Virus record (IMG/VR): IMGVR_UViG_3300028377_000002 | DNA length: 64,000 bases | Reading direction: 5' to 3' (one strand) | Origin: an uncultured virus (IMG/VR IMGVR_UViG_3300028377_000002) | Lineage: Duplodnaviria; Heunggongvirae; Uroviricota; Caudoviricetes | Part shown: positions 1 through 64,000 of the stretch, piece by piece | Numbering within the stretch: the first letter of the stretch is position 1 | How the letters are laid out: each line of letters begins with the position of its first letter | Program-made: the position numbers and the translations under genes | The notes under the pieces: generated by a model | What the model was told of the DNA's origin: nothing | The model's database searches: none | The model's input: the letters and a program-made list of their open reading frames with translations, nothing else

Positions 1-558
1 AGACCAGCATTAGGTGATACTGTTTACATTGATGAATTTGGTGTTAATATCTATGTTTCACCTGATAGTAGCAACGATAACCGTGACTTATACATGGGTC
101 CTTCCATAAACAACACTAATAACTTTCTAAGAACTGATAGTAACGGTGAAAGAGTAGAAATAGAGTGTCAAGAAGAAGTGGAAGAATGTGTTGTTTTAGG
201 TAGAACTTCAACATCAGATACACCAGGTTCTTTTTATATAGATGGGGTTACTGGTGCTAGAACTGCTAGGATAAAATATAGTATAAGTGATATAGTAACA
301 GAAGGTGATTTCGGAATCCTTAAAGTAACTACTTCTGATAGTAGAGTATTCTTAAGTGAGAGGATAACAGAAGCTATAGTTGAGGTTAATATAACACCTT
401 CTGATAACGAATTTGATTTCATCGATGAGGTGTCATTTGCTAGTTCTTATGATGGAATAAGATTCTCAATTTTCTTTGAGGTTCTAGAAATTGATGGTGG
501 TGAATGTATAGATGGGCCAACTAGATTATCTAAATTTTTAATAAACGGGGTGATATAA
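1..558 (+). CDS. Acidic virion-associated protein, C-terminal part (frame open upstream of ATG 94, probably begins before the window)
   Basis: Acidic, beta-rich ORF coupled (TAATG overlap) to next structural gene. Confidence 0.5.
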   Translation, partial: RPALGDTVYIDEFGVNIYVSPDSSNDNRDLYMGPSINNTNNFLRTDSNGERVEIECQEEVEECVVLGRTSTSDTPGSFYIDGVTGARTARIKYSISDIVTEGDFGILKVTTSDSRVFLSERITEAIVEVNITPSDNEFDFIDEVSFASSYDGIRFSIFFEVLEIDGGECIDGPTRLSKFLINGVI

Positions 559-1490
559 TGAGAATAACAGGTACAATAAATACAAGTGAAATATTAATTA
601 ATGAGCGTTTTAAGATAACGTCATCAGATGGAGACACTAGACCAACATCTGGTGACATGGCCAGCGTTCCGTTTATTGATGTAATTGATAGTAATGGTGT
701 TGATGTATCTGAATGTTTTGGTATTGAAACTAGAGTAACTGCCGTAGAAACAAGTAATATCCCACCAAGTGAAGGGTGTAATACTAGTTTAGAAATAGTA
801 GTGAGTGAGGGTGTTAATAAACCAGTTGTTTGTGATTTTACTAATTTTATTAAAGAGCAAGACACTGGTTTGATTACGTTTTATTTTGACGATGGTTCAG
901 CTTCTAAAAATACACACCCAGAGTGCTGTGAATCTTTAGGATTTACACCTGAGATAGGACCAGAAAAATATTTTGTTTGTAGGTGGAGAGGCGAAATCGA
1001 TGTGAATGATTGCGATAATTACACACCAACATCTAATAGAATAGATGACTATGTAGTATTTGATTTTGTGACAGGTAGTACTGTAACCACAGTACCTAGC
1101 GCACAATGTTGTTTTGATAATGGTTTCGTTGATGAAATGACTGACGATGGAATTAAGTGTATTGAAGAGGTTGAATATAACCCATGTGAAGGTTTAGAAG
1201 TTGTAGAACCTGCACAAGATTTTGGTGCGATTACATTCATCAACCCAGTTACTAAAGAAACAACAACTACTGTACCTACTGCGGAGTGTTGTAGTGTTAA
1301 TGGATTCAGTTCTGATGAGAGGTCAGATGGAACAATTATATGTTATAATTCACTACTGACAGTACTACCAACAGTTAGCATTACAAATGATTTATGTTGC
1401 GAGGTAGGACCACCTCCAACAGTATTAATAACAAATGATGCGTGTTGTCAATTAAGTGGAAGTATCTTTGATTCTGGCGACCAAGGTTAA
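558..1490 (+). CDS. Cys-rich acidic repeat protein, putative virion decoration/fibre
   Basis: Repeated xCCxxxGF units (ECCESLGF, QCCFDNGF, ECCSVNGF); structural gene context. Confidence 0.5.
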   Translation: MRITGTINTSEILINERFKITSSDGDTRPTSGDMASVPFIDVIDSNGVDVSECFGIETRVTAVETSNIPPSEGCNTSLEIVVSEGVNKPVVCDFTNFIKEQDTGLITFYFDDGSASKNTHPECCESLGFTPEIGPEKYFVCRWRGEIDVNDCDNYTPTSNRIDDYVVFDFVTGSTVTTVPSAQCCFDNGFVDEMTDDGIKCIEEVEYNPCEGLEVVEPAQDFGAITFINPVTKETTTTVPTAECCSVNGFSSDERSDGTIICYNSLLTVLPTVSITNDLCCEVGPPPTVLITNDACCQLSGSIFDSGDQG

Positions 1491-1541
1491 ATCTGAGCCC
1501 AGTGCAACCGTAATAATAATAATAGTAATAAAATAAATAAT

Positions 1542-2087
1542 ATGTGTAGAATTCCAATAAGATTATCAACAACAACACCAGATGGCACTACAATAACTAG
1601 TGCAAATGGTAGATATAGGGTACAAGGGAATAATACTTGGAATAACTTCTCAATAGATTTGAATGACCCAAAAACAGAGAATATAACAAGTGTTGGTCAA
1701 TATGACTTAGAGGTTAACGTAACTAATTCGGATGGTGCAACAAGTGCTTGGGCAACCTCAACTTTCACTGTAAGTGAAGATTGCGGTGGGGACCCAATTT
1801 GTACAGAATATAGAGTACAATGGCTAACATCAAGACCTGAAGGTGATTTTAGTCAAGAAGTAGAACCAGACCCAGGCTTTGGCGATGGTGTCGATGGCGG
1901 TACCGCTCCTATTGATGGTGGTAACACAAGAAGGTTTGATTTCATTGAGTGTAATTCAAGAAACCCTCTTGGGTCAGTAACATTTACCTTTGTTGGTGAA
2001 GAAAAAATTATATGTGCTAAATTAGACTTGGAGCAAACAGAGGCAAATAACCCAGACTTATTTTTTATAGAGTTAGGTCCATGTTAA
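1542..2087 (+). CDS. Ig/FN3-like putative virion protein
   Basis: Ig-like pattern GQYDLEVNVTNSDGATSAW. Confidence 0.45.
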   Translation: MCRIPIRLSTTTPDGTTITSANGRYRVQGNNTWNNFSIDLNDPKTENITSVGQYDLEVNVTNSDGATSAWATSTFTVSEDCGGDPICTEYRVQWLTSRPEGDFSQEVEPDPGFGDGVDGGTAPIDGGNTRRFDFIECNSRNPLGSVTFTFVGEEKIICAKLDLEQTEANNPDLFFIELGPC

Positions 2088-2118
2088 CAATAAATAAGCT
2101 TTTTGATATTTAATAGTA

Positions 2119-3876
2119 ATGGAAGTAAATAATTGTACAGATATAAATGGTGTTGGTTTAAACGAGGTGACGTTTAATGTGGATGGTACTGTCGTAGGCA
2201 TCTTAGAAGACGGTGAATCCAATTTAAGTTATCAATGTTGTGTTGATAATGGATGGACCTTTGACCCAACCGACACAAAATGTTATTGGTCACCATCATG
2301 TATTGATGGTGGTTCGTACAATGTTATTTTAAATCCAGAAAGTGATACAGGTGCAATATTTCAATTAGATGAAGGTGAAGAGGAAAGGTGTGTATTAGAA
2401 TTAAATTTTGATTGGTTATTAAAGTTTGAATGTTCTAGAATATCTAACAATACTAATGATAACCGAACTTTAACATTATCTGAATTATTAGAAGATATTG
2501 AATTGACTGTTAAAATAGAAAAAGTTATTACTAATAATAGTCTACCGATACCTAATACTACGGAAAATGTAATATCAAAAACTTTATTTGCTACTGATGA
2601 TGTTTCAGAATTCTTTAATGGTAATGAAAGAACTGGTATTTTATTGGAAGGTGCTGGAAGTAGAGAATGCACCAGCGTTAGACAAACATTTATAGATGAA
2701 TTAGGTAGTAATATAGATGAGAATTCAATAAACTCAGAGTGGGCTAAATTCAATCTAGTTATCGATGACTTATCACTAATCAATGATATTAGAGATGAAA
2801 GGGTTAAAATATCTATAGAAGGTAATTCACTTAGAAATTTTTCTCTGTTGATTGATAATGTTAAGTTGGATAAAGTATGTGACTCTATAGCACCACCACC
2901 ACCACGATTTGTTGATGGTGACTGCCCTACTTTCGAAATTACTAGAGTTATTGATAACAAAAAATCTTGGGTTAGAAATAATGAATTAATTAATAGAAAC
3001 TTTGATTTAGATAGACGTAAAACAAATTATAGGATTAATAATGAAAGGCTATCTATCAACACAAAAGAAGTTGACATTGCGATAAATCCATCTCAAGCAG
3101 TTAATGATAATATATTTTCTGTAATTACTGAAAACCCTTGTTTATTAAGCGCATCAACGGAGTGTGAATCTAACTTAAAGAACGTACATCAATGCGTTGA
3201 TATAAGTAATCTAATAACAGTGCCGTTAACTGAAATAACTAATGATAGTGAGTTATTTAATATGTTAATTGATGCTAAGAATAGGAAAACAATCAGCGGA
3301 TATCCAACATTAGAACTTATAAACTATCGTTACAATAACTCAGTGGAGCATTGCGGTGTAAGTACAGAATCATTAGATGGTGATTCACTAGATGAATTTG
3401 TTAAATTGATAGGTGATTATTGGATTGATTTAATTGAGCAAGTAGTTCCAGCTACAACAATATGGGGTTCATCAATATATAGTGATAATGCTCTATTAAG
3501 TAGTGGTAATAATAAGTTTAAATATAGGAAGTACAGTACGTTTACATGTAATACCAGACCTTCATTTAAGGCGCCAAGTCCAGTATCTGGGGTTAGCTAT
3601 AATTATGGAGGTTCAGTAGTTAACGAGCTACCAATCGATGTTAATGTTGAGGATATAACTAACATAAACCCTAACTCAACAGGTGAACCAACGTTTGGTG
3701 CTGTAGAAGATAACAGCTACGATTGTACTGGGTTAACGTTAATACAAACAAATAATGGGTCTGAGTTTATTGGAACTGTTACAACAATAGGTGGTGACGA
3801 AGATACAGTATCAGGTTCAACAATTTCTATAACTGAAACAATAACCGATGAATGTGATAAGTACGAGGATTGTTAA
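2119..3876 (+). CDS. Putative structural (baseplate/tail) protein
   Basis: 585 aa acidic ORF; YWIDLIEQVVPATTIW...NKFKY motif recalled from large-phage structural proteins; late-type AT motif upstream. Confidence 0.5.
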   Translation: MEVNNCTDINGVGLNEVTFNVDGTVVGILEDGESNLSYQCCVDNGWTFDPTDTKCYWSPSCIDGGSYNVILNPESDTGAIFQLDEGEEERCVLELNFDWLLKFECSRISNNTNDNRTLTLSELLEDIELTVKIEKVITNNSLPIPNTTENVISKTLFATDDVSEFFNGNERTGILLEGAGSRECTSVRQTFIDELGSNIDENSINSEWAKFNLVIDDLSLINDIRDERVKISIEGNSLRNFSLLIDNVKLDKVCDSIAPPPPRFVDGDCPTFEITRVIDNKKSWVRNNELINRNFDLDRRKTNYRINNERLSINTKEVDIAINPSQAVNDNIFSVITENPCLLSASTECESNLKNVHQCVDISNLITVPLTEITNDSELFNMLIDAKNRKTISGYPTLELINYRYNNSVEHCGVSTESLDGDSLDEFVKLIGDYWIDLIEQVVPATTIWGSSIYSDNALLSSGNNKFKYRKYSTFTCNTRPSFKAPSPVSGVSYNYGGSVVNELPIDVNVEDITNINPNSTGEPTFGAVEDNSYDCTGLTLIQTNNGSEFIGTVTTIGGDEDTVSGSTISITETITDECDKYEDC

Positions 3877-3897
3877 TATTTAATATAAAAGAATAAG

Positions 3898-4161
3898 ATG
3901 CCAATTTTAATAAAAAAAATAAACGGAGGTGTAATATCATATTTTGGTGGGGGTAATAATGATTTCTCAGCAAAAATACATTTCGTTAGAAGAATAGAGG
4001 GTAAAGCTGGTGTTGAAGATTATATTTTATTACCACCTAACTTTGAAGCGTTTACACAGGATTTCAGTTCGGTTATTGAAACTGAATTTTGTGAAACATC
4101 ACCAAATAATTACGGTTTAAATACGTGTTCAACCTATACTAATGTAAATATATCATTTTAA
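3898..4161 (+). CDS. Hypothetical protein
   Basis: ORF coupled to next gene by TAATG overlap. Confidence 0.55.
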   Translation: MPILIKKINGGVISYFGGGNNDFSAKIHFVRRIEGKAGVEDYILLPPNFEAFTQDFSSVIETEFCETSPNNYGLNTCSTYTNVNISF

Positions 4162-5597
4162 TGAGATTTCAAGAAAAAAATATAATACGAAACCCACATA
4201 ATATCCTTAGAAACAAGGATAATGTGAACGTTAGTATGAGTTCAGATTTTTGCGAATTCGAAAAACCTATATTTGAGATGGTGGGCGGTGATAAGGTAAT
4301 GACTGGGGTAACAACATCAGATGATGAGATTCATGTAATTGATAGTGAAAATACTTTAGATTTGTCATTCTCTTTTATAGATAATGTTGATAGTTTTATT
4401 GATGTTGATACAACCTTTAGATATAGGATTTATAAGTACAATAATAACTCAACTACATTTAGTTCACCACCAGTATTTGATTCTGGCCCTATTGAATGGG
4501 ATGATTTTAGTGGTACTAGTGCATTTACAGACTCAATACTTGTATCTGAGTTAAACATAGATGGAGAGTATCTAATAAAGGGTAGTTATAATTATGGGAC
4601 ATGTACAGATATACTAACAGCTTTAGGTGATAGAAATGACACTTTTAAATTAGTTGGCGATGAATTCGGGTTATATGAAGAAGACTTTGATTATTACTTT
4701 GCAGCTATAAATGCTGCAACTAGACCTATTTTCACATTAACGCCTAATCCAGACATAGCATTAGGCGCTCTTAGGGTTGAATCATTTGTAAGTGATGAAG
4801 GTGCTACCAACGAAGTAACCACAACTTCTAACTGGTCAGGTAGGCCAATCGTATCTGTAAATGGTATTACCTTATTCGAGGGCGAAGACGCCGATTTTGT
4901 AACAGTAGGTACAAATAAAATAGTATTTAATGGTATAGACTCAATAAAAATTGATGATATAATAACAATTGCTTACGTGAGTTCGGGTAATGCAAATGGT
5001 CTAGTTTCAGAATCTAAATTAATAAATAACCCTATTGTATCTGGCGTAACAGGTGAAGAAGGGTCAGAGGTAATATATTTTAACACTGACACTAACAAAT
5101 ACGAAATATTTACACTAACAGAGCCAGTTGAATTTAACGACTTAATTATTACATTAAACGGTATTACTCTGGCTAATGGAGGTGACTACAATCAATCAAG
5201 TAGTGACCCGACTAAGGTTATCTTAAACGGTGAATTAGAGCAATCGGATATTATTACAATAACATATAATTCTTTTGGAACATTTGTTGGAACCGTTAAC
5301 GTAGATAATTTTGATGTGTTATGGACCGTATCACCACAACCAATAAATACCAATGGCAGATTCATTTTATATGCAGCTGATGATGAATCCTTTTCAGCTA
5401 ACACCATAATATACTCAGCAACCACTGATTATGTTGTTAACAATGCAACCTATGGGGTGAATGTTGATTTAAGCTCTTATAGTGGAACTGATGTATTTTA
5501 TAAGGTAGTTAATGAGAAAAATTATGAGTTGTTAAATGGCGATACAATTTCACTATTAACTGATAGTGAAGTGGTACCGATAACCTTACAACTATAA
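4161..5597 (+). CDS. Putative tail/virion protein with internal beta repeats
   Basis: Two xNGITL...D.ITIxY repeats; highly acidic. Confidence 0.55.
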   Translation: MRFQEKNIIRNPHNILRNKDNVNVSMSSDFCEFEKPIFEMVGGDKVMTGVTTSDDEIHVIDSENTLDLSFSFIDNVDSFIDVDTTFRYRIYKYNNNSTTFSSPPVFDSGPIEWDDFSGTSAFTDSILVSELNIDGEYLIKGSYNYGTCTDILTALGDRNDTFKLVGDEFGLYEEDFDYYFAAINAATRPIFTLTPNPDIALGALRVESFVSDEGATNEVTTTSNWSGRPIVSVNGITLFEGEDADFVTVGTNKIVFNGIDSIKIDDIITIAYVSSGNANGLVSESKLINNPIVSGVTGEEGSEVIYFNTDTNKYEIFTLTEPVEFNDLIITLNGITLANGGDYNQSSSDPTKVILNGELEQSDIITITYNSFGTFVGTVNVDNFDVLWTVSPQPINTNGRFILYAADDESFSANTIIYSATTDYVVNNATYGVNVDLSSYSGTDVFYKVVNEKNYELLNGDTISLLTDSEVVPITLQL

Positions 5598-5660
5598 AAA
5601 AATAAGATAATTTCTTTACTTATTCATATTTATAAGTAAATACAATATAATAAAAACGTT

Positions 5661-7685
5661 ATGAGTTATATAATTAGAAATGCACAGCCTTTCACTAGCG
5701 TAAAGCTAACTGAAGTTGGTAGAGAGAAAATAGCTAAAGGAGAATTAAATTTCAGTTCTTGGTCAATTGGTGACTCTGAAATTAATTACAATAGAGAAGG
5801 TTTTGTGCAAGACGACGTTTTGACGGGTAGTACGACAATATTAAGACCTAAAGACAAACAACCTGATTTAAAATATTTTATTAGTAAAAATAATAACACT
5901 AATAAAAATCCATTTGTTGATGGTGATATTAGCTGTGTTAAATTAAGAGTAAACAATGAGGCTGAACAAAGAGGACCTTTTACAGGCTCATTATCAAGTG
6001 GATGGGAAACGTTAACTGAGACTTCAGAAGAAATGTCTGGTTACACTAGAAGTTCAGGGACCATTTCATCGAGTGCAATATCTGGCGGTAATACGTTGGA
6101 GATAACAGGTAATAATGCGGAAGTGGGTGATATTTTATTACTTAAAATTGGTTATTCAGATTTCACTAATGAAACACCACAGCCACATCTATTTTATAAA
6201 ATACAAGTAACAGGTTCAACAATTACAGTGGATAGGGAGTTACCTACATTAAGTTCTGGAAACACATCCTACATTATATATAAAGGTGGTGATATTTACA
6301 ACAACGAACCAGATTCTATAGGTTACTGGGACACTGGAACGTTATCATTTGATAGTTCTTGTGATATAACAGTAAATGATGTTCCGTTGTGGAATATGAA
6401 TATCCCCTTTTCTGAAAACGTACTAGGTATAACTGGGACCACTCAATTCGAGAAATTAGAAAATTTTGGTTCTTACAATTATATAGGCCAAGTTAAAAAC
6501 TATCTTTATAATTCAGAAGCTTTAGATGTAAAATCTTCAGCAATAATTCATTACTCTAACAAAACAATATCAAATTTATACGGTGAGTATCTATTTATTG
6601 ATAACGACACTAAAAACGTTAAAATACACTTACCTAATATAATGTACCACAGAAGAAACTTCAATGGCGTATCTGGTACTGGTGATAAAATGGGTATGAC
6701 ATTTATAGCAAGCGGTCCAAGTATAAACTCTGGAGCTAATGGTTTAACATATGTTGAGTTAATCGAAGACCCTTCTTTAGTAGAGGGTACACCTAAGGTA
6801 GTTGGTAGGGTTTATACGCAATTAAAAATTATTGTTGTGACTGACCCTGAGGTTAATGCAGCAATGTCGTATAAATCTAACAGGAACTGGACTTTACCTA
6901 AATTGAATTTAACACTAACAAACCCATCAGGTGGGGTTGGCACTGGTGTATTACCAGCTGGCCAAACAATGTACGTAACTTACAGAATTGATAATGAAAG
7001 TGGTAGTGGTTTAAGACCAACATTACCAGCTCAAAATTATAGTAGAATTACCAATAATAACAACTCTTCTTTTGACATACAATTCAACATGGAAGATGTG
7101 GGGCTATTACCTTATATGAGAGATGATGACTCTACGGTAGGTTTTTACGGTGATACTTTTAAAGTATTATATCAAGTAACAAATGGCTCTAGACCCGTAA
7201 CAGATGCGTGGCAAGAAGTAGATTTTAGTTCATCTGTTGATGAAAACTCTGATGGTTTTGTGGATGTTGACGTTTTAGAAAGACAAAACCCATTAGCATT
7301 AACACCTAGCTTTCAACTAACACAATCAAATACCAGTTCTTCTACAACATACTCGATAATAGACAAATTAAATATGGTACCATCAACTTCACCAGAAACA
7401 TTACAATTTGGTGATGAAAGATTTTTCTATGGTAACGTTGAGGCTTTTATTGGTGCAACGATATTTAAAACAATTTTTAAAATTTCTATTAATGCAAGTG
7501 ATTTTAATAGAACGTCTAATGCCACTAGAAGTAATGACTTAGCAACTAACCCACCTAACATAATGGTTAGTGAAGTTGGTGTTTATGATAGTAACGGTGA
7601 TTTAGTAATAATAGGTAAACTTAGTAAACCAGCTGAATTAAGCTCTGGTAAAACGGTTATACTAGAATTAAGTATTGATTTTTAA
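5661..7685 (+). CDS. Putative tail/baseplate structural protein
   Basis: N-terminal KLTEVGREKIA..GDSEINY and C-terminal SEVGVYDSNGDLVIIGKLSKP, tail-fibre/collar-like termini; TATTTATA upstream. Confidence 0.6.
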   Translation: MSYIIRNAQPFTSVKLTEVGREKIAKGELNFSSWSIGDSEINYNREGFVQDDVLTGSTTILRPKDKQPDLKYFISKNNNTNKNPFVDGDISCVKLRVNNEAEQRGPFTGSLSSGWETLTETSEEMSGYTRSSGTISSSAISGGNTLEITGNNAEVGDILLLKIGYSDFTNETPQPHLFYKIQVTGSTITVDRELPTLSSGNTSYIIYKGGDIYNNEPDSIGYWDTGTLSFDSSCDITVNDVPLWNMNIPFSENVLGITGTTQFEKLENFGSYNYIGQVKNYLYNSEALDVKSSAIIHYSNKTISNLYGEYLFIDNDTKNVKIHLPNIMYHRRNFNGVSGTGDKMGMTFIASGPSINSGANGLTYVELIEDPSLVEGTPKVVGRVYTQLKIIVVTDPEVNAAMSYKSNRNWTLPKLNLTLTNPSGGVGTGVLPAGQTMYVTYRIDNESGSGLRPTLPAQNYSRITNNNNSSFDIQFNMEDVGLLPYMRDDDSTVGFYGDTFKVLYQVTNGSRPVTDAWQEVDFSSSVDENSDGFVDVDVLERQNPLALTPSFQLTQSNTSSSTTYSIIDKLNMVPSTSPETLQFGDERFFYGNVEAFIGATIFKTIFKISINASDFNRTSNATRSNDLATNPPNIMVSEVGVYDSNGDLVIIGKLSKPAELSSGKTVILELSIDF

Positions 7686-7688
7686 GAT

Positions 7689-8909
7689 ATGGGATTTTTA
7701 GCAAGCGCAGATACAGTAACAGTAACAGCCAAATTAACACCATTTGGTAGAAGACAACTATTGACAAATAGTAGTAGTGTTATAACACATTTTGGTTTAG
7801 GTGATTCAGATGCCAATTATTTTAGTGACTTACAATTAGATAATGGTGAAGTACCAGCTTTAGCAGGTGAAGTGGGTGTTGACAACATATTTAGTAATGG
7901 TGTATATGAGGGTGTTAGTATAAAATCACCTATTATTGTAAACTCGTCAGGTGATATAAGAAAATTAGTTGAGAGCGGTTCAGCAACAGTAAATATAAAA
8001 CCTACTAAATTAGGTCAAACAACAATACTAGGTTCAGACACTAGTGGCAATACAATATCCCAATTTATTACTGATAGAAGAGATGTAACAACTGATTCTT
8101 ATGTCAATTTGTTTAAATCATTTGGTTTACCATTAACACAAGATGAAAGGAACTTATATAGCTCATTTAATAATCCAGTCGGGTACTTAGACACAGCAAT
8201 AAGAAATATAAATCAAAATAAGGTACTTGTAATAGCGATAGATAAATGTGCCTACGGTGAGATACTAGATGGTAGAGAAATTAAAATTGAGTTAGAAACG
8301 ACAGGTGGGACTGAATACACCATATATTCAACTTTCCAAAGAACATTAACACCAGCAACCAGCTTAGATTCTCAAATAAAAGAAAGTGCATTCTTAGGTA
8401 GTGTTGTAGGTAGTAATGTAGCCTTTTTATTTTCTGATGAAGTAGAAAGACCTAATGAGAATCCAAGTAAAAGTTGGGCTACAGGCTTTGGTCAATCAAA
8501 ACCATTCAGTATAAATGGTAAAGAAAGGTTTAATGCATTATCAGTATCTTCAGTTAACCAAGTAGCAGATAATGCGGTTGGTGTAGCTTATTTAGATAAA
8601 GGTTTTATTGTAATTACAAATCCAGATATCGTTAATAATTATGATACTGAGGACGCATCAGCTGACAATGCAGCAGTTACTTATAATCATTTATCGAATG
8701 AAATATCACAAAACATAACATGTGTTGTTGAAAGAGACGAATTCGCTAATACAAATAACTCGACATTTAACAACGATGACTTAATAAAAGTTAGTGAAGT
8801 TGCTTTATATGACACCTTTAATAATGTTATAGCATATGCCAAAAGCAATGAACATTTAATACTAGGGGCCAATCAATATCTTGCATTAGGTGTTAGAATC
8901 TTAGTATAA
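7689..8909 (+). CDS. Putative tail/baseplate structural protein, paralog of preceding gene
   Basis: KLTPFGRRQL..GDSDANY and SEVALYD..VIAYAK mirror the termini of 5661-7685. Confidence 0.6.
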   Translation: MGFLASADTVTVTAKLTPFGRRQLLTNSSSVITHFGLGDSDANYFSDLQLDNGEVPALAGEVGVDNIFSNGVYEGVSIKSPIIVNSSGDIRKLVESGSATVNIKPTKLGQTTILGSDTSGNTISQFITDRRDVTTDSYVNLFKSFGLPLTQDERNLYSSFNNPVGYLDTAIRNINQNKVLVIAIDKCAYGEILDGREIKIELETTGGTEYTIYSTFQRTLTPATSLDSQIKESAFLGSVVGSNVAFLFSDEVERPNENPSKSWATGFGQSKPFSINGKERFNALSVSSVNQVADNAVGVAYLDKGFIVITNPDIVNNYDTEDASADNAAVTYNHLSNEISQNITCVVERDEFANTNNSTFNNDDLIKVSEVALYDTFNNVIAYAKSNEHLILGANQYLALGVRILV

Positions 8910-8959
8910 TATATTTACTTTAAAGTTATATTTAATACATTAGATATAGAAATATAATT

Positions 8960-9634
8960 ATGGAAATAGATAAAAATGACGATTTAATTCTTGGTTTAGA
9001 CGTCAGTACCAAAACAATAGGTATTGCCCTATATAAAGACGCAGGTAAAAAGGGTGAACTGGTATTACTTACACATGTAACACCTAAAATTAAACCTATA
9101 CCTGAAACAAAAACAGAGGAATTATTCGAAAAATGTAATATCTTTGAAGAAGAGTTTTTAAATAAATACAAAGATTTAGGTATTGTAAAAGTTATTATTG
9201 AAGAACCTTTATTAAGGTCTAATAACGTAAACACAGTAGGTAAACTACTTAGGTTTAATGGTATGATATCTAGGTCAGTATATCAAAAGTTAGGTATAGT
9301 CCCAGACTTTATATCATCTTTTGATGCTAGAGCATTTGCTTTCCCTGAACTTATGGCGATTAGAACTCACAATAAGAAAGGTGTGAGATACCCAGAAAAA
9401 CAAATAGAGAAAAAAATTAAAGACAATAAGAAAACACTTTTCGGTGGGTACGACTGGTATGTTGATAAAAAGACAATTATATGGGAGAAGGTAGCTGACT
9501 TACACCCACAAGTCAAGTGGATTTATAATAGAAATCACGCATTATCCAAAGAAAATTACGATATGACCGATGCATCTGCTTGTGTGTTAGGTTATATGAA
9601 CAAAATAGAAAGATGGGTACCAGAGGATAGGTAA
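8960..9634 (+). CDS. RuvC-like Holliday junction resolvase
   Basis: ILGLDVSTKTIGIA, VIIEEP and DMTDA acidic motifs of RNase H fold. Confidence 0.75.
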   Translation: MEIDKNDDLILGLDVSTKTIGIALYKDAGKKGELVLLTHVTPKIKPIPETKTEELFEKCNIFEEEFLNKYKDLGIVKVIIEEPLLRSNNVNTVGKLLRFNGMISRSVYQKLGIVPDFISSFDARAFAFPELMAIRTHNKKGVRYPEKQIEKKIKDNKKTLFGGYDWYVDKKTIIWEKVADLHPQVKWIYNRNHALSKENYDMTDASACVLGYMNKIERWVPEDR

Positions 9635-9665
9635 GTTTTTTTATATTTAGTAATTCTATTTTTAT

Positions 9666-9691
9666 AAACGGCCATTAATGGCCGTTTTTTT
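9666..9691 (+). terminator. Intrinsic terminator
   Basis: AAACGGCCAT-TA-ATGGCCGTTT followed by T run. Confidence 0.7.
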
Positions 9692-9754
9692 ATTTATTAA
9701 TGTCCGTTTTAATTATTATTTGTTTATGAATACTTTTTTAAGTATCTTTGTGGC

Positions 9755-10720
9755 ATGTCAATTATAGTAAACATATTAGAAAATTTCTTAGGAACACCTA
9801 GAACCCACTATGAACACAAATCACAAGTGGGTTTTGATTGTCCTGTATGTTCCCAAGAAAAGGGGTTAGGTAACACTGGTGATGGAAAAGGTAATTTAGC
9901 TATCAATTATGAAAAGGGTGTTTATAAATGCTGGTCTTGTTGGGAACGAAACAATATGTACGGTAGCTTATCTTACCTTGTAAGAAAATACGGTAATAAG
10001 CAACACTACAAAGACTTTATGTTAGTTGCACCTGACATAATAAAGAATAGTAAAAGTAAGTCGGAAGAGGATAGTAAAATAATTGTTAATTTACCGAAAA
10101 GCTTTAAGAAATTTAGTGAAGCATCACCATACCATACAAATTATTCTGAAGCGTATAGTTATGTTAAGAAGAGAGGTATTAGAGATGAAACATTAGAAAA
10201 GTATGATATAGGTTACACATGTGAAGGTAAACACAAAAACAGGGTTGTGATACCATCATATGATGCTATGGGTAAATTAAATTTTTACGTTGCTAGGTCA
10301 TTCGATAAGTGGAGTAAGGTTAAGTACTTAAATCCAGAAGTAGAAAAGCAAAGGATTATATTCAACGAACATCACATTAACTGGGACTCTACAATATATC
10401 TAGTTGAGGGTGGATTTGACCACATAGTAACACCTAACTCTATACCACTTCTAGGTAAGTTTATTTCAGATAAGTTATATCACAGCTTACAATCTAAGGC
10501 CAAAGGTGATGTAGTGATTGTGTTAGATGGTGGTGAAGAAGAGAAAAAAGATGCGCTATTTTTATACAATAGACTGAATACAATAAATTTATACGGTAGA
10601 ATTAAAGTTGTGTTTTTAAAGAACGGAATGGATTTATCCTTAATAAATGAAAAATTCGGAAGGATGGGTATTATTAAGTCATTAAAAACTGCTCACAAAA
10701 TTAGAGAAAGTAGGCTATGA
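9755..10720 (+). CDS. DNA primase (zinc finger + TOPRIM)
   Basis: CPVC...CWSC zinc finger, RVVIP, KYLNP, YLVEGGFD, VLDG. Confidence 0.85.
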   Translation: MSIIVNILENFLGTPRTHYEHKSQVGFDCPVCSQEKGLGNTGDGKGNLAINYEKGVYKCWSCWERNNMYGSLSYLVRKYGNKQHYKDFMLVAPDIIKNSKSKSEEDSKIIVNLPKSFKKFSEASPYHTNYSEAYSYVKKRGIRDETLEKYDIGYTCEGKHKNRVVIPSYDAMGKLNFYVARSFDKWSKVKYLNPEVEKQRIIFNEHHINWDSTIYLVEGGFDHIVTPNSIPLLGKFISDKLYHSLQSKAKGDVVIVLDGGEEEKKDALFLYNRLNTINLYGRIKVVFLKNGMDLSLINEKFGRMGIIKSLKTAHKIRESRL

Positions 10721-11836
10721 AAATTCATCATAACCTAAATCATTATAAAAATCATCATCGTTAAATTCAGCACTAAAACCATAAGATGTATTTTTAAAAG
10801 GTTTGATGTCAATTAACTTGGCGCCAGAACCAGTATTTTTTAAAGTGATTTCTTTTTCATGTGGATATTGCATGTTATGTTTTAAGGTTGCAAATTCATC
10901 GATTTCATTCTTGCTAACTTTAACTGTGAGTATAAAAGGTTCTCCCTTAGCATTTGAATGGGCTTCCACGTAATGAGAATTATCTAAGTCTTTTTTATTT
11001 AAAACATAATGTGAACCTAATTCTTTATCTCTTAAATCAGATTTTTTTTCTAAAAATACTACACGGTATAAAGTTAAGTTGCTAGGTAATTTTCTTAAAG
11101 TATCTATTAGTTTTTTAAGATACATTTCACTCATTTCAGAATCATCATAAGCACTGTACTTTAATAATTCTTTAATGTTATTATTCTCCTTTACCATACC
11201 TACTTCATACTCGTCATCACCAGCACCATTAGTATTGGTATGTCTGTATGTAAGGTCTTCTTTAACGTTAACCTTTTCAATGAATTTAATAGCATTTGGA
11301 TTAAATATAATAATGTGCTTTTCATCAACCCAATCACTAGGTGGATTAACAATAACACCATCGATACCAACCTTAGTCATACCTCTAACATAACCTAAAC
11401 CATCGTACATGTACCATCCATTTTGAATCCTCATAAAAGCGTCAGCTTCATTAGGTTGGTCAAGAGCATCCTCAAGAGCCACCATAAGTCCTGTTTCAGG
11501 GTCTGGGTGATAATTTTGTGCCTCTAATTCCCACTCGTCCTCATCACTTAATTTCATAAGGTTAATTAATTTGTCGGGGTCCGCATCACTTGTAGGGTTG
11601 TCTTCACTAATAAAATTACCAGATAATTCTACTTTATAGACATTATTACCAAACATCCTAGCATTCTCATAACTAGTGGCAAAGTAAATACCAGCTCCAT
11701 GGTGTTGAATATTTTTATCTCCAACTAAAAAGCTGTCAGAAAACCTATCTATATTATGGTCTGTCCCATGATAGGCTATAATTTTAGTTTGAATAGATTC
11801 TCTTAAAACCTCTTCATATATTTTAGTTAATTTCAT
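10715..11836 (-). CDS. Putative ADP-ribosyltransferase-like protein, two ART-like domains
   Basis: AYHGT...GAGIYFATSY...IIIFNP domain then LYRV...GSHY...EKEITL (R-S-ExE) domain. Confidence 0.55.
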   Translation of the reverse strand: MKLTKIYEEVLRESIQTKIIAYHGTDHNIDRFSDSFLVGDKNIQHHGAGIYFATSYENARMFGNNVYKVELSGNFISEDNPTSDADPDKLINLMKLSDEDEWELEAQNYHPDPETGLMVALEDALDQPNEADAFMRIQNGWYMYDGLGYVRGMTKVGIDGVIVNPPSDWVDEKHIIIFNPNAIKFIEKVNVKEDLTYRHTNTNGAGDDEYEVGMVKENNNIKELLKYSAYDDSEMSEMYLKKLIDTLRKLPSNLTLYRVVFLEKKSDLRDKELGSHYVLNKKDLDNSHYVEAHSNAKGEPFILTVKVSKNEIDEFATLKHNMQYPHEKEITLKNTGSGAKLIDIKPFKNTSYGFSAEFNDDDFYNDLGYDEFS

Positions 11837-12036
11837 ATATTATAATTTATAAATCTTTGCAAGTCATTCCAACCTAAACCAGTTATACCATTATAACCTT
11901 TATTAATGTAAATTTGATTTAATTCTTCTTTGAATAAACCTATATAATTTAGATAGCCTCATCCTATTAATATGGTTACATTATAAATAGTTGCCTTTGT
12001 TGAAAAAATCTAGTATATTTGGCTGAAATGGGTTAA

Positions 12037-14007
12037 ATGATTAGAAAAGAAGAACTAACTAAAATAGGTAAAGAAATAAGAGATTTAATAAGTCTTAAAC
12101 AAAAAGAGTTAAAACTTAGTTTTATTGAAGAGACTCACACCTATTATATAGAGACACTGGAAGGTGAAATGACAAGTAAATTTCCTTCAGTATCCACTGT
12201 TATAAAACAATTTTATGAAGGTTTTCCAGAATTAGAAAAGTCTTTAGAGATGTGTGAAAACGACATACATGAACAAGATAAATTATTAAAGGAATGGAGA
12301 GCGACAGCAGATTACGCTAACTCCAAAGGTTCTAGAGTTCACTATCTTTTAGAAAAAGACTTATTAGCTCAATATGGAAGTTATAAAGATGTTAGACAAC
12401 CGATATATAATTGTGATGAGCAGCAGGTTAGTGATGGAAATGCGATGATTGATGCTGGTCATAAATTTATCAACGCTATGCACAGAAGAGGTGCGGTTTT
12501 ATTAGACACTGAAATGGTGTTAGGTAGTAACACATTAAAATACACTGGCCAACCAGATAAAGTGTGGTTAATTCACAATAAAGAAGGTGAACTGGGTTTC
12601 ATAGTTACCGATTGGAAAGGTTTACCACTAGATACACCTATTTTAACTAGTGATGGGTGGAAGACTATGGGTACATTAACAAATAATGACCAAGTTTATG
12701 ATAAGGATGGTAATTTAGTTAATATTATGAATATTTCTAAAGTTAAAAATAAGAAATGTTTAAAAATTATTTTTGATAATAATGAAGAAATTATTTCTGA
12801 TTTTGAACATAGGTGGTTAGTTTATAGGGGAAATTCTGGGGTAATTAAAGAGATGGTTATGACAACTCAAGAAATTAAAGATTACAATAATTCTTTAAGT
12901 AAGAGACAATCATATAATATATTGAAAATTAAAAATGCAAAACCATTAAACAACCCAGAAATTAAATTACCGATTGACCCTTATGTTTTAGGTCTTTGGT
13001 TAGGTGATGGTCATAGTGTTGATGCTAAAATTACACAAGCAAATGAAAAGGTATGGGAAGAGATAATAAAAAGAGGGTATACTATTGGTGATGATTTATC
13101 GCAAGGTGGTGCTGGAAAAGCTACCACTAGAACAGTATTTGATTTACAAAATAAATTACGTAAAAATTTATTGTTACAAAACAAACATATACCAGAAATT
13201 TATTTATCTAGCTCATACAATCAGCGACTAGATTTATTAAGGGGTTTAATGGATAGTGATGGTACATATAATGAAACTAGACAAAGTTTCGTTATGGAAA
13301 GTACAAGAGAAACACAGGTTGATTATTTTACTGAAATATCATCTTCATTAGGTCTTAAGGTAACTAAATCTAATTTTAATAAGAAGTTTAACGGTAAAGT
13401 AAATAAATGTTATAGAGCATCATTTGTAACAGATAATTTTAATCCATTTCTATCTAGAAACCAAGATTTAGTTTTAAACCTTAAAAAAGATAGAAGAACC
13501 TTTAGGTCTATTGTGTCAGTAGAAGAAGTTGAGTCAGTACCAACTAAGTGTATCGAAGTAGATAGTCCGAGTAGCACATTTTTATGTGGGAAATCTTTAT
13601 TGGTAACTCATAACACCAATAAAGAGAAAAACTTTGAGGTACATCATTACACAAGACCAATGCTACCTCCTTTTGAGGATGAAATGGATACTTCGTTAGC
13701 CCATTATAAAATACAATTACCTTTATATGCTAGACTAATTTTAGATATGTTAAAAGGTACTAAATATGAGGATATCAAACTATTTGGGTGTATAATTGTA
13801 CACTTAACTGCATTTGGGACCTACAAAGAAATTAGAGTACCAAAAAAATTCATTAATACTGTTATGACAATGCCACCTCTACCTAGAATTGATGAGGTTA
13901 TGAAAAAGAAAGAAGATGATATAGTAGCTGAGGAAAAGAGAATTTATAATTTAGAGAATTACGTTGAACCTAAACCTAAAGAAGGTCCATGGTGGTTAAA
14001 TTGTTAA
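12037..14007 (+). CDS. PD-(D/E)XK exonuclease containing an intein
   Basis: PSVST, GSRVH, DTE..GQPD..TDWK|TNK, YKIQLPLYA extein motifs. Confidence 0.8.
   Translation: MIRKEELTKIGKEIRDLISLKQKELKLSFIEETHTYYIETLEGEMTSKFPSVSTVIKQFYEGFPELEKSLEMCENDIHEQDKLLKEWRATADYANSKGSRVHYLLEKDLLAQYGSYKDVRQPIYNCDEQQVSDGNAMIDAGHKFINAMHRRGAVLLDTEMVLGSNTLKYTGQPDKVWLIHNKEGELGFIVTDWKGLPLDTPILTSDGWKTMGTLTNNDQVYDKDGNLVNIMNISKVKNKKCLKIIFDNNEEIISDFEHRWLVYRGNSGVIKEMVMTTQEIKDYNNSLSKRQSYNILKIKNAKPLNNPEIKLPIDPYVLGLWLGDGHSVDAKITQANEKVWEEIIKRGYTIGDDLSQGGAGKATTRTVFDLQNKLRKNLLLQNKHIPEIYLSSSYNQRLDLLRGLMDSDGTYNETRQSFVMESTRETQVDYFTEISSSLGLKVTKSNFNKKFNGKVNKCYRASFVTDNFNPFLSRNQDLVLNLKKDRRTFRSIVSVEEVESVPTKCIEVDSPSSTFLCGKSLLVTHNTNKEKNFEVHHYTRPMLPPFEDEMDTSLAHYKIQLPLYARLILDMLKGTKYEDIKLFGCIIVHLTAFGTYKEIRVPKKFINTVMTMPPLPRIDEVMKKKEDDIVAEEKRIYNLENYVEPKPKEGPWWLNC
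12619..13614 (+). mobile_element. Class 3 intein with LAGLIDADG homing endonuclease (332 aa)
   Basis: Starts GLPLDTPILT, block B EHRW, LGLWLGDG and LRGLMDSDG, block F TKCIEVD, ends LVTHN with +1 Thr. Confidence 0.88.
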
Positions 14008-14016
14008 AGATAAAAT

Positions 14017-14331
14017 ATGAAAATAGAAGTTTTAAAATCAAAGATTACAGGTAGGGTATTAAACAGTTCACTAAATAACATGGGAGTTATAAACCTAAGT
14101 TACGAATTGATGGATGAGGCCAATTTAATTGACCATGAAAGAGTTGTGGTCATCAATGAAAGTACTGGGCAACAACATTTTTTATTTGTTGAAGGTATTG
14201 ATGAAGAATATGATGCAATAACATTACCAGATATAATAGGATGTACTGGTCAAAAAGTGACGATTAATTCTATCGGTTCAGTTACAGTCGATGAATTTAC
14301 CGTAAATCCTATTATAATTAATTTAATATAG
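14017..14331 (+). CDS. Aspartate 1-decarboxylase (PanD)-like protein, divergent
   Basis: MxxEVLKSKI...LMDEANL..ERVVVIN..TG matches PanD N-terminus; GS cleavage dyad absent. Confidence 0.6.
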   Translation: MKIEVLKSKITGRVLNSSLNNMGVINLSYELMDEANLIDHERVVVINESTGQQHFLFVEGIDEEYDAITLPDIIGCTGQKVTINSIGSVTVDEFTVNPIIINLI

Positions 14332-14493
14332 AAAGTATGATAAAAAAGATAATACATATTGTAAAGACATTTAACTATTCAAAATTAATTGATATTTAAT
14401 ATACTTTCTTCACTCTATGTTATTCATGTTAATAATATAAGGAAACTTGCTAAAGTTAGATAAAAATAGTACATTTGATGTAAAATAAAACTT

Positions 14494-15177
14494 ATGATTA
14501 AATCCGTGATACATTTAGCTGACGTTCATATTAGAACATATAGGATGCATGACGAGTATAAAGAGATATTCCAAACATTCATTGATGAAATAACTGAGTA
14601 CTGTAAAGATTATAAACACGAAGAAATTCGCATAGCAATAGTGGGCGACTTGGTACATCAAAAAATAACGATATCAAATGAACAACTAATACTTAGCACG
14701 TGGTTCCTGAGAGAACTATCAAAGGTCGGTAAAGTTGTTATTATAGCTGGTAACCATGATTTACTAGAGAATAATAAAGATAGAGTTGATAGTATATCAC
14801 CTATGATTGAATTGTTAGACAATCCACACATAGCATACTACCAAGAAAGTACCTGTTATTTAGACGACAATGTTGTGTGGTGTAATTATTCAATATTTGA
14901 GGGTAATGAAAGACCTGATATTGAAGAGGGTAGGGCCAAGCATGGTGATGATAAAACTTACATTGGATTATACCACGCCCCTATAGCTGGGGCATCTACA
15001 GATGTAGGATATATATTTGATGACAATCACACCCAATTAAACCATTTCGATGGTTGTGATATGGTACTACTTGGTGATATACACAAAAGAAGTTGTTTTT
15101 ATAACGTTGAAAGAAAAGAAATTGATGAAACAGAATTAGAAATTTATAAAAAAAATGGTTGGGTTATCGATGAATAG
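14494..15177 (+). CDS. gp47/SbcD/Mre11-like nuclease, N-terminal fragment
   Basis: LADVH, GDLVH, AGNHD, GLYH, LGDIHK motifs. Confidence 0.85.
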   Translation: MIKSVIHLADVHIRTYRMHDEYKEIFQTFIDEITEYCKDYKHEEIRIAIVGDLVHQKITISNEQLILSTWFLRELSKVGKVVIIAGNHDLLENNKDRVDSISPMIELLDNPHIAYYQESTCYLDDNVVWCNYSIFEGNERPDIEEGRAKHGDDKTYIGLYHAPIAGASTDVGYIFDDNHTQLNHFDGCDMVLLGDIHKRSCFYNVERKEIDETELEIYKKNGWVIDE

Positions 15178-15186
15178 CTTCTTTTC

Positions 15187-15227
15187 AATTTTGTTGTATT
15201 ATTAATAAATAATAATACAACAAAATT
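15187..15227. repeat. Perfect 18-bp inverted repeat just upstream of ATG 15234
   Basis: AATTTTGTTGTATTATTA-ataaa-TAATAATACAACAAAATT. Confidence 0.85.
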
Positions 15228-15233
15228 TTAGAT

Positions 15234-15554
15234 ATGCGTAAAAAATGTGAAAAGTGTGGTAATGAATATAACGCTAAACGAAAGGTGCAAAAATATTGCA
15301 CTAGAGAATGTCAATATAATAGCTATAAAATGAAAAAAATTAAAATAAAAAAAATAATCCCAATGTGTTTTAGTAGTTCATTAATTCAACAAAATTTTGG
15401 TGAATCGATTAAAAGTCACGGTTACTTAATATGGGACGTTGAAACAAGAACGTACATTGAGAAAGATGTTGAGAATAGATACGGGTTTTATCAATTTAAG
15501 ATAAAATCACTTGATGAATTAGAAGAAGGTACTGAAACATTAACTAATGGGTAA
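15234..15554 (+). CDS. gp47/SbcD-like nuclease C-terminal fragment with N-terminal zinc-ribbon
   Basis: CEKC...YCTREC then FSSSLIQQNFGE..HGYLIWD (the YxGS..Q..FGE motif of SbcD/gp47). Confidence 0.75.
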   Translation: MRKKCEKCGNEYNAKRKVQKYCTRECQYNSYKMKKIKIKKIIPMCFSSSLIQQNFGESIKSHGYLIWDVETRTYIEKDVENRYGFYQFKIKSLDELEEGTETLTNG

Positions 15555-16062
15555 GAGACTCATAAATAAAGAGCTATTCGACGAAATAGTGGCCTACTGT
15601 AGGCTTAATGAAGAGGACGTGGGTAAGACACTAAATGAGGCGCTAAAGAGCGGCTTCACGATATTACAATATGGAATGACACCTAGTGGTCCAAAAGTAA
15701 GAGAAGAGCCAGTAGAGAAGACTGTAGAGGTTATAAAAGAGGTACCAGTAGAAAAAATAGTTGAGAAAAGGGTTGAAGTACCTGTAGAAAAAATAGTAGA
15801 GGTGCCTGTCGAAAAAAATGTTAGTATAAATGTAGACGGCAATAACATGAGTTATCTAGAATACATAGATAAGTTGAGTGACGATAAGGCCACGTTGGAA
15901 GTTGAGAATAAAAAGAAAGAAAGTCTCATAAACGATTATAAGTCTCAGGTAGATGAAATCAGTAAAGGTTTGTCATCCTGTAAGAATAAAAACGATATAT
16001 TAAGTAAGGAATTAAAAGAGTGTAAAAATAAAGGTGGATATGATATCTACGGTGAAAGATAA
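15547..16062 (+). CDS. Hypothetical protein with VEKIVEVP repeats and coiled coil
   Basis: PVEK(T/I)VE repeated ~4 times. Confidence 0.65.
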   Translation: MGKRLINKELFDEIVAYCRLNEEDVGKTLNEALKSGFTILQYGMTPSGPKVREEPVEKTVEVIKEVPVEKIVEKRVEVPVEKIVEVPVEKNVSINVDGNNMSYLEYIDKLSDDKATLEVENKKKESLINDYKSQVDEISKGLSSCKNKNDILSKELKECKNKGGYDIYGER

Positions 16063-16651
16063 AAAGAATACAATGAGTGATAATGTAACAATACCAGAGT
16101 ACGCAAAAGTTAAAGTATATTGGGATGATAGACCAGAAAACTATTCTAGACAGAATAAACTAAAAGTAAGAGATTACTTCAGTAAAAAGTATGGTATCAC
16201 TAAAGCCAATATTAATGTGATTTACCGACCTGTTAAAATAGGTAAGGGTGGTGAAGTCATTGAAATTAGTGGCGCTGGTGTCGATAATATTCTTGACAGA
16301 AATTACCAAGTAGAATTGATGAAAGAATGGTGTAAGCGTGAGGAAAAAGATGTTGATTTCAAAAGAATATTAGATTTAGATAAAAAAGTTAATGCATCTT
16401 TGGGTGATAGTGATGTCTCTGTAGAAAACCATAGGTCATGGAGTTTAAAGTGGTTATACATAGATAACTTCTTATCCTTTGGTGATAAGAACTTTGCTTC
16501 ATTCAGTAGGTTGAATGGACTCAATGTTGTCAATTCAGAACCACCTAATCAAGGTGGTAAATGCTTAAGAGCTGACTCTAAGATAGTTATAAAATACGAT
16601 TTAGATGAAATAGAGAAAAAATTGGGTTTCATACCTGAAGAATTAAAATAA
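16034..16651 (+). CDS. gp46/SbcC ATPase N-extein plus 29-aa split intein N-fragment (true start may be ATG 16073)
   Basis: IDNFLSFG, Walker A NQGGK followed by CLRADSKIVI (16562-16648). Confidence 0.82.
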   Translation: MDMISTVKDKKNTMSDNVTIPEYAKVKVYWDDRPENYSRQNKLKVRDYFSKKYGITKANINVIYRPVKIGKGGEVIEISGAGVDNILDRNYQVELMKEWCKREEKDVDFKRILDLDKKVNASLGDSDVSVENHRSWSLKWLYIDNFLSFGDKNFASFSRLNGLNVVNSEPPNQGGKCLRADSKIVIKYDLDEIEKKLGFIPEELK

Positions 16652-16790
16652 TGTGGACCCTAGTGTAATCATTAAAAGATTAAAAACAAATTAGATATTA
16701 CCAATAAAGAGGGTTTTATATATTTTGGGGTCAGAATATAGATTAGGAAATAAACAAAAAGTTATAGATAAGTGTAAAAAAATTTAAATT

Positions 16791-17213
16791 ATGAAAAAAA
16801 CTAAAATTGAAATTAATGAAATGGGAAGTGGCATTTATTTATACACCCAAGATAGTTATCCTGATATTAAATATTTAGTCATGGTAAGTGGGTGTTCACC
16901 GTTTTTACAAATTGAAAATGTTTTCAATTTATCAGATAATCGCATAGTATCGAAAGATAAATTAAGGGGTAATAAATTCACAATAGAAAAGATAAATTTT
17001 AATGAAGTTAGTAAAATAAATAAAAATACTAGATTAGAGGTTAAAATTGATATAAACACACCTTTCCATAGACATTTGAGGGGTAGTAATGGGACAGTTG
17101 AAAGTTTTAGTAAAAATTATGGAGTTACACCAGAATATTTCATCAAATGTTGGAATGAAAGAGGTGGTGAAAACATAATCCAAGAATTTTTTAAATTACA
17201 AGAAATATTATGA
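16791..17213 (+). CDS. Hypothetical protein between the split-intein halves
   Basis: 140 aa ORF overlapping next start (ATGA). Confidence 0.6.
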   Translation: MKKTKIEINEMGSGIYLYTQDSYPDIKYLVMVSGCSPFLQIENVFNLSDNRIVSKDKLRGNKFTIEKINFNEVSKINKNTRLEVKIDINTPFHRHLRGSNGTVESFSKNYGVTPEYFIKCWNERGGENIIQEFFKLQEIL

Positions 17214-19447
17214 TTAAAGAAATTGAGATAGGTAAATTAAATGATATTTTTGAAAAATATGGTGATTTGGGGTTTCAAGTTGACACACCATATGGTTTTC
17301 ACGATATTGAATGGTGCGGTATAACTGAAGAAAATGCCGAGGTATATAAATGTGAATTAGAAAATGGTGCGTATGTTGAAGGTGCTGATTATCATAGATT
17401 AAAAAAAGAGGATGGTGATTTCACAGTTTTAAAGAATATTGAAATAGGAACTCCTATCCAAGTTAGAGATGGAATTTCAAATGTTAAGTCAATTAAGTTG
17501 TTAGATGAGCGAGATACTTTATATGATGTACAAGTATCTGAAGTTCATCAATATTACTCAAATGATATTGTATCTCATAACACGGTTTTCACTGTAGATG
17601 CGATTAAATTCTTATTATTTGGTAAAACTACTAAAACCGATAAGAACGAACAAATATTCAATACATTTACTGACAAGGACGAATTAACTGTTAGAGGTAT
17701 GATTGAGGTCGAAGGTAATGAAATGATTATTGAGCGTAAATTAAATAGACGACCAAAAAGAGGTGGTAAAGGTTGGAACACAACAAATAAAGTAAATTAC
17801 TACGAATTACTACCTGATGGTGAGGAGGTGTTATTGAATGACGAAGACGCTAAGAAAACTGGACAGGTAATTCAGAATAATATTGGTAGTGAAAAAGATT
17901 TTGATATAACCATTCTAACTACTGCTAGGAACTTAGAAGACTTAATCGATGCTAAACCAACTGAGAGTGGTAGGTTACTGACTAGATTCATTGGATTAGA
18001 GCTTATAGAAGCCAAAGAGCAAATAGCTAAAGATATGAACTCTGAATTTAACAAACTAAAAAAAGGTAATCATTACGATGTAACTACTTTACTTAACGAT
18101 AATGAAACTCTTGAGGAAAATATAGGTTTATATGAAAAAGAGGTCGTAGAGTATACTAAAAAACTGGATGCTTCTGAAAAAACAATACAAAGGTTAGAGG
18201 ATGAAAAAGAAAGGTTAATAAATAGTAAATTAAAAATAGATTCTGAAGTATCAGACTTAAACCCTGAAAAGTTAGAAGGTGATATTGACACAATAACTAA
18301 GAAAGGTGTTACCTACAAAAATAAAATTGAAGAGTTTAAGACTAAGATTGCTGAAATCAAAGATGTTAATTACGACGAATATAAATATGATAAACTAACT
18401 AAGGAAGATAGAGATATATCAATAAAGATAGGGTCTTACAAGAATGACATCATGTCATTTGGCAAGATGATTGATAACCTTAGAGACAGTGAAATCTGTG
18501 AGACGTGTAAAAGACCTTTAGATGATGTTGACAACTCGGAAACAATAAAGGAATATGAAGAAAAGATAGAGTCATTGAAAAATGATTTAACTAAAAAAGA
18601 AAATAAGTTAGCAAGGGTTCAGAAATCGATAACTAAAATTAAGGAGAATAGAGATGTCGTTGATAGAAGAGACAGGTTAGAATTAGAGTGCGACAAAGCT
18701 GAAGTCGAAATAGGGGCGTTAAGAAATAAGATAGTTTCTAAAAAAGCAGATTTGAAAAAATATAAAAGTAATGAGGATGCTATTAAAACTAACATTACAA
18801 TAGAATCTAATGTCTCAGCAGTAAAAACTAATTTAGTCGTTGAAAATAACACTAAATCAGAAATCAACCAGAACATATTCACTACTAAGCAAAACATCAA
18901 ATCAGCTAAGGAGGAGTTAACTAAAAACCTTAAAATGATTAAGACCTTAAAACGTGAAGAGGAAGTAGAAAAAATATTCAAAATATATCTTCAGTTGGTT
19001 GGTAAAAAGGGTATTAGTAAGTTAGTGTTGAGGTCAGTACTACCAATAATAAATTCAGAGATACAAAGGTTGTTAGATGATGTATGTGACTTTGAGGTGG
19101 AATTAGTTATGACAAATAAAAATGATGTTGAGTATCATATCATTAAAAATGATGTAACTAAGTTATTAAAGTCTGGTAGTGGCCTAGAGAGAACGATATC
19201 AAGCTTAGCTCTTAGATGTGTGTTAAGTAAAATATCTCATTTACCAAAGCCTAACTTCATAACCTTTGATGAGGTACTAGGTAAACTAGCGGCAGATAAC
19301 ATAGAAAAAGTGAGACCTATGTTTGAAAAAATTAAAGGTATGTTTGATATTGTATTCTTCATAACCCACAATGATTTAGTTAAGGATTGGTCAGATAAAG
19401 TTATTACAGTTAAAAAGGTTGATAACATATCATCTATAAAACTATAA
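17210..19447 (+). CDS. Split intein C-fragment (124 aa) plus gp46/SbcC C-extein
   Basis: ADYHRL block B, LYDVQV..HQYYSNDIVSHN|T; CETC zinc hook, SGLE signature, FITFDE Walker B, FITH. Confidence 0.88.
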   Translation: MIKEIEIGKLNDIFEKYGDLGFQVDTPYGFHDIEWCGITEENAEVYKCELENGAYVEGADYHRLKKEDGDFTVLKNIEIGTPIQVRDGISNVKSIKLLDERDTLYDVQVSEVHQYYSNDIVSHNTVFTVDAIKFLLFGKTTKTDKNEQIFNTFTDKDELTVRGMIEVEGNEMIIERKLNRRPKRGGKGWNTTNKVNYYELLPDGEEVLLNDEDAKKTGQVIQNNIGSEKDFDITILTTARNLEDLIDAKPTESGRLLTRFIGLELIEAKEQIAKDMNSEFNKLKKGNHYDVTTLLNDNETLEENIGLYEKEVVEYTKKLDASEKTIQRLEDEKERLINSKLKIDSEVSDLNPEKLEGDIDTITKKGVTYKNKIEEFKTKIAEIKDVNYDEYKYDKLTKEDRDISIKIGSYKNDIMSFGKMIDNLRDSEICETCKRPLDDVDNSETIKEYEEKIESLKNDLTKKENKLARVQKSITKIKENRDVVDRRDRLELECDKAEVEIGALRNKIVSKKADLKKYKSNEDAIKTNITIESNVSAVKTNLVVENNTKSEINQNIFTTKQNIKSAKEELTKNLKMIKTLKREEEVEKIFKIYLQLVGKKGISKLVLRSVLPIINSEIQRLLDDVCDFEVELVMTNKNDVEYHIIKNDVTKLLKSGSGLERTISSLALRCVLSKISHLPKPNFITFDEVLGKLAADNIEKVRPMFEKIKGMFDIVFFITHNDLVKDWSDKVITVKKVDNISSIKL

Positions 19448-19496
19448 TACTTGTTTTTAGTAGCAAAATATAGTATCTTAGTGCAAAACAAGATAA

Positions 19497-19964
19497 ATGA
19501 TGGATGTGAAAACATTTTGTATTATTGCAATGGATAATATTAAAGGTTTAAGTGATGATTTAGATAATATATCAGTAGAGCCTGTAAAGGTTTTAAAGGG
19601 TCGCAAAGACACAGCGTTGGTAGCGACCTTTAAAACTGAGTTAGATATTAGTAGAGTGAAAGAAATATTAAATATAGGTAATAGAAGTTTTTTTATATCA
19701 GAAATGAATAATAAAACCTTTACCGCTCACATTGACGATAGAGAAATACATAACGTAATGTTCAACGAACTGGACGTAGAAAATCAAAAGGGTTACGAAG
19801 ATGAAAATGAAAAAAAAGTAACTTTAAAAGATTCTTACGATGAAAAAGAGTTATCATCATTAGATGATAAAGAAAGGAGTTTATTAATGGATAAATTATT
19901 AAATAACATTAATGAACTTACAGTTAACCAAAAGGAAGCTTTAAGCTTTCTTGCAACCTTATAA
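19497..19964 (+). CDS. Hypothetical protein
   Basis: ORF only. Confidence 0.6.
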   Translation: MMDVKTFCIIAMDNIKGLSDDLDNISVEPVKVLKGRKDTALVATFKTELDISRVKEILNIGNRSFFISEMNNKTFTAHIDDREIHNVMFNELDVENQKGYEDENEKKVTLKDSYDEKELSSLDDKERSLLMDKLLNNINELTVNQKEALSFLATL

Positions 19965-19972
19965 GAAAATGA

Positions 19973-20755
19973 ATGAAAAGATTTATAGTAGCAGAAAAAA
20001 GCGACACAATAACTAGATATTTTAACGAAGTTAACAAGTGTGACCTATTAAGTATTGAAGAAGAAAACGAACTAACCAATAGAATAGTTAATGGTGATAA
20101 AGAGGCGATAAATGAATTAGTTGAAGGTAACCTAAAATTTGCAATCAGCGTAGCTAAAGAGTATCAAGGCCTAGGTTTATCACTAAGTGATTTAATAAAT
20201 GATGGTAATATCGGATTAATTAAAGCGGCCAATAAATTTGACCCCACAAGAGGTTTTAGGTTTATATCATATGCAGTGTATTGGATTAGACAATCAATTA
20301 TGCAAAGCCTCAACGATAATTCTAGGGTTATAAGATTACCATCTAGTGTTATCAACAAAATAAGTCAGCTAGAGAAAGAAAATGAAGAGTATTTAGAATC
20401 AATACCAAAGAAATACCCAAGCTGTGTCTCTTTAAATAAGGAGATGGGTGAATATACTGGCTTCGCACTAGAAGATACTATATCAAGTGAAGAAGATTTA
20501 ACAGATACATTTAGTGATGAAAGTGATAGACTAAAAAAGGTATTAAATAAAACAATGGATTGTTTAACTAATAGAGAACGTGGTATTATAGAATGTTATT
20601 ATGGTCTTAATACAAAGGTTGAGCCGATGACTCTAGAAGCAATAGGTGATAGATACGACTTAACTAAAGAAAGAATAAGACAAATAAAAGAAAAAGCGAT
20701 AAGAAGATTAAGACATAATAATTTAGGACTTTACAAGTTAATTAAGAATTCATGA
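19973..20755 (+). CDS. Sigma-70 family RNA polymerase sigma factor
   Basis: NLKFAISVAK, DLINDGNIGLIKAANKFDPTRGFRFISYAVYWIRQ, TLEAIG..LTKERIRQI. Confidence 0.93.
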   Translation: MKRFIVAEKSDTITRYFNEVNKCDLLSIEEENELTNRIVNGDKEAINELVEGNLKFAISVAKEYQGLGLSLSDLINDGNIGLIKAANKFDPTRGFRFISYAVYWIRQSIMQSLNDNSRVIRLPSSVINKISQLEKENEEYLESIPKKYPSCVSLNKEMGEYTGFALEDTISSEEDLTDTFSDESDRLKKVLNKTMDCLTNRERGIIECYYGLNTKVEPMTLEAIGDRYDLTKERIRQIKEKAIRRLRHNNLGLYKLIKNS

Positions 20756-20774
20756 TATTTATAATAAAAAAGAT

Positions 20775-22079
20775 ATGAAGTTACATTTTGGGTATTTACT
20801 AGGTTTTTCAGCGCTGACGATTGCTGGATGTGCCGCAGTATTTTCTGTATACGGTATAGGTCAATTATTTTCTGGCGCTATGATTGCCGTAATTATAATG
20901 GCCTCTGCGTTAGAATTAGGTAAATTAGTTACAGCAAGTTACTTACAAAGATATTGGTATAAAATAAACCTTATGATGAAAATATATCTAATAATAGGCG
21001 TTGCGTTTCTAATGGCAATAACTTCTGGAGGTATTTATGGTTTCTTATCATCAGCTTATCAAGAAACATTTCAAAAACTAAAAATAGCTGAAAACGAAAT
21101 CTCATTTTTAAAACAAAAAGAAGACTTCTATGCTGACGATGTTGCTAGATATGACAAAGAATTAGATAGAATATCAGAAAGTATTAACAGCCTTTCTAAA
21201 GCTAAAGTAACATCAATTCAGGTTAGAGATAATAACACTGAGTCAGGTATAAGAAATACAATATCAACAGCTGAACTTAGATTAGCACAAGAAAGAATTG
21301 CTGTTGAGGGAGTGAATAGAAAAGAGATTGAGGTAAAGCGCAGTGTAGCTTCAGATTCATTACAGAAATACCAAATGGCTATACTCAATAAGGAAAATGA
21401 CACCGAAGTGTCAGGTGAGTTAGGTCCATTAAAATACATAGCTGAACTAACCGATACAGGGATGGATGAAGTTGTAAACTACTTTATTTTAGTTTTCATT
21501 ATTGTTTTTGACCCATTGGCTATAAGCTTAGTTATAGCAACAAACTGGGTATTTAAAGAGGAAGAAAATAAAAATAAGGAAGAAAAAAATAAAAAAGTAA
21601 AGAACGGTAGTAATGGTTTTTTTAAAAAGTTTTTCAAAGGTAAAAAAAAAGCCAAAACTGATTTAGATGGTAAAGTATCAGCTGAATCTTTAAGTGTTGA
21701 GGATTTAAAGGAAGCTACTAAAAAAACTCGTGAACAAGCTATAACACTAAGTGGTAAGAGCGATTATGTACCAAACAAAGTAATTAAAGATAAAAATCAT
21801 GTAAATGATTTAAGTAATTTAAACAAGGAAATAGAACCTTTAAAAGCTGAAAGTAAAACCAATCCTTATAGTGGTGAAACGAAAAAGATATCAAATTCAG
21901 CATCTGGTAATACTGAAAATGAGGGTGAAGAAAAAAAGAGTGATAAACCACAAGGTGTTAAAACTAAAATAAAACCTAAACAAGAACATAAGAGTAGGTT
22001 TAATGAAGATGAGATTAAAGAAATAAGACATAACGCAAGAAATAACACTACAAAAATACCTACTAACCGTGGATATTAA
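20775..22079 (+). CDS. Multi-pass membrane protein with coiled coil
   Basis: Three N-terminal hydrophobic helices, FIIVFDPLAISL helix, charged tail. Confidence 0.65.
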   Translation: MKLHFGYLLGFSALTIAGCAAVFSVYGIGQLFSGAMIAVIIMASALELGKLVTASYLQRYWYKINLMMKIYLIIGVAFLMAITSGGIYGFLSSAYQETFQKLKIAENEISFLKQKEDFYADDVARYDKELDRISESINSLSKAKVTSIQVRDNNTESGIRNTISTAELRLAQERIAVEGVNRKEIEVKRSVASDSLQKYQMAILNKENDTEVSGELGPLKYIAELTDTGMDEVVNYFILVFIIVFDPLAISLVIATNWVFKEEENKNKEEKNKKVKNGSNGFFKKFFKGKKKAKTDLDGKVSAESLSVEDLKEATKKTREQAITLSGKSDYVPNKVIKDKNHVNDLSNLNKEIEPLKAESKTNPYSGETKKISNSASGNTENEGEEKKSDKPQGVKTKIKPKQEHKSRFNEDEIKEIRHNARNNTTKIPTNRGY

Positions 22080-22692
22080 TAAAGACGAGTACAGGTTGAA
22101 TGAAAGCTCGTATATACCTGAAGAGTATGATAAGGATAAAATAGTAGTAGGCGGCACTTTAACAACTGACATGAACCATTTTAAAGCTTGGCGAAACAAG
22201 ATAAATGGGAAGTATAAGAAGACGGCTGCATACACAATACTATTAAATGGTAAAATATACGAACACTTTAATCCTAAGTATTACTCACATTTCTTAGGTA
22301 GTAAGGATTTGAACAAACAAGTAATACCAATAGTGTTAGAAAACCAAGGCTGGGTAGCCAAAGATTTCACGAGTGGCAGTTATTTTAATTGGAGTGGTGA
22401 AGTTTATAAAGGTGAGTCTAAACTATACCAGAAAAGTTGGAGAGGTAAGAATAGATGGACCCCTTATAGTAAAACTCAGATAAATGCGTTAGCTCAACTG
22501 TGTAACATATTAATTAATGAATTTGACATTGAAAGAAATGTTTCACCTAATAATATAAAAATAGGTGAGTTTAGTGAAAAGAAAGGTATTTATTATAGAG
22601 CTAACTTTTCTAAAACTGCAACAGACATTTCACCAGCATTTAATATTGAAGAGTTCAGTAAAAAAATAGAGAACTATGGAAAACATATATGA
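22069..22692 (+). CDS. Amidase_2-like fold, zinc ligands apparently lost
   Basis: AYTILLNGKIYE, NKQVIPIVLEN, YSKTQINALAQL, TDISP; His ligands replaced. Confidence 0.55.
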   Translation: MDINKDEYRLNESSYIPEEYDKDKIVVGGTLTTDMNHFKAWRNKINGKYKKTAAYTILLNGKIYEHFNPKYYSHFLGSKDLNKQVIPIVLENQGWVAKDFTSGSYFNWSGEVYKGESKLYQKSWRGKNRWTPYSKTQINALAQLCNILINEFDIERNVSPNNIKIGEFSEKKGIYYRANFSKTATDISPAFNIEEFSKKIENYGKHI

Positions 22693-23113
22693 AAATGAGA
22701 TAACTAAAAAAATGTTATCTATCACCAGAAATAATAATCTAATTAAAGAATCTACCGAAGAAGGATTATCTTCAAATGAGTTAAGTGAAGAGCACGCTAA
22801 TTTTAGAAACACAGTAACACCTAGAGTTGAATTTACTGGGTTTAAAGTATATCCAGAAACTAAGAATGTTGTGTTCTCTGGTAAGTTTGACGCCCTAGAT
22901 GGTTTAGAGTGGCAATTTACTTTAGAAGACTCTGACGGTCTATACCTTACTGGTAATAATGTTTCTTTTAGTGATGAAACAATTAATACAATTAAAAAAT
23001 TAAAAGGTTTCTATGATAACTGGGCTGAACAATGGTCCCAGAAACTGGCCACAGAATATTCAGTGGAAAGAGAAGGTGACGAAAACGAAGTACAACAAAG
23101 TGGCTTAGCCTAA
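22676..23113 (+). CDS. Hypothetical protein
   Basis: ORF only. Confidence 0.6.
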   Translation: MENIYENEITKKMLSITRNNNLIKESTEEGLSSNELSEEHANFRNTVTPRVEFTGFKVYPETKNVVFSGKFDALDGLEWQFTLEDSDGLYLTGNNVSFSDETINTIKKLKGFYDNWAEQWSQKLATEYSVEREGDENEVQQSGLA

Positions 23114-23125
23114 AAATAAAGAAAA

Positions 23126-23902
23126 ATGAAAAGTTTTATAAGTAAAGTATTAAATTCAAGGGTGGCAGTTACTGCTATCATATTTTTAATGATATTCGGT
23201 GTGGCATATTGGGGTTATAATAAATACCAATCAATCGAACAGGACTTAGAAATAGCAAAGCAAAATCAATTAGCGTTAAGAGACTCAGTAAGGGTTAGTA
23301 AAAACAAGATAGGTCAATTAGAGTACTCTAAACAAATACTAGTTGCTAAAAATGAGTCTGATGTTAAAAAATTGAACGATAGGTTAGCAGAAGTTAAAGG
23401 TAGGTTCACTGGTAAAATAAGTCAACTAACTGAAACGATAGCTAACATTAAATCAGATACCGTTTTTGTTGAGAAAACTAAGTTAGTGGAATTACCTGAT
23501 AACACTAAAGCGTTTGTTTGGGATTATGAAAGGGTATATGACGAACGAAACTATAGGTTTATATCAGGTGAAACTAGGTTTAAATTAGATACAACAACCA
23601 ATGCGATGACGGCTATTGGTACTAAAATAACTAGAGATATTATTAAGTTTAACATAATACAAGGTCTAAGAACAACTGAGGAGGGTAATGTTGAAATGTT
23701 TGCATCTTCTGATTACCCTAATTTTGAAGTCAAAGAATTAAATTCCGTATTAATCGACCCTTCAACTCACCCAGCACTTAAAAAATTCACTAAAAAGAGG
23801 AAATTAAGGTTTGGTTTCTACACTGGCGCTGGTGCAACCATAAATTTAAGTAACTATAATGTCATTTTTGGCCCCCAAATAGGCTTCGGTCTAACTTTTT
23901 GA
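23126..23902 (+). CDS. Membrane-anchored coiled-coil protein, possible spanin
   Basis: N-terminal TM, coiled coil, C-terminal beta-hairpin ending GFGLTF. Confidence 0.45.
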   Translation: MKSFISKVLNSRVAVTAIIFLMIFGVAYWGYNKYQSIEQDLEIAKQNQLALRDSVRVSKNKIGQLEYSKQILVAKNESDVKKLNDRLAEVKGRFTGKISQLTETIANIKSDTVFVEKTKLVELPDNTKAFVWDYERVYDERNYRFISGETRFKLDTTTNAMTAIGTKITRDIIKFNIIQGLRTTEEGNVEMFASSDYPNFEVKELNSVLIDPSTHPALKKFTKKRKLRFGFYTGAGATINLSNYNVIFGPQIGFGLTF

Positions 23903-24009
23903 CATAAATAAACACATTATTCACACTTAAAAGCCCTCAATGAGGGTTTTTATCATTATTCCCACTATTTATAACAAAACACATAAACGACTAGCGAAAA
24001 TTTAAATTC

Positions 24010-25224
24010 ATGAAAAGATTAAAATTAAATGAAAGGCAAATTCTAATGTTGAAAGACTTGGAAATTAAAAAACCTTCAAAAAAGATTATAAGAATAAATG
24101 AGGACCAATATAATAGGTTGTTCAGTAACAATAATAGTGGTAAAACTAATCTTAATGAAGGTGAGAATAAAGAAATTAATTTAACTGAATTTGCAGAAGA
24201 ATTAATTGTATTTATTAAGGATGTTTTATCATTACCAAAGCCAATTCCATTTTCTCCTTATTGGGAAGAGTTAGGCTTTACTAAGGGTAAGTTATTTAAC
24301 CTACTAAAAAAAGAAGGTTTGATTCAGTTAGCTGATGAAAAGTCAGGTATCAAAGAATACATGACGCCTAAAGCAGGTTTTAGAAGGAAAGTAAAGGAGG
24401 TGTACAAAAAGATTAAAGAAAAAAACGAAGCTCTGAATGAATTAGACGGTGGCTATCCAGCTGGCGCTGAAAACGACCCTACAGCACCATACAATCAATC
24501 AGATGACGAGGTAAGTAACGAACGTGAACCAATAAAGGCCGATAAAGAAATAATGAGTTTAGTGTATTATGGTGAAGATTCATTATGCATATTCAAACAC
24601 AAAGATAAATTATTCGCCTTATTAGGTGGTGCTTTTGATAACGAAGTAGTTGAACCTTATGAAGAAATACCTGGTAATCCAGAACCTGAAGCTTACACTA
24701 ATTTTGTTAACGACAAATTAATTAAAGGTGAAATGAAAGCTTATCAAGACCCTAAAGCTTTTGATAGGGGTGACTTAGCCCTGATAACCCCTGAAACAAA
24801 AGAAGAAATTTTAAATACTTATGGTAATGATGAGGAATTAGTATCATTACTAAATCAGCTACCAGAGTCCACAGGGGCCGCCTCAAGCGGAGCTTATGTA
24901 GGTGGCGCATCATTTAACGGTCCAATAAGAAAAGACACAGGAGATAGTCCAGAAGAGGCTCTTAAAGATTTATCAGAAGAGCAAGAAATCAATCCATGGG
25001 CAATATGTACAGCTTCAGTGGGTAGAGAAGATAAAGAAAAATATGAATCTTGCGTTAAAGACGTAAAGGAACAATACGGTATTGACGAAGACTTAGAAGA
25101 ATCAACAACAACAGTTAGTGTTGGTGGTGATAGTGGTACTTTTGCTTACGATGCACCAGTAGGTGATAATAGTAGTTTCTGGACTGCTGGCAATAAACAG
25201 AACAGAACTAAAAAGAGTAAGTAA
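24010..25224 (+). CDS. Putative late/head-packaged protein
   Basis: KLNERQ and RINEDQ motifs, acidic, TATTTATA upstream. Confidence 0.5.
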   Translation: MKRLKLNERQILMLKDLEIKKPSKKIIRINEDQYNRLFSNNNSGKTNLNEGENKEINLTEFAEELIVFIKDVLSLPKPIPFSPYWEELGFTKGKLFNLLKKEGLIQLADEKSGIKEYMTPKAGFRRKVKEVYKKIKEKNEALNELDGGYPAGAENDPTAPYNQSDDEVSNEREPIKADKEIMSLVYYGEDSLCIFKHKDKLFALLGGAFDNEVVEPYEEIPGNPEPEAYTNFVNDKLIKGEMKAYQDPKAFDRGDLALITPETKEEILNTYGNDEELVSLLNQLPESTGAASSGAYVGGASFNGPIRKDTGDSPEEALKDLSEEQEINPWAICTASVGREDKEKYESCVKDVKEQYGIDEDLEESTTTVSVGGDSGTFAYDAPVGDNSSFWTAGNKQNRTKKSK

Positions 25225-25835
25225 TGAATATCATTAGAAGAAACATAGGTAGTAAGAACCAAATAAAAAATGGTCAAGTATATAAAAATGGACTACTTAG
25301 AAGAAAGGTTCGTTCAGATATGAAATACTTAGAGTTTACTGATGGTAAAACTGGTAAAAAGGTTAAAAAACCTTATTATGCTGTAACTGACTGGGGGCCT
25401 AATGTTAAAGATGAACTTAAGAAAGTTTTTTTAGATGACTGGGGCGACTGGAAATTAATTGCTGAACATAAAGTGTTAAAAATAACCGAGAGTCAGCTAA
25501 AGAAAATAATGGAATCTGAAAACACTGAGAAGACTGCCTACCCTAACGGTGAAATGGTAGACTTTGATGATTGCACTAAGTTAAATAATAATAAAGTAGC
25601 TCAAGATGGTGGCTGTAGTCAAGGAGCTATTGACAACGTCGTTAAAACTACAAAGACAAAAGGTTCTGTAGTATCAGAAGATTTCAGCCCTAATGTTGGT
25701 GCTGGTTCAGTATATGCAGTGGAAGTTAAAGATAACGGCAATAAAATTATTTTAACACAAGATAACGGACAGACTGTGGTAGTTCATAAAGATGACGTTG
25801 CAGATTTATCAAGATTGTTAAACTCTATACAATAA
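25224..25835 (+). CDS. Hypothetical late protein
   Basis: KITESQLKKIME motif. Confidence 0.55.
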   Translation: MNIIRRNIGSKNQIKNGQVYKNGLLRRKVRSDMKYLEFTDGKTGKKVKKPYYAVTDWGPNVKDELKKVFLDDWGDWKLIAEHKVLKITESQLKKIMESENTEKTAYPNGEMVDFDDCTKLNNNKVAQDGGCSQGAIDNVVKTTKTKGSVVSEDFSPNVGAGSVYAVEVKDNGNKIILTQDNGQTVVVHKDDVADLSRLLNSIQ

Positions 25836-25863
25836 ATAACATATTTATATATAAACCAATAAA

Positions 25864-26838
25864 ATGAAAAAAATAGTAAAAAAAGAACTAGATAAATTAA
25901 TCTCTGAAGCGTCAATTTCAGGTGAAAAAGTTACTAAAAAAGCACAAAATACCAGTAAAGGTCAAAACAATTCATATTATAAGGACACTGAGAAAAAGAT
26001 GGGTGATTATGATAAGAATTTGAAGCAAGACGACGAAGATTCAATCGACGCTAAAAAATACAATACCAATGACGATGAGAAGGAGTATCATGAAGATATG
26101 GAAATCATGAACGGTCAAGAAATGGTTGAGTTTGATAGAGAGCCTAATGAAACTTATAAAGAAAGAGCTAAAGAAGCTATCGAAGGTAGTACAAAGATGG
26201 GTAATAAAACATATACTGGTGACGAAAACGGTAATACTGAACCTGTATGGGGTGCGTCAGACGCTGAGTTTGGTAAAAAATTAGTTGATAGAGCTAACGC
26301 TTCATCAGATAAGAGACATAAAGCCACAACACCAACGACTTCAATGGGTGATGATATCGAAATTGATACGAGAAAGGGTGAAAGAGTAAAACCTAAGAAA
26401 ATAGCAACAGAAGGCATGAAAAGAATTAAATTTAAAACACCTTTTAATGGTGTGGGTAATGCTTTAAAATTAATACCAGAATCATTTAGGGTAGACGAAA
26501 AGAGATTTGAGTTAACTGATGGTAATGAAAGTTATGAAATCAAATGGGTCGGTTCAATGAATGAGGGTAAAGCTGTAGTACTTAAAGCTAATTCAAAAGA
26601 TTTAATGAATGAAGATTTCTCAAAAATAAAACACTTAATGGGTTACAATTCTAAAACTACTCTAGGTAACCTAGATGGTAAAGAAAGAATGAACGAAAAC
26701 AACACATTAAAAGCTGGTATGGGCTACGGATTCAAAAATGAGGAAGACGATAAAGAATGTAAATGCGATAACTGTGATTGTGTTATGACAGAAGAAGAAT
26801 ATGCAAAATCACATTTATGTGAAGTATGCTCAGCATAA
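25864..26838 (+). CDS. Hypothetical late protein
   Basis: C-terminal domain paralogous to 26863-27237. Confidence 0.6.
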   Translation: MKKIVKKELDKLISEASISGEKVTKKAQNTSKGQNNSYYKDTEKKMGDYDKNLKQDDEDSIDAKKYNTNDDEKEYHEDMEIMNGQEMVEFDREPNETYKERAKEAIEGSTKMGNKTYTGDENGNTEPVWGASDAEFGKKLVDRANASSDKRHKATTPTTSMGDDIEIDTRKGERVKPKKIATEGMKRIKFKTPFNGVGNALKLIPESFRVDEKRFELTDGNESYEIKWVGSMNEGKAVVLKANSKDLMNEDFSKIKHLMGYNSKTTLGNLDGKERMNENNTLKAGMGYGFKNEEDDKECKCDNCDCVMTEEEYAKSHLCEVCSA

Positions 26839-26862
26839 TAAGACTAAATTAAAAACAATTAA

Positions 26863-27237
26863 ATGGAATCAAATAGTAAAAAAACTGCAACAAAAAGGGT
26901 TAACTTCAAAAAAGAATTTAAAAGCATTGATGAAGCTCTAACTAGAATACCTGAAGTTCTTAAAGAGGATAATAAAGTATTCGAATTAAACGACGGTAAT
27001 AAGACAATTAAAGTTAGATGGGAAGGGTCACTACAAGAAGGTGAAGCTATACCTCTGAGTGAATCGGATAATAAATTAATCAGCGAAGACATGTCCAAGA
27101 TGAAAAAACTAATGGGCTATAAATCTGAAGACACGATAGGAACTCCTACGGCTAAAAACAGAGTTGACGAAACAACTCAATTTAAGAGTTTATTGAGTAA
27201 CGTTAAGAGCGCTGGAAAAGAAAACGAAAAAGAATAA
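26863..27237 (+). CDS. Hypothetical protein, paralog of upstream C-terminal domain
   Basis: AL..IPE....D.K.FEL.DGN....W.GS..EG.A...ED.SK.K.LMGY shared. Confidence 0.65.
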   Translation: MESNSKKTATKRVNFKKEFKSIDEALTRIPEVLKEDNKVFELNDGNKTIKVRWEGSLQEGEAIPLSESDNKLISEDMSKMKKLMGYKSEDTIGTPTAKNRVDETTQFKSLLSNVKSAGKENEKE

Positions 27238-27315
27238 TTCAAACAAATGTACCTAACAAACCTACTTTAACGAGTAGGTTTTTTTGTTTTAGTTTATATT
27301 TATAATAAAAGAGCT

Positions 27316-27921
27316 ATGGATTTCAAAAAACCTTACATTAATAATTTTATAAAAAACAAAGTAATAAGAAAGATGTTGAATTCAGAGCCACGTTCATATA
27401 AAAAAGAAGAAAAGTCAGAACCAAAAGCAAACAAAATGGAAATATCAAAATACGTTAATTATAAAGAAGTAATAAAAAGTAGAACGGCCGTAATAAACGA
27501 TATCGATAATACACCTAATGAAGAACAATTAGAACGTATTAGAGTTTTATGTAGGAATCTATTTGACCCATTAAGAGTTTGGGCAGGTGGTCCTATCATT
27601 GTAACGTCTTTATTTAGAAGTGAAGAACTTAATGATGAATTAGGTGGGAGTTCAACTTCACAACACATGGCTAACGATGGTGCTGCTATAGACATAGATG
27701 ATACATACGAACATAAAACTAACGCTGAGATGTTTCATTATATTAAAGATAATTTAGAATTTGACCAATTGATAGCTGAGTTTCCTAAAGATGGGGAACC
27801 ACAATGGATACACGCATCTTACAGAGAAGGTAATAACCGAGGTAACGTATTTATAGCAACAAAGATTAACGTAGAAACAACTTACCTTCACTATAATGGA
27901 AATGAAAACTTGGTTGATTAA
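27316..27921 (+). CDS. Peptidase M15 family (endolysin-like)
   Basis: SLFRSEELN..GGSSTSQH..GAAIDI..WIHAS. Confidence 0.8.
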   Translation: MDFKKPYINNFIKNKVIRKMLNSEPRSYKKEEKSEPKANKMEISKYVNYKEVIKSRTAVINDIDNTPNEEQLERIRVLCRNLFDPLRVWAGGPIIVTSLFRSEELNDELGGSSTSQHMANDGAAIDIDDTYEHKTNAEMFHYIKDNLEFDQLIAEFPKDGEPQWIHASYREGNNRGNVFIATKINVETTYLHYNGNENLVD

Positions 27922-28381
27922 TATGATAGACAAGATAGATAAAATATTAAGCAAAATGCCTAAACCTCTGTCTAAGATTGAGACAGAGCTAATTTACAAT
28001 AGTAATAATATTGTTTACGAAAGAAGTGACCTATATCTAGATTTCATACTAACTTTAGATGACTTGATTGAAACAACTTACTTAGGTCATGATATGATGG
28101 GTGACAAGGATAGAATAAATCACTACAACTGGTGTTATAATAAAACCTGCTCATTAGTAAACACTGAAAACATACAATTTGAAGATAATGATGTTGTATA
28201 TGTTTATTTACTTGATAATTACTTAGAATCGTTTTATGATGACAATAACAGTGTGGTAATCCATATGAAGAAACTATGGGAATACATTTTTAATTATAAC
28301 GTCAATAAATCTACTATGGAAATAAACACATACATAGACCTTTACAAATCTTTCGAAACATCTTTCCAAGAAAATATATGA
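27896..28381 (+). CDS. Hypothetical protein
   Basis: ORF only. Confidence 0.55.
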   Translation: MEMKTWLINMIDKIDKILSKMPKPLSKIETELIYNSNNIVYERSDLYLDFILTLDDLIETTYLGHDMMGDKDRINHYNWCYNKTCSLVNTENIQFEDNDVVYVYLLDNYLESFYDDNNSVVIHMKKLWEYIFNYNVNKSTMEINTYIDLYKSFETSFQENI

Positions 28382-28442
28382 TTTTACTCTAAAAAAACCA
28401 CTTTTCTATTTATTTATTAAATAATTTCATTATATTAGTATT

Positions 28443-28679
28443 ATGAGATTAAAAAATATTGTGTTAATGGACCTTATGAAAGAACGACTAGTTGTCTACG
28501 AAGAACTAGAGCGTGCCATGAATAAGAAGTGTCCAATAGACGAATCAGTTAATAAAATTAAAAACCATTTACAAGACATTGCCAGACTAAATGGCATGAT
28601 TAACGAATGGCATGCGATTACTGAATCTGAAGCTAGTAATGAAGGTTCAGGTATGAATAAAAAAACAGAAAATGAATAA
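28443..28679 (+). CDS. Hypothetical protein
   Basis: ORF only. Confidence 0.5.
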   Translation: MRLKNIVLMDLMKERLVVYEELERAMNKKCPIDESVNKIKNHLQDIARLNGMINEWHAITESEASNEGSGMNKKTENE

Positions 28680-28698
28680 AAAAACAGAAAATGAATAA
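28653..28698 (+). repeat. 19-bp tandem duplication spanning a translation start
   Basis: ATGAATAAAAAAACAGAAA x2 plus ATGAATAA. Confidence 0.85.
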
Positions 28699-28870
28699 TT
28701 TAGATAATTTAAAGAGATTAATTGAGGAACTAGAGGTTGATGCTGAAAAGTTTTACAATAAACAAAATAGAACGGCCTCGGTTAGGGCTAGAAAAATACT
28801 CCAAGAAATAAAATCAGAAGCTCAAAACATGAGAATGGATATTTCTAGAAAAAGAAATGAAAACGAGTAG
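28691..28870 (+). CDS. Histone H1-like (Hc1-type) small DNA-binding protein, 59 aa, not in ORF track
   Basis: DAEKFYNKQNRTASVRARKILQEIKSEAQNMRMDI resembles the Bacteroidota Hc1 family. Confidence 0.7.
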   Translation: MNNLDNLKRLIEELEVDAEKFYNKQNRTASVRARKILQEIKSEAQNMRMDISRKRNENE

Positions 28871-28875
28871 ATTAT

Positions 28876-29070
28876 ATGGAAGAGTTAGTAAATAAAATTT
28901 TGGTTGTAGTGTTAGTGTTATCTATCTTAAATGTACTTAAACACATTTTCTTTGCGGTACCATACTTAAAAACTAACACTAGATATAAAATCAATAACAA
29001 AGAAATGTTTTTATTAGGATTGTCAATATCTTATATAATAACTTGCATTTTAAACGGAATAAGCATATAA
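28876..29070 (+). CDS. Small two-TM membrane protein
   Basis: Two hydrophobic segments. Confidence 0.55.
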   Translation: MEELVNKILVVVLVLSILNVLKHIFFAVPYLKTNTRYKINNKEMFLLGLSISYIITCILNGISI

Positions 29071-29071
29071 T

Positions 29072-29758
29072 ATGTCAAATATAAACAAAAGAATAAAAGA
29101 GCTTACACCTTATGTACTAGGTATCAGATTTAAGGACACTCTTAGCGTAGTTGATACCAATTTTAAGGAAGGGTGGGAGTTACCACCTTCAAATGATATT
29201 GGTTATGAGACAATGGCTAGTAAACCTAACTATTATATGTTATACCCTAATAATGAAGACATAGGTGTTGATGAAATGTTAGATTATGTAGGTTACGTCA
29301 TTAAAGTGAATGTAGAAAGAGAAATGAAAATCGAACTATTACAAGTCAAAATAAGAGAGCTTAAAGAAATATTTGGTAATTATTCTTTAGAAACTTGCAA
29401 AACACTAAAGTTCAATTTTTCTGATACGTTAAATGATACTTCAGACGATGAGGATTACAACATACCAATCATGTCAAATAAGGAAGGGGAGGATAAGAAG
29501 GAAAAAGAAATAACCAGTGAAATTAACGAGAGTAGTGGTATCGAAGAGGTAAATCCCAGTAAAACGAAACAAGACGATAAGTCAGACGAGGACGTTAGGA
29601 GGTTTAATCAAACGGCTAAAGTCGGTAATGAAACATTTGACTTACCACCTAAAAAGGGTGATAAAATAATGGTAGAAGATTTTGAAGAGCCTCAGGTAGT
29701 GTGTAAGTGCGACCCGAACGACCCAAATGATGTTTGCCCAGTTTGTATAGAATATTAA
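29072..29758 (+). CDS. Hypothetical protein
   Basis: C-terminal CKC..CPVC. Confidence 0.6.
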   Translation: MSNINKRIKELTPYVLGIRFKDTLSVVDTNFKEGWELPPSNDIGYETMASKPNYYMLYPNNEDIGVDEMLDYVGYVIKVNVEREMKIELLQVKIRELKEIFGNYSLETCKTLKFNFSDTLNDTSDDEDYNIPIMSNKEGEDKKEKEITSEINESSGIEEVNPSKTKQDDKSDEDVRRFNQTAKVGNETFDLPPKKGDKIMVEDFEEPQVVCKCDPNDPNDVCPVCIEY

Positions 29759-29759
29759 T

Positions 29760-30068
29760 ATGGAAGTGGTAGTGTTTTTCTTAATAGTTTATGGAATTGC
29801 GAATATAATGATATTCTCAACCATATTTTCTAGATGGAGAAGTTTCTGGGAAAGGGTGTCACCAAACTTTTTTGGTGTGTTATTCAATTGCATGATATGT
29901 TTACCTTTCTGGATAGGTATATTTTTATCGATAACAGTGTTTTCAGTAACACATAATAATTTTGAAGAGGTACCTATATACTTCGCTTGGTTCCTAGATG
30001 GCTGTTTAGCGTCTGGTGGTGTTTGGTTAATACATAGCGTACAAGAAAGATTAGAAAAAGATGGGTAA
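29760..30068 (+). CDS. DUF1360-like membrane protein
   Basis: LFNCMICLPFWIG motif within TM helices. Confidence 0.55.
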   Translation: MEVVVFFLIVYGIANIMIFSTIFSRWRSFWERVSPNFFGVLFNCMICLPFWIGIFLSITVFSVTHNNFEEVPIYFAWFLDGCLASGGVWLIHSVQERLEKDG

Positions 30069-30742
30069 GGATTCAGAAATTGAAAAGGAGATAAAACATA
30101 TTCAGAAAGATAAAAAAGTCACTGAAATAGTTAAGAATAGGTTTATTGAAGAGATGAAGAATGGATTAGGTGATGAAATAAAAAGTAGTTTAGAAGTTGG
30201 TAAACCTAAAAAAGATAATACCTTTATTAGATTTTTTAAAAACATTTTCAAATGATAAACTATGACAATCTAATGGAGACGTTAAGTGAAATATATAATA
30301 ACGATAAAATATATAAAAAGGGTTTGACAATGGTTTATTCATTGGAACCAAAATTACACCGAACTTTAAGTGAGCATTTCTTTTATAAAATAAACGGAAA
30401 TAGAGATGCTGCTGACTACGAATATACAGAAGAATTTGAAGTAGAGATTGCTGATATTCTAATTAAATTCGTGATAAGTGAATAATAACAATAATAATAA
30501 AATTAAAAAAAATGGAAACAAAAAAAGACGAAGTAAAAACAAAACAAGTGAAGTCTAAAGAATTAGATGTTTTAAGTGAACAAGAAAGAGAGTTCATCGA
30601 ATCTCAAAGAAGAGAAAGTAAGAGGTTGGAAGAGTTCAGAACTAAGTACGAAGCTCTTGTAAAAGAGACTGGTTTTGCTTGGGCCGTAGATGGTAGTTCT
30701 ACACTTAACGCACCTAAACTAGGTATTGCTAAGGTAAACTAA
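30061..30742 (+). CDS. Three small hypothetical ORFs (30061-30255, 30252-30485, 30512-30742)
   Basis: Closely packed ORFs followed by hairpin terminator AAAAACCGCAA-CA-TTGCGGTTTTT. Confidence 0.5.
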
Positions 30743-30825
30743 AATCAAATAAAAACCGCAACATTGCGGTTTTTTTATTTACAAATATTTTATTTATTGT
30801 ATATTTGTAGTATAAAATTTATAAG

Positions 30826-31323
30826 ATGAAAATATTAATTAAAGAATTGGTAGGTGGTGATAATGAAGTTTTAGTTTATTTAAAAACTGAAGATGATATA
30901 TCGGTTAAATGTGAAATAGCAAAAGTCGAGGAATATCATAAAGTTGTGGATAAATTTAGTGAAATTTATGACGAACCAATAAGTAGAAAACAATATGAAT
31001 ATACAGGTATGAGTGAAACAACAAAAGAACATCCACTAGTGTTAGTGTGTTACATAGATAGGTTTACGATGAGCGATGCAGAAGTAATGAGACAACTATC
31101 AACTGCAATCAATGATAAAATAGTAGAAAGAGAAGCTAACATGATGGCCTTTTTCTTACCAACAGACGGTAACGAGAGAATTGAATGTATTAACCCTATA
31201 ATAGCTAGTGAGGGCCAAAAAGAAAAAATAGATAACTTGATAAAAGATATTTCTAATAATTTTGATGTTGGTCAGAATAACGATGATTACGAAAGCAGCG
31301 CTGTAAGGCCACATAAAGATTAA
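30826..31323 (+). CDS. Hypothetical protein
   Basis: ORF after TATATTTG promoter. Confidence 0.55.
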   Translation: MKILIKELVGGDNEVLVYLKTEDDISVKCEIAKVEEYHKVVDKFSEIYDEPISRKQYEYTGMSETTKEHPLVLVCYIDRFTMSDAEVMRQLSTAINDKIVEREANMMAFFLPTDGNERIECINPIIASEGQKEKIDNLIKDISNNFDVGQNNDDYESSAVRPHKD

Positions 31324-31325
31324 TC

Positions 31326-31823
31326 ATGAAATATAAGAAAAAAGATTTGAAATTAAATAATTTTACCGTAATACACCCACCTAAAGAATTAAGTCACAAC
31401 GGAACAACAATATTCTTAGCAGGTTCAATCGAAATGGGTAAAGCATCTGAGTGGCAAGTCAAAATTGAAGAAGAAGTAGAAAAAAGAATGAAAGACGACC
31501 AAGTGATAACAATCTTCAACCCAAGGAGAAAAGATTGGGACTCATCATGGGAACAATCTATTGACAATGATAACTTTAGAGGTCAAGTAGAGTGGGAGTT
31601 AGATGGTCTAGAAGCTGCTGATAAAATAGTGGTTTATATTGACTCAGATACAAAATCAGCTATAACTTTAATGGAACTCGGTTTACATACCAACTCAAAT
31701 AAAATGTGTGTTTGTTGCCCAGAAGGATTCTATAGAAAAGGAAATGTCGATATTGTATGTAACAAATACAATATACCTATGGTTGATGATGTTGATGGAT
31801 TAATCGATTTCATTCTAAAGTAA
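31326..31823 (+). CDS. Nucleoside 2-deoxyribosyltransferase-like protein
   Basis: IFLAGSI..WQ..FNPRR..QVEWE..SAITLMELG..RKGNVDIVC. Confidence 0.8.
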   Translation: MKYKKKDLKLNNFTVIHPPKELSHNGTTIFLAGSIEMGKASEWQVKIEEEVEKRMKDDQVITIFNPRRKDWDSSWEQSIDNDNFRGQVEWELDGLEAADKIVVYIDSDTKSAITLMELGLHTNSNKMCVCCPEGFYRKGNVDIVCNKYNIPMVDDVDGLIDFILK

Positions 31824-32087
31824 ATGAGTAAAGAAGAACCTTGGTACGTTTATATTATTGAATGTTCGGATAAGACATTATACACTGGAATCTCTAATAA
31901 CGTTTCTAAGCGTGTTTTAAAGCATAATTCAGGTAAAGGTGCCAAGTATACTAGAAATAAGCTCCCTGTGGCTCTAAAGTGGTTTAAAGAGTGTAATAAT
32001 AAGTCTGAGGCGGCCAAAGAAGAGTACAGAATTAAGAAATTAACTAGGGGTAATAAATTAGAGTTAATTAAAGAGTTTACGGTCTAG
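31824..32087 (+). CDS. Small GIY-YIG nuclease (YhbQ/UPF0213-like)
   Basis: YVYIIECSDKTLYTG..R..HNSGKGAKYTR..E.RIKKL. Confidence 0.85.
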   Translation: MSKEEPWYVYIIECSDKTLYTGISNNVSKRVLKHNSGKGAKYTRNKLPVALKWFKECNNKSEAAKEEYRIKKLTRGNKLELIKEFTV

Positions 32088-32736
32088 TTGTTGTTCTCCA
32101 AATTTTAGTATAATCCCATCCAGTGTGTTTATGTATTATTTGATAGTAATCACCACACATCTTTTTATTTGCGGTACCCATAAATAGTAAGTTTTTAATC
32201 TTATTACTACTTGCAGCGTCAGATAGAGCATGGTGTAACCTTTGAGCATCAGATTTACATTTACAAATGACCATATCGAATTGGTCTTCAACATGAATTA
32301 ACAACTTGTTATTAACGACAACAACCTGTTTAACCTTTTTAGGGTTATTCATTCCTTTAACTAGAAGACCTATAATGTCTTTTATGGTTTTCCTATCATT
32401 TCTTTTATCATAACCGTAAACCCAGAAAGTCTCTTCAACTTTATACAAAGAGTCATGTAAAACGGTCCAAATACCAAATAACGGATTCTCATAAACCAAT
32501 TTACCGACTTTATTCCTAACAAGTCTAGGTTCATCAGTCTCTTCATAATCTTTAACTACATATATCTTATACTCCACGGGTATAATTGAATTACAGTTGA
32601 TGTACTTCTTCTCAAAATACACGTTGTTTTCGATTTTAATTTTATTGAAATTTGCGTATGAAGTTGTTTCCTTCTTACATTTGTGAAGGGTCTTTTTATA
32701 CTTCCCGTTTTTAGTTAATATTATTCGATAATTCAT
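32077..32736 (-). CDS. Hypothetical protein
   Basis: 219 aa ORF. Confidence 0.6.
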   Translation of the reverse strand: MNYRIILTKNGKYKKTLHKCKKETTSYANFNKIKIENNVYFEKKYINCNSIIPVEYKIYVVKDYEETDEPRLVRNKVGKLVYENPLFGIWTVLHDSLYKVEETFWVYGYDKRNDRKTIKDIIGLLVKGMNNPKKVKQVVVVNNKLLIHVEDQFDMVICKCKSDAQRLHHALSDAASSNKIKNLLFMGTANKKMCGDYYQIIHKHTGWDYTKIWRTTTRP

Positions 32737-32832
32737 CAGTTAAATATAATTAAATTTTTGAAATAATAAACATTTGTGATAAACAAAAAAATGTTGTATG
32801 TTTGCATTAAATGTTTATAATAAATAGTAGTA

Positions 32833-33873
32833 TTGCATATGGAAAAAGATTTGTATAAAATTTTAGGTGTTGATAAAAATGCTGATGCCAGTAAGATAAA
32901 AAAGGCTTACAGGAAATTAGCAATGAAATATCACCCAGATAAAAACCCTGATGATAAAGAAGCTGAAGTAAAATTTAAGGATGTTGCTGAGGCCTATGAA
33001 ATATTAGTTGACCCTGACAAAAAAAGACAATACGACTCTGGTGGTTATTCTTCCTTCGCTGGTGGTCAACCTAAAAGCAGAGGTTTTCAAGATTTTGAAG
33101 AGTTCTTTAGCCAAGTTAGACGTCAGCAACAGAGGCAAAATAATATGGAACAATACAGCATCTTCAAACGTATTACACTAACGGTTGAGGAGGTTTTCAA
33201 TGGAACCAAAAAATCATTTAGATATGATAGATATGATAAATGTAAATCTTGTGATGGTGAAGGTGGTGAAGATGTTAGTAAATGTACAAACTGCGATGGT
33301 AAAGGTGTTAAAACAACAGTTAAAAGTACCCAATTCGGTATATTTCAACAAACATTTGATTGTAGCGATTGCGGTGGTAAAGGTTTTGTTATTAAAAATC
33401 CATGTAACGCATGTGGAGGTGATGGTATAGTAGTAAAGTCAGAAAAAGCAGACATTAATATACCTCATAGTACTTTTGAAAATGAGAAGTTAATCATGTG
33501 GGGTATGGGTTCTTATTATAAAGAAGATGGTGCAGATAAACATGGTGATTTAGTCTTACTTATTAGAGTAAAAGAGGATAACTTCAAAATAGTAAATCAC
33601 TATGATTTATTGTCAACAATCAAAGTAGATTACTCAACCCTAGTTCTAGGTGGTAAAAGAAGTTTTAAAACAATTGAGGGTAATGAAATAAATGTTACTA
33701 TAAGTGAAAGCACTGATATAAACAAAACTTTAAAAGTTAAAGGTAAAGGGTTGAAGAATAAGAATAGTAACATCAGAGGTGACCAATACTTAAACGTAGA
33801 ATTGTATATGCCTACTGAAGTATCAGAGAAAGAAAGAGAATTATTAGAAGAATTAAAAAAACCTGAACAATAG
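32833..33873 (+). CDS. dnaJ: DnaJ chaperone
   Basis: J domain HPD, four CxxCxGxG repeats, C-terminal GD.Y. Confidence 0.93.
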
Positions 33874-33937
33874 CTTGTTTATAACTTAAATAACTCGTTT
33901 ATTTGTTCTATAAATAAATTAATAAAAAGAAGATACT

Positions 33938-34357
33938 ATGGCAAAATGGACAGAACCATCAAATGAAACGCACGATGAGATTATGAATTTCATTATAAGC
34001 AACAACTTGGATAGTCAAATTAATACCAAAGTGATTGTTAATGATGAGCAAAAGACTTTATTCTCAGTCAAAAAAGAAACTGACGCTAACAAGTTCGCTT
34101 ATGGTTACGATATGAAAGTAATTGTTAATGAAGTTATCTTTGACGGCCTAGACTCTATGCATAGAGCTTTAGCTATTGAAGAAGCATTAGCTGGGGTACA
34201 TTATGATTACGAGAATGACAAGTTAGTTGTTAGCCCTCGTGATAAGGTGTACAAATCATTCATTGATAAGCGTGGATGGGATAATTTTGAAGTACTGGAA
34301 GAGTCTATAAAAAGTTTATACGACAAAGCAAAGAACGAGAAAAACGCAGAGGGATAA
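33938..34357 (+). CDS. Hypothetical protein
   Basis: ORF only. Confidence 0.6.
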   Translation: MAKWTEPSNETHDEIMNFIISNNLDSQINTKVIVNDEQKTLFSVKKETDANKFAYGYDMKVIVNEVIFDGLDSMHRALAIEEALAGVHYDYENDKLVVSPRDKVYKSFIDKRGWDNFEVLEESIKSLYDKAKNEKNAEG

Positions 34358-34358
34358 T

Positions 34359-35048
34359 ATGGAGAACCTATCGAAAGATTTTAAAAAGTACGCAAAAGAT
34401 AAATTCAACGTATCATCTAGCCAGTTCGAAGAATACCTTAAAAGCTATGCTACAGCAAAGGGATTACCAATGGACTCAATGACACCATACATCTTAGAAG
34501 AAAGAGAGATGAGGGTAACTCAAATGGATATATTCTCTAGGATGATGAGAGAAAGAATCCTATGGGTATCTGGTGAAGTAAATCAATATATGAGTGATGT
34601 GGTTAAAGCACAAATTCTTTACTTAGCTAGTGTAAGCTCAGAAGATATCACGATGTACATTGACTCACCAGGCGGGTCCGTCTTAAATGGCCTATCAATG
34701 ATTGATACAATGGAGCTTGTTAAACCTGACATTAAGACGATTAACAACGGTTTATGCGCTTCAATGGGTTCAGTATTATTAGGCGCTGGGGCTAAGGGTA
34801 AAAGACTAGCTTTACCAAATAGCTTTGTTATGATACACCAAGTATCATCTGGATATCAAGGTAACATTCAAGATATTGAAATATCATATAAATTATCTCA
34901 AAGACTTAATGATAGGTTATTTAAATTATTAGGTAAGTATTCAGGTAAAACTGAAGAGATTGTTAAAAATGATGCAGTCAGAGACCTATGGTTAGACTCG
35001 GAAGAGGCTAAAGAGTATGGATTAGTGGATGAAATAATAGGAGAGTAG
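34359..35048 (+). CDS. clpP: ClpP protease subunit
   Basis: DIFSRM, YIDSPGG, CASMG (Ser), MIHQ (His), RDLW (Asp). Confidence 0.95.
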   Translation: MENLSKDFKKYAKDKFNVSSSQFEEYLKSYATAKGLPMDSMTPYILEEREMRVTQMDIFSRMMRERILWVSGEVNQYMSDVVKAQILYLASVSSEDITMYIDSPGGSVLNGLSMIDTMELVKPDIKTINNGLCASMGSVLLGAGAKGKRLALPNSFVMIHQVSSGYQGNIQDIEISYKLSQRLNDRLFKLLGKYSGKTEEIVKNDAVRDLWLDSEEAKEYGLVDEIIGE

Positions 35049-35148
35049 TAATTTTAACTAAGGCCCTACGTTATTAGTAGGGCCAAAGTTAATAAAGTAT
35101 TTACATTTTTTTCTACATACTTATAATAAACAAGTTCTTTAACATAAT

Positions 35149-35517
35149 GGGGGTGACTGGATTTGACCAGAGATAGACTGAGAGATACAGCATGTAGTGT
35201 TAGATTGGAAACACTTAAATACTCTATCAAAACTTTTAAATGGCGACATTTTAAACGTAGAAGAAAATTTCTTTGCAACAGCTTCTAGGAGCTTTGCTGG
35301 AGAGGTGGCTGTAGCCTAATTACAGCAAATGGTGGTAGCCCACCAAGAACCTGATGTTAAACAGTAAAATAATCGGATAGTACTTAACGTTAAAGTGCAA
35401 AACTTTTGGAAGGGATTAGAAACCTTAACCTGTTTGGATGAATCATTAAACATACCTAAACATGTAGACGGATTTTGATTCGTTTTTGGGACGTGGGTTC
35501 GAATCCCACCACCTCCA
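35149..35517 (+). ncRNA. ssrA: tmRNA
   Basis: 5' GGGGGTGACTGGATTTGAC, 3' GTGGGTTCGAATCCCAC-CACCTCC-A with G3-U70; tag ORF 35242-35319 GDILNVEENFFATASRSFAGEVAVA*. Confidence 0.92.
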
Positions 35518-35578
35518 CAATTAAAAAAAGCCATAATTTAAATTATGGCTTTTTTGTTTTAAGTAATTAAATTAACAT

Positions 35579-35701
35579 CTACTGATTCTCTGTTCTTATT
35601 GTCCTAACTGTTACAGCAGGCTTAACACGATTATTAGTTTTGTTAGTCTTTACTTTTGTGGTAGTTATACCACTTTTTTTCTTTTTACATCCACATCCCA
35701 T
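35579..35701 (-). CDS. Small basic protein MGCGCKKKK..., 40 aa, not in ORF track
   Basis: TATTTATA motif upstream on minus strand. Confidence 0.5.
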   Translation of the reverse strand: MGCGCKKKKSGITTTKVKTNKTNNRVKPAVTVRTIRTENQ

Positions 35702-35787
35702 ATCTTTTGTTTTACTATAAATATACGGGATAAGGTAAAATAATAAATAAAATATTGCTTTTTAAATAAAAAATACTAAAATTAATC

Positions 35788-35985
35788 ATGTTTAAAACTA
35801 AAATAATATTATTAGATAAAGATTGGAATGAGGTCTTTAAGTATAAATCTAATATGAAGCCAATTGAGGGTGAGTTCATATATATAGAAGGGTTAAAATC
35901 TTATTATAAGGTGTTTAAGGTGGTCCATTCAATCATGGACACTGATAAAGTAATACTAGTTGTTGAAAAAGTAGAAGGTCTATAA
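35788..35985 (+). CDS. Hypothetical protein
   Basis: ORF only. Confidence 0.5.
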   Translation: MFKTKIILLDKDWNEVFKYKSNMKPIEGEFIYIEGLKSYYKVFKVVHSIMDTDKVILVVEKVEGL

Positions 35986-36027
35986 GAAACCTTTTAATAT
36001 TTACAACTATTTATTATAAAACTTAAT

Positions 36028-37065
36028 ATGAATAAGCAAACCACCTTAAAAGGATTATATGGGCAAGTGTTGTACGAGAGTACAATGAAAAAACTATGTA
36101 ACGAAAATTTCTTTACATTAGTTAGTGAATATTATTCGATGTCAGGTGATTACAAAACTGATAGCAAATTAGTCAACGAATTATACGAGTACATTAAAGA
36201 AGATGATGACTTTGACCCATTAGGTCATGGTGCTGAAGCAAAAGATATTCCAGATGAAGCTGAAGATAAGATATGTGTTCTTAGTATGTCAAAAGGTAAC
36301 GCTAAATTAGATTGGCCATACCTATCACTTCCAGCAGGTTATACATGCCCAATGGCAACTATATGTAAGAACTTCGCAGCCAAGTCAGGTAAAAAATTCA
36401 GCGATGGTTCATCAGTAAAAGGCGGTAAAGAAAGAGAATTTATGTGTTATGCGGCCAGACAACAGGCCCAATATCATAAGACAGCAGGTAAAAATGCTTT
36501 TAGTAATCTAAAACTTTTACAAACAGCTTTTAATTCTGGTGGTGTTGATGCCATGGCCGATTTAATTGTAAACTCATTAGAATATCATGGATATGATAAA
36601 ACTAAAGTGTTTAGAATACATGAGGGTGGTGATTTTTATAGTAATGAGTACTTTAAAGCTTGGATAGAGGTGGCTAAAAGATTACCATCAGTAATATTTT
36701 ATACTCACACAACGTCACTTAACTTCTGGATGAACAATAAAGGTTCGATACCTAAAAACTTTAAGTTAATAGCTTCAATGGATAAGAATAACGCTGATAT
36801 GATATTAAACAATAACCTTAGGTTTGCCAAAGTTGTTTATTCAGTTGAGGAAGCTAAAGAATTAGGACTTAAAATCGATTATGACGACACGATAGCTGCA
36901 TTTGGTGATGAATCTTTCGCTCTATTAATACATGGTCAACAACCGGCTGGTACCAAAGCTAGTAAAGCAGTCCAAGATATCAAGAAGTCAGGTATAGACA
37001 AAAAGATAAAGGCATTACATAAAGCTAATAAGAGTAATAGACAGAAACAATTATATAGTAAGTAA
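36028..37065 (+). CDS. Gp88-like protein
   Basis: SLPAGYTCP..C..CYA and FRIHEGGDFYS..YFKAW..FYTHT. Confidence 0.65.
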   Translation: MNKQTTLKGLYGQVLYESTMKKLCNENFFTLVSEYYSMSGDYKTDSKLVNELYEYIKEDDDFDPLGHGAEAKDIPDEAEDKICVLSMSKGNAKLDWPYLSLPAGYTCPMATICKNFAAKSGKKFSDGSSVKGGKEREFMCYAARQQAQYHKTAGKNAFSNLKLLQTAFNSGGVDAMADLIVNSLEYHGYDKTKVFRIHEGGDFYSNEYFKAWIEVAKRLPSVIFYTHTTSLNFWMNNKGSIPKNFKLIASMDKNNADMILNNNLRFAKVVYSVEEAKELGLKIDYDDTIAAFGDESFALLIHGQQPAGTKASKAVQDIKKSGIDKKIKALHKANKSNRQKQLYSK

Positions 37066-37268
37066 TGGAAAAACCAACTAAAAAAATAGACGACTTAAGT
37101 AAAGAGGAGAAAAAAAAGTGGGAAGAAAAAATGAGATACCTAGAGGGTGACACCTCTAATAGAAACGCCTTGGATAAAATAAAACAAGGTCGTGGGTGGA
37201 TTTTTTAAAAAAAGCTTTTTTCACTCGAAATAAAGTTATATATTTGTAATGTAAATAAAAGCAAAGAT

Positions 37269-37676
37269 ATGACTAAAGAATGGAAAGATGTTAGAGTTAT
37301 ACCAAATAGCGGCAACCCAATGTGGAGTGGTGGCGCTTATACAATGGCTTTTGTTTATTCCAACAAAGGTAATTTCTTAGTAAAAGGTTACTACAAAGAA
37401 GTAAAAGAATACCTTGAATCTGAAATTAAAAAAGGTCTGAAGTTTGTAGTTAATTATACTCTATGGAGTAGAAGACCTTATACTGATGAAAAACATCATA
37501 GAGATATCTGGAATACATCGAATAGAAGGACTTTCCTATTTGAACCAGACTACAAAAGTAGAGGTAATTATAAAAGAAGATACAAATGGAGATTTGATAA
37601 TTCTGAAAAAGATACAGAGTTAATACTTAAAAGATTTCCAAAAAGATGGATTCCAGAATTCGATAAAGTTATATAA
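37269..37676 (+). CDS. Hypothetical protein
   Basis: ORF after TATATTTG promoter. Confidence 0.55.
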   Translation: MTKEWKDVRVIPNSGNPMWSGGAYTMAFVYSNKGNFLVKGYYKEVKEYLESEIKKGLKFVVNYTLWSRRPYTDEKHHRDIWNTSNRRTFLFEPDYKSRGNYKRRYKWRFDNSEKDTELILKRFPKRWIPEFDKVI

Positions 37677-37862
37677 TGTGTGAAGTGGGTTAAATATAGA
37701 ACGCACAACCACCCCAGTGGCCTAGATAGTGAGTTAATTATAGAAAGCATAACAGCTCCAATATAAGTCTAGGTCCACATCACATTATTGTATTAAAAAA
37801 TACTTAAAATTATTCTTTATAAGAAAGTTTATCCATATATTTGCTACAACAAAAATAATACT

Positions 37863-38981
37863 ATGAGACTTTCAAAGAAAATAGAACTTCCAAAAGACGT
37901 GTTCGTGATGCATCACATCATGAGTCTACACGATAAAGAACTACATGTTGTAGGTGGAGCAGTTAGAGACTCACTATTGGGAATAAAACCAAAAGATTGG
38001 GATTTAGTAACTGACGCAAAACCATCTGAAGTGAAAGAAATATTTAGCGAATCTGAATTCGTTAATAATGTTCTGGATGTAGGCGAATCATTCGGTGTTA
38101 TTATCTTAGTAACCGACTCTGGTGAATACGAAGTAGCCACTATGAGAGCTGATGTGGGTAAGGGTAGAAGACCAGACTCAGTTAGTTTTAAATCAACTAT
38201 GAAGGAAGACGTCATGAGAAGAGGTTTAACAATGAACGCATTGTTTTACGATATTGGTAGTGGTGAAGTGGTCGACTTAGTTGGTGGTGTCGAAGACATT
38301 AAAAATGGTGTTGTTAGAGCTGTAGGTAAAGCTAGTGAAAGATTCGACGAAGACAGACTTAGAATACTTAGAGCAATTAGATTTGCTGGTAGATTTGGTT
38401 CCGACTTGGATAAAGAAATAGATGAGTTTTTAATTAAAGACAATTCACTTCAAGGCGTATCTGGTGAAAGAATTAGAGATGAGTTTATTAAAGGAATTAA
38501 ATCAGCTAAGTCAACCAAACACTTTTTAGGTATGATTGATAAGTACAACTTATTCCATACAATATTTGGTGGTTTGGAGCCAATTAACAAAGAGTTTGTT
38601 GAATCTAATGACGAGCTACTAGTGATTAGTAAGTTGTTAAGTGAAGCACCGCACAAAATTATAGGCAAAAAACTTAACTCAATTAAATACTCTTCGGATG
38701 AAGTTAGAAAAATAACTTTTTTAGTTAGATTTTTACAGTCATTTAGTAAGGACACTTTCTACGACTTGAAGAAAATACACTCAATATCTAAGTTAGATGA
38801 TGGTTTATTTAAAGAATTCAGTGAAGTTATGAGTATAAACTCTCAACTAGTTAAAAACTTTATTGAATTTAACTTCACCGTAGATGGTGGTGATGTGATG
38901 GATGAGTTTAAATTAAAAGCTGGCCCTGAATTAGGTAAGAAAATTAAATGGTTAGAGACCAGTAAATTTTTTAGCGTATAA
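37863..38981 (+). CDS. cca: CCA-adding tRNA nucleotidyltransferase
   Basis: VGGAVRD..DWD, RRGLTMNAL, EDRLRILRAIRF, SGERIRDE. Confidence 0.88.
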   Translation: MRLSKKIELPKDVFVMHHIMSLHDKELHVVGGAVRDSLLGIKPKDWDLVTDAKPSEVKEIFSESEFVNNVLDVGESFGVIILVTDSGEYEVATMRADVGKGRRPDSVSFKSTMKEDVMRRGLTMNALFYDIGSGEVVDLVGGVEDIKNGVVRAVGKASERFDEDRLRILRAIRFAGRFGSDLDKEIDEFLIKDNSLQGVSGERIRDEFIKGIKSAKSTKHFLGMIDKYNLFHTIFGGLEPINKEFVESNDELLVISKLLSEAPHKIIGKKLNSIKYSSDEVRKITFLVRFLQSFSKDTFYDLKKIHSISKLDDGLFKEFSEVMSINSQLVKNFIEFNFTVDGGDVMDEFKLKAGPELGKKIKWLETSKFFSV

Positions 38982-39121
38982 ATAAAAAGAGGTAAAGTAA
39001 AATTTATCTCTTTTTTTATATAAATACTTGCGTAATACAAAGAAATTGCTTTTCTTTGTACTCAACTTTAATAATAAATAAATAAATTAAAAAAAAACTA
39101 TGGTAACATTTATTAAACGGA

Positions 39122-39170
39122 GCGTAAAACCCATTCATCGCTTTTGCGTGGATGGGATGTAAGCGACTCC
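39122..39170 (+). mobile_element. IS200/IS605-family left-end-like remnant
   Basis: CGTAAAACCCATTCA-..-TGGATGGG hairpin followed by ATGTAAGCGAC; related to hairpins at 51009 and 63301. Confidence 0.55.
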
Positions 39171-39347
39171 AATTACACTTACGTTTTGTAAATTTGAACA
39201 AATTTTCGTTTTTGTCAAATAATACCACTCCCACCAAAAGGAGTTAAAAGACTATTTTTCGATAGATTTAAAAAGTTATTTCCAGAATTTAAAATATAAA
39301 CCACTTTTAAGTGGTTTTTTTTTATATTTATGTGTAAGCACTAACTA

Positions 39348-39890
39348 ATGAAAAATAAGGTTGTTTACATTATAATACTAATCGTTTTAGTCATACTCGG
39401 AATCATATTCTTATTTCCTAGCAAATACACCAATAACCTTAAGCAGGTTAAGATAGAAAGAACTAATCAGATATATAACGTAACTAACAACACTTCTGTC
39501 GATACAATATATAGGAAAGGTCTAGAAATACTAGATATAAAAAATGAAAAGTTCATAATTACAAAATTCAACGGAAAAGAAAGAACAATTTTCAATGAAG
39601 AGATAAAGTTGAGAGGTGCCGTAATAGAAAAAGATGGGTACTACTTTATCAAAACAGACTTAGGTAGTAATAAGAACATAATTGATATAGCTTCTCATGA
39701 ACTAATACATGTAAAGCAGATGGTAAATGGTAATTTCAAAATTACAGATAAAGGAATTTACTATAAGGGTAAATTTTACAAGCTACCATTAGAAGTTAAG
39801 TACGAAGACCTGCCTTGGGAAAAAGAGGCTTATAAAGAATCGATACCATTATTAAAAATAATGAAAGATTCGCTATTACAAAAAAGATAA
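39348..39890 (+). CDS. Membrane-anchored HExxH metallopeptidase-like protein
   Basis: N-terminal TM; HELIHVKQ...PWEKEA. Confidence 0.7.
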   Translation: MKNKVVYIIILIVLVILGIIFLFPSKYTNNLKQVKIERTNQIYNVTNNTSVDTIYRKGLEILDIKNEKFIITKFNGKERTIFNEEIKLRGAVIEKDGYYFIKTDLGSNKNIIDIASHELIHVKQMVNGNFKITDKGIYYKGKFYKLPLEVKYEDLPWEKEAYKESIPLLKIMKDSLLQKR

Positions 39891-39894
39891 TAAT

Positions 39895-40410
39895 ATGAAC
39901 AACTGGAATTTAGTAGAAATACTTAAACAATTCTCATCTAAACAAAAACTATTTGTATTAGTTTTTATGGTTTTAGTGATAGGTAGTACCACGGTAATAA
40001 CCACATACCTCACCACAACATCTAAGGATTTAGACGATGAAATTACTAGATTAAAAGAAGATAATACAATATTAAGAGAAGATATTGAGAAGTTAAAAGA
40101 GAGAGAAGAAACATTAACTGCGATGGTAGTAGAAATACTTCAAAAAGCATCTAATTTAAAAAATAATCTAGAAGAAGAAGATAATAGGGTTGTGATGAGT
40201 GTTAGTAGAGAAGCACCTTATCTATCAGGTGAAAACACTTCATCAGTAAAGAAGGATAGTTTGTTAGTAAAGTCAGACACTATAGGTAGAAGGTTGGCCA
40301 GCGTCATGAATTATGTACCTGAACCTGAACCTAAAAAGAATGCCAAAACAATTGAAATGTTGGATGAGATAATAAATACAGGTAAAGAAATTAGAAAAGA
40401 TAATCCATAA
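39895..40410 (+). CDS. Membrane-anchored coiled-coil protein
   Basis: TM followed by heptads. Confidence 0.55.
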   Translation: MNNWNLVEILKQFSSKQKLFVLVFMVLVIGSTTVITTYLTTTSKDLDDEITRLKEDNTILREDIEKLKEREETLTAMVVEILQKASNLKNNLEEEDNRVVMSVSREAPYLSGENTSSVKKDSLLVKSDTIGRRLASVMNYVPEPEPKKNAKTIEMLDEIINTGKEIRKDNP

Positions 40411-40438
40411 AAAAAAGCCCTTATAAGGGCTTTTTTCT

Positions 40439-40780
40439 TTAATTATCTGCTATCAGATGTTCTATCTTCTTTTCCAGTTTTTTAATGTATAAATCTTTAG
40501 CTGAATAAGTAACACCATCTACGGTCAATTCAACTAACTCATCATTATCATATATGGCCTTATGCTCTAGTTCATCTTTAATGTACAACTTCCACTCACC
40601 ACATTTTTTTAATCCTTCACTAGTCTTTTCATAGAAACCTTCTTGTCTGATATAACCATCCGTAGCATCTTCAACATAGGAGTAATAATTAGTGTCAATT
40701 TGTTTTAATTGTTTTTCTTGAGCTGTAATCATAGGTGTAGTCATTATGACCACAATAAATGTTATAATAAATTTTTTCAT
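40439..40780 (-). CDS. Secreted small protein
   Basis: Signal peptide MKKFIITF..AQ; GEWKLY MORN-like segment. Confidence 0.55.
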   Translation of the reverse strand: MKKFIITFIVVIMTTPMITAQEKQLKQIDTNYYSYVEDATDGYIRQEGFYEKTSEGLKKCGEWKLYIKDELEHKAIYDNDELVELTVDGVTYSAKDLYIKKLEKKIEHLIADN

Positions 40781-40910
40781 AATACTTGTTTTATAATAAA
40801 TAGTTTAATGTTAACTGAATGTTAACTTAATATTAAATTAAAGATACTAATTTTTTTAACTAAAAACAAGTGGTTTACCTAAAAATCTTCATATTTATTA
40901 CTAAAATAAT

Positions 40911-41393
40911 ATGAGTAAATTAAGAATTACAGAGTCTCAATTGAAAACATTGAAGAGTTTTCTAATCTACGAGAATGAAAACATCAAAGAAGAAGAAGAA
41001 GAAAATCCATGTTGGGATGGATATGAAATGGTAGGTATGAAAGAAAAGGACGGTAAAGAAGTTCCTAACTGTGTACCTAAAGAAAGTGTGGGTGAAAAGG
41101 GTGATATGATATCTGAGGAAATACCTGATAGATATAAAGACAAAGGTTTTAAAGAAGTAGGTAAAAAGAAACAAGCACCTGATGGAGCTGACCACAAATG
41201 GGAAGTACTAGCTAAGAAAGGTGATAAGTACAAAATAGTTAAAGGTGGTACTAGAGGAATGGAAGATTACTCTCAACACGGAGATGAAGAAAGAAAAGAA
41301 GATTTTTGGAATAGAATGGGTGGTAAAAACTCAGCTGATGCCAAAGACCCTTTCTCAGCTTTATACTGGCACAAAAAATTTGACACTTGGTAA
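40911..41393 (+). CDS. Putative head-packaged protein
   Basis: RITESQL N-terminus, CWDGY..GKEVPNCVP motif, TATTTATT upstream. Confidence 0.55.
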   Translation: MSKLRITESQLKTLKSFLIYENENIKEEEEENPCWDGYEMVGMKEKDGKEVPNCVPKESVGEKGDMISEEIPDRYKDKGFKEVGKKKQAPDGADHKWEVLAKKGDKYKIVKGGTRGMEDYSQHGDEERKEDFWNRMGGKNSADAKDPFSALYWHKKFDTW

Positions 41394-41645
41394 AATATGA
41401 AAAAGAAGTTTTTAAATAATAAGGAAAAGCAAGCTCTAAAACAAAAAAGAGCTGACATGATAGTTGAATCGTTTAATGATACCTATAATAAAATAAAGCG
41501 ATTGAATGAAAGTGATGAAGTTAAGTTGAAAATTTTTAAAGATTATTTAAAATCCTTAAATAACGGGTCTTTTGAAAAATTTGAGAATAATTTAATGAAA
41601 TAACAACTTTTAGAGTTTTTTGGATATTTATAATAAATAAGTATC

Positions 41646-42347
41646 ATGAGAAAGAAGAAATATTTATGCGTATTTAGACCCAAGAAAAATTGGGTTATTT
41701 AATTATGGAGAATATCAATTTAAATATGAACCTTTTTATATAGGTAAAGGTTGTAATAAAAGATGTGATGAACATTTACGTGAATCATCTCTTAAAGAAA
41801 AATCTTTTAAAAATAATAAAATAAATAAACTTTTAAAATTATAGGTTTAAACCCTAATTTTAAAAGTTAGTGAAAATTTATTTGAAGTTGATGCTTTTGA
41901 ATTAGAAATTAAAATTATAGAAAAAATTGGTAGATTTAATTAAAAAAAAGGACCTCTAACTAATTTAACTGATGGTGGTGACGGAATTTCTGGTTTAATT
42001 AAAACTAAAGAACATAGAGAAAACTTAGTAAAAGTCACACTGGTAAAAAAATGTCAGTAGAAGCTAGAAAAAAAATTAGTGATTCCTTAAAAGGTAAAAA
42101 GGGTCGAAATACTGGAAATAAGCATTCTGAAGAAACTAAAATTAAAATTAGTGAAACAAAAAAAGGTACTATTAGTTGGAATGCTAAATCGATTATTCAA
42201 TTATCTAAAGATGATAAAAAAATAAAAGAATGGAGAAGTGCTAAATCCGCTGCTGAAAAATTAAAATTAAGTCAAGGTAATATTTGGTCAGTAATAAATG
42301 GTGATAGAAATACTTGTGGTGGTTTTAAATGGAAATTAAAAATATAA
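41646..42347 (+). pseudogene. Degenerate GIY-YIG/NUMOD3/NUMOD1 homing endonuclease
   Basis: IYAYLDPRK..EPFYIGKG, GPLTNLTDGGDG, HSEETKIKIS, NUMOD1 ..GGFKWK spread over frames with stops. Confidence 0.8.
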
Positions 42348-42625
42348 TTATGAAAGAATTTATAAATAAAATGGGTTTTAGGTTAGCAAGTTGGTTATAC
42401 CAATATGGTATTATTGCACCAGAACTATTAGAACATAAAAAATATAGAATAATGAATGATGAGGAAATGGAAGATATAAAAAAATCTTTAAAGTTTTGGG
42501 GTGAATTATCGATGGATATGAAAATGGAATACTTAGGATATATGAAAAAATATAATGTTTTTGATGTAACTCCAGATAATATAACCGATGAACAATTAGT
42601 TGAATTATGGATGTATGCGGTTTAG
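42329..42625 (+). CDS. Hypothetical protein
   Basis: ORF only. Confidence 0.5.
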   Translation: MEIKNIIMKEFINKMGFRLASWLYQYGIIAPELLEHKKYRIMNDEEMEDIKKSLKFWGELSMDMKMEYLGYMKKYNVFDVTPDNITDEQLVELWMYAV

Positions 42626-42645
42626 TGTTGATGGTATTAGTTTGA

Positions 42646-43113
42646 GTGAATTGGTTAATTGAAACTCAATATAATACTTTAAAAGAAAGATTAATTGAAG
42701 ATTGTTGGGATGGTTACGAACAAAAGGGTATGAAAAAGAAGTTTTTAAATAATAAGGAAAAGCAAGCTCTAAAACAAAAAAGAGCTGACATGATAGTTGA
42801 ATCGTTTAATGATACCTATAATAAAATAAAGCGATTGAATGAAAGTGAGGAAGTAGATGAAACTACGGAAGAACCACAAATGGATGAAAAGGTCCAAGTG
42901 GGTCACCAAGACGACGAAGCTAAAATGCTTAAGAAAGAATTAATTAGAGCATCTAAGATGGTTCATATGTTATATGATAAATTAGATGATTATGATAAGA
43001 TGGAAGCTAAAGCAGACTTCCCTCAATGGTGGCAAAAGAAAATCATATTAGCCAACTCTTTACTAGATGATGCGTTTGATTATCTAGATGGTGAGGAAAA
43101 ATATTCAAATTAA
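42646..43113 (+). CDS. Hypothetical late protein (likely start ATG 42730)
   Basis: DFPQWWQKKI motif; N-terminus duplicated at 41397. Confidence 0.55.
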   Translation: MNWLIETQYNTLKERLIEDCWDGYEQKGMKKKFLNNKEKQALKQKRADMIVESFNDTYNKIKRLNESEEVDETTEEPQMDEKVQVGHQDDEAKMLKKELIRASKMVHMLYDKLDDYDKMEAKADFPQWWQKKIILANSLLDDAFDYLDGEEKYSN

Positions 43114-43166
43114 AAAGTTAATAATCAAGGGGTTATAAATTAATTTAAAAAAAAAGTATAAAAAAC

Positions 43167-43198
43167 CTTTGTTTAAGTGAAATGTTTTAGTATATTTG
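43167..43198 (+). promoter_or_regulatory. Bacteroidota sigma-A-type promoter of the tRNA operon
   Basis: CTTTG...TATATTTG (-33/-7 consensus). Confidence 0.75.
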
Positions 43199-43249
43199 TA
43201 CTATATATTAATAACGATAAGGGTGAAAACCTACAAATAAATTTAGAAA

Positions 43250-43357
43250 ATGCAACTTACAAGTATAATACATATTAGCAATTCGATGAGTAATTGGAGA
43301 CGTAATCCAATTCAGTCAGGTATGTCTATACTCGAAGGTGGAAGTTGGTCTGGTTAA
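43250..43357 (+). CDS. Putative leader peptide MQLTSIIHISNSMSNWRRNPIQSGMSILEGGSWSG
   Basis: Between promoter and terminator; composition matches downstream tRNA set. Confidence 0.7.
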   Translation: MQLTSIIHISNSMSNWRRNPIQSGMSILEGGSWSG

Positions 43358-43385
43358 ACAGAGAAACAAAACCAAAAGATAAGAT

Positions 43386-43419
43386 AAAAGTCCTGACAAA
43401 ATGTTAGGACTTTTTTTTT
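43386..43419 (+). terminator. Attenuator-type intrinsic terminator before first tRNA
   Basis: AAAAGTCCTGACA-AAA-TGTTAGGAC followed by T9. Confidence 0.8.
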
Positions 43420-43434
43420 GTAGTTCATTTACAT

Positions 43435-43511
43435 GGTGTATATAGCTTAACTGGATAAAGCACTCGGTTGTGGTCCGAGGGGATGTCAGTTCGAATCTGA
43501 TTATACACCCA
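43435..43511 (+). tRNA. tRNA-His(GTG)
   Basis: Cloverleaf with G-1; CTCGG-TTGTGGT-CCGAG. Confidence 0.88.
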
Positions 43512-43519
43512 AATAATAT

Positions 43520-43596
43520 GGTGTTTTTGTGCCAAATTGGAAAGGCAGTCAGGCTGTGACCCTGATTACATCGGTTGGATTCCGATATAACACCCA
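43520..43596 (+). tRNA. tRNA-His(GTG), divergent second copy
   Basis: TCAGG-CTGTGAC-CCTGA; T-loop TTGGATT. Confidence 0.65.
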
Positions 43597-43599
43597 AAT

Positions 43600-43672
43600 C
43601 GTGGTAGTCGGGATGACCAAGCTCTGGAAAGAGTATACTAGTTTTGTCGGGGTTCGAATCCCCTTTATTACG
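43600..43672 (+). tRNA. Atypical tRNA-like RNA, possible Ser(GGA)
   Basis: CGTGGTA/TATTACG acceptor, GGGG-TTCGAAT-CCCC T-arm, GCTC-TGGAAA-GAGT; short D-arm. Confidence 0.4.
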
Positions 43673-43736
43673 CTAAATTGTTCATTGACATATTGAAAAT
43701 AAGTTGTGACGTGGGTTAACCAACCCATGTCGACAC

Positions 43737-43815
43737 ACGAGCGCATCCATTGGAGAGGTAAGCGGTCTCCAAAACCGTGGCTTAGGCCCTGCTGGTTCGA
43801 CTCCAGCCGTTCGTG
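43737..43815 (+). tRNA. tRNA-Trp(CCA) with extra variable hairpin
   Basis: A1-U72, G73; GCGGT-CTCCAAA-ACCGT; GCTGG-TTCGACT-CCAGC. Confidence 0.65.
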
Positions 43816-43826
43816 CAATTATAAAC

Positions 43827-43898
43827 ACTCCTATGGTGAAATCGGTATCACGCTGGTCTCCAAAACCAGTATTCTCAGTTCGAGTCTGAGTAGGTGCG
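43827..43898 (+). tRNA. tRNA-Trp(CCA)
   Basis: CTGGT-CTCCAAA-ACCAG; imperfect acceptor stem. Confidence 0.75.
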
Positions 43899-43905
43899 CA
43901 AATAC

Positions 43906-43999
43906 GGAGGGGTAAGTCGAAAGATTCTGGGTAACGTCTGCGGTTTTGAAAACCGTTAGTTCCGAAAGGGGCGTATGGGTTCGAATCCCATTCCCTCCG
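43906..43999 (+). tRNA. tRNA-Ser(TGA), enlarged D-loop
   Basis: GCGGT-TTTGAAA-ACCGT, long variable arm, G73. Confidence 0.75.
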
Positions 44000-44118
44000 C
44001 AATAGTTACCCAGCTTGTTCCGTCATGGGTTATAAAATTTACATCGATTAACGGAACCCAATGAAGGAGACCTTACCGAAAAAGTAGGTTAAAGGTGTTG
44101 TAATAATGACTATTAATT

Positions 44119-44205
44119 GGAGAGGTGGCAGAGCGGGCGATTGCGCTGGTCTTGAAAACCAGTGACCGTGAAAGCGGTCCGTGGGTTCGAATCCCACCCT
44201 CTCCG
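44119..44205 (+). tRNA. tRNA-Ser(TGA)
   Basis: Canonical class II cloverleaf. Confidence 0.92.
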
Positions 44206-44292
44206 CAAATATTATCGGAAGATGATGTCTAAATCAATATTAGTATTTTAATGGTGAACTATAGATAGTCATTAAAGAAAGTTATTGATTTC

Positions 44293-44361
44293 GCAATAGA
44301 GTGTGGTGGTAGCACGGCTCCGTTAAAGGGGTAGGGTTCAGGTTCGATTCCTGTTATTGCA
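44293..44361 (+). tRNA. Atypical tRNA-like RNA, anticodon ambiguous (GTT or TTA)
   Basis: GCAATAG/TTATTGC acceptor, CAGG-TTCGATT-CCTG, GCTCC-GTTAAA-GGGGT. Confidence 0.4.
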
Positions 44362-44375
44362 ACTATTAAAATAAT

Positions 44376-44448
44376 GGACTGATAGCTCAGTGGTCAGAGC
44401 AGGGAGCTGTTAACTCTCAGGTCGTGGGTTCGAATCCCACTCGGTCCT
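44376..44448 (+). tRNA. tRNA-Asn(GTT)
   Basis: GGGAG-CTGTTAA-CTCTC; discriminator T. Confidence 0.85.
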
Positions 44449-44574
44449 CTAGAAAGTATGTGAAAGCATTAATTTGCAAGGGGATGTACGTTATCGAGTG
44501 GTGAGAGACTACTATGGATGATAGGTTACAAATAATCCAACAGACGCTTTGAGATTCCTATCACTTTCTAATTT

Positions 44575-44664
44575 GGCCATGTATCCGAGGGGGACTTCTA
44601 ACCCCTTATCCGTAAATGGAGATGAGATAATATCAAATGGGGGGTTCGAATCCCTCCATGGTCA
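44575..44664 (+). tRNA. Rearranged tRNA-like RNA, Arg(TCT)
   Basis: GGCCATG/CATGGTC acceptor, no 5' D-arm, CTTCTAA loop, long insert before T-arm. Confidence 0.55.
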
Positions 44665-44672
44665 CAAAACAA

Positions 44673-44745
44673 TGGTAGGTAGTACTAATGTTAAAACCTT
44701 CGCCTGTTAAGCGAAAAGATGTGGGTTCGAGTCCCACCCTACCAG
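44673..44745 (+). tRNA. tRNA-Asn(GTT)
   Basis: TTCGC-CTGTTAA-GCGAA; U1-A72, G73; weak D-stem. Confidence 0.78.
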
Positions 44746-44840
44746 CAACAAAAAGTGTATTATATTGCACTATTCGTAATTTTTTAGGTCACAAACACTA
44801 AAATTACTTATAAAAGTGTATTTAAATGCACTATAATAAT

Positions 44841-44912
44841 AAACTACTAAGGTGTGGCGACGCATACATCCACGATGATGAGGGTTTAGGTTCAAGTCCT
44901 AGATAGTAGTTT
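44841..44912 (+). ncRNA. tRNA-like RNA, degenerate
   Basis: AAACTACTA/TAGTAGTTT closing stem, TAGG-TTCAAGT-CCTA T-arm. Confidence 0.35.
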
Positions 44913-44919
44913 ATAATAC

Positions 44920-44991
44920 GCTGATGTAGCTCAGAGGCAGAGCAAACGGCTGTTAACCGTTAGGTCGAGATTTCGATATTCTCCATCAGCG
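44920..44991 (+). tRNA. tRNA-Asn(GTT)
   Basis: AACGG-CTGTTAA-CCGTT; G73. Confidence 0.85.
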
Positions 44992-45001
44992 CAATTTAAC
45001 T

Positions 45002-45089
45002 GGAAGGTAGGCAGATACGGTTTGCTGCGCTGGATTGCTAATTCAGTCTTCCCGAAAGGGAAGTGAGGGTTCGAATCCCTTGCCTTCCG
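45002..45089 (+). tRNA. tRNA-Ser(GCT)
   Basis: CTGGA-TTGCTAA-TTCAG, long variable arm. Confidence 0.85.
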
Positions 45090-45101
45090 CTCTCCAGAAA
45101 T

Positions 45102-45174
45102 GCCCCTATGGTGTAATTGAATAACACATGGCCCTTCTAAGGCTTTGTTCTAGGTTTGAGTCCTAGTAGGGGTA
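45102..45174 (+). tRNA. tRNA-Arg(TCT)
   Basis: GGCC-CTTCTAA-GGCT; cloverleaf. Confidence 0.8.
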
Positions 45175-45180
45175 CTATAT

Positions 45181-45257
45181 TGTGCAATAACCAGCATGTC
45201 TGATACACATGACCAAGGTAATGGTTGAAAATGTGGGTTCGAATCCCACTTGCACAA
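45181..45257 (+). tRNA. Rearranged tRNA-like RNA, Ile(GAT)
   Basis: TGTGCAA/TTGCACA, CATGT-CTGATAC-ACATG, GG segment 3' of anticodon arm. Confidence 0.65.
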
Positions 45258-45311
45258 CTAAACACTGCCCTCTGGCGCAATTGGTTAATATCCTATAAAA
45301 ACGTATCATAA

Positions 45312-45388
45312 TGGGTTGTATCCCCTCAAGCTTATATCTTGTAGAAAGGGTAATTGGTTACATGCGAGTTCGAGTCTCGTCTTCCCAA
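45312..45388 (+). tRNA. Rearranged tRNA-like RNA, Ile(TAT)
   Basis: CAAG-CTTATAT-CTTG; CCC/GGG stem; TAATTGGTTA after anticodon arm; two U-U mismatches in acceptor. Confidence 0.58.
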
Positions 45389-45396
45389 CTTAATAT

Positions 45397-45473
45397 TGCC
45401 TCGTATCGGCTCTGACTCATAATCAGTAGAAACCGTAGTTGGTTACACGTGGGTTCGAATCCCTCCGAGGCAA
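45397..45473 (+). tRNA. Rearranged tRNA-like RNA, CAT anticodon (Ile2/Met)
   Basis: TGCCTCG/CGAGGCA, CTGA-CTCATAA-TCAG, CGG/CCG stem, TAGTTGGTTA. Confidence 0.65.
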
Positions 45474-45606
45474 CAAATAAACTTGCATAATTAATTATGT
45501 TTGTGTATATTTGCAATGATTAAAACGAATAGACTATGATAAGAATCAAATTAATAACTTTAAAACAGCATGAACATTAGGTGGAAACACTATAAAAACG
45601 TTCATT

Positions 45607-46079
45607 ATGAAGAAAAGTAAAAGAAAGTGGGCTAGGACCGAAGCTCAAAAAAGAAAAGATTGGTCAATTAATCACACTAGTTATTATTCAGGTGGAGCAC
45701 CAAAATGGTTCTGTAAAATTTTCCATAACTCTGACAAACGTAGATTACAAAAATATCTGTCAGACATAGAAAAAGGCGCTGACCCTGATGAAGTATTCTA
45801 CAACCCTAGATACAATAATAAAGGTGCTAATTGGTACTGGTATTAATTCTTAGTCTGATGAGTAAGAATAGAAACCGAGCTAAACTTAGAAGGGCTGTTA
45901 ATAGCAGAGAGTACACCAAAATGATGAAGATAGAAAGTGTATACTGTCGAATTTGTGCAAAACGAGGTGGTGGTTATGACTTCTCATGTTACCCATCTAA
46001 TTTAAATCCGAAAGGATGGAGATGGAGGATAAATAGAAGTTGGAAAAATAACAGAAAGACCCAATGGAAAGAAAAATAA
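45607..46079 (+). CDS. Two small basic Trp/Arg-rich ORFs (45607-45846; about 45858-46079)
   Basis: Follow TATATTTG promoter at 45506. Confidence 0.5.
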
Positions 46080-46091
46080 TACTGTGGTCTT

Positions 46092-46200
46092 GGGGTAGTA
46101 GCTCAGTTGGTAGAGCAAATTGCGGATTAAATGATTTGAAAAATCGCCTTGCTAAAAGGGAATCAGTTATAGGTCGTAGGTTCAAGTCCTACCTACCCCG
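46092..46200 (+). ncRNA. tRNA-like RNA with branched anticodon domain
   Basis: Perfect acceptor, D and T arms; anticodon arm replaced by two hairpins. Confidence 0.7.
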
Positions 46201-46208
46201 CTAAACAT

Positions 46209-46294
46209 AGAGAGGTACTCAAGCGGTCCAAGAGGCTTGGTTGGAAACTAAGTAGGTCTGAAAAGGCGCATGGGTTCGAATCCCATTCTCTCTG
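46209..46294 (+). tRNA. tRNA-Ser(GGA)
   Basis: CTTGG-TTGGAAA-CTAAG, long variable arm, G73. Confidence 0.85.
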
Positions 46295-46315
46295 CTAACA
46301 TTAATTAAAGATAAA

Positions 46316-46573
46316 ATGGAATTTAATATCATTGATGAAGAAGAATTAAAATATATTGTTAATGTTGATGATGACGGTGATGTCATCATGAGGTACAGCA
46401 AAAGCAGTATTTGGAGCACTGGCACTAGAGGAAACCACATAGGTTCTTTGGAAGACACTGGTAATGACATAAAGATTAAATTAGATGGTAAAGAACTTAC
46501 TTTAGATTATCATGAATTTTTACAATTAAAGTTATTAATGGATATTAAAGTAGAAATAGACGATAATTTATAA
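46316..46573 (+). CDS. Hypothetical protein
   Basis: ORF only. Confidence 0.55.
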   Translation: MEFNIIDEEELKYIVNVDDDGDVIMRYSKSSIWSTGTRGNHIGSLEDTGNDIKIKLDGKELTLDYHEFLQLKLLMDIKVEIDDNL

Positions 46574-46580
46574 ATAATAT

Positions 46581-46654
46581 TGCGGGGTGGACTGGAGCGG
46601 TTCCAGCTCGGTCTCATAAGCCGAATGACGTGGGTTCGAATCCCACCCCCGCTA
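46581..46654 (+). tRNA. tRNA-Met(CAT), initiator-like
   Basis: Unpaired 1:72, GCGGGG acceptor, TCGGT-CTCATAA-GCCGA. Confidence 0.8.
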
Positions 46655-46860
46655 CTAAACATAAAACTAAATAAACCTAATTCAGGTAATTTTAAAAAAA
46701 GGGTAAAGGGTGTTAGAGCTAAAAAAGTCTATATGTTTGATTTGAATTGGAAATTCACTAAAGATTTTAATTCAGCTAAAGAAGCTGGGGAATATAGGTG
46801 TAATTGGTGGTGCTATACAATATGCCTGTACAGAAAGTAAAAATTTTAAATTTAAATATA

Positions 46861-47385
46861 ATGAACAAAAAAAGTAAAAACCTACAGATATGTATCTTAG
46901 GACATGCCAGGCACGGAAAAGACACATTCGCTGAAATATTAGAAGATAAGTTTGATTTTAAATTCAAATCATCATCAATGGCGGCCTCAGAAATATTCAT
47001 ATATGACTTATTAAAGACAAAATATGATTATAAGTCGTTTGAAGAGTGTTTTGAAGATAGGGTAAATCATAGGGCTGAATGGCATGACTTAATATGTGAA
47101 CATAATAAAGATAATAAAGCTAGATTAGCTTCTGAAATACTTGAAGATGCAGATTGTTACGTTGGTATGAGAAGTGACAAAGAAATTGATGAATGCGTTA
47201 GACAAGGTTTGTTTGACTTAATCATATGGGTTGATGCAAGTGAAAGATTACCACTAGAACCTAGAGACTCTTTCAAAATTGATAAATCATATGCCGATGT
47301 AATTGTAGATAACAATAGTACGTTAGAACAGTTTACAAGAAGAGTTTTAAATTTAGGTAAAATCCTATATGGTAATACAAAATGA
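46861..47385 (+). CDS. dNMP kinase-like P-loop protein
   Basis: GHARHGKDT Walker A; GMR..E; ADVIVDNN. Confidence 0.65.
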   Translation: MNKKSKNLQICILGHARHGKDTFAEILEDKFDFKFKSSSMAASEIFIYDLLKTKYDYKSFEECFEDRVNHRAEWHDLICEHNKDNKARLASEILEDADCYVGMRSDKEIDECVRQGLFDLIIWVDASERLPLEPRDSFKIDKSYADVIVDNNSTLEQFTRRVLNLGKILYGNTK

Positions 47386-47393
47386 ATGTATAT

Positions 47394-47463
47394 TGCGTGA
47401 CTCCTAGGTGGAGGGCTTACTCTCATAAGGTTCGCTGGGTCGGTTCGAATCCGATTCACGCTA
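47394..47463 (+). tRNA. tRNA-Met(CAT)-like, divergent
   Basis: GCGTGA/TCACGC, CTCATAA loop, GTCGG-TTCGAAT-CCGAT. Confidence 0.5.
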
Positions 47464-47470
47464 CTCTGAA

Positions 47471-47544
47471 AGTCTCATAGCATAAATGGATAATGCAGTG
47501 GCCTCCTAAGCCAAAGATTGTGAGTTCGAGTCTCACTGGGACTA
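47471..47544 (+). tRNA. tRNA-Arg(CCT)
   Basis: TGGC-CTCCTAA-GCCA; cloverleaf. Confidence 0.85.
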
Positions 47545-47564
47545 CAATTTATTTTCGATATCTA

Positions 47565-47611
47565 ACCCCCTTAGTTCAATGGATAGAACAATCGACTACG
47601 AATCGATAGAT
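47565..47611 (+). pseudogene. Truncated tRNA-Arg(ACG), 5' part only
   Basis: D arm and ATCGA-CTACGAA-TCGAT present; T-arm and 3' acceptor missing. Confidence 0.65.
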
Positions 47612-47683
47612 GCACTTATAGTTTAATTGGAAAAACAGTAGTTTACGACACTACAGACAAAGGTTCGAATCCTTTTAAGTGTT
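47612..47683 (+). tRNA. tRNA-Arg(ACG)
   Basis: GTAGT-TTACGAC-ACTAC; cloverleaf. Confidence 0.75.
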
Positions 47684-47715
47684 CACAACTACATTAATAT
47701 TTTCAATATAACAAG

Positions 47716-48504
47716 ATGAAACATAATAGAGCCTTTCTAGAGCAGTTGAATGGTGAATGGTTAGACGACTTTGTTTACATATCAAAGGAACGTTTAAAGG
47801 ATATGGACTTTGAAGTAATTCCTTTCGACGGCGATGATATAGAAAACACACTATCTTGTTATGTACTAGACATATCCAAAGACATAATAATAGGTTCAGT
47901 TGAATCAACCACCGTCTTCTTTAAAGAATGTGGCGTTGAAGTACCTGAATATTTAGGGTACCCAAAACAATTAAGAGAGTTTTTAGGTAGAGACATACGT
48001 GAACATCAATTTAACTATCTGTATAACTTAGACACACCGTTTTTTATCAAACCAAGTAAAGGGGTGAAAAAATTTACAGGCTGTCTAATAGATAATGTTA
48101 AAAGTTTGCAAATGATAAGTGAATTCTACGATGTTAAGGATAATGATGGTATATTTGTATCTGATAAAGTAGAATTTGTATCTGAATATAGATGTTTTGT
48201 ACACGAAGAAGAATTAAAGGGTATAAAACACTACTCAGGCGACTTTAAAGTGTTTCCTAACGTAGATATCATAGAAAAGATGATAGAGTCTTACACGGAA
48301 GCTAATTGCGCTTATACATTAGATGTGGGTGTTGATAAAGAAGGTAATACTTTATTAGTTGAAGTAAACGATATGTGGGCCATTGGTTCATATGGTTTTG
48401 ATGCTAGAACTTAGGTTCTTATGTGCGTAAGGAGAATGTTTGAAATTGGTAGGCAAAATAATGGTGAAAAAACTCCATTATGGAAAAAGATTCGAAGAGA
48501 TTAA
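47716..48504 (+). CDS. ATP-grasp protein (R2K/DUF4343-like) with in-frame TAG at 48412-48414
   Basis: FFIKP..KKFTG, SEYRCFV, YTLDVG..LVEVND..GSYG; frame stays open 29 codons past TAG. Confidence 0.7.
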
Positions 48505-48523
48505 TATATTTATTTAAAAAGAG

Positions 48524-48781
48524 ATGAATACAGCTAATTTCGATGTTAAAAACGGTACAGGTGTTTTATTATGTTCAGAGTGCAATAAGATAATAAAAAC
48601 TGAAGGTGATTTTGACATAGCTGAGAAATACGCCTATGAAGGGTTAGTATCCATGATGCCTAGATATTGTGATAACCACAATTATAAAGAAATGTCTGGT
48701 AAAGACAGAGCAAGGGAGTTACGTAAAAAAGGTATAAAAGAGTTTAAAAACAATATTAAGAATAAATTAAGAGAAGGATAA
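48524..48781 (+). CDS. Small zinc-binding protein
   Basis: LLCSEC...YCDNH. Confidence 0.5.
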   Translation: MNTANFDVKNGTGVLLCSECNKIIKTEGDFDIAEKYAYEGLVSMMPRYCDNHNYKEMSGKDRARELRKKGIKEFKNNIKNKLREG

Positions 48782-49704
48782 TGGAAAAAAACGTTTTAGG
48801 TGTTGCAGTAACTAGACCAAACCAAGTTTTAAATATAATGAGGGGTGTTAGTGGTTCTGGTAAGTCAACAAAAGCTAGAGAGATTGTTGGTGATGGTGTA
48901 ATCCACTCAACTGATGATTTAATTGAAAGCATTACAGGTGACTATGATGGTTTTTTCAAAAGTATGATTAAAAGCGGTAAGTTTCATAGATTAACTGAAA
49001 TGCATAATAAAAACTTTTTAAACGCCAAAAAGTCAATGGAGTCTGGTGTCAAAAATATAGTGATAGATAATACCAATATTAAAGCTAGTGAGCCTAAAAA
49101 ATATGTGGTAGAGGCTTTAAAACTTGGATATCACGAAGATAACATAAAGATAGTTGATGTGGGTTCTGGCGGTGCAACCGTTAAAGTCCTTAGCGAAAGA
49201 AACACACATGGAGTGCCATTAGATAAAATAAAAAAGATGGTGGCCTCACACAAAGGTGTGGGTGAATTAACCGTTAAAAAAATACTTGAAGCCAAAGACT
49301 TGGATAAAAGAAATGATGTTTTATATGCGGCGGTTGTTTTAGATGATGAATCTATAAAAATTTTAATTGAAGCATTTACAACTGGATTATCAGAAGACTG
49401 GAAAACTATTGCACATCACATGACAATAGTTTTTGGTAAAGGTCTAGAAGATAAAGAAGAAATAGGTAAAGAAGTGGAGTTAAAAGTTACTGAGTTAGGT
49501 TTTAGTGATTTGGCCATGGCCGTTAAAGTAGAAGGTTATCCTTCATCTAATTTAATACCTCACGTCACAGTAGCAGTGAATATAGAAAATGGTGGCAAAC
49601 CATATGATTCCAACAAAATAACTAATTGGGGTAAAGTTGATTTGGGTTACGAGCTTAAATTATACGGAACTGTAACTGAAGTGAAGAGAGAAGGTACAAC
49701 ATAA
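48781..49704 (+). CDS. Polynucleotide kinase (P-loop) fused to 2H phosphoesterase
   Basis: MRGVSGSGKST, IDNTN, RNTHGVP; HMT and HVT 2H motifs. Confidence 0.82.
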   Translation: MEKNVLGVAVTRPNQVLNIMRGVSGSGKSTKAREIVGDGVIHSTDDLIESITGDYDGFFKSMIKSGKFHRLTEMHNKNFLNAKKSMESGVKNIVIDNTNIKASEPKKYVVEALKLGYHEDNIKIVDVGSGGATVKVLSERNTHGVPLDKIKKMVASHKGVGELTVKKILEAKDLDKRNDVLYAAVVLDDESIKILIEAFTTGLSEDWKTIAHHMTIVFGKGLEDKEEIGKEVELKVTELGFSDLAMAVKVEGYPSSNLIPHVTVAVNIENGGKPYDSNKITNWGKVDLGYELKLYGTVTEVKREGTT

Positions 49705-50042
49705 TAATAGGGTTGTCTATGATTGGTGTCGTTTGTTTCCCTGTTAATGAATTCAGGATATTACACGATGTATTTGCTATAATATTTTTCGTGGGTGGGT
49801 AGTTCACAGTCACTTACTATTCCAACTCCCTATCCAAAATAAAAAAGGTTATGTTTGCGATTCTCATTATGGTATCACTGACATTATTGTTGTCAGATGT
49901 TATAAATATTTTCGTGGCCGAATCGATAGGTATGTTTTCTATGAGTTATTTTATGTTAGAAAAGCATTTATTTGTTAAATTAAATGAAAATGCTATTGCA
50001 TGATATAAATATTATTTGTATTTTTGTCAGAAATAGAATAAT

Positions 50043-50459
50043 ATGAGAGATTTATTTATTGAAAGCCTAGCGACCTCATTTAATTACTTCACAATGTGTA
50101 GAGGTACTGCACCTGTATCAAATGGTTTTAAATTATCAATTCAAGGTGAATCGTTAGAGGACTCAGCATTTCTATACGAAAGACTTATAGGTTTTTTGGA
50201 AGGGAGTAAATGTTCATTTAAATTTGGGACCAATAGGTTGATAAATTCTGGACATCCGCAACAGTCTAAAAAGTTACTTACAATTTATATACCAAATGAT
50301 GTCGATGTTGAATCGTTTGCTGAGTTAGTATATCTAAACATCATCGATTACACAGGAGGTGATAAAGTTAAACAACCTGATAGTTACACTCATTACAAAA
50401 ATGCGATATACTTCAGGAATGATAGGGACGAAAACGGTGAATATATTTCAGCAAACTAA
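50043..50459 (+). CDS. Hypothetical protein
   Basis: ORF only. Confidence 0.55.
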   Translation: MRDLFIESLATSFNYFTMCRGTAPVSNGFKLSIQGESLEDSAFLYERLIGFLEGSKCSFKFGTNRLINSGHPQQSKKLLTIYIPNDVDVESFAELVYLNIIDYTGGDKVKQPDSYTHYKNAIYFRNDRDENGEYISAN

Positions 50460-50466
50460 ATAGAAT

Positions 50467-50886
50467 ATGAATTTTAAGAAAAAAGATTTGGAGTTAAAAG
50501 AAACTAATAATCACGCTAATGTAGTGCTTATAAACCCAGAAGGGTATATTTGTCTAGTCTCTAGGAAAGACAATCACACTGATTTCGGTTTGATTGGAGG
50601 TAAAGTAGAAGATGGTGAGAGTTATGAAGATGCCGCAGTGAGAGAAACTAGGGAAGAAACTGGTTTAGAGATAAGAAACTTAAGGTTAATATTTGCAATG
50701 CATAAATCAGGTAATATGGGAAAGACCTTTATTGCTGATTATTCAGGAGAAATTAACTATGATAAGGATGCTGAACCACATGTAGTTAAATGGGGTGCAA
50801 TTCAAGAAGCTATCGATGGTAAATTCGGTTATTGGAACGCCTTAGTTAAGGAGTGTCTATTGAGTTTGGGCGTTAATTTTAGATAA
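50467..50886 (+). CDS. NUDIX hydrolase
   Basis: GGKVEDGESYEDAAVRETREETGL. Confidence 0.9.
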   Translation: MNFKKKDLELKETNNHANVVLINPEGYICLVSRKDNHTDFGLIGGKVEDGESYEDAAVRETREETGLEIRNLRLIFAMHKSGNMGKTFIADYSGEINYDKDAEPHVVKWGAIQEAIDGKFGYWNALVKECLLSLGVNFR

Positions 50887-50902
50887 TAAAAGTAAAATAT
50901 GA

Positions 50903-51045
50903 AATATTCTAAAAGAAGGTTTAAAAATATATGGTGAGGAACTCGCCATTACAAAGGTGGAGAGGAAATCAGACGTTAGTAATAACGCACACTCTATGAA
51001 GCCCGAAGCCCATCCCATCGCCTCTGGCGTGGGTGGGTAGTTCAC
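50903..51045 (+). mobile_element. IS200/IS605 tnpB 3' remnant and right end (omegaRNA region)
   Basis: Encodes NILKEGLKI (TnpB C-terminus), CCCATCCCA..TGGGTGGG hairpin, ends TAGTTCAC. Confidence 0.72.
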
Positions 51046-51098
51046 TATTGCAATGTGAATTTCTATATAGAAATTTAGAATTACTTAGTTTTGATTAA

Positions 51099-51569
51099 AT
51101 GAAGAAAGAAGATAAAAAAATAGTCTATGTTGATATGGACGGTGTTTTGTGTGATTATCATGGGGCGTACAGTGATGCAATTAAAATAAATCCCAAAATA
51201 GAATATCCGCAATCTCAACATGGGTTTTTCTCGAATTTAGAACCAATAACAGGTGCTATTGAATCAATGAGGTGGTTGTTGGAATCTAAGTTTTTTGATG
51301 TTCATATATTAACAGCACCTAGTATTCATAATCCTATGTCTTACACTGAAAAAAGAGTTTGGGTTGAAAAGTGGTTAGGTTTTGATATGGTTAAAAAACT
51401 AATTATCACACGAAATAAAGGATTAAATAAAGGTGATTTTTTAATAGATGATAATACAGAAGGTAACGGCCAAAGTAAGTTCGAGGGTGAGCTTATACAT
51501 TTTGGGTCAGAAAGTTTTCCAACGTGGATAGAAGTATCAATTTTTTTAAATAAATTGTATGAAAAGTAA
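51099..51569 (+). CDS. 5'(3')-deoxyribonucleotidase (HAD, NT5C-like)
   Basis: YVDMDGVL, ILTAP, EKRVWV, GDFLIDD. Confidence 0.88.
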   Translation: MKKEDKKIVYVDMDGVLCDYHGAYSDAIKINPKIEYPQSQHGFFSNLEPITGAIESMRWLLESKFFDVHILTAPSIHNPMSYTEKRVWVEKWLGFDMVKKLIITRNKGLNKGDFLIDDNTEGNGQSKFEGELIHFGSESFPTWIEVSIFLNKLYEK

Positions 51570-51903
51570 AGTTTACAAAGAATTAAATAAAGACATCAAA
51601 TCAATTTTGTTAATCACAGATGGTTGGTTAGTTGGTAATGCGGTTAAAAATATCACTGAGGATAAATAAGTGAGGGACTTTGATATAATTGTTCCAAGTA
51701 GAGAAAAGTTTCAAGAAATGATACACATGCAAATTAACTTATTTCAATATAACATTAATAGCTACGGTGGGATTAAACTAAGTTTAGATGGTAATAGTGT
51801 CGACATATGGTGTGAAGAGTTATCACACTTCATAAGAAACGCTAATAAGGTAACATTTGCCTATAACTATAAAGGCAATATTTCACTTAGTAATGAAAAT
51901 TAA
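51559..51903 (+). pseudogene. Nucleotidyltransferase-like gene interrupted by in-frame TAA (51667-51669)
   Basis: GWLVGNAVK...DK*VRDFDIIV..NSYGG.K..VDIW. Confidence 0.6.
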
Positions 51904-51920
51904 TTAATAAATATAAGATA

Positions 51921-53051
51921 ATGGAATTATCAGTAGTAACATACATCAAAAAACACGGTTTAGAAAAAACAGTGGAAGACTTTAAGTTGAAGTGTAAAGA
52001 TTACGGACATAAAATTCTTTTAAAATATGACCAATTAGAATCCGATATGGCTTTTATGGAAGCTAGAGAATGTCGTGGTTTGATTTTAGAAAAAGATACT
52101 TGGAAAGTCATGAGCCTTGCTTTCATCCGCTTCTTTAATTCAGCCGAAGGTCACGCATCTAAGATTGATTGGAATACTGCCATTATATTTTCAAAAGAAG
52201 ATGGCTCTTTAATTCAATTATATTGGGATTGGGTTACCGAAAGATGGTGTGTTGGTACAAGCGGTATGGCTGAGGCTGAAGGTGAGGTAAATGAAAAAGA
52301 AGGTACTACATTCTCAAGATTATTTTGGGATACTGTTGGAGGTAGATATGGTTTTAATGTTACTAACTTAGTTAAAGGTAGGACCTATGCTTTTGAATTA
52401 ATGACACCATATAATATCGTTGTAAAACCACATGGTGTTTCTTCAGTAGCTTTATTGGGTGTTAGAGATTTAAGGTCTTTAAATGAGTTAACATACACTC
52501 AATTAGAGTTGGTGGCTAAAGATATAAACGTACCATTAGTTGAAGTAATCGATATTAATGCTTCAAACGCTGGTCACTTAATGGGAACTTTTGAAGGTAT
52601 GCCTTTTACAGAAGAAGGTTATGTAGTTTGTGATGCTAATTTCAATAGAATTAAAATTAAGAACCCAGCTTATGTAGCGATGCATCACACTAAAAGTAAA
52701 TTAGGTAATCATCACATTTTAGAAGTGTTGAAAACTAATGAGATAGATGAATGGGTAGCTACATTTCCAGAGAGGTCCGAAGAAATAATAAACCTTAAAA
52801 ATGCTTTAAATAAGCTAACGGATGATTTGAAAAATTCTTGGGTAGAATTAAAACCGTACAAACCAAAAAATATAACTAAAAGTGAACAAAAAAAGTTTGC
52901 TATGAAAGTTTTTGAGGTGAATAATAAGAATTTTTCAAATAAGAGACATACTGGTTTATTCTTTGGACTCAAAGATGGTAAAATCAAATCGGTTAGAGAT
53001 TATATAAACAATATGAACAATAAAGAGTTATATAATATCCTAACTAATTAA
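51921..53051 (+). CDS. RNA ligase (T4 Rnl1-like)
   Basis: RECRGLI, RFFN, KEDGS, FEL, EGYVV, RIKIK. Confidence 0.85.
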   Translation: MELSVVTYIKKHGLEKTVEDFKLKCKDYGHKILLKYDQLESDMAFMEARECRGLILEKDTWKVMSLAFIRFFNSAEGHASKIDWNTAIIFSKEDGSLIQLYWDWVTERWCVGTSGMAEAEGEVNEKEGTTFSRLFWDTVGGRYGFNVTNLVKGRTYAFELMTPYNIVVKPHGVSSVALLGVRDLRSLNELTYTQLELVAKDINVPLVEVIDINASNAGHLMGTFEGMPFTEEGYVVCDANFNRIKIKNPAYVAMHHTKSKLGNHHILEVLKTNEIDEWVATFPERSEEIINLKNALNKLTDDLKNSWVELKPYKPKNITKSEQKKFAMKVFEVNNKNFSNKRHTGLFFGLKDGKIKSVRDYINNMNNKELYNILTN

Positions 53052-53126
53052 TTTAAAGTACAGTTTTGTTTCATCTTTAATGTAAATATAATATAAATTT
53101 GGTAAATTACGTTTTTTTATGTATAT

Positions 53127-53453
53127 TTGTCAAATAATATAATTGTCATGAATAAAAGTATTGAATTAAAGGGTCAAAAGTTTTTCTACAAAATTGATTC
53201 ATATGATTGTGGTGAATATGGCGCAACAGAGTGTTACACAACAAAATTTTACAAATACAATGGTGTAGGTGAGCGCAAAAAATATTGGTTTTTTGGCCCG
53301 ACTGTTAAATATGACAAATATAAACGTGTTTTTACCCTACAAGTAAACATAGAAAACCCAAGTCATACTAAAGAAGAAATTAGGGCGTTATTAAAATCTA
53401 AATTAGTAGAATATAATAGAAAACAAGAAATTGAAAAAGGAGAGATAATATGA
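53127..53453 (+). CDS. Hypothetical protein
   Basis: ORF only. Confidence 0.5.
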   Translation: MSNNIIVMNKSIELKGQKFFYKIDSYDCGEYGATECYTTKFYKYNGVGERKKYWFFGPTVKYDKYKRVFTLQVNIENPSHTKEEIRALLKSKLVEYNRKQEIEKGEII

Positions 53454-53653
53454 AAACATTACCTAAGACAGCTTCCAACCCTGATGCTATCATAGTCAAG
53501 TTAGCTGATAGAATTGCCAACATTGAACATGGTGGTAAAGTTGAAATGTATGCTAAAGAGTATGATGAATTTAAAGGCGCTTTACAGTTGACCTCACCAT
53601 CATCCGCAGCAGATATGTGGAAATACTTAGATAATTTATTACTAATTAAATGA
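53450..53653 (+). pseudogene. C-terminal fragment of HD-domain (SpoT-like hydrolase) protein
   Basis: AIIVKLADRIANI present, HD motif absent. Confidence 0.55.
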
Positions 53654-54360
53654 ATAAAGAAGATTTAATACATTTACGTGATACGCTTAAAGTAAGTGGT
53701 GAATTAAAAGGTAAAGATAAAGAAACTATGAGTAAAGTCTTAAAAAAAGAGATGAGTGAACACATCTTAAAAGAACTTAATATCGAAGGGGAAGTACTAG
53801 CTATTTTCCCTTACGGTTCTCGTGTGTATGGAACAGCCACTAAAGATTCAGACCGTGATTACATCATAGTCATGAAAAGTGCTATGTTGGATAATGGAGC
53901 ATTCAGAAATAATGCAATATCTAATGAAGACTATTCAATTCAAGGTGTAGTTTATTCCAGAGGTGGTTTTATAGATGCCATTAATAGATACGAGATAGGT
54001 GCGCTAGAGTGTATATCTTTACCTGAAGATAAAGTTATTCTTAAGAAATGGCCATTTAAGGTTACTAAATGGAACGAGAAGGAAATGATTAAAGCTATCA
54101 TAAGAAAAGCATCGGACAGTTTACATTATTCAAAAATGGCATCTAAGAACGGTGATAACGAACGTGCTATTAAAAGTATGTATCACTCTCTTAGAATATT
54201 AAGCTTTGGTCTACAATTAAAAGAATATAAGAAAATAGTAGACTTTAAAGCGTCAAATGATTTGTATGACATATTTATGCATATAGAGTCAGAAGGTTTT
54301 GACACTAGAGATTACTTTGATATGTTTGAGTATTTATCTAACATGTTAAAAAATAAATAA
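53650..54360 (+). CDS. Pol-beta-type nucleotidyltransferase
   Basis: YGSRVYGT...SDRDY; KSMYHSLR helix. Confidence 0.75.
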   Translation: MNKEDLIHLRDTLKVSGELKGKDKETMSKVLKKEMSEHILKELNIEGEVLAIFPYGSRVYGTATKDSDRDYIIVMKSAMLDNGAFRNNAISNEDYSIQGVVYSRGGFIDAINRYEIGALECISLPEDKVILKKWPFKVTKWNEKEMIKAIIRKASDSLHYSKMASKNGDNERAIKSMYHSLRILSFGLQLKEYKKIVDFKASNDLYDIFMHIESEGFDTRDYFDMFEYLSNMLKNK

Positions 54361-54414
54361 AGTTTTTTCATTATTCCCTTGCATATTTAAATATATATTT
54401 GCAATGGAATAATT

Positions 54415-54487
54415 GGTCGATTAGCTCAGTTGGAAGAGCGGGAGATTCTAAACCTCTTAGTCATCGGTTCGAACCCGATATCGACCA
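54415..54487 (+). tRNA. Amber suppressor tRNA (CTA)
   Basis: GGTCGAT/ATCGACC acceptor, GCTC/GAGC D-stem, GGAGA-TTCTAAA-CCTCT, ATCGG-TTCGAAC-CCGAT; own promoter TATATTTG at 54394. Confidence 0.82.
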
Positions 54488-54522
54488 CTAAATAAAAATG
54501 TGTAACTTAAAAACAAAAAAAA

Positions 54523-54891
54523 ATGAAAGACACTTAGATTGCAAGGCAAGAACCTCAGAAACTCTACGTAGTGGGGAGAAAAGATTTACCACTATCCTAT
54601 CAGGCTGTCCAAATGGGTCACGCCGCAATAGACTTCCAACATAAACACTCAAGTATAGCAAAAGACTGGAATCAAAATTCAAACTATTTAGTATTCCTCA
54701 GCGCTAAAGATGAGAAACATTTAGAAGTCTTACTTCAAAAAGCAGAGTTCAAGGGTCTCAAAACAACTTCTTTTAGAGAACCTGACATCAACAACGAACT
54801 TACAGCTATTACAATAGAACCATCTAAAATTACTAAAAAGTTAGTTTCTAACTTACCGTTATTTGGAAAAAAGGTATCGTCATGTGTATAA
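54523..54891 (+). CDS. Peptidyl-tRNA hydrolase (Pth2-like) with in-frame TAG at codon 5
   Basis: MKDT*IARQEPQKLYVVGRKDL..QAVQMGHA..W..FREPDINNELTAI. Confidence 0.72.
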
Positions 54892-56033
54892 TTGAACATA
54901 ACGAAAAGCCAGATAGAGTGATATTTCATTTTAATAAAGCTCACTTATCCGATTCTGCAATACCTATGTGGGTGTTAAAAAGTAAAGGTAAGACTCATTA
55001 CGTAAACCATGTTGAGTTCGATTCAGGAATTGGTTTTAGGACCAAGGAAACTCCAGATTCTAACCATACTAAAGGTAGTATTCAAATAAAAGGTCGTTTA
55101 AAGATAACGGAAGAAGATAGTCAAACAATTGGTGAAATTTACTAAAATATTTGGTTATAACATAAAAACAACTTATATTTGTAAGGTAAAATTATAAAAG
55201 ATGGAAATATTAATAGTAGAAGCAATAAAAACTTTACACTCAGGTCATAAAAATATCAAGTATTTGGTGGCTAATAATGAAGTTTATGGTTATGATGATG
55301 TGAATGACTTGGCTGAGTACGTAGCTGAAGAATGGGGCAATAGGGATGTAGGTGGTCATAACAATGGTTATTTCTTGGAGTGGAATATCGTAGAAGATGA
55401 GGAAGTTAAAACAATTGCTTTAAACGCTGAAGTATCTAATATAGAAAATAAAATTAAATACCTAAACTTGAATGTTGAAGTATTGAAAAGGTTTGCTACA
55501 GAAGAAGGTTTACCAATAACCAATGGTAGTACAACAAGTTTTCTTTTAAGTAAAGGGTACGAAGAATTAGAATGTCCTAAATGCGAAACTTTGTGTAAAC
55601 CTGTCAATAAAAAAAGCGACGGTACTATTGTTTACGAAAACCACAAGTGTATTGTTAATGGTCGTCACGGTGAAGAATTTAGAATCACGAAGAGTTTCAG
55701 CATTAATGCTAATGGTGAACTAATAAAATAATTATGGAATATATTAAAGAAACAACAATACCAAAAGAAAAATGGGGTGTTCATGAACATCATTGTTGTG
55801 AGAGGCACGGCTGTAAGTATGGTCACGAAGACTGTCCAGTTAGTCTCGGTATGATTAAACAAAAATACCCTTGTGAAATTTGTTCAGATGAAGAGTTTGA
55901 AAAAGATTATCTCATGAATGAAAGGGGTTACAGGTTAGGTTTAATTGATGATATTTTGAAGTATCACGATAGATTTACTGAAGAAGAAAAACAAAAAATC
56001 ATCGAAATGGGTGAGTTTTTCAAAAATAAATAA
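54882..56033 (+). CDS. Three hypothetical ORFs (54882-55145, 55201-55731, 55734-56033)
   Basis: ORF track; last has HCC..HGCKYG..CPV zinc motif. Confidence 0.5.
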
Positions 56034-56038
56034 TAAAT

Positions 56039-56110
56039 GCGCAGGTTCCAGAGCGGCTATGGTGTTGCCCCGCAAGGCAATGTAGGGTGGTTCGAATCCA
56101 TCCCTGTGCT
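56039..56110 (+). tRNA. tRNA-Cys(GCA), atypical anticodon loop
   Basis: GCGCAGG/CCTGTGC, U73, TTGCC-CCGCAA-GGCAA. Confidence 0.65.
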
Positions 56111-56214
56111 CTTAAAATTAAATAAAATGAAATAGATAAAAATTAGAGGTCCAACTTACGTAGTTTTCAATTAGGAGATTAAAAAAAATAACAAAATACG
56201 TAAAATTTAAAAAT

Positions 56215-56607
56215 ATGAAAACTACAGAAGAACTAATTAAAGAAGGTGTAGAGTACTTTAACAAAACAGGAAAACACCTATACAGTTCAATGAATCCAGA
56301 AGGAGAACACGTTGAATACTACTATGTTTATACCGCTAATAAAGATGGTGTAGATTATGAAGTAAAAATAAGGTTTAACATTGATGATTATGTAAGAGCT
56401 AGATACTTTAGGATTGACAAGTTTCCATGTCATAAGGTTGAACATAGTCAGAGATGCTTTCATTTTTATGAAAACTTTAAATCAGTTAAACAGAATAAGT
56501 ATTTAAAAAATGTCTTAAATCTAATTAAAAAATATGTTGAGAAAAATATTGACACCTCAACTTACTGTCATAACACCGAATACAAGGCGGTGATGGATAA
56601 TAAATAA
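56215..56607 (+). CDS. Hypothetical protein
   Basis: ORF only. Confidence 0.5.
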   Translation: MKTTEELIKEGVEYFNKTGKHLYSSMNPEGEHVEYYYVYTANKDGVDYEVKIRFNIDDYVRARYFRIDKFPCHKVEHSQRCFHFYENFKSVKQNKYLKNVLNLIKKYVEKNIDTSTYCHNTEYKAVMDNK

Positions 56608-56691
56608 GTGGGATAAATTCCCGCTTATTTTTATTTTATTTGGTTATTACATAATAAATGTCTATATTTGTCCCTAACAAAAATGTAAAAG

Positions 56692-58113
56692 ATGGAAATT
56701 AAAATAATTTTTGATGAAATAGCTAATACTTCTGGTAACAACGCTAAGATGGATGTGCTTCGTAAGTATAAAGACAATCAACTACTTCAAAAGGTATTAT
56801 ATTTAATCAAGTCTAAAAGGGTTAAGTTTTTCATTAAACAAATACCTGAATATACTCCTTGGGGTTCTAATTCTAATTATTCGCTATCAGAAGCTGTTAA
56901 TGATTTAAAAGTCCTTAGTAATAGAGAAGAAACAGGTCAATCGGCTGTAGCCTATCTTAAGCAGACTTTAGAAAATTTATCGACCGATGACGCTTATATC
57001 ATTGAAAGAATTATTGATAAAGACCCTAAGATTGGTTTAGGTAGAACTTTTATTAATAAAGTAATTCCTAATCTTATTGAAAAAACACCATATCAAGGTG
57101 CTAAGTCTTTCAGTGAGAAGTTAGCTAGAAAAATTTTCAAAGATTATGGTTATGCATATAGTGATGTTAAGATGGACGGCCGTTATGCTAATGCCATTAT
57201 TCAATCTGGTCAAGTAGAATTCGAATCAAGACAAGGTGAAACAACTTACATTCCAGTAGATTCTCTATTAATTAGAGAGTTATCTAAATTTGGTGATGGT
57301 GTACTAAATGGTGAATTAACTATAATTAATGATGATGGTTCGACAATGGATAGGTACACGTCTAACGGTATTATAGCTTCGATAGTAGATATCGAGGGTT
57401 GTGGTAAAATGGGTGATAGAAATGATGAAGATACCTCTAAAAAGTTATCTGCGTTCAGAAAGAAGCATGGTGATTTTAAAGAAGCTGTCGACAAAATAAG
57501 ATATACAGTGTGGGATTCAATCACATTAGAAGACTACTTCAATAAGAAGTCAGATATTGAGTATAGAAAGCGTTTAGATTATCTATTCAAAAAGACACCT
57601 ATATTAGAATGCACTAGAGTTGCAATGGTAGAACGTCTTAAGGTTTATTCATATGAAGAGGCTATGACTCACTTCCAAAATATTTTGTTGAGAGGTGAAG
57701 AGGGTACTATATTGAAAGCACCTTTGGCCACTTGGAAAGATGGTAAACCAAATACTCAAATTAAGCTAAAAATTGAAGTTAATTTAGATTTGAAAGTGAT
57801 TGGATTTGAGTACGGAAATAAAGGTACTAAAAATGAAAATGTGTATAGTACAATAAATCTTGAATCGTCTTGCGGAAATCTGCGCACTAATGCGTCTGGG
57901 ATGAAAGAAGGTATGATGAAAGAAATAACAGAACGTGCTGATGAATTACTTGGTACTGTGGTTGAGATTCGGTGTTGTGGTTTATCACAAAGTAGTGATG
58001 GGGATTATTCTACGCTCCACCCATCAGTGGTTGAATTAAGAGACGATAAAACCGAAGCTAATTCATTAGCTGAATGTATTAAAATAAGTAATGCTGCTAT
58101 GGGATTATCTTAA
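56692..58113 (+). CDS. ATP-dependent DNA ligase
   Basis: KMDGR, LNGEL, VWD, EGTILK, KLK, OB-fold end RDDK. Confidence 0.9.
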   Translation: MEIKIIFDEIANTSGNNAKMDVLRKYKDNQLLQKVLYLIKSKRVKFFIKQIPEYTPWGSNSNYSLSEAVNDLKVLSNREETGQSAVAYLKQTLENLSTDDAYIIERIIDKDPKIGLGRTFINKVIPNLIEKTPYQGAKSFSEKLARKIFKDYGYAYSDVKMDGRYANAIIQSGQVEFESRQGETTYIPVDSLLIRELSKFGDGVLNGELTIINDDGSTMDRYTSNGIIASIVDIEGCGKMGDRNDEDTSKKLSAFRKKHGDFKEAVDKIRYTVWDSITLEDYFNKKSDIEYRKRLDYLFKKTPILECTRVAMVERLKVYSYEEAMTHFQNILLRGEEGTILKAPLATWKDGKPNTQIKLKIEVNLDLKVIGFEYGNKGTKNENVYSTINLESSCGNLRTNASGMKEGMMKEITERADELLGTVVEIRCCGLSQSSDGDYSTLHPSVVELRDDKTEANSLAECIKISNAAMGLS

Positions 58114-58352
58114 TTGCATACCACCCAATAAATTCTTTATTTTTAATTAAAACTTCTTTTTTAATGGTACGTCCTCGATAAATTGGTTTACCTTCATTGT
58201 AATAAGACCTTCTTAATTCTTTAGATGATTTTAAACATAACGTTTTCAAATATGTAAGAAAAAACCATGTTAATACTGACACCCACTGGACCAAAAATTG
58301 GGAACGTGCTAAGTTATCATGGGAAGTATAATCAATAAATAAATAAAGTGAA

Positions 58353-59378
58353 ATGAAAAAATTTAGTAAGTTCCCAAAAATTGGGCAATTTAGACAAACA
58401 GTGAAAGAAGCTAAACTAAGAAACTCTTACATTGGTAAGGATGATGATGGTGAACCTATCTTTGACAAAACAAAGGCAACACCAGTAATCAACTTCAAGG
58501 GTACGGTAAAGTTACACGGTACAAACGCAGGTGTAGGTCATACCCCTGAAGATGGTATCTGGGCGCAATCTAGAAATAACATTATTACTGTAGATAACGA
58601 TAATGCTGGGTTCGCCAAATTCGTTCATAGTAATGAAGAAACTTTCATTGAATTAATGAATGAGATTAGAGTAGAGAACTCAAAAATAGGCGTTAAAGAT
58701 GCGGTTTACATTTTTGGTGAATGGGTAGGTAAATCAATCCAAAAAGGTGTTGCTATTTCTCAGTTAGAAAAAAGCTTCTTCATTTTTGATGTTAAGGTGG
58801 TGCCAGAAGATGAGTCTGAACCATACCACTTAGACTCACATTACCTAAAATCCAAAGATAACAAAATCTTTAACATTGAAGACTTTGAAACTTATGAGAT
58901 GGAAATCGATTTTGAGCAACCTGAGAGCGCTCAAAACAAATTAGGTGAGCTAACCATGCAAGTTGAAGAAAAGTGTCCTGTGGCCAAAGAATTTGGCTTT
59001 GAAGGTGTAGGTGAGGGTATTGTATGGTCAGGTAAGTTAGGAAATCACAATCTACTGTTTAAAGTGAAGGGTGAGAAGCATAGTGTTTCTAAAGTAAAAA
59101 CCTTAGCTAAGGTAGATACGGAAAAACTTAACTCTATCAATGAGTTTGTTGATTATGCCATAACAGAAAACAGATTCAACCAAGCATTAGGTGTGGTCTT
59201 TCCAGATGGTAATATTGATATCAAAAAATTAGGTGATACAATCAAGTGGGTTGTTAGCGATGTACTAGCTGAAGAAAGCGATGTACTAAAAGATAATAAT
59301 CTTGAACCTAAAGATATCGGTAAATACGTAGCTGCAAAGGTTAAAAAAATGTTCTTTGCGGAGTATAATAAATTCTAA
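58353..59378 (+). CDS. RNA ligase (Rnl2-like)
   Basis: KLHGTNA, QSR, FGEW, FDV, EGIV, FKVK. Confidence 0.82.
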   Translation: MKKFSKFPKIGQFRQTVKEAKLRNSYIGKDDDGEPIFDKTKATPVINFKGTVKLHGTNAGVGHTPEDGIWAQSRNNIITVDNDNAGFAKFVHSNEETFIELMNEIRVENSKIGVKDAVYIFGEWVGKSIQKGVAISQLEKSFFIFDVKVVPEDESEPYHLDSHYLKSKDNKIFNIEDFETYEMEIDFEQPESAQNKLGELTMQVEEKCPVAKEFGFEGVGEGIVWSGKLGNHNLLFKVKGEKHSVSKVKTLAKVDTEKLNSINEFVDYAITENRFNQALGVVFPDGNIDIKKLGDTIKWVVSDVLAEESDVLKDNNLEPKDIGKYVAAKVKKMFFAEYNKF

Positions 59379-59480
59379 ATATGTTAAAACACAAAAAATA
59401 ACGGTGTTTTAAGTAAATAAAACCACAAAGCCTTGTTTATTCTAAGGTTTTGTGGTTTATTTGTTGTATAAAAAAGATAT

Positions 59481-59681
59481 ATGAAAAACGGAGTATACAA
59501 ACTAAAAAAAGATGCAAAGTTAAGCAACGGAGCTGAGTTTAAAAAGGGTCAAGAATTTGAAGTTGTTGATACCGTGGTCTACATGGGTGGTCATCCATTA
59601 GACTTTAGAGCGCAAAACATGGTTTTATCTTGGATGAAATCTAATAAAGAACTTTTTATTAACGATACTAGAAATTTTTAA
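59481..59681 (+). CDS. Hypothetical protein
   Basis: ORF only. Confidence 0.5.
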   Translation: MKNGVYKLKKDAKLSNGAEFKKGQEFEVVDTVVYMGGHPLDFRAQNMVLSWMKSNKELFINDTRNF

Positions 59682-59683
59682 AT

Positions 59684-60388
59684 ATGCATAAAAAAGCAAG
59701 TTTATATAAATGGTGTTGTGACCACAAATTAAGACCAACCGATGTTAAAGATGAAGATTCTTTTATGTTAGATGAAGTATCGTATAAAGAGTTTGAGTTG
59801 TTCATAGAGGAAGCCAAGTCTAACTATAGACTTATATATGGAGAGCTTCCAAATAAACCTGAAAAGTATTTGGAGTATAAGATGTATGGGTTGGTCCCAT
59901 ATAACATATCTGACACTCAAAAAGGAATTCAATTTGACCACGCTAAAGATAATTATGTGGTCGAATACGGAACCGATGTAAGGTATAAGAGGTTTTTAAA
60001 AGAATGGAAAACGACTATTATACTAAATGGCGGTACTTCAAACGAAGGTCATACTATTAGACACGGTTTTAGGGATATAACTTATATTGGTACTATGCAA
60101 GAGCATTTAATTACCCTTAAAAATAATAACATTAAAGTATCTACATTTTATGAACCAGACCTTAACTCTATGTTAAGCGCCATTGTGTTCTTAGTGGATG
60201 AAAGAGTTTTTAATAAAAAACTTTACCCAGACTTTACCTTTGATGAATTACCTGAAAATGTAAGTAATCTAGAAGCTAGTAAATGGGAAATAGATAAAGT
60301 ACATTCTTATCAAAAATGGGTGTCTCTAGTTGGAGGTGAAAGTAACGTCTTTTTAAGAGAGTTCCTTAAAGATATGAAATTAGCTTAA
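59684..60388 (+). CDS. Second Pth2-like protein
   Basis: KMYGLV..QKGIQFDHA..TIILNGG..FYEPDLNSMLSAI parallels 54523-54891. Confidence 0.55.
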   Translation: MHKKASLYKWCCDHKLRPTDVKDEDSFMLDEVSYKEFELFIEEAKSNYRLIYGELPNKPEKYLEYKMYGLVPYNISDTQKGIQFDHAKDNYVVEYGTDVRYKRFLKEWKTTIILNGGTSNEGHTIRHGFRDITYIGTMQEHLITLKNNNIKVSTFYEPDLNSMLSAIVFLVDERVFNKKLYPDFTFDELPENVSNLEASKWEIDKVHSYQKWVSLVGGESNVFLREFLKDMKLA

Positions 60389-60398
60389 AAGTAAATAT

Positions 60399-62036
60399 AT
60401 GGAGAATAAAAACAAGAATAAAAAGGGTAGTTTTAAAAACCTTACTGATGAAGATAAGGATTACATTAGAATGACCTATTACGATGACGAACTTAAACAT
60501 GTTGAGAAGATGGAAATCTTAGGCTCTAAGTTCGGTGTAACTGGAAGAACCATTAGGAACTGGTGGTTAAATAAACTGAATTTAGAAAAACCACATTCTA
60601 GATTACCAACTCAGTTACAGGAGGCTCGTATGAAAAACTTACCTTTTGATACTGATGTATTAGCGGTAACGTCGGCCCAAAATGAGACGCCAATAAATAG
60701 AAAACAATTGGCTTCGATAATGCAATATAAAGATTTCTTGAAAAAGGAGTTATCTAAAGAGTTAAACTTAGCTGTTATACCAGTTAGATATAGAAACCCT
60801 ACAACTCCAACTGAGGACCAGAACAAGAAAAAAGATATGTGGTGGGTAGATGAAGTAAGAGAAAACATTTATTATAATAAAATTGAGTTTGGTGACACAA
60901 CAGTTGCAGCAGACACTCACGTAACACCAACAGCAACAATGCCATTGAGTGGCTTGGATTCACTAACTGATGATGGTCATTTAGTGGTAGGGGCTTTCAG
61001 AATACACTTTAAGACTCAAGCTAGAGTAAGAAACACTCCACTTAGAACGATGTGTACCACAGGTTCGATAACGAGGAAAAATTACTCTAGAAGTAAGGCA
61101 GGTGATAAGGCCTCAATCCACCATTCATATGGGTTTACAATTATAGAACTTAAAAAGGATGGGACTTGCCACGTACCTAGAAACATATATGTTACTGACG
61201 ATGGTGAGTTTACGGATTTATGTTATAAGGTAACACCAGAAGGAGTCACTAAGATTGGTGCTACTGAAGCTTTAATATGGGGTGATATTCACAATGAAGT
61301 TTTAGATGAAAATATATATAATAAAACTAAAGAGTTGTGTGCTAAATTGAACCCAAAAGTACATGTGTTGCACGACGTTCTTGATGGTGCTAGGTTTAAT
61401 CCTCATGAAAGAAAAGATACATTTGTTTTAAGGCGTAAGATTATGCAAAACAAATTTAAAATTAAAGAAGAGGTTGATAGTGCTGTAGAGTTTCCTAAAA
61501 AACTACTAAGTGATTGTGGTGGTAGTAAAGCATATGTTGTGCAATCTAATCACGATGAGTTTTTAGATAGGCACATCACCGATATGAACTGGAAAAAGGA
61601 TTTACATAACTCACCAGCGTATTTAGAATATGCTATGATTCAGCAAACAGTTGATTTAGAGCAGTATGGTAATATATTTGGTTACTTGATACACAATAAG
61701 TATGAGGATAGTGACGAAATAAAGTACCTTAAATACGGTGACCAACTTAAAGTGAAAGGGTTCAACTTGGCTATGCACGGTGACCATGGTACAAATGGTT
61801 CCAGAGGTACAATAACCCAATACAAGAGGTTTAATTTTAAGATGATACATGGCCATAACCATTCACCAATTATCATGGACGGTGTAACTTCTGTAGGACT
61901 TACAGCTGACGTTAACCAATACTACACTAGAAAAGGTATTAGTACTCACGCTTATGGTCACGCTTTAGTACATGAGAATGGAAAACGTCAACTATTGGTT
62001 TTCGATAATAATGGTGAAATATCAGATTTGATTTAA
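60399..62036 (+). CDS. Metallophosphoesterase with N-terminal HTH
   Basis: GDIH, HDVLD, SNHD, MHGD, GHNHS. Confidence 0.75.
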   Translation: MENKNKNKKGSFKNLTDEDKDYIRMTYYDDELKHVEKMEILGSKFGVTGRTIRNWWLNKLNLEKPHSRLPTQLQEARMKNLPFDTDVLAVTSAQNETPINRKQLASIMQYKDFLKKELSKELNLAVIPVRYRNPTTPTEDQNKKKDMWWVDEVRENIYYNKIEFGDTTVAADTHVTPTATMPLSGLDSLTDDGHLVVGAFRIHFKTQARVRNTPLRTMCTTGSITRKNYSRSKAGDKASIHHSYGFTIIELKKDGTCHVPRNIYVTDDGEFTDLCYKVTPEGVTKIGATEALIWGDIHNEVLDENIYNKTKELCAKLNPKVHVLHDVLDGARFNPHERKDTFVLRRKIMQNKFKIKEEVDSAVEFPKKLLSDCGGSKAYVVQSNHDEFLDRHITDMNWKKDLHNSPAYLEYAMIQQTVDLEQYGNIFGYLIHNKYEDSDEIKYLKYGDQLKVKGFNLAMHGDHGTNGSRGTITQYKRFNFKMIHGHNHSPIIMDGVTSVGLTADVNQYYTRKGISTHAYGHALVHENGKRQLLVFDNNGEISDLI

Positions 62037-62087
62037 ATTTTAAAGTAATTATGTCTGATATTAAAAATAAAATCTTATCTTTGTCTC

Positions 62088-62630
62088 ATGAAACAGACAT
62101 TTAAAATAAAAGGTAGGTTGGTTTTTGACCCACCAGAGATTACTAGCAAACATTCAAGGCAAAGTAACTGGAAGAAAGTTGCTTTCCTTGAGTTTGATGG
62201 TGACATTAAAAAATACTATCGATGGTTTGTTAAGAAGCGTTACAACCTGCATTTAAGTGAATCTATAAGAAAAGCTCACGTAACTTTTATAAACGATAGT
62301 CATAGAGACTTGGGTGAAAACTTAAGTAAGTGGAATAAAGTAAAGAAAAAGTGGAATGGTAAGACTATTGAGATAAAGTTATCTACAGATGTGCACTCAG
62401 ACGGCGTTTACTGGTGGTTAGTTGTACCTGAAGAATCTAGAGGACAACTACACTCAATTAGGAAAGAAGTTGGCTTATATAGACCTCATTTTGGTTTACA
62501 CATGACTTTTGGTGTTGCCGTTAACACAAAAGATGATAGTTTAGAAGGGAATGCTTTGAAAGCTACTAGGCAAACTGAAGCCCATTCTAAATATATTGTT
62601 GATTTACTAATTAAAAATTTAATTGAATGA
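62088..62630 (+). CDS. 2H phosphoesterase-like protein
   Basis: AHVTF and LHMTF. Confidence 0.65.
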   Translation: MKQTFKIKGRLVFDPPEITSKHSRQSNWKKVAFLEFDGDIKKYYRWFVKKRYNLHLSESIRKAHVTFINDSHRDLGENLSKWNKVKKKWNGKTIEIKLSTDVHSDGVYWWLVVPEESRGQLHSIRKEVGLYRPHFGLHMTFGVAVNTKDDSLEGNALKATRQTEAHSKYIVDLLIKNLIE

Positions 62631-62851
62631 ATAAAACACCAGTAAAAAAGAGCGTTGTTATGTTGATAGATAACAATGGGGAAACAACTAGCTTTAATAA
62701 TTTAAAAGATGTTAAAAAGTTTTTTAATGTACAGTTCTACGAAAAGTATGAACAATTTAAAGATACACTAACTGATGAAAATAAGTTTTTAAAGTGGGTA
62801 AATACTGAAACGGGTTATGAAACATTAAAAGTTTCATATATTAAATACTAA
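62627..62851 (+). CDS. Hypothetical protein
   Basis: ORF only. Confidence 0.45.
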   Translation: MNKTPVKKSVVMLIDNNGETTSFNNLKDVKKFFNVQFYEKYEQFKDTLTDENKFLKWVNTETGYETLKVSYIKY

Positions 62852-62884
62852 TAAAAAAACCTCTATAAAAGAGGCTTTTTTTTT

Positions 62885-63073
62885 TTAATCGATGTTTTTG
62901 ATTAGTTCTTTAATCACTGCGTAGTTCATGTAAATAAACAACCCAGCGCAAGCTCCACCTAAAAAGGTACCTACTGAACCTCCAATAAATAATAATGAAG
63001 CAGCACATCCACCTGCCCATCCCAGGTTTTCTAAACCTGTAGCTTTAATCCAGTCTTTAATTTTCTTTACCAT
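62885..63073 (-). CDS. Small membrane protein (likely start MVKKIK)
   Basis: Gly-rich TM segments; TATTTATT upstream on minus strand. Confidence 0.55.
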   Translation of the reverse strand: MVKKIKDWIKATGLENLGWAGGCAASLLFIGGSVGTFLGGACAGLFIYMNYAVIKELIKNID

Positions 63074-63293
63074 AATGTATTGTTTTTTTATAGTAATAAA
63101 TATCATTGAAAAAAGTAAAATATCATAAAATTATCACATAAAGCTTTGTGTATTAATATTATTATCATTATATTTGCACTAAATAATTAGAAACATGGTC
63201 ATTAAAGAAAACGGATTAAGGTACGCAAAACTAGTTCATGTCTCAGTTGACAACGGCTTAACATCTCAAAGTAACAAAGTTTATATCATGGAA

Positions 63294-63337
63294 CGTAAAA
63301 CCCATCCCATCACCTATGGCGTGGGTGGGTAGTTCAC
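63294..63337 (+). mobile_element. IS200/IS605 end scar truncating an ORF that starts at 63195
   Basis: CGTAAAACCCATCCCA..TGGGTGGGTAGTTCAC. Confidence 0.7.
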
Positions 63338-63656
63338 AACGCTAAACAATGTACAATTGCTTACCTAATAGAATTTGAATGACATGAAAACAATGAAAAC
63401 GTACAAAAATAAGGTATTTTATTTATGCGTAATGAAAGGTGAGTTTTGGGTTAGGTTTTATCGCCCAGCTAGATTAAGAGGGAAGGGTTTTAGGGTCATA
63501 AACACCAAGAAAAAGAAACTAAGATTTTCTGAGAGACATAATTATACAAAAACCTTTTCGATATTTAATTATAATTTCAAAAAATTAAAACGAAAAAAGC
63601 TTGTTACTTAAATATAAAATTGCATATTTGCAACTATTAACTTAATTTCTATTAAA

Positions 63657-64000
63657 ATGAAGACATTAAAATTATTCAACGCCGTATTAGCTAAAGATAG
63701 TAACGTAAGACCATTTATGTCACTAGAAGGGTTCATTATTGAACCTAGTGCTATGTGGGCCAAAGATGAAATCCTTAAGTATTATAAGGAAGAGAAATTA
63801 AGTGGTAATGATTTGAATAAAACATTCCACAAGTCTTGGGAGAAAATACAGTCATCATCAAGATTTGAATTACTAATTGAGCAACTTACTAATTACATTT
63901 CAACTTACGGAAGTAATTTTGGTAGTGAGGCTTATATACCAAATGAGGTACTAGAGGTGCCAGACGTGGAGTTAGTCTTTAAAGTCATTAAGGGTTACAG
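63657..64000 (+). CDS. Conserved hypothetical protein, runs off window
   Basis: Open frame MKTLKLFNAV..LNKTFHKSW..EQLTNYISTYG. Confidence 0.65.
   Translation, partial: MKTLKLFNAVLAKDSNVRPFMSLEGFIIEPSAMWAKDEILKYYKEEKLSGNDLNKTFHKSWEKIQSSSRFELLIEQLTNYISTYGSNFGSEAYIPNEVLEVPDVELVFKVIKGY

Follow-up and report, generated by a model that had tools for sequence, protein, structure and literature searches.

A candidate leader-peptide attenuator, matched in its codons to the tRNA genes downstream, in an uncultured jumbo phage

In enterobacteria, leader-peptide attenuators control the trp, his, leu and thr operons, and ilvGMEDA has a multivalent leader. The pheM leader controls the pheST operon (phenylalanyl-tRNA synthetase), and T-box riboswitches bind uncharged tRNA directly and need no ORF. 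In phages, tRNA clusters with a counter-defence role are known in T5-like phages (against retron/PtuAB, PrrC and PARIS) and in mycobacteriophages (against VapC-type nucleases). In most discussions, phage tRNAs supplement codons constitutively or serve as decoys against tRNA-cleaving defences. The general model of leader-peptide transcription attenuation is that of PMC1183508. Phage tRNAs replace host tRNAs and counter tRNA-cleaving defences (excerpts of PMC11555353 and PMC10264068), and this replacement gives a plausible reason for a phage to sense its tRNA supply.

The window (the whole stretch of DNA analysed, 64,000 nt of an uncultured, AT-rich jumbo phage) contains a tRNA array and also a tmRNA. 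An element located after an ORF that ends at 43113 and before the first tRNA, a tRNA-His starting at 43436, is probably a ribosome-mediated (leader-peptide) transcription attenuator gating the phage tRNA operon. This reading, first put forward from the letters of the window, is supported by the architecture, by the covariation of both helices and by the match between codons and tRNAs. The features of the locus are the following.

43169..43198, + strand: Bacteroidota-type promoter (TTG at 43169-43171, a 19-nt spacer, TATATTTG at 43191-43198)
43221..43232, + strand: small 5′-UTR hairpin GGGU-GAAA-ACCU within an A-rich stretch
43250..43357, + strand: leader ORF with an ATG start, 35 codons, encoding MQLTSIIHISNSMSNWRRNPIQSGMSILEGGSWSG
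43262..43306, + strand: regulatory codon run SIIHISNSMSNWRRN (codons 5-19)
43315..43397, + strand: antiterminator, a long imperfect hairpin with the base helix GTCAGG (43315-43320) / CCTGAC (43392-43397)
43390..43419, + strand: intrinsic terminator (stem 43390-43398 / 43402-43410, loop AAA, nine T at 43411-43419)
43436..45473, + strand: first tRNA block, with His, His, Trp, Trp, Ser(UGA), Asn (three genes), Ser(GCU), Arg(UCU), an Ile(GAU)-type gene and several low-scoring tRNA-like genes
45483-45513, + strand: second promoter-like motif (from the motif scan)
45483..47684, + strand: second part of the array, with small ORFs, Ser(GGA), Met/Ile2(CAU), a dNMP-kinase-like gene, Arg(CCU) and Arg(ACG)

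As in the attenuators of amino-acid operons, a short ORF with regulatory codons is found near the promoter together with an intrinsic terminator, and the position of the ribosome would govern a pairing that sequesters the terminator 5′ arm. As in the ilv and thr leaders, several amino acids would be sensed by one leader. Unlike in those operons, the cargo consists of tRNA genes and not of biosynthetic enzymes, and the product would act directly on the codons of the sensor. The phage leader would sense seven amino acids, and four such leaders together all 20. A single long hairpin, its apex carrying the stop codon, forms the antiterminator, and a conserved 1:2 protector did not emerge from the folds. 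The element is also viral, with a Bacteroidota-type promoter and SD-less initiation, and is without sequence match to the leader families of Rfam. Like pheM, it would set a leader-peptide attenuator over a component of decoding and respond to the decoding of cognate codons, but pheM/pheST is cellular and concerns a synthetase and a single amino acid, whereas the phage leader would control the tRNAs themselves. With T-boxes, it would share the sensing of tRNA status through a choice between terminator and antiterminator upstream of translation-related genes; unlike in T-boxes, the conserved feature is an open frame, and there is no match to the T-box model. In the counter-defence papers, the subject is which tRNAs are carried and, in one of them, a strong promoter. 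Neither "attenuat" nor "leader" occurs in the texts of PMC11555353 and PMC10264068, and no description of a leader peptide or attenuator before phage tRNA genes was found in full-text searches of openly accessible literature. Classical attenuation would gain a new cargo, and its range would come to include viruses and expression signals of the Bacteroidota type.

The nearest record (G001) matches the window at 1-36056 and stops short of the leader, and an exact search of IMG/VR with the 21-nt terminator gave no match. No tRNAs adjoin the relatives of the upstream protein (42646-43113), and its gene is therefore not in synteny with the array. The relatives of the dNMP-kinase-like protein (46804-47385) are present in 34 IMG/VR loci, many with a tmRNA and with arrays of the same isotypes, and blastn, nhmmer and tblastn with the window leader place homologues just upstream of the arrays in those loci. 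Each of these homologues (encoding, for example, MRTINIHMISISNWRRNS... and MRNINIHINSISMWRRNS...) occurs with the same promoter, A-rich leader, terminator and tRNA array, and nine homologues found without the motif described below keep the open frame.

A degenerate motif built from the similarity-found leaders retrieved 70 IMG/VR loci and four genome_contigs matches. Three of the latter are true members, on contigs filed under MAGs; the fourth (L184), which has no ORF, was rejected as matching by chance. In 81/81 motif matches there is an ORF with an ATG start (two of them cut by the contig end), so that the open frame expected of homologous leaders in the sequence-only reading is kept throughout. 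After deduplication, 50 distinct leaders remain, from uncultured jumbo phages. Part of the core is fixed by the motif, so that the codons concerned are to some extent conserved by construction; the retrieval motif did not include the start, the tail, the position of the stop, the promoter or the terminator. In cultured phages, a blastn search with 42600-44200 matched tRNA genes only, and no relative of the dNMP-kinase-like protein in cultured phages exceeds 51% identity. The sequencing runs sharing words with the stretch are, for DNA, lake and salt-lake metagenomes; two RNA runs contain tRNA pieces only.

In 38/50 leaders, a conserved ORF of ∼56 aa is found between the terminator and the first tRNA, and in these the tRNAs are therefore not the sole cargo; neither the window nor its nearest relatives have this ORF. 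The protein belongs to no Pfam or PHROG family, and its AlphaFold model (pLDDT 83.5) has no Foldseek match in the PDB at E ≤ 0.001. It matches one uncultured 635-kb phage record, with no leader or tRNA nearby.

The promoter and the 35-codon ORF had both been proposed from the window, and both are recovered, with the TTG 19 nt upstream of the TATATTTG box. The form TTG / TAnnTT[TG]G corresponds to what we take to be the Bacteroidota consensus. A TTG-N17-21-TAnnTT[TG]G motif is found at the equivalent place in 48/50 homologous leaders, and on the + strand between 43000 and 48000 there are just two such motifs, that of the leader among them. A small UTR hairpin similar to that of the window (UTR MFE ≤ −3 kcal/mol) is present in 25/48 leaders. 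SD-like motifs before the leader ATG are found in 0/50, and the A content at −20 to −1 is 66%; the SD-less start and the A-rich upstream region presumably fit Bacteroidota expression signals.

The regulatory run reads AGT ATA ATA CAT ATT AGC AAT TCG ATG AGT AAT TGG AGA CGT AAT (43262-43306). All 15 codons (codons 5-19) specify residues within {S,I,H,N,M,W,R}, and 24 of the 35 residues of the whole ORF belong to that set, with Lys absent, as had been claimed. Across the six frames of the 64-kb window, the leader has the sole run of at least 10 set residues, and the set makes up 29.9% of the residues in window ORFs of at least 120 aa. The sampling of isoacceptor codons noted earlier also holds: Ser and Arg are each represented by both of their codon families, and Ile by two codons.

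ARAGORN with default settings finds 14 tRNAs at 43436-47684, namely two His, two Trp, three Ser, three Asn, three Arg and one CAU, with the restriction that many tRNAs of these arrays are unusual, so that the isotype calls are imperfect, and that the CAU anticodon allows no split between Met and Ile2. Rfam and relaxed ARAGORN runs add several further odd tRNA-like genes. Among the seven isotypes attributed to the array in the sequence-only reading, His, Trp, Ser, Asn, Arg and Met(CAT) are thus present at default settings, but Ile appears only at the relaxed threshold, as the Ile(GAU)-type gene at 45171-45258; this gene can be aligned to the Ile tRNAs of relatives, which are unusually long. The T-run of the terminator and tRNA-His are separated by 16 nt, and the motif scan finds no promoter motif between 43198 and 45483. 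From this gap and the lack of a motif, the first tRNA block appears to be reachable by read-through only. At 1.1 kb past the array, there is a putative RNA repair gene of the kinase/CPD type.

In the family, the core of the leader (codon 2 to the Ser after WRRN) has 796/849 residues (93.8%) in the seven-residue set, versus 294/715 (41.1%) in the tail and 29.9% in the background. The chief departure from the set is Thr (ACA) at codon 3 (38/849 residues), and Thr tRNAs are rare in the downstream block. The frequent core codons are AAY, ATT, ATA, AGA, CGY, AGY, TCG, ATG, CAT and TGG, and the frequent downstream anticodons GUU, GAU, CAU, UCU, ACG, GCU, UGA, GUG and CCA. In the 42 loci with at least 2500 nt downstream, 356/373 same-strand tRNAs (95%) are for His, Asn, Trp, Ile, Met(CAU), Ser and Arg. 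Leader content and array isotypes, the comparison suggested earlier for related phages, therefore agree within the family. An excess of ANN codons in the core was considered as another theme (ANN codons being those of tRNAs carrying t6A37) and was rejected: Lys is almost absent, and the invariant CAT, TCG, TGG and CGY fit the array only.

The order N-I-H...S-I-S-N-W-R-R-N-S is fairly well conserved, as it would be in a functional peptide. The ORF could then encode a micro-protein with its own terminator, the tRNAs being expressed by leak or from another promoter and the complementarity described below being incidental. We consider this highly improbable. The residues between "IH" and "W" appear in 18 orders (MISISN, INSISM, RMSISN, MSNSIN, etc.), 106/106 of them within the set, and the substitutions there are chemically radical (mean BLOSUM62 −0.80) and yet remain within the tRNA set. 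In the divergent leader MRNNNIHSIHSNWSNIRRSIHS..., the order is reshuffled with still 21/21 residues in the set. A micro-protein also leaves the array in need of a promoter, for which there is no space ahead of tRNA-His.

The strong terminator claimed at 43386-43419 is recovered by the terminator scan: the program call is 43386-43414 plus tail, and it is the sole strong + strand terminator of the array region. The hairpin (43390-43410) reads GTCCTGACA-AAA-TGTTAGGAC, and the spacer from the leader stop to the terminator stem is 32 nt in the window. A terminator follows the stop codon by 22-38 nt in 50/50 leaders. On the 48-sequence alignment, it is 92.3% paired with a covariation of 0.576 versus 0.232 in shuffled alignments (0/500 shuffles as high).

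The 5′ arm of this terminator has a second partner within the ORF. The proposed GTCAGG/CCTGAC pairing with its nested pairs is borne out: the strands are complementary, and the minimum-energy fold of 43310-43398 contains them with the nested TGTCT/AGATA and inner pairs (MFE −21.5 kcal/mol, z −4.1). The apical loop (43353-43358) holds the leader stop codon (43355-43357). Throughout the family, the RNA that begins where the regulatory codons stop and runs through the terminator 5′ arm folds into one long imperfect hairpin, with the stop codon inside it in 50/50 leaders and in the apical loop in 38/50. The mean MFE of the antiterminator is −18.3 kcal/mol (z −3.0; z below −2 in 40/50) versus −11.4 for the terminator hairpin. 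The antiterminator and the terminator are mutually exclusive, and the 5′ strand of the former is in the translated region past the regulatory codons, which end 8-11 nt ahead of the antiterminator segment (in the window and in the relative L096).

The 5′ segment of the antiterminator is the part of the ORF just before a conserved GGTATG, and its sequence tracks that of the terminator 5′ arm. The pairs observed are GTCAGG/CCTGAC (window), GAGTCGG/CCGACTC, TCAAGG/CCTTGA, CTAGGTC/GACCTAG and GAATTCGG/CCGAATTC. Over all leaders, the cognate duplexes between ORF segment and terminator arm average −10.7 kcal/mol versus −8.0 for non-cognate ones; with 18 terminator-type representatives, the values are −10.1 and −7.1 kcal/mol, and 0/20,000 permutations are as good. 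The eight pairs of the antiterminator helix in alignment A1, which has some register shifts, are 75.6% paired with a covariation of 0.283 versus 0.178 (0/500 shuffles as high). Two-sided changes occur in 6/8 of these pairs, a count reached by 21/500 shuffles. This covariation of an ORF segment with the terminator arm speaks against a micro-protein with incidental complementarity.

Folding with and without ribosome-masked segments had been suggested in the sequence-only reading. With a ribosome on the regulatory codons, 92-98% of leaders show pairing of the terminator 5′ arm with the ORF segment in transcripts ending before the terminator 3′ arm. The antiterminator is formed in 76% without a ribosome, and the same 76% is obtained when a ribosome is placed at the stop codon, in a model that ignores sterics; folding alone leaves the polarity unfixed. 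In full-length RNA at equilibrium, the terminator wins in 50/50 leaders when free, in 48/50 with a ribosome on the Trp codon and in 50/50 with a ribosome at the stop (mean margins 8.3, 5.2 and 9.9 kcal/mol, respectively). An equilibrium switch in the full-length leader is rejected, a ribosome parked on the regulatory codons giving no flip to the antiterminator. With the terminator favoured at equilibrium in every modelled state, the antiterminator can act only kinetically, as in classical attenuators. No conserved, dominant 1:2 protector hairpin was found among the leaders folded. The full-length MFE structure of the window includes a hairpin at 43262-43332, and the candidate protector pairing ACAUAC/GUAUGU is almost invariant and is thus unable to show covariation.

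These results allow the proposed mechanism to be set out. Transcription would begin at the promoter at 43169-43198, and a ribosome would enter the 35-codon leader. With charged tRNA scarce, the codons would be read slowly and the ribosome would be held upstream of 43315, which would let the antiterminator (43315-43397) fold once its 3′ strand exists. The terminator 5′ arm would then be sequestered, and RNA polymerase would continue into tRNA-His and the array. With fast decoding, the ribosome would unwind the whole 5′ strand of the hairpin up to the apical stop codon; the hairpin being kept open, the local terminator would form and transcription would end at 43419. The antiterminator in 92-98% of leaders under a parked ribosome, together with the leader geometry, implies that slow decoding would give read-through and fast decoding termination. 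Judged from general knowledge of ribosome footprints, a stalled ribosome would stop short of the antiterminator segment, and a stop-to-stem distance of 22-38 nt would be too far for a terminating ribosome to mask the terminator stem.

We infer from this that the ORF is translated and that stalling switches the operon on; the virus probably makes these tRNAs when ribosomes run short of them. Candidate triggers are cleavage of host tRNAs by defence nucleases, decay of host tRNAs after shut-off, uncharged tRNA and the codon demand of the phage. Since the sensor's codons are read by the very tRNAs that the operon yields, the circuit would exert a self-limiting negative feedback on tRNA supply. A leader listing the amino acids of its array would show a virus measuring decoding speed codon by codon and answering with the matching tRNAs. 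Such a leader names the tRNAs that the phage expects to lack, which makes the reason for carrying particular tRNAs directly testable.

A switch of another kind is conceivable: a translation-independent RNA element could bind a protein or, in the manner of a T-box, a tRNA, or the attenuator could have the inverse polarity, with stalling leading to termination. Both would accommodate a terminator favoured at equilibrium in each modelled state, and a ribosome on the last one or two regulatory codons would indeed reach the start of the antiterminator segment. We regard these as unlikely. Against these, the frame and the positions of start and stop are conserved, and an Rfam scan of 43100-43435 gave no family (leader families, T-box) at the gathering score and, at the permissive threshold E ≤ 1, only a chance-level match to MicC (E 0.28). 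The 8-11 nt between regulatory codons and antiterminator segment are as expected if a stalled ribosome leaves the segment free, and the stop, 22-38 nt ahead of the terminator stem, is judged too distant for masking.

A tentative but more serious alternative keeps the attenuator and changes its purpose. In place of an alarm for the cleavage of host tRNAs, the leader could be a homeostat or timer, on by default as long as it goes untranslated or is translated slowly and shut once phage tRNAs or general translation capacity suffice, or it could sense amino-acid starvation by way of uncharged tRNA. Without a ribosome, 76% of truncated transcripts form the antiterminator, and no conserved protector hairpin was found, so that an untranslated leader may read through, as a device on by default would. 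Products that read the sensor's own codons fit this purpose as well. The putative kinase/CPD-type RNA repair gene past the array keeps the defence reading alive, and phage tRNAs do counter tRNA-cleaving defences (PMC10264068 and PMC11555353, as excerpted).

The match between leader and array extends to other leader types. In a generic scan of the earlier loci (short ORF, terminator and tRNA cluster), only this leader family and one doubtful case were found; the other three types emerged only from reading whole related genomes. Four complete relatives of 360-369 kb, with 45-65 Rfam tRNA matches each, were compared (a fifth, of 380 kb with nine matches, was left out). Each has four tRNA blocks, and each block has a promoter, a short ORF and a terminator, so that 16/16 blocks own a leader. 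The four types are the following.

Leader MTTTTTYQTQYQPKGGKP..., then Pro, Gln, Lys, Gly, Tyr and Thr tRNAs
Leader MRNTFNILVLLSLCLLV..., then Cys, Val and Leu tRNAs
Leader MRTLTNIFDFAFFAAEEDY..., then Phe, Glu, Asp and Ala tRNAs
Leader MRTINIHMISISNWRRNS..., then His, Trp, Ile, Met, Asn, Arg and Ser tRNAs

With the isotype set of each block defined by its own ARAGORN calls and leader residues 2-20 scored, the fraction of residues in the set of the own block is 0.714 versus 0.109 for the other blocks. No other of the 331,776 possible assignments of leaders to blocks scores as high as the true one (exact permutation p = 1/331,776). The agreement between leader and array, whose covariation the sequence-only reading proposed to test, thus holds across types in 16/16 blocks. 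All 16 leaders share the antiterminator geometry, with a stop-to-stem gap of 25-33 nt, and their cognate duplexes are at −10.9 versus −7.4 (0/50,000 permutations as good). Four unrelated leader peptides, each matching its own block, are not what a micro-protein would lead one to expect.

The union of the four isotype sets comprises all 20 amino acids. We lean towards the view that in this lineage of jumbo phages the cell's decoding capacity is sensed in four channels, with the operons {W,S,H,N,R,I,M}, {P,Q,Y,T,G,K}, {C,V,L} and {F,E,D,A} each behind a codon-matched attenuator. Exact replacements for host tRNAs that have been cleaved, degraded or left uncharged would be switched on, and then off again through the new tRNAs. 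If true, these would be the first known tRNA genes controlled by the translation of their own codons. Coverage of 20 amino acids by four blocks also resembles a general control of supply, as for the homeostat or timer, and not an answer to one nuclease. The leaders are compact natural parts (∼250 nt) that would report the supply of defined sets of tRNAs.

The window has just the His/Trp/Ser/Asn/Arg/Ile/Met block; the remaining three would lie past its 3′ end if the gene order is as in the relatives. Recoding of TAG, considered because of a CUA tRNA, was rejected for the window. Outside the array, a suppressor tRNA at 54415 has its own TATATTTG ∼15 nt upstream and stands without a leader.

In the four complete related genomes (G002–G005, ∼360 kb each; loci L187–L202), 45–65 tRNA genes per genome are grouped in four blocks, and each of the 20 amino acids belongs to just one of them: {W,S,H,N,R,I,M}, {P,Q,Y,T,G,K}, {C,V,L}, and {F,E,D,A}. 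Every one of the four blocks occurs with its own matched leader and its own terminator.

In the leaders of the Pro/Gln/Tyr/Thr/Gly/Lys block of relatives (for example, loci L196 and L198), the peptide PKGGKP is invariant. Its codons form a small hairpin of the GGCGGGAAGCC type, immediately 5′ of the antiterminator segment (the ORF stretch pairing with the 5′ arm of the terminator).

In a strain variant from a salt-lake DNA run, compared over window 43188–44194, the leader and both tRNAHis genes (43188–43576) contain zero substitutions, the sole difference being one additional T in the T-run; for 43577–44194, 18 substitutions are listed.

Between window positions 43596 and 46200, several tRNA-like genes are given low scores or missed by ARAGORN and Rfam, and some of the tRNAs are longer than usual; examples are:

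43737–43816, tRNATrp, 80 nt
43906–43998, tRNA-like gene
44292–44362, tRNA-like gene
45171–45258, Ile-type tRNA gene, 88 nt
45397–45473, tRNA-like gene
46092–46200, tRNA-like gene, 109 nt

The same long tRNA genes for Met, Ile, His, and Trp are also found in relatives.

In 38 of the 50 leaders of the family, the terminator is followed, ahead of the first tRNA, by a conserved ORF of ∼56 amino acids (for example, in relatives, L096:12859–13029 and L101:6348–6515), which the window lacks. Its consensus is ..ELVRKLG..K...F.KDFD.I.DKY..KA...GY.GEL.F.KE.G...IFV.I, and it matches no family in Pfam or PHROG. The AlphaFold model (pLDDT 83.5) has the fold order beta-alpha-alpha-beta-beta, with no match in the PDB. 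In one relative, two leaders of the same family (L121 and L122, on the contig shared with L085) lie 1560 nt apart, each with a separate terminator and a separate copy of the small ORF.

The array and its leader are flanked by the following protein genes of the window:

42051–42347, small ORF with NUMOD3/NUMOD1 motifs, just 5′ of the leader region
47716–48414, ATP-grasp protein of the R2K clade, directly 3′ of the array
48781–49704, protein with a polynucleotide-kinase-like P-loop domain, behind the ATP-grasp gene

NUMOD3 and NUMOD1 are DNA-binding modules of homing endonucleases. The 48781–49704 protein also gives a weak match to a tRNA-ligase cyclic phosphodiesterase domain, and it may be an RNA/tRNA repair enzyme. 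On the 5′ side, the module KKKFLNNKEKQALKQKRADMIVESFNDTYNKIKRLNES recurs in two neighboring ORFs (41397–41603 and 42646–43113), the latter sharing a CWDGYE motif with ORF 40911–41393; the C-terminal domain of 42646–43113 has many IMG/VR relatives, without linkage to tRNAs.

Away from the array, the window also contains these RNA genes:

35149–35518, tmRNA of the phage, with the tag ...FAGEVAVA and an Rfam score of 106.6 bits
54415–54488, amber-suppressor-type tRNA (CUA anticodon)
56039–56111, second odd tRNA

The CUA tRNA has its own TATATTTG ∼15 nt upstream and no leader. Recoding of TAG in the window was rejected, as TAG read-through lengthens ORFs no more than TGA read-through does. In many relatives, a tmRNA occurs at the same relative place as in the window.

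Follow-up and report, generated by a model that had tools for sequence, protein, structure and literature searches.

The window analyzed here, a 64,000-nucleotide stretch of DNA from an uncultured virus of the Caudoviricetes (IMG/VR record IMGVR_UViG_3300028377_000002), contains three tandem tRNA-like genes of 77 nt each, located on the plus strand within a same-strand tRNA array and crossed by no open reading frame of 60 or more amino acids. Gene 1 (positions 45181 to 45257) carries the anticodon GAT at 45202 to 45204 and represents a divergent subtype; gene 2 (45312 to 45388, TAT at 45333 to 45335) and gene 3 (45397 to 45473, CAT at 45418 to 45420) belong to the core of the family described below. 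Each gene specifies a 7-bp acceptor stem with U1-A72, A73, U8-A9, a 7-nt anticodon loop, and a 5-bp T stem with a loop of the TTCGA type, and in each there is no hairpin between U8-A9 and the anticodon arm. An earlier sequence-only reading of this DNA had listed these stems, U8-A9, the three anticodons, U1-A72, and A73, and every one of them was found in the genes. Two U.U mismatches occur in the acceptor stem of gene 2 and one in the T stem of gene 3. The core of gene 2 was near-identical in two relatives (L006 and L008), which show a compensatory change at pair 1:72.

The place of the D stem is taken by a long-range helix whose strands flank the anticodon arm. In gene 1, the 5' strand, ACC (45190 to 45192), is complementary to GGT (45217 to 45219), which leads into a 13-nt D-loop-like strand containing GG, the two together spanning 45217 to 45232. 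The final U of this strand lies directly 5' of the T stem, and this U and the A that follows the helix match the R15:Y48 pattern of the family. In gene 2, CCC (45322 to 45324; alignment columns 11 to 13 against 37 to 39) faces GGG (45348 to 45350), which is reached from the anticodon stem through the conserved linker TAGAAA (45342 to 45347) and is followed by a 13-nt D-loop-like strand of the form U-A-R..GG-U..A-C-A-Y (45348 to 45363 with the GGG). In gene 3, the strands are CGG (45407 to 45409) and CCG (45433 to 45435), and the D-loop-like strand (45436 to 45448) has G after UA and C before the T stem. That these complementary strands could pair, as had been proposed, was borne out by covariation of the helix among relatives, and the GG stretch noted just 5' of the T arm in all three genes recurred in 98 of 98 relatives. 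Gene 1 lacks the UAGAAA linker; its subtype comprises three further relatives (L371 to L373), all with GAT, and in these four members the CC/GG part of the helix is invariant, which fits pairing and provides no covariation.

Genes 1 to 3 are members of a phage family

The pattern used to search for relatives specified the 5' half only and imposed nothing on the 3' strands of the helix and the acceptor stem, on the D-loop-like part, or on the T arm. Two IMG/VR scans yielded at least 120 loci each, and the full architecture was present in 127 of the 131 matches listed from viral contigs and cultured-phage loci, a recovery far beyond chance. The pattern matches broke down into 126 in viral contigs, 2 cultured-phage loci, 1 truncated match, and 4 chance matches. 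In cellular genome records, family members made up 8 of 118 evaluated pattern matches listed, and those whose titles were inspected lay on contigs of metagenome-assembled genomes (MAGs). With no constraint placed on the anticodon, family members accounted for 116 of 120 matches listed, with UAU in 99, GAU in 12, CAU in 5, and no other anticodon.

From the matches listed, 98 distinct relatives were collected, their sources being IMG/VR contigs and a single record of a cultured crAss-like phage; the copy in a Streptomyces phage was identical to an IMG/VR sequence and so was not counted separately. Exactly 77 nt was the length of 80 of the 98, and 70 distinct acceptor 5' strands were represented. 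The linker read TAGAAA in 95 and TTGAAA in 3, a uniformity that arises by selection, since the pattern demanded T[A/T]GAAA; U8-A9, U33, and A37 were likewise fixed by the pattern and are therefore not independent evidence. In Escherichia coli, the identity determinants of tRNA-Ile are the anticodon NAU, A37, and the discriminator A73. Apart from the pattern-fixed A37, A73 was found in 98 of 98 relatives and NAU alone in 116 of 116 family members among the matches listed, making these RNAs putative substrates of isoleucyl-tRNA synthetase (IleRS).

The family is spread over crAss-like phages, Streptomyces phages, and lake and marine contigs, and its cultured carriers include the Streptomyces phages EGole and Jay2Jay and a crAss-like Kehishuvirus. 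A covariance model built here (R1), comprising the 3-bp long-range helix, the UAGAAA linker, the D-loop-like strand, and an NAU anticodon, scored gene 1 at 51.7, gene 2 at 88.9, and gene 3 at 91.5 bits, all three being in its training set; relatives scored 80 to 100 bits versus at most about 30 for ordinary tRNAs. Judged by sequence, genes 1 to 3 are part of a large, mostly unannotated phage family of isoleucine-type tRNAs. At the nucleotide level, a blastn search of 44900 to 45600 against cultured phages matched only the ordinary tRNA-Asn, and the nearest virus record, a 59-kb fragment (G001), had no match to this region. The window sequence is present in lake-water and salt-lake DNA metagenomes, from which it may derive.

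Covariation supports a rewired tRNA core

In a 101-row alignment, 97.9% of cells were paired under the rewired structure versus 64.8% after shuffling, and the covariation score was 0.852 versus 0.215 for shuffled alignments and at most 0.174 when the partners were slid. Because the sequences are related, the shuffle controls overstate significance; the slid-partner control preserves relatedness, and the real structure was still clearly separated from it. For the new helix (columns 11 to 13 with 37 to 39), 99.3% of cells were paired and all three pairs covaried, the first listed being CG in 86 rows, AU in 14, and UA in 1, the second CG in 49, UA in 34, GC in 15, AU in 2, and UG in 1, and the third CG in 87, GC in 12, and other in 2. 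The acceptor, anticodon, and T arms (helices 1, 3, and 5) were 96.9%, 98.5%, and 98.0% paired, respectively, with double changes at 15 of their 16 pairs; in most members the anticodon stem consists of four Watson-Crick pairs plus a U.U. Moreover, column 42 (the R after UA) covaried with column 53 (the Y 5' of the T stem), with A:U in 71 rows, G:C in 28, and other combinations in 2, a pattern that corresponds in these sequences to the R15:Y48 tertiary pair. Since both A:U and G:C states occurred within each of the four large helix classes, the switches were repeated.

Without guidance, RNAalifold predicted the same long-range helix; it additionally paired the A and G of the linker with CU on the 5' side, and these pairs are invariant. 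Single-sequence folding was unremarkable (z = -1.54, 0.07, and -2.13 for genes 1, 2, and 3), and for genes 1 and 3 the fold of minimum energy departs from the rewired model. The proposal of an alternative wiring of the tRNA core was thus upheld by covariation in about 100 relatives together with an independent RNAalifold prediction.

Standard tRNA finders overlook the family

It had also been suggested that standard tRNA finders would miss these genes. ARAGORN called none of genes 1 to 3 in the window in its default, -i, -mt, or -ps modes, the single 55-nt piece reported within gene 3 by -mt not being a correct call, and it missed 86 of 88 family genes, in agreement with that suggestion. The Rfam tRNA model (RF00005), run over the whole window at its gathering threshold of 29 bits, also left genes 1 to 3 unreported. 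When the short stretch was searched alone, RF00005 gave 33.1, 20.3, and 31.9 bits for genes 1, 2, and 3, respectively, aligning them with the D arm deleted (4 nt where 15 were expected) and 18 nt inserted in the variable region; the D-arm hairpin of the model between positions 10 and 25 was absent from all three. Among the first 40 cultured-phage matches listed, 38 were unannotated, and in both EGole records the gene is labeled tRNA-Leu(UUA).

A looser relative at 44575 to 44664 and an Arg(UCU) sister family

Several further odd tRNA-like units occur in this array. One of these, a 90-nt plus-strand gene at 44575 to 44664 with the anticodon TCT and a 34-nt insert, had been put forward as a fourth member. 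It does lack a D hairpin, as that proposal held. Membership in the core family was ruled out by an R1 score of 26.9 bits, in the range of ordinary tRNAs (its own RF00005 score being 28.5 bits), by the TCT anticodon, by a helix (CCG/CCG) paired at two of three positions with a central C.C mismatch, and by the insert. The insert motif is common to four relatives (L374 to L377), which carry TAT, and the GG is followed by A; single-sequence folding gave z = -2.31. On these sequence features, the gene is a looser relative, of a long-insert subtype.

The A after GG is shared with a sister family of the same wiring that carries Arg UCU. In that family the D-loop-like strand read GGA in 26 of 26 members, versus GGU in 96 of 98 members of the Ile family. 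A20 is a main determinant for arginyl-tRNA synthetase (ArgRS) in E. coli; if it serves here as well, the GGA of the Arg sisters suggests that the transposed strand is recognized in the manner of a D loop.

Genomic setting and codon demand

At 74 of 87 family loci, other tRNA genes lay within 2 kb. ARAGORN called no canonical tRNA-Ile in the 64-kb window, in which ATA accounts for 569 of 1,156 Ile codons (49%) and which is 32% GC. A UAU anticodon would read AUA without TilS, in agreement with this codon usage. Elsewhere, a canonical tRNA-Ile occurred within 2 kb at 12 of 87 family loci: in one contig (L057) a canonical GAU gene adjoins a rewired GAU gene, and in EGole the rewired GAU gene coexists with canonical tRNA-Ile genes annotated as decoding AUA and AUC. 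This frequent redundancy indicated that plain codon supply fails to explain retention of the odd form. A further pair of contigs was informative: L007 has an 84-nt cloverleaf tRNA-Ile(GAT) called by ARAGORN, L373 has the 77-nt rewired form, and the two have in common the acceptor stem, the T arm, and about 50 nt of downstream flank with one mismatch, so that the same locus holds either form.

The window encodes a CCA-adding-type nucleotidyltransferase at 37863 to 38981 (PolyA_pol head domain, 121.7 bits), and the family member of EGole is immediately preceded by a nucleotidyltransferase gene. Also encoded are a kinase/phosphodiesterase-like protein at 48781 to 49704 and an Rnl1-like RNA ligase at 51921 to 53051 (tblastn). 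The sole RNA-library record was a single 245-nt contig that covers 45325 to 45379 with one difference and then diverges from the window; it is a relative's copy extending past the gene, and DNA carry-over is possible.

Discussion

The reading that we consider probable, from the sequence comparisons above, is that genes 1 to 3 are working tRNA-Ile species that attain the L-shape from a three-way junction and decode AUA in an AT-rich phage. The anticodon and T arms and the acceptor stem are standard, and the D hairpin is absent. In the proposed structure, the 3 to 4 nt after U8-A9 would stand in for the 3' strand of the D stem (positions 22 to 25) and continue into the anticodon stem, and their partner strand (positions 10 to 13) would be placed after the anticodon stem and the conserved UAGAAA linker. 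The D-loop-like single strand (A14, R15, G18-G19, and A21) would come next and run via C-A-Y into the T stem, so that a three-way junction results in which the "D stem" is an extension of the anticodon helix. By analogy with canonical tRNA, this strand could restore the L-shape through U8:A14, R15:Y48, and contacts of G18 and G19 with the T loop. The RNAs would be excised from the tRNA array transcript, receive CCA, and be charged by the host IleRS; UAU would then decode AUA, GAU would decode AUU and AUC, and CAU would decode AUA or AUG. Reading of AUA would matter in a phage so AT-rich that ATA makes up half of its Ile codons. With somewhat less assurance, we lean toward the broader view that RNAs of this kind function fully as elongators on bacterial ribosomes, that they combine a three-way-junction core with at least two identities, and that their spread across unrelated phage groups was possibly driven by escape from a host enzyme recognizing the normal D arm.

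The latter idea, in a more specific form, holds that these are working tRNA-Ile species whose core goes unseen by a D-arm-recognizing enzyme (a nuclease, toxin, or modification enzyme) while remaining compatible with IleRS, EF-Tu, and the ribosome; it is a special case of the probable reading that adds a reason for the shape. Such escape would account for the redundancy with canonical copies, for the almost complete confinement to viruses (among the matches listed, 127 of 131 viral ones were genuine versus 8 of 118 cellular ones), and for the use of the same wiring in Arg(UCU) tRNAs. The selecting defense or enzyme would be a hypothetical one, however, and the sequence data equally fit a scenario in which a single successful gene spread neutrally through horizontal transfer; we hold escape to be possible but somewhat doubtful.

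Distinctly less probable is that the RNAs are tRNA-Ile mimics that bind a host attacker, such as an anticodon nuclease or a tRNA-acetylating toxin, and are not used in translation. A decoy would need the conserved anticodon loop just as much as a tRNA does, and canonical tRNA-Ile genes of the same or complementary anticodon adjoin the rewired gene in some phages. The tRNA-repair-type enzymes of the window, the Rnl1-like ligase and the kinase/phosphodiesterase-like protein, also suggest that this phage lineage may face tRNA-targeting defenses. A decoy, however, has no need for joint retention of the T arm, R15:Y48, A73, and an acceptor stem of seven perfect pairs in 98 relatives. Also against it, the window lacks a canonical tRNA-Ile although ATA makes up 49% of its Ile codons, and either a cloverleaf tRNA-Ile or the rewired form occupies an orthologous locus. 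We know of no tRNA-Ile-specific defense nuclease in phage immunity, which also counts against decoys.

The failure of the cloverleaf leaves one local alternative. No D hairpin can be drawn in these genes, contrary to the possibility that a conventional cloverleaf fits equally well, and the sole local alternative hairpin, in the insert, showed no covariation and was rejected. Under that alternative, the genes would be D-armless tRNAs with a class II-like variable-arm hairpin (G-U-A-R with U-U-A-C) and a single strand after U8-A9. The hairpin is drawable in gene 2, gene 3, and many relatives, and 82.7% of cells can pair, but this value equals the shuffled mean exactly and double changes are absent; in 44 of 95 cells pair 41:49 does not form, and column 39 covaries with column 11, not column 51, which makes this structure very improbable. 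Least probable of all is that the genes are decaying tRNA pseudogenes or chance tRNA-like fragments, as the low Rfam score of gene 2 (20.3 bits), the mismatches in genes 2 and 3, and the other odd units of the array might suggest. Decay is at odds with the fixed length (77 nt in 80 of 98), with compensation seen in each of the helices, and with a form conserved among distantly related phage groups and 70 different acceptor stems.

Compared with canonical bacterial and phage elongator tRNA-Ile, the family is alike in its 7-bp acceptor stem, A73, 5-bp T stem with a UUCRA-type loop, 7-nt anticodon loop with U33, A37, and NAU, U8-A9, GG, R15:Y48 covariation, and location in tRNA arrays. Whereas canonical tRNA-Ile has a D hairpin and a four-way junction, the phage family has no D hairpin and a three-way junction, and its strand order differs in that the equivalent of positions 22 to 25 comes first and that of positions 10 to 21 follows the anticodon arm. 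The 3' tRNA-like structures of plant RNA viruses and the tRNA-like domain of tmRNA are L-shaped mimics with non-cloverleaf connectivity, and they are parts of larger RNAs, not anticodon-bearing adaptors read by the ribosome; the phage RNAs, in contrast, are tRNA-sized and have a normal acceptor stem and a normal anticodon arm with sense anticodons.

Animal D-armless mitochondrial tRNAs, such as mt-tRNA-Ser(AGY) as presented in PMC9427863 and PMC7609411, likewise lack a D hairpin in the segment that joins the acceptor and anticodon stems, and in nematode mt-tRNA-Ser, according to a review passage, a connector replaces the D arm and gives a more flexible, less rigid L-shape. The phage family differs in being non-organellar and in keeping a covarying D-stem substitute, the GG strand, and R15:Y48, and it therefore looks like a full L-shape built another way. 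The elbow loss of the mitochondrial type is absent, with GG in 98 of 98 relatives, covarying R15:Y48, and a canonical T loop. In tRNA-Sec and in allo-tRNAs with 8/4 or 9/3 acceptor/T branches, passages of PMC5389517 and PMC7609411 indicate that the four-arm cloverleaf is kept and stem lengths are changed, whereas the phage family keeps 7/5 and alters the topology of the D arm. By the same passages, such non-canonical tRNAs, some of them in phages, came from relaxed searches of phage and metagenome data, and UAU is frequent among the anticodons of 8/4 allo-tRNAs. A full-text search of literature outside subscription journals found no description of the present wiring, and none appeared in passages of PMC7609411, PMC5389517, PMC13092985, and PMC10690425; an unnamed candidate in the IMG/VR alignments that accompany PMC10690425 could be the rewired family.

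If these RNAs work as proposed, we have found no earlier description of a natural tRNA architecture outside organelles that departs from the cloverleaf, and theirs would be a natural counter-example within the bacterial translation system that shows how far the tRNA core may be re-threaded with its tertiary contacts apparently kept. It would bear on how tRNA shape is read by synthetases, EF-Tu, RNase P, the CCA-adding enzyme, and the ribosome, and it may offer a ready scaffold for engineered or orthogonal tRNAs. An annotation gap is also exposed: since ARAGORN misses 86 of 88 family genes and cultured-phage copies are mostly unannotated, phage tRNA inventories and codon-supply analyses undercount putative Ile (AUA) and Arg (AGA) decoders. 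The family is common, with at least 120 loci in each IMG/VR scan, and its presence in cultured phages makes bench study possible. The wiring is used for Ile (UAU, GAU, and CAU) and for Arg (UCU), and would thereby serve the A-ending codons that AT-rich phages most need.

Three tRNA-like genes without a D hairpin

In the window, whose GC content is 32%, ARAGORN and Rfam delimited a tRNA gene array at about 43.4 to 47.7 kb, all on one strand, and no ORF of at least 60 amino acids on either strand overlapped positions 44003 to 45606. The three unusual genes described in the sequence-only reading lie here on the plus strand, each of 77 nt: gene 1 (45181..45257, anticodon GAT), gene 2 (45312..45388, TAT) and gene 3 (45397..45473, CAT). 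Each has U8-A9 and a 7-bp acceptor stem bearing U1-A72 and A73; the anticodon stem closes a loop of 7 nt, the T stem is 5 bp long, and the T loop is of the TTCGA type. In none of the three was a hairpin present at the D-arm site. ARAGORN called none of the three in any mode run, and the Rfam tRNA model reported none of them in a whole-window run. When the short stretch alone was supplied, the Rfam model scored genes 1, 2, and 3 at 33.1, 20.3, and 31.9 bits, respectively, scores that need the D arm deleted (4 nt versus 15) and an 18-nt insertion 5' of the T stem. Since stems, anticodons, and the missing hairpin were all seen where they had been described and standard finders performed as poorly as had been anticipated, the original observation of the three genes was correct in all the details it listed.

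No canonical tRNA-Ile was called by ARAGORN in the whole 64 kb, and the anticodons of two Rfam tRNA matches uncalled by default ARAGORN (44292..44362 and 46092..46200) were not resolvable. Across the 57 non-overlapping window ORFs of at least 120 amino acids, ATA accounts for 569 of 1,156 Ile codons and AGA for 375 of 556 Arg codons; the stop codons of these ORFs are TAA (44), TGA (8), and TAG (5). At 54415..54488 and 56039..56111, ARAGORN called two tRNAs, one whose CTA anticodon would decode TAG stops and one whose anticodon loop is irregular. Five further plus-strand units of the array, with acceptor stem and T arm, were uncalled by default ARAGORN (43601..43672, 43906..43999, 44844..44910, 46092..46200, and 47394..47463). 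No 7-nt anticodon loop was recognizable in the first of these, the second resembles a Ser(UGA)-type tRNA in which the D region is unusual, and 46092..46200 is longer by about 36 nt around the anticodon and was called by ARAGORN -i as an intron-bearing tRNA-Phe(aaa). Within the 54 nt that separate gene 1 from gene 2 (45258..45311), one stretch resembles the 5' portion of a tRNA, with an acceptor-like strand and then a D-loop-like AATTGGTTAA, and may be the remnant of a rearranged tRNA gene. A CCA-adding-type nucleotidyltransferase (37863..38981), a kinase/phosphodiesterase-like protein (48781..49704), an Rnl1-like RNA ligase (51921..53051, by tblastn), and a tmRNA (35149..35518) form a tRNA maintenance and repair toolkit beside the array.

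Relatives in viral contigs and cultured phages

A pattern made of the D-loop-like stretch and T arm matched 8 viral loci on 7 distinct contigs, with the same layout in all. A second pattern covered the 5' half only (U8-A9-U, 3 free, CU, 4 free, CUNAUA, 5 free, UAGAAA) and matched at least 120 loci in the viral collection. Evaluation of these loci together with two cultured-phage loci (131 matches) showed that, among the matches listed, 127 go on with a T arm and acceptor 3' strand with at least 9 of 12 positions paired; four were chance matches (L032, L033, L072, and L123), and the match in L107 was truncated by the contig end. In cellular genome records, in contrast, only 8 of the 118 listed matches evaluated for this 5'-half pattern were family members (proportions of 127/131 versus 8/118), the rest being mostly chance, and those members with a known record title sit on metagenome-assembled contigs. 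Among the matches listed, 98 distinct relatives remained, of which 80 are exactly 77 nt long; all 98 carry A73, and their acceptor 5' strands are of 70 different sequences. A third pattern was restricted to the linker and D-loop-like stretch and left the anticodon unconstrained. Its 120 listed matches included 116 family members, with the other four in unrelated sequence, and the anticodons of these 116 were UAU (99), GAU (12), and CAU (5), with no other anticodon among them. Other tRNA genes lie within 2 kb at 74 of 87 related loci, and of 88 family genes ARAGORN calls only 2, misassigning the identity of one.

Among cultured phages, the family occurs in over 40 that infect Streptomyces, in Kehishuvirus 'tikkala', and in a small number of others, and the gene is unannotated in 38 of the first 40 cultured-phage matches listed. 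The copy in 'tikkala' lies unannotated between tRNA-Trp and tRNA-Met. In Streptomyces phage EGole (L129:1495..1571; MK494112.1, 75265..75341) the gene is annotated as tRNA-Leu (UUA), but its loop, CUGAUAA, gives the anticodon GAU, and at 95 bits it is a member of the Ile-type family. The same gene carries no annotation in most of the sister Streptomyces phages listed. Rfam 15 holds no family for these units beyond weak tRNA matches, and no description of their wiring was found in the full-text literature searched, including passages of a review of non-canonical tRNAs (PMC7609411), of an IMG/VR survey for structured RNAs (PMC10690425), of an allo-tRNA paper (PMC5389517), and of a 2026 study of anticodon stems of 4 bp (PMC13092985).

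A long-range helix in place of the D hairpin

Pairs of the proposed structure were counted in an alignment of genes 1 to 3 with the 98 relatives (A1; 101 rows). Standard pairs filled 97.9% of cells, compared to 64.8% after shuffling, and the covariation score was 0.852, compared to 0.215 after shuffling and at most 0.174 when partners were slid by 1 to 3 columns. The helix that takes the place of the D hairpin joins columns 11 to 13, the three bases after U8-A9-U, with columns 37 to 39, the three bases after the UAGAAA linker, and is paired in 99.3% of cells. Compensatory changes had been noticed among the window genes, and the homologs bore this out, since each of the three pairs shows changes in both strands: CG 86, AU 14, and UA 1 at the first; CG 49, UA 34, GC 15, AU 2, and UG 1 at the second; and CG 87, GC 12, and other 2 at the third. 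This pairing was not built in by the search, because the 3' strand of the helix lay outside the search pattern. RNAalifold, run without a supplied structure, predicted the same helix and added two pairs of the 5'-side CU with the linker A and G, which are invariant and thus uninformative for covariation. A fold of the insert upon itself as a small variable-arm hairpin would pair 82.7% of A1 cells, but it was rejected, since this value is exactly the shuffled mean, no double change occurs, one pair is broken in 44 of 95 cells, and the purine-pyrimidine covariation described below is left unexplained. By comparative sequence analysis, we regard the rewired secondary structure as established for the family.

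The strand after the long-range helix reads U-A-R-N(2-3)-GG-U-N(1-2)-A-C-A-Y up to the T stem, and it matches a D loop at A14, R15, G18-G19, and A21. The purine after UA and the pyrimidine directly 5' of the T stem are A:U in 71 A1 rows, G:C in 28, and other in 2; both states are present within each of the four large helix classes, indicating that the switch occurred repeatedly. In ordinary tRNAs, a pattern of this kind is the R15:Y48 tertiary pair. From this covariation, the presence of GG in 98 of 98 relatives among the matches listed, and the invariance of U8, A9, and A14, we infer a mapping onto tRNA positions in which the equivalent of D-stem positions 22 to 25 would directly follow A9 and be followed by the anticodon arm, while the equivalents of positions 10 to 21 (D-stem 5' strand and D loop) would be placed 3' of that arm. 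The "D stem" would then continue the anticodon helix, as stacking does in normal tRNA, and the D-loop-like strand would end at the usual variable-loop entry into the T stem.

Placement of the window genes and the TCT unit

With the family model built here (R1), genes 2 and 3 scored 88.9 and 91.5 bits, values that are partly by construction since both are in the training alignment; independent relatives scored 80 to 100 bits, and the scores of ordinary tRNAs did not exceed about 30. Both genes are typical of the family. The two U.U mismatches in the acceptor stem of gene 2 recur in relatives, including a crAss-like phage copy, and U.U is found at column pair 6:72 in 14 of the 101 A1 rows. Gene 1, at 51.7 bits, is a divergent subtype in which the anticodon stem has five Watson-Crick pairs, the linker differs, and the D-loop-like strand deviates slightly. 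A scan for this subtype found three relatives (L371 to L373), all GAT, whose helix has an invariant CC/GG core that fits the pairing and adds no covariation; the ACC/GGT pairing proposed for gene 1 shares its register with the family helix.

The unit at 44575..44664 (TCT) had been put forward as a fourth member, a placement that did not hold: it scored 26.9 bits with R1, the level of ordinary tRNAs, and 28.5 bits with the Rfam tRNA model, its long-range strands (CCG/CCG) pair at two of three positions, and its anticodon stem has an A.C mismatch. It has a 34-nt insert motif in common with viral loci L374 to L377, which carry TAT without a D hairpin and in which the R15:Y48-type letters fit. Their long-range strands are CGA/UCG in L374 and L375, CAG/UUG in L376, and CGA/CCG, two of three paired, in L377. 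The TCT unit was filed as a looser relative outside the core family.

Putative function as tRNA-Ile

Besides its rewired copy, EGole carries cloverleaf tRNA-Ile genes annotated as reading AUA and AUC, a canonical tRNA-Ile lies nearby at 12 of 87 loci, and in L057 a canonical GAU gene adjoins a rewired GAU gene. Since rewired genes are thus often redundant, simple codon supply does not account for retention of this unusual form. Evasion or sequestration of a host factor acting on tRNA-Ile is a possible role; however, a comparison of two loci speaks for equivalent architectures. The 84-nt cloverleaf tRNA-Ile(GAT) in L007, whose variable arm is long, and the 77-nt rewired form in L373 have in common the acceptor stem, T arm, and about 50 nt of downstream flank (one mismatch), indicating that one locus in related phages carries either architecture with the same anticodon. 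Genes of the 84-nt type, with a weak D arm and a class II-like long variable-arm hairpin, lie on the minus strand at L006:1117..1200 and L007:2238..2321, and one of them is orthologous to the rewired gene in L373. Such a variable arm is unusual for bacterial-type tRNA-Ile.

Window DNA was matched in lake-water and salt-lake metagenomes, from which it may derive. In one metatranscriptome, a single contig matches gene 2 over 55 nt apart from one difference and then diverges, which marks it as a relative's copy; the contigs show neither ends nor CCA. Judged from sequence, the rewired genes likely function as working tRNA-Ile.

An Arg(UCU) sister family

R1 also matched a TCT-bearing unit adjoining a family member in L065, and one lake-metagenome contig had a TCT anticodon arm joined to a gene-1-like 3' half. 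An Arg-type pattern derived from these two sequences matched 55 viral loci (L379 to L433), and the full module was present in 39 of 54 evaluated matches, representing 26 distinct sequences. Alignment of these sequences (A3) showed covariation at two long-range helix pairs (GC 22 and CG 4; CG 22, AU 2, and GC 2), and just 4 of the 26 form a pair at the third position. Most carry G as the discriminator. These Arg(UCU) tRNA-like genes have the same rewired core. Among the matches listed, GG is followed by A in 26 of 26 Arg(UCU) sequences, whereas it is followed by U in 96 of 98 Ile-type sequences. In Escherichia coli, the D-loop A20 is a main ArgRS determinant. Provided that this role of A20 holds here, the transposed strand would be read as a D loop by a synthetase, which would support charging of these RNAs, albeit indirectly.

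What the first reader, a model, noticed from the sequence alone, without database searches (positions are those of the whole stretch)
54394..54891. Amber-suppressor tRNA directly upstream of a Pth2-like gene that needs amber read-through
Seen: a promoter, a clean cloverleaf with CTA anticodon (54448-54450), and 35 nt later an A-rich leader with ATG AAA GAC ACT TAG ATT..., in frame with the Pth2-like ORF. The family's first strand (KLYVVGRKDL) starts upstream of the GTG chosen by the ORF track, so the ATG before the TAG is the plausible start. The genome is not globally recoded: long ORFs are open in the standard code and TAG ends dnaJ and clpP. Inference: a conditional switch where Pth is made only when the suppressor outcompetes RF1; otherwise a 4-codon minigene (MKDT) is made, reminiscent of lambda bar minigenes that generate peptidyl-tRNA.
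Basis: partly seen in the sequence, partly recalled or inferred. Interest (0 to 1): 0.87.

Follow-up and report, generated by a model that had tools for sequence, protein, structure and literature searches.

The report
Amber-gated phage Pth2 gene with its suppressor tRNA
A large phage that otherwise uses the normal genetic code carries a tRNA that reads the UAG stop codon right next to a small tRNA-recycling enzyme gene that can only be made in full if a UAG at its fifth codon is read through, and this pairing is kept in dozens of related phages, including cultured ones.

Summary
ARAGORN and Rfam both call a tRNA with anticodon CUA at 54415-54488. An ATG lies 35 nt downstream (54523), followed by three sense codons and an in-frame TAG (54535-54537). 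The frame then runs into a PTH2-family gene ending at 54891. The GTG picked by ORF callers (54571) lies inside the first beta-strand of the predicted Pth2 fold.

The arrangement is conserved. I examined 88 homologous loci, which form 67 clusters at 90% identity. In 62 clusters the gene begins with a start codon, 1-6 sense codons and TAG, with no ATG/GTG/TTG before the first strand. In 53 of those 62, ARAGORN finds a same-strand CUA tRNA within 3 kb.

The signal and the tRNA change together. One locus has TAA with a UUA tRNA. One has an out-of-frame leader ending in UGA-A beside a tRNA with an 8-nt loop and anticodon UUCA. Klebsiella phage RaK2 has neither.

The window and two complete relatives (Serratia phage BF, and a 362-kb record) are not TAG-recoded.

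Best reading: programmed amber read-through by the phage's own suppressor gates Pth2 synthesis. Why it is gated is inferred only.

Seven full-text searches found no published description. Cultured phages (BF, GAP32, ME3, Arash, pT24) carry it, with the gene unannotated or cut short.

The parts
54386..54413 (+). promoter-like site (TTTAAA-16-AATAAT) just before the tRNA; weak
   Evidence: 9 of 12 consensus matches. The region gave 6 sites against 2.7 +/- 1.7 in shuffles. Function not shown.
54415..54488 (+). tRNA with anticodon CUA (amber suppressor type). Anticodon at 54448-54450, loop UUCUAAA, discriminator A, no encoded CCA.
   Evidence: ARAGORN. Rfam RF00005, 62.1 bits. Cloverleaf MFE with an A31.C39 mismatch. 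70.6 bits with a model built from 58 CUA tRNAs, the window's own among them, so it matches by construction.
54489..54522 (+). A-rich spacer and 5' leader with no Shine-Dalgarno-like sequence
   Evidence: Sequence. Poly-A length varies by one base among strains, upstream of the ATG.
54523..54534 (+). leader codons ATG AAA GAC ACT (M-K-D-T)
   Evidence: The same leader peptide occurs in L018 and L137; the 18 nt including TAG ATT are identical in L018, and L137 shows the same ACT, TAG and ATT. Their Pth2 proteins are about 50% identical to the window's.
54535..54537 (+). in-frame TAG that must be read through, followed by A (ATT)
   Evidence: The position is conserved in 62 of 67 clusters. The base after the TAG is A in 41, G in 20, C in 1 and T in 0 of 62.
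54538..54891 (+). Pth2-like body (117 codons plus TAA). First beta-strand at 54562-54579. ORF-caller start GTG at 54571.
   Evidence: Pfam PF01981. PDB profile match. AF2 model pLDDT 91.3. Foldseek 3erj_A TM 0.77, E 1.3e-7.
47716..48504 (+). R2K ATP-grasp gene with a second in-frame TAG (48412-48414). Homology continues for 29 codons beyond it.
   Evidence: Pfam R2K_2. The TAG aligns with Tyr (TAT/TAC) in all 17 homologous loci, including a contig identical over the 232 residues before the TAG. Run X3 has TAG; runs X4, X7 and X9 have TAC.
35149..35518 (+). phage tmRNA (context: translation-rescue genes in the same window)
   Evidence: ARAGORN. Rfam RF00023, 106.6 bits.
37863..38981 (+). CCA-adding enzyme-like gene (context: could complete the tRNA, which encodes no CCA)
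   Evidence: Pfam PolyA_pol head domain, E 3.2e-35. Its role for this tRNA is inferred.
34359..35051 (+). clpP ending in TAG followed at once by TAA (tandem stop)
   Evidence: In 5 of the 7 real TAG-ended genes (an eighth listed ORF lies inside dnaJ) the next in-frame stop comes 0-17 codons later; dnaJ runs on 30 codons and the ATP-grasp gene 29, the latter conserved.

Best explanation
This is a programmed amber read-through unit. Translation of the Pth2-like gene starts at ATG 54523 and meets UAG at codon 5. It continues only when the phage's own tRNA(CUA), encoded 35 nt upstream, decodes that UAG in competition with the host's release factor 1. Read-through gives the complete Pth2 fold carrying a short N-terminal extension (MKDT-X-IARQEPQ). 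Termination gives only a tetrapeptide.

Pth2 output is therefore tied to how much active suppressor tRNA the infected cell holds. The stop lies at the very start of the gene, where an aborted product costs almost nothing, and it is followed by a purine. From recalled E. coli work, that context favours suppression.

Shown here: the anatomy, its conservation, the co-location of tRNA and gene, and the co-variation of tRNA and stop signal.

Inferred: that read-through happens in vivo, which residue is inserted, and why the gene is gated. My preferred purpose is that the phage couples a peptidyl-tRNA-clearing enzyme, part of a translation-rescue gene set, to the activity or timing of its suppressor.
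For: 1. No other start codon. In 62 of 67 clusters (88 loci) there is no ATG/GTG/TTG between the TAG and strand 1, and a start codon (61 ATG, 1 GTG) lies 1-6 sense codons before the TAG. The window's GTG is lineage-specific. It falls at residue 12, inside strand 1, which spans residues 9-14.

2. The stop itself is kept while the leaders differ: MK, MT, MTH, MKDT, MCL, MKKPFYY and others. The MTH leader shows synonymous variation (ACA/ACT/ACG, CAT/CAC), so it is read as codons.

3. tRNA linkage. 53 of 62 TAG clusters have an ARAGORN cta tRNA in the fetched locus. All 81 such tRNAs lie on the gene's strand. In 19 clusters the tRNA ends within 150 nt upstream of the TAG. A model built from 58 CUA tRNAs finds tRNA-like sequences with a CUA loop upstream of the gene in three more loci: L009 at 53.9 bits, L018 at 38.7 and L122 at 37.6.

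4. Co-variation.
- L027 has ATG ACG TAA with a tta tRNA.
- L148 has the leader ATG AAA CAC TCC ACT ATG TTG followed by UGA-A. Reading UGAA as one step enters the Pth2 frame. The tRNA directly upstream has a 5-bp anticodon stem, an 8-nt loop and anticodon ttca, as called by ARAGORN.
- L148's nearest relative, L171, uses TAG with cta.
- RaK2 has an ordinary ATG start and no cta tRNA in its 8.3-kb locus.

5. Standard code otherwise. Open frames of 100 codons or more cover 0.81, 0.87 and 0.85 of the window, BF and G002. Reading TAG as sense adds more cover than the TGA control only in the window (+0.055 against +0.021) and less in BF and G002. The gene-dense regions at 100-240 kb are already 0.89-1.00 open.

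6. Cultured phages BF, GAP32, ME3, Arash, pT24 and RsoM2USA show the same design.

7. The TAG is present in 6 of 6 near-identical contigs. It is unchanged in the contigs of runs X3, X4 and X9.
Against: - There is no expression, proteomic or enzymatic evidence. No RNA run holding the stretch was listed.
- The window's tRNA has an A31.C39 mismatch in its anticodon stem. Its charging and amino-acid identity are unknown.
- ARAGORN finds no cta tRNA in two complete relatives, G002 and G003. Rfam's general tRNA model scores the upstream tRNA-like sequences below its cut-off, at 23.7 and 19.5 bits. My own model scores ordinary tRNAs highly too.
- RsoM2USA has none within 4 kb, and LR756511 and LR756504 have none within 3 kb. 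Their whole genomes were not searched.
- L027's gene carries a later frameshift, so the TAA/tta case may be a decaying gene or a sequencing error.
- In L148 a TTG right after the UGAA could serve as an ordinary start.
- In 51 of 62 clusters the codon after the TAG is ATT, ATA, GTT or GTA. This leaves some room for unusual initiation.
- In mycobacteriophage Catera the sequence is ATG TAG GTG. The annotated GTG start has a well-placed GAAGG, so read-through is not needed there.
Confidence: 0.75

Rival explanations
1. The TAG is a true stop of a tiny upstream ORF. Pth2 is started separately, either at the window's GTG 54571 or at the near-cognate codon right after the stop (ATT, GTT, GTA) by termination-reinitiation. 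On this view the tRNA is merely a neighbour.
For: The window has a GTG 11 codons after the TAG. The codon after the TAG is ATT, ATA, GTT or GTA in 51 of 62 clusters. Catera has ATG TAG GTG with a well-spaced GAAGG before the GTG.
Against: A GTG start removes half of strand 1. No canonical start lies between the TAG and strand 1 in 62 clusters. 11 of 62 clusters have ACT, ACA, ACG, CTT, AAA, AAC, AAT, GAA, GGC or GGT after the stop. This reading does not explain the same-strand CUA tRNA in 53 of 62 clusters, nor the TAA/tta and UGAA/ttca pairs. From recall, initiation at GTA, ACN or GGN has no precedent in bacteria.
Confidence: 0.1
2. The phage is in an early stage of general TAG reassignment. 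The suppressor is efficient throughout infection, and the Pth2 TAG is just one tolerated sense-like codon with no regulatory role.
For: Other in-frame TAGs exist: the window's ATP-grasp gene, TAG against an invariant Tyr; BF's HD-like gene next to Pth2; a methyltransferase in L172; and internal TAGs in the Pth2 of L023, L024, L025, L035, L100 and L139. Borges et al. propose this route from suppressor gain to recoding (passages read).
Against: A neutral TAG should drift to a sense codon. Instead it is held at the same early place in 62 of 67 clusters whose proteins have diverged to 40-60% identity, while the other TAGs are sporadic and lineage-specific. TAG still ends about one gene in ten in the window, often with a back-up stop close behind. 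No excess of TAG-joined frames appears in BF, G002 or G003.
Confidence: 0.12
3. The gene is broken (a nonsense pseudogene) or the TAG is an assembly error.
For: Annotators of BF, the Erwinia pEa_SNUABM phages, GAP32 and Arash left the gene out or cut it short.
Against: Six of six independent near-identical contigs, and contigs of three further runs, carry the TAG. 16 columns are invariant among 15 proteins of 39-58% identity. The model is confident. The stop position is the same in 62 clusters.
Confidence: 0.02

Closest known systems
Suppressor tRNAs of stop-codon-recoded phages (TAG read as an amino acid in crAss-like, Lak and other gut phages; Borges et al., bioRxiv 10.1101/2021.08.26.457843, passages read)
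   Same: A phage-encoded tRNA(CUA) overrides a host stop codon so that phage genes carrying in-frame TAG are made. Those authors propose that the stop codon serves as a post-transcriptional timer.
   Different: In those phages many genes are recoded, mainly structural and lysis genes. Here the genomes read as standard code. One small gene keeps a single TAG at its very start across dozens of lineages, next to the tRNA. 'Hydrolase' occurs 0 times in that preprint.
Orphan CUA suppressor tRNAs of standard-code jumbo phages, such as Xanthomonas phage XacN1 (PMC5852040, passages read)
   Same: Jumbo phages with many tRNAs, a CUA suppressor and a Pth gene.
   Different: The XacN1 authors read through 18 amber stops and found no target. 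In XacN1 itself the Pth2 domain is fused behind an HD-like domain and has no early TAG. The target proposed here lies in a leader too short to be annotated as an ORF.
prfB (release factor 2) autoregulation by an early in-frame UGA (recalled; no paper read)
   Same: An early in-frame stop in a translation-factor gene makes its expression depend on the outcome of a competition at the ribosomal A site.
   Different: prfB needs a +1 frameshift, and its product itself reads the stop. Here there is no frameshift (except perhaps in L148), the decoder is a tRNA, and Pth2 is not known to act on UAG.
Lambda bar minigenes and the Pth dependence of minigene expression (recalled; no paper read)
   Same: A 2-8 codon ORF ending in a stop. 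When it is not read through, it could release short peptidyl-tRNA, which is the substrate of Pth.
   Different: Bar minigenes are free-standing and are defined by toxicity in pth-defective hosts. Here the mini-ORF is in frame with the Pth2 body. No toxicity or drop-off was tested.
PTH2 of jumbo phages (Iyer et al. 2021, PMC7824862, passages read)
   Same: The same protein family. [quoted passage not shown]
   Different: That paper mentions neither the early stop codon nor suppressor tRNAs. 'Suppressor' occurs 0 times.

Membership tests
PTH2 peptidyl-tRNA hydrolase (Pfam PF01981) | Sequence match above the family's gathering score | tested here: met
   38.6 bits against a cut-off of 23, E 1.4e-9, covering profile positions 2-109 of 115. 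A profile of 15 relatives hits the solved Pth2 structures 2zv3, 1rzw/3erj, 1wn2, 1q7s and 1xty.
PTH2 peptidyl-tRNA hydrolase (Pfam PF01981) | Pth2 alpha/beta fold including the first strand | tested here: met
   AF2 model pLDDT 91.3, pTM 0.83. Foldseek 3erj_A TM 0.77 and 2zv3 TM 0.72, probability 1.00. Strand 1 is present only if translation begins upstream of the GTG.
PTH2 peptidyl-tRNA hydrolase (Pfam PF01981) | Catalytic residues and hydrolysis of peptidyl-tRNA | tested here: inconclusive
   The motifs R-x-D-L, Q..Q..HA and F-R-E-P-D-I-N-N are invariant. However, the archaeal 'RDAG(H/L)TQ' loop aligns with 'REPDINN'. Which residues are catalytic is recalled, not tested. Activity is not testable here.
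Amber suppressor tRNA | Cloverleaf tRNA with CUA at positions 34-36, U33 and a purine at 37 | tested here: met
   ARAGORN. Rfam 62.1 bits. The loop is UUCUAAA.
Amber suppressor tRNA | Regular 5-bp anticodon stem | tested here: not met
   A31.C39 mismatch; the MFE shows a 9-nt open loop. The same arm occurs in L021. Most relatives have a regular stem.
Amber suppressor tRNA | Processed, given a CCA end, aminoacylated and active at UAG | not testable with these tools
   No CCA is encoded. A CCA-adding enzyme gene lies at 37863-38981. By recalled identity rules, A73 together with U35 would fit lysine, but this is a lead only.
Stop-codon-recoded phage (TAG reassigned, code 15-like) | Many genes, especially late genes, carry in-frame TAG, and standard-code gene calling fragments the genome | tested here: not met
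   Standard-code open frames cover 0.81-0.87. Reading TAG as sense adds less than the TGA control in BF and G002; in the window it adds more (+0.055 against +0.021). Only sporadic extra TAGs were found.
Lambda bar-type minigene | Free-standing 2-codon ORF whose expression is toxic when Pth is limiting | not tested
   Only the short start-to-stop leader is shared. Here it is in frame with the downstream gene. Toxicity is not testable here.
prfB-type autoregulatory recoding | The product of the gene acts on the recoding stop. A +1 frameshift with an internal Shine-Dalgarno sequence is required. | tested here: not met
   The stop is in frame with no frameshift. No Shine-Dalgarno-like sequence is present. 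Pth2 is not a stop-codon reader (family knowledge, recalled).

The most novel reading that the evidence does not exclude
The suppressor tRNA and the amber-gated Pth2 form a self-contained translational sensor. The tRNA exists chiefly to license this gene and a few neighbours. Read-through at codon 2-8 reports the balance between release factor 1 and working, charged phage tRNA. A ribosome-rescue module is then switched on only when termination or tRNA supply in the infected cell has shifted. That module comprises Pth2 and, in various relatives, an HD-like partner or an RF-like GGQ protein; tmRNA was seen in the window and two relatives.

The decoder and the signal can be swapped as a pair: amber, ochre, or a UGAA quadruplet read by a natural four-base-anticodon tRNA.
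Probability: 0.35. Interest if true: 0.9.

Novelty: new variant of a known kind. Interest (0 to 1): 0.82.

Why it matters
- It gives a concrete, conserved client to the 'orphan' amber suppressor tRNAs of standard-code jumbo phages. Their purpose has been open: the XacN1 authors looked for targets and found none.
- It shows that a small gene is missing or truncated in the annotation of several cultured phages (BF, the Erwinia pEa_SNUABM phages, GAP32, Arash, pT24, RsoM2USA). The claim can therefore be tested at the bench at once.
- It may capture the first step on the road from a standard to a recoded genetic code. One gene is held under a stop-codon gate, while stray TAGs, such as the Tyr-to-amber allele in this window's ATP-grasp gene, begin to be tolerated.
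- It offers natural suppressor-and-target pairs as parts for genetic-code engineering, including a possible quadruplet-decoding pair (L148).

Tried and rejected
- Own genome: not held. The nearest record, G001, lacks this region and lacks the ATP-grasp gene.
- Expression: no RNA run holding the stretch was listed. Only contigs of DNA runs could be laid, so nothing can be said about transcripts.
- Amino acid inserted: internal TAGs of relatives align with variable polar positions (E, D, T, K, S). The window's ATP-grasp TAG aligns with Tyr and L172's methyltransferase TAG with Lys. There is no consistent answer. The 69 distinct CUA tRNAs are very diverse, with different discriminator bases, so they may not share one identity.
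- Other TAG clients: an all-against-all search gave 45 candidates. Most are antisense or off-frame translations of conserved DNA. Only three looked real: BF's HD-like gene, the window's ATP-grasp gene and L172's methyltransferase.
- A scan for 'ATG + up to 3 codons + TAG + long ORF' finds as many hits as the TGA and TAA controls. Pth2 stands out only because it lacks a nearby start.
- Per-locus coding-density tests on 6-kb loci were too noisy to be useful.
- Pfam on the HD-like partner gives only a sub-threshold HD match, E 0.0035.
- XacN1's suppressor target is not explained by this finding, because its Pth2 domain has no early TAG.
- Representative prokaryote genomes gave one hit only: a phage-like 6.7-kb contig binned with a Methanobacterium MAG. 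It gave no host clue.
- No tree was built. Claims about which state is ancestral are therefore not made.
- Literature: seven full-text searches found no paper linking Pth2 with a suppressor tRNA or an early stop. The library lacks most subscription journals, and I did not look at supplements.
Full report
**What is there**

The window is AT-rich (32% GC) DNA of a large phage. It carries a tRNA array at 43.4-47.7 kb, a tmRNA, clpP, dnaJ, a sigma factor, a CCA-adding enzyme, and RNA and DNA ligases.

At 54415-54488 ARAGORN calls a tRNA with anticodon CUA. Rfam's tRNA model gives 62.1 bits. It folds as a cloverleaf, but the anticodon stem has an A31.C39 mismatch. No CCA is encoded.

An ATG lies 35 nt downstream at 54523. 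It is followed by AAA GAC ACT, then TAG (54535-54537), then an open frame to 54891.

That frame is a PTH2-family protein:
- Pfam gives 38.6 bits against a cut-off of 23, with the match starting before the GTG that ORF callers pick.
- A profile of 15 relatives matches solved archaeal Pth2 structures end to end.
- An AlphaFold model has pLDDT 91.3 and superposes on Pth2 structures, with TM 0.77 to 3erj.

Strand 1 spans residues 9-14 after the TAG, and the GTG is residue 12. A GTG start would therefore truncate the core sheet.

**Is the TAG real?**

All six near-identical IMG/VR contigs keep the tRNA and the TAG. Contigs of four lake and salt-lake runs were laid on the region. For X3, X4 and X9, every listed difference lies elsewhere. 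For X7 not all differences were shown.

**Is the genome recoded?**

It is not.
- TAG ends 8 of 75 plus-strand ORFs of at least 75 aa, including dnaJ and clpP. Most run on 0-17 codons to the next stop; dnaJ runs on 30 and the ATP-grasp gene 29.
- Reading TAG as sense opens slightly more frame than the TGA control in the window (0.81 to 0.86 against 0.83) but less in two complete relatives: cultured Serratia phage BF and a 362-kb record with terminal repeats, G002. In both, the gene-dense regions are already 0.89-1.00 open in the standard code.

**Conservation**

Protein-guided searches of viral contigs returned 25 and then 80 loci; the second search found 123 relatives and kept the best 80. Two more came from a search with L148's protein.

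I tallied 88 loci:
- the window;
- 80 distinct IMG/VR loci (L009-L027 and L091-L151);
- L171 and L172;
- five GenBank records (LR756500, LR756501, LR756511, LR756504 and Serratia phage BF).

The six contigs near-identical to the window were left out of the tally, since the window stands for them. The 88 loci form 67 clusters at 90% identity.

In 62 of the 67 clusters the gene begins with a start codon (61 ATG, 1 GTG), 1-6 sense codons and TAG. There is no ATG, GTG or TTG between the TAG and strand 1.
- Leader lengths, counting the start codon, are 2 codons in 36 clusters, 3 in 19, 4 in 5, 5 in 1 and 7 in 1.
- Leader peptides differ between clades (MK, MT, MTH, MKDT, MCL and others). Within the MTH leader the codons vary synonymously.
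- The base after the TAG is A in 41, G in 20, C in 1 and T in 0.

**The tRNA travels with the gene**

In 53 of the 62 clusters ARAGORN finds a cta tRNA in the fetched locus, within 3 kb on either side. All 81 such tRNAs are on the gene's strand. In 19 clusters the tRNA ends within 150 nt upstream of the TAG, as it does in the window.

The nine clusters without an ARAGORN call break down as follows:
- L009, L018 and L122 have a tRNA-like sequence with a CUA loop upstream of the gene. It was found by a covariance model built from 58 CUA tRNAs, at 53.9, 38.7 and 37.6 bits.
- BF has its cta tRNA 3.3 kb downstream.
- L012, L140 and L142 are cut short by contig ends.
- LR756511 and LR756504 have none within 3 kb, and I did not search their whole genomes.

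Against this, ARAGORN finds no cta tRNA anywhere in the complete records G002 and G003. Rfam's general model scores their upstream tRNA-like sequences below threshold.

**Co-variation**

The five clusters without an early TAG are informative.
- L027 has ATG ACG TAA with a tta tRNA 1.8 kb away, although its gene has a later frameshift.
- L148 has a leader in another frame, ATG AAA CAC TCC ACT ATG TTG, followed by UGA-A. Reading UGAA as one step lands exactly in the Pth2 frame. The tRNA directly upstream has a 5-bp anticodon stem, an 8-nt loop and, by ARAGORN's own call, the four-base anticodon ttca, which is complementary to UGAA. A TTG after the UGAA is an alternative start.
- L148's nearest relative, L171 (51% identity), has ATG GCT TAG with a cta tRNA immediately upstream.
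- L024, L025 and L145 start normally. L024 and L025 have an internal TAG and a cta tRNA right after the gene.

Outside the tally:
- Klebsiella phage RaK2 has an ordinary ATG start and no cta tRNA in its 8.3-kb locus.
- XacN1, Xoo-sp13 and RAS14 carry the Pth2 domain fused behind an HD-like domain, with no early stop.
- Lak phages have an N-terminal extension without a stop.
- Mycobacteriophage Catera reads ATG TAG GTG. Its annotated start is the GTG.

**Cultured carriers**

| Phage | Leader | Annotation of the gene | cta tRNA |
|---|---|---|---|
| Serratia phage BF | MTH-TAG | unannotated; also unannotated in six Erwinia pEa_SNUABM records and in Yersinia fHe-Yen9-04 | 3.3 kb downstream |
| Cronobacter GAP32 | MAQ-TAG | cut short | yes; a Sup-tRNA is annotated |
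| Acinetobacter ME3 | MT-TAG | annotated CDS 4004-4303 starts beyond the leader and the TAG | yes; a CTA tRNA is annotated |
| Salmonella phage Arash | ML-TAG | only 50 aa annotated as peptidyl-tRNA hydrolase | yes; annotated as tRNA-Phe |
| Tenacibaculum pT24 | MK-TAG | annotated CDS 4073-4891 starts inside the Pth2 match | yes; a Sup-tRNA is annotated |
| Ralstonia RsoM2USA | ML-TAG | unannotated | none within 4 kb |

The single hit in 185,579 representative prokaryote genomes is a 6.7-kb phage-like contig binned with a Methanobacterium MAG. It has ATG AAA TAG and a cta tRNA.

**Other TAG clients**

The suppressor has a few further, sporadic clients.
- Window, R2K ATP-grasp gene (47716-48504). 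It has TAG at 48412-48414, where all 17 homologous loci have Tyr. One of them is identical over the 232 residues before the TAG and reads TAC. The 29 codons after the TAG are conserved. Run X3 shares the TAG allele, while X4, X7 and X9 have TAC. This is a standing Tyr-to-amber polymorphism.
- Serratia phage BF. The gene right after Pth2 is annotated as two small ORFs. It is one HD-like gene interrupted by TAG. It is homologous to the domain fused to Pth2 in L021 and XacN1.
- L172. A methyltransferase next to the tRNA has a TAG where L019 has Lys.

**How it most likely works**

Translation starts at the leader ATG. Many relatives show a TTGACT-17-TATATTTATA promoter-like motif 5-20 nt before it, so the ATG is the first start on a short or absent 5' leader.

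At the UAG, the phage tRNA competes with release factor 1. Only read-through yields Pth2. The early position makes failed attempts cheap. By recalled E. coli work, the purine after the stop favours suppression.

The stop has been retained over deep divergence, while other TAGs come and go. This argues that the stop itself is selected, which makes it a gate rather than a tolerated codon.

The purpose of the gate is inferred. The neighbourhood suggests a translation-rescue module whose output is tied to suppressor activity or timing:
- tmRNA, seen in the window, L020 and G003;
- an RF-1-domain GGQ protein 1-2 kb upstream in 15 loci;
- initiator-like tRNA-Met genes;
- the HD-like partner.

**Prior knowledge**

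- PTH2 in jumbo phages is known (PMC7824862, passages).
- Orphan CUA suppressors in standard-code jumbo phages are known (PMC5852040, passages).
- Recoding as a timer has been proposed for recoded gut phages (bioRxiv 10.1101/2021.08.26.457843, passages).

None of the passages links Pth2 to a suppressor or to an early stop. Seven full-text searches found no such paper.

Three earlier notes of this scan, on other genomes, reached the same reading. They are not independent evidence, but I re-derived their claim here.

**Verdict**

The mechanism, read-through by the phage suppressor, is likely at about 0.75. The regulatory purpose is open.

Noticed in passing
window 47716-48504 (TAG at 48412-48414): The R2K ATP-grasp gene 'ends' at a TAG that replaces a Tyr invariant in 17 of 17 homologous loci. 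The 29 codons after it are conserved. A contig identical over the 232 residues before the TAG has TAC. Run X3 shares the TAG allele, while X4, X7 and X9 have TAC. This is a standing Tyr-to-amber polymorphism in a phage that carries a suppressor.
   Followed up: yes
L148 2870-2945 and 2960-3030 (IMGVR_UViG_3300033066_002046): A tRNA with a 5-bp anticodon stem, an 8-nt loop and four-base anticodon UUCA (ARAGORN: ttca) sits directly before a Pth2 gene. The gene's leader ends in UGA-A one base out of frame, which makes this a candidate natural quadruplet-decoding pair. A TTG start right after it is the alternative.
   Followed up: partly
L045 3309-3875 (Serratia phage BF, NC_041917 286418-286984): The two small annotated ORFs gp515 and gp514 are one HD-like gene interrupted by an in-frame TAG at codon 47. 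It is homologous to the domain fused to Pth2 in L021, XacN1, Xoo-sp13 and RAS14, and it lies just upstream of Pth2 in L146, L147, L150 and L151.
   Followed up: partly
window 56039-56111: A tRNA-like gene with good acceptor and T arms but a 6-nt anticodon loop (CCGCAA). ARAGORN reports a two-base 'anticodon' gc. Relatives have an ordinary tRNA-Cys(gca) at the matching place downstream of Pth2. G003 and G002 each have a similar odd tRNA, (gc) and (ga).
   Followed up: partly
L009 878-1429 and 14 other loci, 1-2 kb upstream of Pth2: A 184-aa protein with an RF-1 domain and GGQ motif (PF00472, 79 bits in G002), resembling a small release-factor or rescue factor. It accompanies the Pth2/tRNA(CUA) pair in 15 loci. 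It is absent from the window, BF and G003.
   Followed up: partly
G002, G003 and window 43737-43816, 46092-46200, 44575-44665: Many phage tRNA genes are 80-109 nt long although they are not class II types (for example Thr, Gly, Lys, Met, Val, Asp, His and Asn of 84-89 nt). Rfam or my own model finds tRNA-like sequences that ARAGORN misses. This suggests short insertions or introns, or decaying copies.
   Followed up: no
L092, L011, L102, L109, L111, L113, L115, L120, L126, L135, L141 and others, -60 to -1 of the leader ATG: A conserved promoter-like motif, TTGACT, then about 17 nt, then TATATTTATA, lies 5-20 nt before the leader ATG, between the tRNA and Pth2. In L141 the spacing would give a leaderless mRNA. 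The window lacks the motif.
   Followed up: no
L036 3614-3687 (Mycobacterium phage Catera) and L145 3799-3871: tRNAs annotated or readable as Arg(TCT) have the loop CUUCUAA(C/U). They can equally be read as CUA suppressors with a 31-39 mismatch. In Catera the tRNA lies 250 nt after a Pth2 gene that begins ATG TAG GTG.
   Followed up: no
L196 5301-5375 (Salmonella phage Arash): The tRNA annotated as tRNA-Phe is called by ARAGORN with anticodon cta. The 'peptidyl-tRNA hydrolase' CDS next to it is annotated as only 50 aa, because the true start lies before an early TAG.
   Followed up: partly
window 50811-51057: Contigs from all four laid runs pile up here, with summed depth up to 980 against about 5-65 elsewhere, and many have loose ends at 50993-51049. 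A short repeat or mobile element appears to be shared with many other sequences in these lakes.
   Followed up: no
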